Position numbers and translations under genes: made by a program
Notes under the pieces: generated by a model
Told to the model about the DNA's origin: nothing
Databases searched by the model: none
What the model saw: the letters and a program-made list of their open reading frames with translations, nothing else
Assembly (NCBI GenBank): GCA_051362555.1
Contig: CM120640.1
Span: 62,001 to 126,000 of the forward strand
DNA from: Lingula anatina
Taxonomy: Eukaryota; Animalia; Brachiopoda
DNA length: 64,000 nucleotides
Reading direction: 5' to 3'
Part shown: piece by piece, positions 1 through 64,000 of the stretch
Layout: each line of letters begins with the position of its first letter
Numbering within the stretch: position 1 is the first letter of the stretch

Positions 1-147
1 GTGTGTGTTTGTGTGTGTGTGTAACACATGACTATCATTGAATCCTATTGTGCTAACAAAGATACCACTATAAAATGGTCATAAACAGATAGCTAGTAGT
101 ATTTACTGGGTCTGTATGGATATGAACAGAGAGCTAGTAGTACTTAC

Positions 148-38850
<38,703 letters not shown>

Positions 38851-40941
38851 CACTACTAATCAGCTACCTCCTCTACATCAACTGGAGGGGAGGGCATGGT
38901 GTGGGGGACTGGGTATGGAGAGACTTCATATAGTGCACTACATCTTCAGCCATATCTGGTTCCTAGATAGTCTGATCCCAATCCATTGAGAGGTATGGTA
39001 TGGCATGGATCCCTAGAACAGAGAAACAGAACTGGAGTAAAACTCATGTAAAAGCCTTCATTCTAGAACTGATGAAGATGAAGGGGTTTCATGTTTACCT
39101 GTGGACTTTAATAGTCCTGAGCTTTATCTTGGCCTGTCTGTCATACCTGAAGTATATCTAGATAACATTTAATAACTATACAACTCTGTGTGAAGTACTG
39201 CTGCAGTTGAATATAGATTCCATTTGACAGTGTGTGTGGGAGAGAAAGATTTTGTTTAGGTGCAAAGGAACTGGACAGTTTATTTCCATGGATAATATCT
39301 AGTTAGAATTTCATTCTGAAATGTGATTATTTTAAAAGTCCTTTGTTCTCTATCATCCCGAGTTTCAGAGTTCTGACACTGCCTCTCCTTTACCTAGTTG
39401 ATATATTATAAAGCTTCTGTACATGCCAACATTTGGCACCAGATCAGAAGGATTCCTTTACCATCCATAAAAAAAGATCAACAGCAGACAAATCCCTGGA
39501 TATGAGCTCCTGTTTCTGAGAAATTCCTACTCACATGTTGATATTAGGTTAACTTGCTAAATTGCCCTATAACATATGGTTACTAGCACGCTACCCAAAG
39601 GTTGGGAAATAACCAAAAATAATGTTTAACAGAGATATAGGTTTACATTGCATTCCACAGAAACAATACACTCATATATTAAGCATATAACTGCAATAAT
39701 TCCAGATAGCCTGTTGATCCATTACACTTGATTGATTTCCATTATGGTGGGGTGCCTATAATCACTCTATTTCTTCTCCTGGAAACTCATTGTGCAGCTT
39801 GCTGTACATTGAGATGTGGACTCAGTTCAATAGTCTATAGATCTATAAATTCTTCTTGTCCATTAATTTTCCTGTCAAAATCTCCCCCCAGGCAGAGCAA
39901 TGTGAGCTTTAGGATAACAGAAAACCTCTGCAAGACCCCAAGTTGCTTTCAGCTATTCTATAGACACAAGGAGGGAGAACCCAGAGAAACAGATTATCAA
40001 CACATTAAACAATTTATGAACTAACAAAACAATTTAAATTTCCTTTTAAAAATTCATTCACTATCAAAAAAGCAAATATACTCAAATTACGTTTCAATTT
40101 TTAAAATCAAGCATTATGGTTTCAACAATATTAGTTACTATTTTTAACATCCAAATTACAATTTTTAAAAGCTATTTTGTGGTGAGATGTATATAAAAGG
40201 TAATTAAGAAAATTCTTCTTTCTTGAAATATGTGCATAATGATACTACTAGTACTAGTAAGCAACATATAGTCCTGGAATGGAACATAATTGCTATTCAA
40301 AATATCAGCAGCCAAATTAAAGATTCAGAACAAATTTAATCTGTCTTATGAACTAAATTAAAAACCATGCAGCCTACCTTCAAAGTTTCTGTTAACTCCA
40401 AACTATAGGGATGTCTTTTTACCATGAGACTGAAAAAAATAACAGTATATTCTTGGTATAAAAAATAAGCATGATTCCCTGAATGCTTTAAGAAATTTGA
40501 ACCCAAAGAAATATTTCCCCAGAGGCCTCTCATAAACTATAGCAGTGGCTGTCGAAAAGAATGTTTCGAATGACATGAGCAGGATTTTCTCCCCTTTCAT
40601 CATTCTAAGCAATATACCTCTTTCCAAGACTGACAAATAAACATTCCTAGTATCCGACACGGGAACATTTATCTAACAGTGTATTTATAGCCAAGGTTAT
40701 CCCTAGAAATTAATTCTGTGAATCAATCTATCAAAGGGAAATCTGGTTTGCAGGAGGGCAATATGAAGCTCTGTGTACCAGTTGTACTCTCCACCTGGGG
40801 CATTACATTAGGTTAACATGGACCAGATGGATACTCAAGGAACTCATTGCATACAAATATCCCCCCCCCCCCCCCACCTGAGGTTAACATGTACCAGATG
40901 GATACTTCAGGAACTTATTGCAGACAAACCCTGCCCCCCCT

Positions 40942-40983
<42 letters not shown>

Positions 40984-42043
40984 AGGTTTACATGGACCAG
41001 ATGGATACTCTAGGAACTTATTGCAGACAAACCCTGCCCCCACCTCCCTTTTATCTTGCTCTTCTGAATGATGTTCTTACCTGCACTGCAAAAACATATC
41101 ATCCTAATGTTCTTTCTTTGTTGTATGAAATCATCTCTTTGAACAAAGAAAGTTGATGGCTATGGCACTGTTTCATTATATCTGTGTCATTGTTGAAATA
41201 TTCAAGGACAAAGCAAAGTCACAAGTAATTAAGAAATGGCTGATATAGAGTTGGTAAGCCTATATCAATATTAATTCTATCATTTCACCAACACAGATGC
41301 AATTTATGAACTATCTCTGTTCACAGCAGCCATAAATATGTATACAGGAACAGCAGCAAACAATAACGGGTAATGACAGGTCAGCCTGCAGAAAGATTCT
41401 TCCAAAAGCAGGACTGTACTTCAATCTGATCAAGGGTTTTCAAGAAACAAAAGCAGTGACATCATCCTTTGGCATATCTTCCCTAGCAAATGTTGCAACC
41501 CTGTTTTCTTGGTACAGCATCATTGCAATTTGATTTGACAGAGAGCTCTTTACCAATAAGTCTTTGGGCATTTATTGCCCATTGAGTGTAAATTGTGATT
41601 TGTCTTCTGCAATTTCCTGCTTTGTTGGAGTCTAGATATCTGTTTATGAGCACACAAAATTGCATTGAGTCATACTCAGTCAACAATGTGGTTATATTTT
41701 AAGACCAGAGCGACCTCCCACACAAAGCACTTTAGGTCTGGCATCCCTCTCCCCTTAAAGTCAAAAACTACCATAACAGAAATAAAGTCTCTCTCTTTTA
41801 ATTAATATAAAACTCAAATGTAAGATTTCTAATGACATATTTTCACATGATGCACTTATGTATATACATAAGGTCAACTTAAATCAGCCTCAAGTACTTT
41901 CAGTAGGAGCCAAGCCACTGGATGACCCCATGTGATTGGTCAGTGAGGAAATGACCACAGGTAATGGTTGACCAGACAGACAGATCATCACTGTAACACT
42001 GGTATACAGGAAATGGTTGACCAGACGGACAGACCATCACTAT

Positions 42044-42268
42044 GGGTGCATTCCCAGAGATTTAGATCAATCCAGAGATTTAGATTTAGATCGACCTAAC
42101 TCTCCGAGAGTTCACGCTAAATTGCAGTCAGCTGAGCGGTCACCATAGTTAATTACCCCCTTACAGCTTTTAGTAGGCGGGACAGATGCTTAAGCCGGCT
42201 AAGTTGACAGTAATCTAGTGAGACTCCCCTCAGGGATAGATCGATCTAAAATCTATGGGAATGGGGTC
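42044..42268. mobile_element. MITE, same family as 19067-19281, interior in opposite orientation
   Basis: Reverse-complement similarity along its whole length to copy 1; TAT duplicated on both sides; interrupts a short tandem duplication. Confidence 0.85.
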
Positions 42269-43339
42269 TATAACACTGGTATACATCTGGAGTAACCTGG
42301 TCTAACTTCACCAGACAGGTAGAGTTATAAACCACAGCAGATGACATCATCCTTATCACATGGAGTAATCTGGCTTTGTTATTGCAAATTTAATAATAGT
42401 GGGCTGCCATTAGGGGTCTCTTCCTGAGAACATTTAGATAGTGGGTTACATATTGTTGTCAAGCTATAGAAAAGAAGGATGCAACTGCTACTAATGCATG
42501 GGATTCATCACTTTCTAACATACCTTAATTTATGGCTTCCAGGTATTCTACTTACAAAAAAAATTCCAATAGCAGCTGGTTTAATTTAAAACACTCCTTT
42601 AAATACACACTTCAATCCAGTAGTGAAGAATCTCAATAGTAGAAAAACAGTTCATACTCATAGCAGAAATAACCAACATCTTTCACATTTCCTTAATGTT
42701 AATTCGGGGTACAATGATATGATGGTATAATTTTTTTCTCTCTCATCAACCTAGAGAACTAAGTACTAGCACGGTAAACACAAGAGAGACCTGCACCCTA
42801 CATACTACCTTATCTACAGCATCACATTATGTGTGCATTCAATTATAGGGCCATATACAGGGAGGCTATAAATAGATACCTGATATTAATTCTTGGTTAT
42901 GGACAACTTAATTCCTACTATAAAGATAATAATTAACAAGACAAGATATGCCATTGGATTTATGAACTGATGGCTACATATCTTATTTCATATATTTAAC
43001 AGAAACAAAACAGCGGCAGAGAGGAAATGTTCTTTTTTTTTCATATATTTGTAAATATACAATTCTTTATACACTTTAAACATTTTTTCTCGTTCTGCAA
43101 ATGTATAGCTGAATTGACTGGATTTTAAATGGGTCCTTATTAGTAACATTGCAATTTACATTTATTATTTTAATATCTTACACATTTATTCAATTCATTT
43201 TACTCTTATCAATATTGCATTTACATTTATTAAATTATTACTTAATAAATTTTGTTCATTTTTAATGGACTTTAGACTTTAAACAATTATTAATTATAAT
43301 TATAAAATTACAATTATAAAATTGCTTAATTTCAAATTT

Positions 43340-43392
<53 letters not shown>

Positions 43393-44423
43393 TAGAAAAC
43401 TCATGTCGCATTGTTTCCTGCCCAGAAAAGAAAACTCATGCACTAAAACATTGACCAAGAAACTTCAATTGAACATGGTCCTTTGTAGCAGTTTGTTTCT
43501 TGGCAATTAAAAAACGTGATTTGACATATTTTCTGCATTTGGAAGTGAATGGCAGTCTTAAACAGTCAGGTGTATGATTTCATGGATGCATAACTGGTTG
43601 TCCAGTAGAACTTTACATTATTTACAGGACAGCTGGCAGTTAAACTGGTTGACATTTTAACAGTGTATCTTCAGGTGAGAGGTAAGTATTTTAGATGTGA
43701 CAGCACTGGTATCAAGGAAGGTGCCTTAGCTGACCAGCATTTTACAGTTATGTGCAACTATATCTTCCACATGTTAGCACACATCATGCATTTTAGAACA
43801 TGTAAAAAAGGAGTGTTAAATCCATGTCTATTTATGTGGGAGGTTTGTGGGGGATCAGTCCATCACACCTAACTGCAAATCACAGGGACAACTGATTTCT
43901 AGTACACAAAATTACTTCAGTATCTTAATAACTATATCAAGTCCATACAGGATATGTGAAGGGAAAATGAAAAACACGAGTTCCACCTGATAACTTCCCC
44001 ATTACATAGCGTAACTTCCATTTATCTAGGTCACACTAGAGCTGCCTGCATACACGGTAGTTAGACATACCCCGCATACCTGAGAGAAAACCTACAGCAT
44101 GTGTGTGTACGGGGAAACTGTTACATAAATTGACCATCTCTGCACTGCACCCGACTCAGGTCTTATTCTTCTTCATTCAAAAAAACTTTCGATGCAACAA
44201 GTGTATCCGAGTAACACCTTACTTTACAATTTACTTGAAGTTTGTTTATTTATTAGCAGACTCCCGATGCGTTAAATGGCACGGGAATCTTTACAGAGGA
44301 CATATTCAGTTAAGAGGGGATACTAGGTATCGTAAGGCTAGCTTAAGCAATACGTACCTCTATTCTTAGCTTTAAACCTCAATGAAAAAGCCAAATATCA
44401 TGTTAATAAATAATATGACTTAC

Positions 44424-44480
44424 CCCTCCTTACAGTCGACACAGCTACCGGAAGTAAAATGACGCATGACAATGCGGAAA
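44424..44480 (-). promoter_or_regulatory. Probable non-coding first exon and core promoter of Myo9
   Basis: Locally CpG-rich patch with a consensus donor GTAAGT (minus strand, 44423 downward), ETS motif CCGGAAGT at 44448-44455 and CRE-like TGACGCA at about 44460. Assignment to Myo9 is inference. Confidence 0.5.
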
Positions 44481-45419
44481 TGACTTCTGTTTCTCACCTA
44501 ACACAACGGGTCTCAACCGCCACGCAACCAGAACTACAGTTGCAATGATACAAAAGTTTATTTTTTTTTTATTTAAGAAATAGTTGTATTTATAATATGA
44601 TTTCCATACAAAAGCACTATTTAACATATGAGAGACACAGTTTACTTTAAGTAATTTTCATTGACTGGTCAGTCAAAAGATAAACATTACTGACTCAGCC
44701 CCTCCCCTTTTTCATACCACTTTTAATCCCTTTTGCTCAAGAAGAAAGGGGGGAGGGGGGATATCCCCCTTCCTTTTCATTTTTCTTCACCGTAAGCCTC
44801 CCAACTGAAAATTTGCTTACCGAACAAACAAAAGAGGGGTTTGAGAGAGAAGATTCAGAACTAATCAAAAATATGCTTATTACATGTAAACATCACTTCT
44901 GAATTGTACCTGCAGCTCAATTTGAGAGGGACAAATCTTAAATTTTACCAGATAAAATTTAACTGATGAGGCTAGCCCTAAGAAACGGATGGGGCATTCC
45001 ATTCTAACATGCAAAATGGTGTACCAGCAAAAGACAAATTTGTCTCATCACTATTCAACCTGGCTTTGGACCTGCATGCACACCTACATTTTTTATGTTC
45101 AATTGCATATCATATCAGATTTAGCAGTATCTAGTGTTCTATGAAAAAAGTTTTTATGAATGGTTTCTAGATTGGATGATAAACAAATTCAACTTAGAGG
45201 CTATAAATAATGAACAGTTTGTATCTTTAAGATCCATCATCTATGGTTTTGAATCAAGTGGATGGTGAATTCACACCTTGAATACAGTATCTAAGATGGT
45301 GAATTCACACCTTGAATACAGTATCTAAGAAAGAGGACATCTTAAGATATTCAACCACACAATCAGCAATCAGCATAAAAAATAGTGTGATACTTGATCA
45401 ATGTGAAGTGTGGTACAGG

Positions 45420-46005
45420 AGAAGATGGAAGGTGGTACAGCCGACCACAGGAAGGATTGTACAGTTGATCAGATGAAGGGTGGTTCTGCCAAAGATGAAG
45501 GGTGGTACTGCCCAGGATACAGGGTAATACTGCCAAAGATGAAGGGTGGCACTGCCCAGGATGAAGGGAAGTACAGAAGATGAGGGTTGTTCTGGCAAAG
45601 AGAACGGTCGGAACAGACAATCAGATGAAAGCTAGTACTGCTGAAGATGAAGGGTGGTACAGGAGAAAATGAAGGTTGTACTGTTGAAGATAAAAGGTTG
45701 TTCTGCCAAATATAAAGGGTGGTACTGCCGAAGGTGAAGGGTGGTATAGCCAAATATAAAGGGTGGTACTGCCGAAGGTGAAGGGTGGTATAGCCAAATA
45801 TAAAGGGTGGTACTGCCGAAGGTGAAGGGTGGTATAGCCAAAGATAAAGGGTGGTACTGCCGAAGGTGAAGGGTGGTATAGCCAAAGATAAAGGGTGGTA
45901 CTGCCGAAGGTGAAGGGTGGTATAGCCAAAGATAAAAGGGCGTACTGTCAAAGATGAAAGGTGGTTCAGGAGATGAAGGATGGTACTGCTGAAGGTGAAT
46001 GGTGG
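45420..46005. repeat. 21/42-bp minisatellite (intergenic)
   Basis: GAAGGGTGGTACTGCCGAAGGT / AAAGGGTGGTATAGCCAAAGAT variants. Confidence 0.88.
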
Positions 46006-47232
46006 TGGATATTAAATTCTTCTGATGAAAACTGTCTTTATTATCAATAATATCTTTTAAAGAGGCAAGCTATATTATAACAGATTCACATTTCAATTAA
46101 TGTTTACGCATGTCACAGGATCCTTTTCCTCATAAATACTTATGAGATAAGCACTGTAAACGTGTGTAGCTAGGGCCAGCAGGTTAAGCTGTGTTACAGT
46201 GACTATTGATAGTACGTTATACCAAAATATAAATAAATAAAAAGTGCATATTTTATACAATTAAAAAATAAGGTACATAGCATTTCAAGTGTATTAAGTA
46301 TATTCAGTAGTTTCATACAGAATAGGTTTAAAATGTTGCATTGCAAAATAGGTATGTACATTGTTCATATCACATCTTACCAACAAGATATTCTTTGAAA
46401 GGTTAAAATACATGCACTCTTTAAGGAATTTCCATCTTAACATACAGTTACGGTATTATTATGAAACATGTTATAAACTAAGTGACTGCACACAAGCAGG
46501 AGACTATTTGATATAAAGAAGATGTGGCCATTGTTAAAGATCAGTCAGTGACAGCTAGAATTTGAAGATATATCAAAACAAGGAAGTACCTTGTATCCAC
46601 TAATAACTTAAAATGTTAAGCTAAGTTTTCAGAAAAATGTTGCCTGATATGACAATAGTATATAATAACAAAGTTTCTGTGCTTTTTAACAGAACTTTGG
46701 TACTAAAAGAGGAAGAAGTCGAGTACATTTTGCAGACAGTAAAACCACTGGTCAAAGCTGTCATGACTGTTTGAAAAGCCACAGGACCGGCACCATTCTT
46801 GATAATGCAGCTCCTCTGGACAAGGTTTATGTCAAAATACAATATATAAAATTGACCCCTAGATAAACAATAACTTATGGATCTGCACAAAACTAGGAGA
46901 ACCTGCAGATATCTTGTAGTTCAGGTCCTTTTGGACCTTCAGTACCTCCAAAATGTTCCCCATGTTCGTATTTTGATCTAGTTCTACATGAAACAGCTTT
47001 CACCCATATAAATATGTTGAGCATGTATCTTGCAGTCTTTGTCCTAAAGGAAGCATGGTCATTTTTGCCACATGGAAACTAGAAGAACAAATGCACAAAT
47101 GTAGAGCAAGATTTTTCTTAAAGGTTGAGATCTCACAGTCAAAACATACTCCCATTAACAAAGGTGTTTGGCTACACAGGGAACACCACACTCTAAGTGT
47201 CAATGTAACTAAACAGACCATCTTTAAATATT

Positions 47233-47790
47233 ACACACTCATCAAGGAGTATAATCCTACACGCATCAAGGAGTATAATCCTATACGCATCAAGGAGTAT
47301 AATCCTACACGCATCAAGGAGTATAATCCTACATGCATCAAGGAGTATAATCCTATACGCATCAAGGAGTATAATCCTACACGCATCAAGGAGTATAATC
47401 CTACACGCATCAAGGAGTATAATCCTATACGCATCAAGGAGTATAATCCTACACTCATCAAGGAGTATAATCCTATACGCATCAAGGAGTATAATCCTAC
47501 ACGCATCAAGGAGTATAATCCTACACGCATCAAGGAGTATAATCCTACACGCATCAAGGAGTATAATCCTATACGCATCAAGGAGTATAATCCTACACTC
47601 ATCAAGGAGTATAATCCTATACGCATCAAGGAGTATAATCCTACATGCATCAAGGAGTATAATCCTACACGCATCAAGGAGTATAATCCTACACGCATCA
47701 AGGAGTATAATCCTACACGCATCAAGGAGTATAATCCTATACGCATCAAGGAGTATAATCCTACACTCATCAAGGAGTATAATCATACAC
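47233..47790. repeat. 27-bp minisatellite, about 20 copies, downstream of the RNF115 stop
   Basis: CATCAAGGAGTATAATCCTACACG-type unit; 9-aa period in the spurious ORFs. Confidence 0.93.
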
Positions 47791-48211
47791 TAGGAGAAGC
47801 CTTAGTTCATCATGCTTTGAATGAGGTGCCCCAATGAGTTCTAGCACTACATCATGATCCTCTCCAGAAACTTTTGAGCCGAAGCTTCAATATTTCACAA
47901 CCTGTGATTACTGGACTTTGTGAGTTGTAAGTAATCTCAAATAATAGTAAAATTGACTTATGCTTACAAAAATTCTAGTGGATGATGAAATGGCACTCTG
48001 AAGGATCCACAAATTACATTCTTGTGTGATTCAGTCCGCAGTTAAAAAAAGAAAAAAAAAACAGGACACCTAGGAAAAGCAGGGAAAGTAATACAGCTAT
48101 AATTGCTGAATAAGTTCTATGTCATTTCACAATCTTCCAGCCAGTATTCAGTTCAAACATCATTTTGCAAAAGAAAAAAAAAATACAGGAATAGAAATTT
48201 CAACAAAAACA

Positions 48212-50089
48212 CTAATTTGGCTGAGTGTCCATTTGGTTTTGACTGCCATTATCTGGAGATGCACTTGATGACCCTGACTGACTGCTGTCTAACTGATTGC
48301 TAGCTGAGACTGGCTGAGGGGGAAGATAGTCCTTGTCACTTGTGTCTTCACCATCTAATGTTTTTCGGCAAACTGGACAGGTTCCATGCTGTAATAGAAG
48401 TTTTTGACACATAAACATCTGGACATAATCATAAATTTCTGGACATAATCATAAACGTCTGAACATAATGGAGCAGTTGTCCAGATGAGGAGTTACATGT
48501 GCCTTACAGAAAAGTTTTCTCATTTCTACTGGTTTCTGAGTTTTCTAAATAACTTTCTAAATAACTTTTCTAACTTAACTTGTATGGATATTCTAAAGAC
48601 AGGTCATCACATGTTGTAACCCCAAGAAGTTTTATGGAGCTCACATGGTCAATCAGTTTTCAATTAAAAATCACATGTATTTTCTTACTGTTTTCAGGTA
48701 AATGTTTCTGTTTTTGTCTTGTAGTAAAGAGCATACATTTACTTTTTTTGACATCGGCTACCGTTTTATAATATTTTTCACATCCCAGCTTTGTTTCTGG
48801 TTTAGTTCAGATGTTGTTTTTGTGGCTACTGTCAATGTCGTATCATCTGCACTGATTTCACCATGTTCAGTGTTGAATGGGAGATCATTAATAAAGAGAA
48901 GGAACATAAGTGGCCCCAGGATGGGTCCTTGAGGCACTCCACAGGTGATGGGCATTGGATCACAAAGATGATTTCTAAATACAGTTTGTGTTTTTCTGGC
49001 CTTAAGTTTAGAGCTGAACCATATAACAGTTAAAGCAGCACACAGATACAATTTTAGTATCTTTAAAAGAAATTTACCAAACCAAATGCTTTCCAGAGAT
49101 CTATTAATACAACACCACTCATGAAGTTTTTATCTATAGCAGTTAGACTATTTCATAAAACAAAATATTTGCAGATTTTGATCAACCTACCATTTCTAGC
49201 CATCGTGTTATACAGGCACTGTGATAGTAGTGATTACAAGGTAATTTTCTAGCTTCTTCTTCAAGTGTAAAATCTTCCATGCAAACTGAACACTGCACAG
49301 TTTTATCTGGAAAAAAAATGCAATTAGTCCCTCAATTCACGTACAGCGGATGTGTGTGTGTGTATATATACCATAACCCATCTAAAGAAAATTACATATT
49401 ACATAATTAAACTAAAAAAACAAAATAAATATTACACTTTCACATAGTACTAAATTAAAGACACAAACAAAAAACAAAAATATCAGCTTTTCATTCCAGC
49501 TACACATCTTATAAAACTTGAAATAAGAGAAAAGATATAGCACATAAATATTACCTTCTTGTTTGTCCATAAAATGTACTTTTGATTTCTCAAGCAATTT
49601 TCACAACTTACCCACAAGATCTTGTGTAATGCTAACAGTGGGAATAGCAGCTATTTTTTCTGTAGAAGCTGGGGGCGGACCGACCCCTTCCAGCTGATTT
49701 AAAAGCTGTAAAAAAAGTGAACATGCCTTATTTGTAGTGAATGTGCAGCATTTGTGTGTATCATACCTTCACTTCATAATTTCACACCAGATCAAATTCA
49801 AAGAATACCGTTTCTCAAGTGCTTTCAAGATACATGAAAATAGCTATTGTAAAACATATTGCATGAAAATGAATAACAAATAGACTTAGAGTCTTGTATT
49901 ACCTGTGTGATGATAGCATCTAACCCTCCCGACCCCCAGGCATAATCCCCAGGGTTACCATGGATGACACCACTGAAATACAATAAGATACACTCTATAC
50001 TAGACCACAAATACCAGAGAATACAATTACATATATACAACCTGGGGTGCTTTGTTCTAAAATAATTGTATAGACTAAAACAACTGTGC

Positions 50090-50136
<47 letters not shown>

Positions 50137-53100
50137 CGTTATTATATACCATTTTAATGTAAGACTTACAATGGAACACCTCCTGCTAAAACTGCTTGTC
50201 CACCTAATAACCCTCCAAGAATTTGGTGAAGGATTCTGTAAATAAGAAAAATATAAAAACATAAGATTAACACCAGATATTGCAGATGTAAAAACATCAC
50301 ATATCCCTGCACTTTGCCACAATGTCAACTGCACCACTCCTAACTGATAATAATTATACTGGGACCCCACTCCTAACTATTGATAATTATATTGGGACAC
50401 CACTCCTAACAATTGATAATTATATTGGGACCCCACTCCTAACTATTGATAATTATACTGGGACACCACTCCTAACTATTGATAATTATACTTGGACACC
50501 ACTCCTAACTATTGATAATTATATTGGGACACCACTCCTAACTATTGATAATTATACTTGGACACCACTCCTAACTATTGATAATTATACTTGGACACCA
50601 CTCCTAACTATTGATAATTATATTGGGACACCACTCCTAACTATTGATAATTATACTTGGACACCATTCCTAACTATTGATAATTATACTTGGACACCAC
50701 TCCTAACTATTGATAATTATATTGGGACACCACTCCTAACTATTGATAATTATACTTGGACACCATTCCTAACTATTGATAATTATACTTGGACACCACT
50801 CCTAACTATTGATAATTATATTGGGACACCACTCCCAACTGATAATTATACTTGGACACCACTCCCAACTATTAATAATTATACTGGGACCCCACTCCTA
50901 ACTATTGATAATTATACTTGGACACCACTCCCAACTATTGATAATAATATAGGGACCCCACTCCCAACTATTAATAATTATACTGGGACACCACTCCCAA
51001 CTATTGATAATTATATAGGGACCCCACTCCCAACTATTGATAATTATACTGGGACACCACTCCCAACTATTGATAATTATACTGGGACCCCACTCCCAAC
51101 TTTTGATAATTATACTGGGCCACCACTCCCAACTATTGATAATTATACTGGGCCACCACTCCCAACTATTGATAATTATACTTGGACACCACTCCTAACT
51201 ATTGATAATTATATTGGGACCCCACTCCCAACTACTGATAATTATACTTGGACACCACTCCCAACTATTGATAAATTATATTGGGACCCCACTCCCAACT
51301 ATTGATAATTATATTGGGACACCACTTTCAACTATTGATAAATTATACTGGGACACCGCTCCCAACTACAGTCTGCGACGTTAGGCACTAGCCTAAGGCA
51401 ATTGCCCACCTAAAGTGGCACTGGGCTAGTAAAAAAGTTGAAATTTTATAAAGCACTAGCCCGAACGGGCTAGTTGAAATTTTGAGCCTTTTGTAACACT
51501 CAGTAAGATTTCAAAAATATAAGTCGCCAGTCTTCTTTGCCCCTGCCTTTGACGTTTCTAGATAGTATGATATGCCTCTCAGTTGAAAAAACTCACACCT
51601 TGCTCAAACTACTGAATATTGATTAGTTGCTATAAATAACTTCACTGTAGTTATTTATAGCAGCAGTCTGCCTGATCAGCGTGTCGGCATCTTTTTATTT
51701 GACCAGTTTGTTGTTAGGACTACAAATTGCTGTCAATCAAGTTACTGGATCAGACCGGAATTCCTTGGTACTAGCAACAGGTTTTGTCAAAACAACACTG
51801 TCTCCGAAGCAAGTGTAATGTATGCATTATCTCACAGAACATTTGGGTTAAGACCACTTAGCAGACTGAGGGGTGTAGTATTCTATTTCCTTTTTTGTTT
51901 AATTTTTTTTATTTATAATTTTAATATCCACGAGTTAATACATTTTCCTTTGCTTATTGCCTTTTAAAAACAATAAGACCCTGGCAGTTACATGTGACAT
52001 AAATACCCTATGAACTATTCTTGACAATGTGGGATAGTTGGGTTTATGCCATGGCTACCCCTCCACACTTTGTCCTGGTAAAGTCCTTGAAAAGTTGTTT
52101 TTACAAATATATAACCAAAAGAATTGTAACCAAAAAAATTGCCAAACGTTTGTTTAATTACCCTTACAGCACCTATGTATTTTAAATTAGAAGTGGCATT
52201 ATATACCGATGTAATTAGAAATAAATTGTTAGAAAAGAGCTATTGTCAATAAAAAGAAAAGGAATTAAAAAAAAAAAGATTTTGATTGTATATAAAATGG
52301 AAAGAAAGGTATTATAAAAATATGAAAAGTAAGGGTAACTATATTCAGTATTACATATTAAAAAAGGGAATTTTTTCAATATTAAATAATTAAATATATT
52401 TTAAATCGATTTTACCACCCCATCAACTGAAAATTAACCTGATTGACTTTGTTATTCACTTGCTCTACTTCTATAATAAGGTTTACAAGAAAGTACAGTA
52501 TGGTACCACAACTCTTTACAACATCTGCTTAAACTTTTTAAATGAATTATTTAAATTGGGCTAGTGTTTTTTGGTTCAGGCTAGTAAAGTTTGAGAGTCT
52601 GCTAGCCCGAAGGGCTAGTAGTCTAAAAAGTTTTTGGCACAGACTGCAACTATTGATAATTATATTGGGACCCCACTCCCAACTATTGATAATTATACTT
52701 GGACACCACTCCCAACTATTGATAATTATATTGGGACCCCACTCCCAACTATTGATAATTATATTGGGACACCACTCTCAACTATTGATAATTATACTGG
52801 GAAACCGCTCCCAACTATTGATAATTATACTGGGACACCACTCTCAACTATTGATAATTATACTGGGACACCACTGCCAACTATTGATAATTATACTGGG
52901 ACACCACTCCCAACTATTGATAATTATACTGGGACACCACTCCCAACTATTGATAATTATACTGGGACACCACTCCCAACTATTGATAATTATACTGGGA
53001 CACCACTCCCAACTATTGATAATTATATTGGGACGCCACTCCCAACTATTGATAATTGTACTGGGACACCACTCCCAACTATTGATAATTATATTGGGAC

Positions 53101-56100
53101 GCCACTCCCAACTATTGATAATTGTACTGGGACACCACTCCCAACTATTGATAATTATATTGGGACGCCACTCCCAACTATTGATAATTATATTGGGACA
53201 CCACTCCCAACTATTGATTATTATACTTGGACACCACTCCCAACTATTGATAATTATATTGGGACACCACTCCCAACTATTGATTATTATACTTGGACAC
53301 CACTCCCAACTATTGATAATTATTCTGGGACACCACTCCCAACTATTGATTATTATATTAGGACACCACTCCCAACTATGGCACAGCCCCAACCCTGGGA
53401 CAACTCCATCCCAGGGACACTCCCACCCCAGGGACAGCTCCACTCCCAATCTTACCAAACCTACCTAATTATAGGTCTATCAGTCCCCTATGTTTCAAGT
53501 TCCTCTCTCATTTGTCTATGAGGAGATAGGAATTCAGACGGGTAGCATATCAAGATCCCCCACTTTTGTCACAAAAATGCAGGAATAAAGATGCAGAAAT
53601 AAGCATATCAAAGCAGTAAGATTTGAAAACTACCAGTTTCTTTTAGAGTGCTTCTAAACCTGTGTGAAAGCTTTACCAAACAGTTCAAACTGAACTTGGT
53701 AAACCAAAAATAAAGTTCACACAAGATTGAGGTAACACAACACTGCAAGTATGAATAGCTTTGACTTTTATTTTTCAAGCATCTGAATCTGGTAAATCAC
53801 CTGAACTATGCAGCAGTGATCTATTAAATACAAATGTTCAAAGTTCCTCTACTTTACCCATCAATAGCTGGGTGTCTGTCTGTCCCCCTGGCTGCCGTCC
53901 TATGAAAGGCCATCCTGGGACGAGGGAAGACCTGATGAAAACTGACCTGTGGTGGAGGACGACTATTACTAAATACATCTTCATCATGATCCTCTGTTTG
54001 GCGACGTATAGAATCAAGAAATGTCCTTCCCCACAGCTGAAAAAAAAATGGTCACAGTTTTTTTTTTTTTTAAAGATAAAAAAAAGTATTAACCTCAAAA
54101 TATGGAGTCTTTTATGTTTATTTTTATTTACTGTTTTAGTCTACGAACTCCTCGGGATACCAAGAGAATCTAGTCTGGGGTAGCACTAACACTCGCCAAT
54201 TTAGCCTAATGCTAAAACTTACTTAAATTGGCTCAAAAAAAGTAGGGTTGGTTATGACTTGTTTGAGTCAAATTTAAACAATCTGGAGAAAAAAGTGATA
54301 AAAAATAAGTGATTTGACTGAGCAATAACAAATTACTAACATTGCCCAAGCTAATGATCCAAAACAGACAAGATGACCAGCAAATGAACACATTACCTTT
54401 ACATTCCATTAGGACATTCTCTCTGACAAAAAATACATTTACAAATATTTACTGCCCTGCCTTAAATTTCCCTGGCATTTAGCATGGAGTTGATAGATGT
54501 TGCAGAATGAAGAGAGAGGTTCCAAGATATTGAAATTGAAATTACACACAAAGACAACCTATTCAGGATTACATACAAACTTCCAAGAGTTATTTTATTA
54601 ACCTTTCTTTCTTACACATGCACTCCACATATTTACTGGTACACATATAGATCAGACTAAGATTCATCAAATCAGTCACAACTGTTGTTATAGAAATGGT
54701 ATTACCTCTGCCAGCTGATGTGAAGGATCTTGTCTTTCTTCAGATAATGTGCTAAAATGGAATAAAGATAACAGTCAATGTACCATACAGTAATTGCGCC
54801 ATCTTTTCAATGGCAGAAAATTGTTTATTTTACAGATACTGTATTTTTAAGTCATAATATCTTAACATTAAAAGATTCTACTGAATGGTAGCAACAAAAT
54901 TAAAAAGCAGGCTACTAGAGTAGTTTTATTCTATGCAGTAAAAAGCTCCATAAACACCATATAGAAATATAATTTTTGTGATTATAAAATCATGTATCTG
55001 AAAGTTTGATAATATTTGCCCATTGAAAAGATCAAGTCATTACCACAGTACAAAATATATTATACTATGTACCCATAATGAGGAAAGATTTATGGTCCCT
55101 GAATTATAGAGCTAAGAAAGATAGGTAGCATTATGTATTCTCAATTCCTAAAAACTGAAATTCTGCTAGGATGAAGTTTAATATTTCAAACATTTCTTAC
55201 ATAGTTCAAGTTAATCCAAGTGTAAACACTGAAATATTTGCATCACCACAAACTTAATTTACAAACTTCTTAGGCTGTTCAAATATAATTTCTTCATTTT
55301 ATAATAGTCATTTTTCTTAAAGTCCTGGATGGCTTTTAATATAATTTCAGATGGAAAAATCTTCTTTCTGCCTGTTTTTTTGCACCTTGCCAAGGATATG
55401 TTGTAAGATAAAGGTCCTTGCAGAAGCATGGGCACTTACTTGTCTGTAACTGACATTTCCTCTATGAATCCTTCTTCACATCGTGGACAGACATACTCCT
55501 GTAAACAGCAACAAATAATACAATGAATATCACTTATTATGTGTTTGGTTTTCAATTCCTGTCACATAACAGCTTTAAAACAAGTAGTTGACCCCCTCCT
55601 TCGAATAAAAAAGGGGGATATCCACCTCCAGAAACCAAATAGCTACAGGAAAGACCCACAACACTATGGCCTCTTATCCTGATCACCTGAGTCCAGATTT
55701 TTTATACTATAAATCTTAATAGTTGTAAAATAAAATTGACATGGATGATACATCAATACTTGAGTGAGAGATATTAATGAATTCTGATGTGAAATAAAGA
55801 AGATTTTAACGATTTGGAATGTGTGCATTGGTACAGAGTCTTGAATAAACTGTTTCTAAAAGGTCAACGTACAAAATAATACTTGTAGCAATAAACGTTT
55901 TGTAAAGATGAAATAATATTGAAAATAAGGAATTTTTTTACACGAGCAACTCATATCTCGACATATATATACATATACTTTTTATGTTAAACACGTTGTA
56001 AATATAACTCAAGGAACTAATCGCAATCTTAACTTGGTTTGTCAGTTTATTTTATCTGTGTTATGACAGTTATAAGTGTGAGTGACGAAACAGTTTTCCA

Positions 56101-56231
56101 CAAACAGTTTCTAATAAATAAACATAAACAGAATTTATGAATTTACAGCTTACCGGTAATTTCGGAAGTATTTCTACAGAGCAATGATGACAGTAAAACC
56201 TGCTTGGGCTTTCCACTGCTGCTTCGGCCAT
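48212..56231 (-). CDS. RNF115: RNF115/RNF126-family E3 ubiquitin ligase (N-terminal zinc ribbon + RING-H2), 9 coding exons
   Basis: Exons 56154-56231 (MAEAAVESPSRFYCHHC), 55440-55498 (EYVCPRCEEGFIEE), 54706-54751, 53858-54036, 50170-50235, 49903-49972 (HGNPGDYAWGSGGLDAIITQ), 49612-49705 (LLNQLEGVGPPPA), 49191-49306 (CSVC..C.H..H..C...W), 48212-48388 (HGTCPVCR..stop). Phases are consistent. Probably co-orthologous to RNF115 and RNF126. Confidence 0.92.
48560..49135 (-). mobile_element. Degenerate LINE (CR1/L2-type) reverse-transcriptase fragment in the last RNF115 intron
   Basis: CGVPQGPILGPLMFLLFINDLP...SADDTTL (decayed GVPQGS.LGP and YADD motifs). Confidence 0.85.
50332..53378. repeat. 30-bp minisatellite in two blocks (50332-51368, 52647-53378) split by a transposon
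   Basis: CCACTCCCAACTATTGATAATTATACTGGGACA variants. Confidence 0.93.
51369..52646. mobile_element. Non-autonomous DNA transposon, CAGTCTG...CAGACTG ends, 6-bp target duplication
   Basis: CAACTA duplicated at 51363-51368 and 52647-52652; subterminal palindromes CTAGCCCGAA(C)GGGCTAG at both ends; splits a 30-bp minisatellite. Confidence 0.85.
54175..54325 (+). repeat. Dispersed repeat, copy A (related copy at 57295-57435)
   Basis: Shared blocks TAGCACTAACACT, TGACTTGTTT..GTCAAATTTAAAC, TGGAGAAAAAAGTGATAAAAAAT. Confidence 0.65.
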
Positions 56232-56450
56232 CTTCCTGTGTTTCAAGTATGACGTCAAGGTGAAGGTCACATGATTTCAATCTCGGTAAAAAATTGGGTC
56301 ACGTGACCAAACATTCCGGCCATTTTGAAATGACAAATGGTGAAATGTTGACATTTTTGTCAGCTGATTTTTCTTAAGAAAGGACTGCCGCTGGTAGAAA
56401 TGATGCTGTAATCTTAGCGGGAATTGGATAACATAATTTATTATAGCATA
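56232..56450. promoter_or_regulatory. Compact bidirectional promoter RNF115 / ARL15
   Basis: ATGs 220 bp apart, head-to-head. Contains CRE TGACGTCA (56250-56257), GTCACATGA (about 56267), the perfect palindrome GGTCACGTGACC (56297-56308) and ETS/YY1-like TTCCGGCCATTTT (about 56314-56326). Confidence 0.75.
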
Positions 56451-57791
56451 ATGTCTATTGTTTTAGAATATTTGCAGCTTGGGTGTGCTTTTTGTAGAAT
56501 ATCTATTTACACAGTAAGTACAGACAGGTAGCTCTAAGTTTGTATTAATTCACTCGAAGAATTAATTTGATCACTAGATCAAAAAAATCTTTGTCATTTA
56601 TTCCTTTAATAAAGAAAAAAGAGAATTTAAGTGTAAAAAATGGAATCCCCGAGAAGAATTTCATGAGCTGTGTTATGGTTTAAGAATAATTTATTTTCAA
56701 TCAAATATTGGAGGTACAATGTATATCATTTCAATATAGAGCTGTTAATTGAACAAAAAAATTTATTCTTAAAAATGGAATTGTCTGACTTTTGCCAGTG
56801 TATAATAAGCACCATAAAATGGCTTTAGTGCATATACGTTATGTATATAAATTATCATAATGTAAATTGTAATATTCTAATAATAATAATATGATTGAAA
56901 ACTGATGGCCATAAATACATGTAAATCTTTATTTCTGACATGAGTCGAATATATTACAATGCAGTAATGAATGCAATTGAAAAGAGCGGTGAAAAGAGAC
57001 AATATAAAAAAATATATATCCATGAGCTCCAACATACATATTTTTTTCATTTTATGCCCACAGTTGTTCCGCAGACTGTGCTGTAGGAGCCCACCCCCTC
57101 CCAGACCTGAGATCTCTGTGGTTTGTATTGGTCTAGCTAAGGCAGGAAAGAGCACACTTCTGGCATTGATTAGTGGTGAAAGTACACAAGATATACAGCC
57201 TACTATAGGTATGTCCAAGTATATGTTACTATGGTAATACATTCTTCCTATTATCATATTGATTACATTATATTTTCATTGGTTTTAGACTGATCTTGGT
57301 TAGCACTAACACTTCCATATATACTGTAGCCAAATGCTCAAACAGACTTGATTGAGTTGATTTGACTTGTTTTGGTCAAATTTAAACCACTTGGAGAAAA
57401 AAAGTGATAAAAAATTAGAGATTTGGCTATGCAAAAAATATTGCCAGGGCTACCACAGCTGATGCATTGTCAAATAGGTATCAAATTTCCATAAAGTTTT
57501 AATAAGCATATCTTATGTTCAATTTATTTTCATTCTTCAGGTTTCAGCATAAAAGCACTTCAATTCAAAAACTGCATTTTGAATGTGAAAGAAATTGGAG
57601 GTATGTTGTACTTTATATGCCAGATTAAGGTAATTAAATATTTCAGAAAAGTGAAATATATTCTGTTTCATTTCTTAAATTTGTTAAACTTAGGTCTATA
57701 CTTTTAGCAAATGCACAAAGGGATTAGAAAATACCTTGTAGTTCCTCTTAAATGATGGGATATTACTTCTTTGTAATTCCTTAATAAAGAG

Positions 57792-57861
<70 letters not shown>

Positions 57862-59453
57862 GGAAGTAATAAAAATTGTTCTTTATTTTCATGTTAAAAA
57901 TGTCCTTTTAGGTGGTGAAGGTGTTCGTCCATACTGGAAGCATTATTTCAGTGGTGCCAAAGGGATTATATTTGTTCTGGATAGTGCCTGCCCAGAATCT
58001 GATCTAGAGATAGTGAAGACAGAATTGAGTAATGCATTGGCCAACCCAACACTAGACAAGTTACCTTTACTGGTGTTAGCATGTCACCAAGAGAAAGATG
58101 GTGCTAGAAGCATTGAACAGGTAAAAATGTCACCCTTACATATATTGATATTAGGATTATAACATATTGTCCTTCAAGTACTTAGTAGTCAGGCTTGCAC
58201 CAACATGTCATAAACTTTATGAATGCAAAACTTCTTACAAGACTTGCATTAAAAATAAGACAGCAAAACTGTAAAATGTACAGGCATTTAACAGAAAATA
58301 ACTAAAAAAAGGTATTAGAACTGACACAGTTTGCCTTTTATGAAGTTTACCATATGGCAGTGCACTTTTAAAAAAATTGTCAATTTTGGTGTTATGTTAC
58401 ATAACACTAAGCAGTATAATCATCACCAATTTTTACATTCACCAAGAAGATTATGTTTTCACTTTTATTTGTCTTTCTGTTTGTAACAAGCCTTATACAA
58501 TGTTATGGATGGATTTTAATGAATTGTTTTAGTATTTGTTAGAAATGGACATATTTTAAGGTGATGAAAATTTAGTGGTGATAAGTTATCCAGATAGTTA
58601 TTTTTATCCAATAAATTTTTTGAGCTTTCGTCATCATTGTGAGACCTATTGTGCAATAAATTTGCTCTCAGCTACCAATATTTATCAGTGTATAGTCCTT
58701 GGAGGGGGTCTACACTCTGAGTGCTTTTTTGGTTAATTTTGTACTACAAAGAACATGGAACCTCAGAAAATGTAGCTAGCACAAGGCTTCTTACCCATGG
58801 GAGGTCAGAGACACACATTGCAAAAATGTAAAATTGTATTACTTCAGTAAAAAGACTCAAGTCAGACTGGTTTTCAATCTCAAGCTATATCTAAGTCCTA
58901 AAAGTCACTTTGGACAGTAAGTTTAAGGTTGTCTAATGGTTATCTACTTACTGTGTTTACTGCGAAAAGTGTGGAATTGATTTAGCAACAAGAAATGACA
59001 CAGGTGATGGCTGTTTGGGCAAAGAAAACATTCTGTACTTACTAGCATTTTAAAAGATTTTATTCCTTTGTACATGTTGCTTGATTAGATGAATTGTATA
59101 GCCATTATAAGTCTTGCATACATTATAATTATTATATTTCTGATTCAAAATCAACTGTGGGATTTTTTAATATACTGTACAATATGGTAGTTAAAACTAA
59201 ACATGGAACTGTGTCAGTATTAATATTTATGTAAATGCATCACTCTGAATTTCAGTTGAAAAAAGAGCTAGAGCTGGAGTTTCATGGTGAAGGGAGAGCA
59301 TGGCTGATACACCCCTGTAGCTTGAATGATCTCCGTGGAATCAAGGAAGGCTTTGAGAACTTTAACCAGTATCTGCTTGGAGAGAAATCGGTGGAGGGGG
59401 ATCAGACACCCAGAGAACAAGGACAATCAGAAGACATTCCAGGCAGAATTTAA
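56451..59453 (+). CDS. ARL15: ADP-ribosylation factor-like protein 15, 5 coding exons
   Basis: Exons 56451-56513, 57064-57208 (FRRLCCRSPPPPRPE..GLAKAGKS), 57541-57600 (FSIKA..LNVKEIG), 57912-58120 (VRPYWKHYF..IFVLDSA), 59256-59453 (WLIHPCSL..stop). The CC-PPP N-terminus and the KE(I/L)GG G3 variant are characteristic of ARL15. Confidence 0.92.
57295..57435 (+). repeat. Dispersed repeat, copy B
   Basis: Same blocks and orientation as 54175-54325. Confidence 0.65.
58430..58730 (+). mobile_element. Degenerate HINE/DINE-like element
   Basis: CCAAGAAGATTATGTTTTCAC..TGTTTG..ATGGATGGATTTTAATGAA..CTTGGAGGGGGTCTACACTCTGAGTGC layout; resembles 63710-64000. Confidence 0.5.
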
Positions 59454-59536
59454 ATCTGTGATACCTTATAATATAAGCTGTAGGCATTAAGCTTTTGCTG
59501 GGCCTCTCTCTCTGGTCACAACACATATTTAGTTTA

Positions 59537-61328
59537 CACTAGCGGGCCTGATTTGGTCTTAAAGTGCAATTTAAGACTAAAACTAGACTGAGGCGATCTT
59601 AAAACTTAAGGAGGGACTCTTAATTTGATCTTAAGACTAAAAACGAACTGAAAGTCCAGTGAGTAAGACTATAATTGGTCTGAAGTGGTAAAGCAATTAT
59701 CTCCCCTCACACATTCAGTCCAAACTTGGACTGGGGCTCCAGCCAGACAGCTGAAGATAGCAATCAAGTGGAGGGCCATTGTATGAGAGCATTGTATGTA
59801 GCAGAGACGAGCATTGAAGTGCACCTGAACAAGAGAGATAAAAAGAGGATGAAAAGTCAGGGATTGGTGTTTAAGAAGCCATATAACTTTGGTCGTCTAC
59901 AAAATTGGAAGCATTTCTGGGGCCTAAGAGATGGAATATCTTTTATTCGACATGTATTGTTTCCATCAAGACACAAACCTATAGGAAATGGAATCACATG
60001 GGAAACGGCAACATATAAAATAGAAAAAGAGTTACACGATATCTGATATTAAAATCATTAGTAACTTTTAATGAAGTAGCTTTAGCATTATTTTGAGATA
60101 AATGTGATGGATTACAAAAGAAGCAAATGTGGAGGAGCACAACTTCCCAGATTGAATTTTTATGTCAAGTGTAATAAGATGACCTTAGATTTTATCTTTT
60201 CTTTTAGAGGAACTGCTTGTTAGAATTTTGCGTAGAAAAGATGGCATTTCCAAGGGATTAATTATGACCAGTGTGACCCATTTTAAACTTATTTTAGAAA
60301 TAACAGTATAGTATATTAAATGTATGTCTTTTAGACCATTCTTTCTTCACTTCAGATAAAATGCAATTTTTGAGCAGTATTTATCTAAAAAGAATAGTAA
60401 TTTTCACCTACTCATTAGTTATTGTTAAACCTGCTCCTGCTATTGGATTTTTCATTTTAGGCCTTTTTAATCAAATACTTTTAGTTCTAATTGTTCACCA
60501 TAATGACTGTTTAAATGGCCACATCTGTTAATTGGGATTTTCATAATTTTCAAGGTCTGAATTGGAAACAAAAGTACCTTTATAGAATGTGCAGACAGTA
60601 ATGTTTACTTTCCAGCATTTTCAAATGAAAAAAATATACTTTTAAGAATGAAGTTACGTGCCTCAAGGACAGATCATAGGGTGTTAAAAGGAAAATCTAA
60701 TATCTAGACAGCAAAATTATGTAAAAGAAATACATTATTATTTGAAGTATTACCATGGCATCTCATCTCTCTATGAGTAGCAAAGGGTGGTCTCTTGTCA
60801 ACCAAGTGCTAATTGCCTGATTGATTAGGGCGATTCAGACACTATCTCAGATAATTTCTAAAGCAAGGAAAGACTTGGTTGTAGAAGTACTAGTGCAGCA
60901 TACTTTCAATGTTGTTTTGAATGAAATCTTTCTTTTTTCTTTCTTTTTTGATTTTGCTTTCTTGCTAAAGGGTGACTCAAAGAAAGAAAGAAAAAAGAAA
61001 GTAAGACTTCCTTCAAAAGCAAAAGTCAAGAAAAATATTGTCGCCTCAGACTAGTTTAGTCTTAAATTGCACTTTAAGACCAAATCAGGCCTGCTAGTCC
61101 ACTCTTTCTTTGAGTCCTGACAGAATGGTTGATTGAGGGAATGCACTATTTACTTAGTAGGTAAGTGTCACATTAACTCAGTTGTATCTTGTTTTAAAAA
61201 TTAAAATTACATTTCAGTTCGTTTTTAGTCTTAAGATCAAAGTAGGAGTCCCTCCTTAAGCTTTAAGATCGCCTCAGCCTAGTTTTAGTCTTAAATTGCA
61301 CTTTAAAACCAAATCAGGCCCACTAGTG
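59537..61328. mobile_element. Non-autonomous CACTA (EnSpm/CMC) transposon carrying host-gene cargo (Pack-CACTA)
   Basis: Termini CACTA...TAGTG; about 117-bp imperfect TIRs at 59537-59653 and 61212-61328; TTA on both sides (59534-59536, 61329-61331); repeated TAAGACTAAAA sub-motifs; no transposase ORF. Confidence 0.88.
59801..60046 (+). pseudogene. ZDHHC16: Captured 3' fragment of a ZDHHC16-like palmitoyltransferase, followed by probable 3' UTR sequence
   Basis: AETSIEVHLNKRDKKRMKSQGLVFKKPYNFGRLQNWKHFWG..RHVLFPSRHKPIGNGITW matches the ZDHHC16 C-terminus as I recall it (GETSIERHINK..VFRNPYNYG..NWK..LLPS.H.P.GNG.SW), including TTxE- and PaCCT-type motifs. No DHHC domain or upstream exons are nearby. 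Confidence 0.8.
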
Positions 61329-62216
61329 TTACTTACATGTCTTGTTGACAGTGGAAATATCTTGCTAGGAGATTGATAACTGTAAGGCACACGTTTTAGT
61401 TGTCAATAAGAATAGTAATAATTCATTTCTTAAACCCCCCCTACACATGCATCTCAGTGCTGTTTACATGTTTACACATGTCATTATGTACATGCATTTA
61501 AAGTTTTTTTTTGTGTGTGTGAATGACAATTAAGTAAGGAGAGAAATTCACAGTATTATTTCAGCAGTCTTTTAGTGAATCAGGGAAATTTAATTTTAGG
61601 GTGGTATCAAATATTAATAAAAATATATTGGTAAACAAGCTCCACGTATCACATCAGCTGATAGATATACCTTCTTTTTGTGCCATAAATGGTCAAAATT
61701 GCTCAGTCTTTTTTCAATTTAATAGTATATGATAGCACATGATGCTTATATTTACAGTATATATGTGCTAAATATAATGCACCAAAATTACTGTTTTGAA
61801 TTTAAGCACAATTTTTGTGAAAATTCCTTAGTTTAAACACTAATGTTTTTTGTATAATGTGTTTAAATTGGTGGATATATGGTGAAAAAATAAGGAAAAA
61901 AAGGGAAAGTGTTACAGCATACAAAATACTGTTTATTGTGCACTCAAACATAACTGAACTTAAAGATTGAGCATTTGTCCTATTGATGATTTAACTGCAT
62001 CTCATTTTGTAAAATTTTAATGTATTGTTGACATATATGTTGCTGTTTTGTTTAGAGCAATAGGAGTGACCTAATGCTTGAATTTTGTGCTACTTTTATT
62101 TAATGCAATATATATTTATCATGTCTACATAACATAAAATATAATTTGATATGTTATCAAACATGAATTGCAAGCCTAAGTAATATATTGTCAATACAAT
62201 AGATATGTCAATAGAT

Positions 62217-62540
62217 GGATATTATCAAAACATCTTACTTTTAGTACACAGATTACTGGTTAGGATATTATCAAAACATGTTACTTTTAGTACACAGATT
62301 ACTGGTTAGGATATTATCAAAACATGTTACTTTTAGTACACAGATTACTGGTTAGGATATTATCAAAACATGTTACTTTTAGTACACAGATTACTGGTTA
62401 GGATATTATCAAAACATCTTACTTTTAGTACACAGAGTACTGGTTAGGATATTATCAAAACATCTTACTTTTAGAGCATAGATTACTAGTTAGGATATTA
62501 TCAAAACATGTTACTTTTAGAGCATAGATTACTAGTTAGG
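62217..62540. repeat. 46-bp tandem repeat, 7 copies
   Basis: GGATATTATCAAAACATGTTACTTTTAGTACACAGATTACTGGTTA. Confidence 0.92.
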
Positions 62541-63709
62541 TTGTATTCAATACAAGGTGCAGGACTGAATGGCAAAGCTCAGTTTGACTTTGGAAATCAG
62601 TACATTAATGTACTATCATAAATTTTGTAAAGATGGTTTTAAATTTAACTTTGATACATAAATGGCAAGTGGGCCATGCCTGATTTAATATTTTGTAAGT
62701 CTACCGGTAACTTGTTTTTTAAGAATGACTATTCCTTTATCATCTTTTTTTTTAGCTATATTTTTGTAGAGTTTTCTAAATATCTTATTTGTGACTTAGT
62801 TTTGATTTGGAAAGGAGACTGGAAGATATAGAGTCAAGATAGAAAATGGAAAATCACATTTAATAAAGTACTAGTTGTGTCTAAAGTACTCATAAGAAGC
62901 ATTTCAATACATGTAAGATGTTGATTGTTGTGGCAGGTACTGTAGATCTGAAATTTATCAGTATTGTTGGCTAAGGACCAGTTCATTTCATGACCCACAT
63001 TGTTAGCATGTTCTGTAGTCTGTCTTTAGTTCAATAAATGTGATTGGTGGTACACATGGCTCATTTCTCCCAGAACATTACTGGTAGTATTTCTCAACTT
63101 GTATTTGTGGCCATTTTAAGATGGTGATGTAAATTATGTCAAAATCTTGAGATGTAAATCTTTGTTAAAAATTTTTTTTCATGCTTTTCATTGTATTATG
63201 TTACAGTAGTGACTATGCAGACAAAGTAATATTTTCTGCTAATAAGTGATTAAGGCACTATTTTTGTGGGAGAAGTATGTTGTAAGTCTTTTTGTGGCTA
63301 TTGCTAGTAATAAATGTACTTGTCATATTTCACTTTTATATTACTATAGCCAATTCCCAAAACGGATAAATTTTTTTTTTCAAAACTATCTGCACACAAA
63401 GTATTACTTTTAGTTTAAAACTATCTGTACACAAACTATAACTTTAGTTTCAAATTTGGGTCACAGGAAAACTAATCTATTGAAGGCTATTGTAAATCCG
63501 TTTTGTAAAGAAATCACAGTGACTGAAAGTGATATGAAACAGTAATTAAAAAGTGATGCAAATGCCCCTGTATTACAAACTATGTGTGTGTGTCACGGAT
63601 ACGATTCCAATGTTACCCTTTCTATGGAATGACCCTGCCAAATAATTTTTTCTTAAACACGTTTCAGAAGCATACTGCAGCAGCATAAATTTTAGGGTAG
63701 GTCATTACT

Positions 63710-64000
63710 AGTATTTCCCGACTCAGTCAAAAAGGTTATGAATTTACTAGTACCCCCTCCCTCTTTTGACCAGTTTGTCTTTTGTTTGTTTGTCACCAGC
63801 CAAAAATCAAACAGTTGTGGACGAATTTTGCTGAAAATTTCAGGATAGGTCAAAATCTTTTAAGTGATTATCGTTAGGCGGTGATCAGGATGATCATCAG
63901 GATCCAAGAAAGGTTTCTCCACCATTGCAAGAAAGGGCAGTGATGTCCATAATCTGTTGTGTAGCGAATGTGCCTTTAAATACCACAATTTAATTGTACA
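63710..64000 (+). mobile_element. Degenerate HINE/DINE-like element running off the right edge
   Basis: AGGTTATG..(TTTG)n..GGACGAATTTT..GGTGATCAGGAT..GGATCCA pattern shared with 58430-58730. Confidence 0.45.

Follow-up and report, generated by a model that had tools for sequence, protein, structure and literature searches.

A ZDHHC16 fragment of apparently spliced origin inside a putative non-autonomous CACTA-type element downstream of ARL15 in Lingula anatina

The window, i.e., the whole 64,000-nucleotide stretch of Lingula anatina DNA analysed here, carries the matched part of the last coding exon of ARL15 and, starting 80 bp past its stop codon, a TTA duplication which encloses a putative CACTA-type transposable element with a piece of ZDHHC16 inside it, ARL15 and this cargo lying on the same strand. 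The remainder of the window holds a multi-exon myosin gene (about 900-38900, minus strand) with RA and motor domains, which by its domain architecture we take to be myosin IX-like and whose introns are full of minisatellites, as well as exons of a RING-finger protein (48212-50400, minus strand), presumably RNF115/126-like, of which the tested exon had no curated Pfam match. Just 3' of the element lies a further short repeat (about 61405-61468) with high contig depth and loose ends at 61468, and positions 62171-62500 are made of a 46-bp tandem repeat with at least five near-identical units. The features of the locus are as follows.

59253-59453, plus strand: last coding exon of ARL15 (matched part) with its stop codon, 100% identical to L. 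anatina ARL15 residues 159-224
59534-59536, no strand: left target-site duplication TTA, from the sequence
59537-59653, plus strand: left 117-bp terminal inverted repeat (TIR) with CACTA end; family contigs break at 59536/59537
59654-59787, plus strand: left internal arm, ending in TATGAG (59782-59787), matched by many family contigs
59783-60046, plus strand: predicted open reading frame of 87 codons, starting at a transposon-derived ATG and continuing in frame into the ZDHHC16 tail
59788-59799, plus strand: 5' junction filler of 12 bases, repeating the 9-mer 59777-59785 of the transposon arm (sequence; contigs of X1 and X7)
59800-60046, plus strand: spliced ZDHHC16 coding tail with stop, starting mid-exon, residues 287-367 (protein match, contigs)
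60047-60762, plus strand: copy of the ZDHHC16 3' UTR, no poly(A), covered by parent DNA contigs and RNA reads
60763-60771, plus strand: 3' junction filler, nine bases of local micro-repeats, from the sequence
60772-61211, plus strand: right internal arm, consisting of family sequence and holding TATGAG again (60772-60777), a hairpin and an extra TIR copy (family contigs, sequence)
61212-61328, minus strand: right 117-bp TIR with TAGTG end; family contigs break at 61328
61329-61331, no strand: right target-site duplication TTA, from the sequence

The element proper spans 59537-61328 (1792 bp), the earlier span of 59534-61331 having counted in both copies of TTA. An earlier note on this DNA had reported CACTA...TAGTG ends, TIRs of about 117 bp and a TTA duplication, all of which are borne out. 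The TIR pair is identical at 111 of 117 positions, with six mismatches (blastn, E 2e-48), and a scan for CACT[AG]...[CT]AGTG ends combined with a 3-bp duplication and a terminal identity of at least 15/20 returned a single match in the 64-kb window, namely the element itself, and none in each of 20 shuffles. The right arm contains an additional copy of the TIR end, 58 bp long (61041-61098; 95% to the left TIR and 92% to the right TIR), next to an A/T-rich hairpin (60915-61018; z -3.45 for 60895-61215), and the region of the hairpin and the extra copy is skipped by some family members and common to others. Both hallmarks of CACTA/EnSpm (CMC) elements are present, CACTA...TAGTG termini within inverted repeats and a 3-bp target-site duplication, which supports a non-autonomous CACTA-type element, the superfamily label resting on ends and duplication. 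PIF/Harbinger, considered for its TWA duplication, was dropped because of the CACTA ends. The TIR motif had no match in metagenome contigs.

That the element belongs to a multicopy family was established with contigs of four public DNA runs (X1, X2, X6 and X7), taken from 21 listed runs and aligned to the window. At the left end, contigs break into unrelated flanks at 59536/59537 in all four runs and, at the right end, they break at 61328 in at least three of the four among the matches listed, with 8-19 contigs per match row and a flank agreement of 0.42-0.48. Positions 59537 and 61328 are therefore genuine termini, and the family to which they belong is multicopy. All four runs also contain contigs joining 59781-59783 directly to 60772-60779 and skipping about 990 bases, so that family members without cargo exist, in which the left arm runs straight into the right arm. 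A related subfamily has only the first 40 TIR bases in common (59537-59576) and then departs, in at least 9-13 contigs per run; the family is thus heterogeneous. At the site itself, X1, X2 and X6 have contigs that start in unique flank and extend into the TIR, at the left as well as at the right end. X1 agrees with the window at every letter of either flank; the window may stem from this run, which hence does not provide independent support.

Regarding the cargo, it comprises 963 bp (59800-60762), made of the last 81 codons of ZDHHC16 and 716 bp of 3' UTR. The stop-free segment at 59801-60046, described earlier as ZDHHC16-like, indeed corresponds to residues 287-367 of L. anatina ZDHHC16, with 79 of 81 amino acids identical, ZDHHC16 being the only match among seven candidate proteins scored. 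The earlier note had also described about 1 kb of UTR-like sequence: a ZDHHC16 3' UTR is present, but its length is 716 bp (60047-60762), and 60772-61328 is transposon. The cargo reading frame had no match in Pfam and PDB because the ZDHHC16 tail lies outside the DHHC domain, and the predicted 87-codon frame lacks the catalytic domain. We considered whether the cargo could be the true last exon of a local gene. No other ZDHHC16 exon occurs within the 64-kb window, no RNA loose ends suggestive of splicing into the cargo were found among the matches listed, and the parent gene is separate, with introns and other flanks; this possibility, which by the earlier note would have refuted its reading, was hence rejected.

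The absence of introns is the key evidence for an RNA origin. For the cargo alone, alignments were made with two DNA runs (X1 and X7) and two RNA runs (X12 and X15, the RNA runs being taken by species label). In both DNA runs, one contig diverges from the cargo after 59936, where it reads G and then a GTAAG donor, and a second one joins the cargo ahead of 59938, coming out of a pyrimidine-rich acceptor (...TTTCAG). The parent gene therefore has a GT-AG intron at 59937|59938 which is absent from the cargo, and a 61-nt intron-free bridge (59907-59967), with no other letters relative to the window, is found in both X1 and X7. Around 59866|59867, some pieces have their end at 59868 and others their start at 59866, and they are joined by a bridge of 57 nt and low depth; this is the length expected for an insertion that has three letters in common with its flanks, G ahead of it and GT behind it. 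This contig geometry suggests a second GT-AG intron of the parent at 59866|59867, the loose ends themselves not being among the matches listed. Relative to the protein, the first of these joins follows residue 308 (phase 0) and the join at 59937|59938 falls within residue 332 (phase 2). In vertebrate ZDHHC16, introns occupy about the same places as these two exon joins. With one intron loss seen directly and a second one probable, the data support that the cargo derives from spliced mRNA, as had been proposed from the lack of an intron over about 80 codons; the case that would have spoken against this proposal, a parent without intron in the segment, was looked at, and the parent intron lies inside the segment in both DNA runs.

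Both boundaries of the cargo are consistent with an mRNA template. Upstream of 59800, the same coding sequence continues in DNA (both runs) and in RNA (86 + 12 reads), hence the 5' end of the cargo is mid-exon. The AG at 59800-59801 was considered as a parent splice acceptor, which would suit capture at the DNA level, and rejected since parent DNA and RNA are coding upstream of it. At the other end, the parent sequence diverges from the cargo after 60762 (loose end in X1 and X7), where the parent continues with two A and then a T run. RNA depth in X12 drops from 45 to 16 and 7 across 60670-60771, so that the 3' end of the cargo likely lies at the distal polyadenylation site of the long mRNA. 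There is no A run after 60762, only the 9-base filler. Position 59937 is a further particularity: the parent has G, the last base of the upstream exon, where X1, X7 and the window all have T in the nested copy (R332I). By chance, such a substitution exactly at the proven exon join is expected in about 1-4% of cases.

Comparison with the cargo-free members reveals how the cargo sits in its carrier. No transposon sequence has been lost around it, and relative to these members the hexamer TATGAG is doubled (59782 and 60772). The cargo thus stands between two direct repeats of 6 bp that derive from the transposon, with a filler between repeat and cargo on both sides, and the 5' filler ends in a 4-nt microhomology, AGCA, common to the transposon and the mRNA. 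While a 6-mer repeat would arise with a chance of about 0.1 in a loose 15x15 window, this one counts because of its exact register relative to the cargo-free members. Left-junction contigs are found in X1 and X7, with no right-junction contig for X7 among the matches listed. No second cargo-bearing site appeared among the matches listed in the four DNA runs, in which contigs break within the arms. Junction-contig depths are close to flank depths (11.3 versus 10.1/11.8 in X1 and 152.6 versus 139.6/137.8 in X2), as for a single site, a weak indication given that depth is no copy number. For X6, a junction depth of 155.8 versus 75/50 in the flanks was examined as a sign of extra copies and rejected, as the contig shares words with the parent.

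The position of the element, 80 bp behind the ARL15 stop codon, makes it likely that it lies in the ARL15 3' UTR. The earlier note had called for a search for the empty TTA site. One flank contig of X7 ends at 59533 and carries 106 further letters, and the next piece listed starts at 61405. This is exactly the pattern that a contig across an empty site with a single TTA would give and points to an empty allele in this run, the joint itself not being among the matches listed. The right flank of X7 comprises two haplotypes (0 and 9 other letters) and the cargo junctions are also present, for which heterozygosity for the element is the simplest reading. A cargo-free element at the 59537 site was not seen, the contigs breaking inside the arms and not being phaseable. 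On the filled allele, ARL15 would obtain a 3' UTR and poly(A) signals from ZDHHC16 through read-through.

Sequence divergence indicates that the cargo is recent. Contigs of X1 have five listed differences from the cargo of the window, among them 59878, where the letter of the window is private; counting the junction base, cargo and X1 parent are about 0.5% apart (about 5/963 bases), and the majority reads of X12 differ from the cargo at 14 of 16 listed places (about 1.5%). L. anatina heterozygosity is given as 1.6% in the part of the genome report used here (PMC4595640). The X12 divergence is close to this value, the event thus falls within the depth of allelic variation, and the cargo insertion is likely very young and polymorphic. 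At 59878, the window has G (N312K), and T is found in all aligned DNA contigs, including the intron-free bridge, and in 199 of 217 X12 reads; this G is either a private allele or an assembly error, and N312K was rejected as a feature of the nested copy, every aligned public DNA contig having T. Another observation concerns 60471-60475 in the parent 3' UTR, where X12 reads (59 and 42) and X15 reads leave the cargo and X7 contigs break too. The loose ends are near inverted repeats of each other with a 5-base overlap, which likely reflects a small insertion with TIRs in part of the parent alleles, absent from the cargo and from X1.

Transcription of the nested copy is suggested by two lines of evidence. 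RNA reads run across the ends of the cargo stretch in 38 of 607 cases in X12 and 4 of 55 in X15; in the DNA runs, as many contigs overrun these ends as there are element-junction contigs (2 and 1), and the overrunning RNA reads thus appear to stem from the nested copy. All first mates are on the minus strand, corresponding to sense RNA, and none is antisense. In addition, the parent G at 59937 is missing from 41 of 179 X12 reads, the corresponding count at 59878, used as control, being 18 of 217 (Fisher p 6e-5); in X15, both reads at 59937 have G. Read-through from ARL15 would be a likelier source of these junction RNAs than a start inside the element.

A cargo that is spliced, 5'-truncated, ends near the mRNA end and is bracketed by a direct repeat in an intact carrier argues for reverse transcription into an existing element. 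With moderate confidence, we favour the view that the spliced and 5'-truncated tail of a ZDHHC16 mRNA was reverse-transcribed into the CACTA-type element already in place and has stayed at this one site. A staggered break would have opened inside the non-autonomous element behind the ARL15 stop codon, and the 3' end of the mRNA would have been copied into the break, the carrier keeping all of its sequence; a LINE-type reverse transcriptase or cDNA-patched break repair would have done this, two agents which are not separable here. Given the fillers, the microhomology and the absence of poly(A), cDNA-patched break repair or a LINE enzyme not copying the tail is somewhat favoured. Across a whole genome, the chance landing of a retrocopy in some small TIR element would not be improbable. 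Several points speak against nesting in place: poly(A), usual in LINE-1-type nested retrogenes as far as the pertinent part of the bat study goes (PMC4224331), is missing; X7, with no right junction listed, leaves room for a different copy; no cargo-free element was found at the site; and the change from G to T at the exon join is left unexplained. These same observations on the site and on X7 would suit a cDNA that entered a donor copy elsewhere, for instance during repair of a transposase-induced break, the loaded element then jumping into the ARL15 3' region. This course of events is possible, though on balance unlikely. It accords with the intact ends and target-site duplication of an element from a multicopy family, with the probable single-TTA empty allele in X7, by which the element insertion itself would be young, and with the AGCA microhomology and templated 5' filler, which resemble cDNA break repair in the sections of PMC4516963 considered. 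It is at odds with the lack of a second site among the matches listed and with junction depths fitting one site, whereas X7 is readable as a simple heterozygote from its right flank; moreover, divergence is 5% between the two TIRs and about 0.5% between cargo and parent, and in the consulted parts of PMC8277862 multicopy animal Pack-TIRs are only four exceptions (1.4%), the rest being single-locus. The earlier proposal of a mobilised or transposon-captured fragment is accordingly not supported so far, with no second loaded site among the matches listed and junctions that look like insertion into an existing element. The full scenario, in which the CACTA-type element took up spliced mRNA during its own break repair, jumped, and put a ZDHHC16 3' UTR and an 87-codon frame onto ARL15, where it would be segregating and expressed, appears rather doubtful. 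Such a mobile "retro-Pack-CACTA" would belong to a class that the filters of Pack-TIR surveys remove on purpose.

It is improbable that a ZDHHC16 retrocopy formed elsewhere was later copied into the element at the DNA level by gap filling. Such a course would account for the missing poly(A) and, to the extent that the relevant passages of two studies go, agrees with junction microhomology and filler being typical of gap filling (PMC8277862) and with the capture of pre-existing retrogenes by Helitrons (PMC4224331). At 59800 and 60762, however, only parent-type ends are listed, with one contig each in X1 and X7, and the depths of the intron-free bridges (4.1 and 8.6 in X1; 32.8 and 50.4 in X7) are about those of the element junctions (6.8 and 11.3 in X1; 30.2 in X7), which leaves little room for another retrocopy; the 3' end of the cargo near the end of RNA coverage also speaks against it. 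Capture at the DNA level, from an intronless parent or with later deletions, and an assembly artefact are together very improbable. Base 59878, present in no aligned public DNA contig, shows that the window holds at least one private letter, but a canonical parent intron lies inside the segment in both runs, which largely refutes DNA-level capture, and junction and bridge contigs occur in independent runs of different studies; flank-to-TIR contigs are present in X1, X2 and X6.

The locus brings together RNA-level duplication and a DNA transposon in a very young and likely still segregating case. The material for resolving the order of events is at hand, namely RNA, the parent, family members lacking the cargo and a likely empty allele. 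Should the loaded element be mobile, retrocopies can spread through CACTA-type elements in the same manner as through Helitrons. Without mobility, too, ARL15 has likely been given the 3' UTR of another gene, i.e., a natural test of UTR swapping. In the sections drawn on here, the main animal survey of TIR elements discarded intron-less cargos of multi-exon parents as retroduplicates (Tan et al., 2021, PMC8277862), so that such cargos do not enter its counts.

A literature search, with most subscription papers, Repbase reports and some supplements outside its scope, retrieved no description of the present element or of any CACTA element with a spliced cargo; PMC5753468, PMC13477047 and PMC13121700 contributed nothing further here. 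Gene-bearing TIR elements, presented earlier as rare in animals, are less rare than implied, with 370 in 100 genomes according to the accessed text of Tan et al. (2021, PMC8277862). Their carriers are mostly hAT and TcMariner, ARF6 in MER20 being one possibly retroposed case, and a term search of 12 supplement files for CACTA, En and Spm returned a table header only, the superfamily column being outside the search. On the same portions of that survey, the present locus resembles animal Pack-TIRs by a host exon and UTR held between the ends of one non-autonomous TIR element, by breakpoint microhomology, those elements being mostly single-copy, and by chimerism in a 3' UTR, e.g., an ERP44 piece in GTF2H5. 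It also falls within their range of size and identity (100-5000 bp of non-TE sequence, at least 90% to the parent), with 963 bp and about 98.5-99.5%, but differs by its CACTA-type carrier and its spliced cargo. Lacking the intron at 59937|59938, the cargo is not a DNA-level copy and, by the Pack-TIR definition as worded there, is a retroduplicate. Plant Pack-CACTA elements, in the excerpts of Catoni et al. (2019, PMC6379663) relied on here, share CACTA ends, a 3-bp duplication, non-autonomy and an internal host gene fragment; in contrast to the spliced ZDHHC16 cargo, theirs is chromosomal DNA and they were seen transposing, and their conserved terminal sequence is 26 bp versus a 117-bp TIR here. 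Chapaev3, as far as the cited portion of Zhang et al. (2014, PMC4079192) describes it, has similar CAC...GTG ends and a 3-bp TWA duplication, which TTA fits; Chapaev3 inserts between A and T, whereas the duplication here is flanked by T and C, and membership was rejected on this difference, seen at one site only.

Closer parallels involve RNA. RMDR, the cDNA-patched break repair reported in 2015 (PMC4516963, in the passages used), likewise inserts spliced mRNA pieces without poly(A) and with short junction microhomology, three features which the present insert appears to have, while its 3' end may be the natural mRNA end and no truncation. RMDR was described at CRISPR breaks in mouse zygotes and with internal mRNA pieces; here, the insert is a natural germ-line allele with a 3' end that is likely the mRNA end and with a 6-bp direct repeat. 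The nested retrogenes of bat Helitrons, for which carrier amplification to 118 copies has been shown (Thomas et al., 2014, PMC4224331, as excerpted), share a 5'-truncated and intron-free mRNA copy in a DNA transposon, a short direct repeat and "empty" members without cargo. Judged by what defines nested retrogenes, several exons are joined without introns (one join shown, one inferred) and TATGAG forms a duplication around the retrocopy, with cargo-free exemplars known from joints in four of four runs, but no poly(A) tail is present. The same excerpts set the bat case apart by its carrier, which here is a TIR element of CACTA type in a brachiopod, and by Helitron amplification, of which no counterpart appeared here among the matches listed. 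On the best reading, the locus is a ZDHHC16 retrocopy of recent date that lies within a non-autonomous element of CACTA type and represents a variant of what is known from bat Helitrons.
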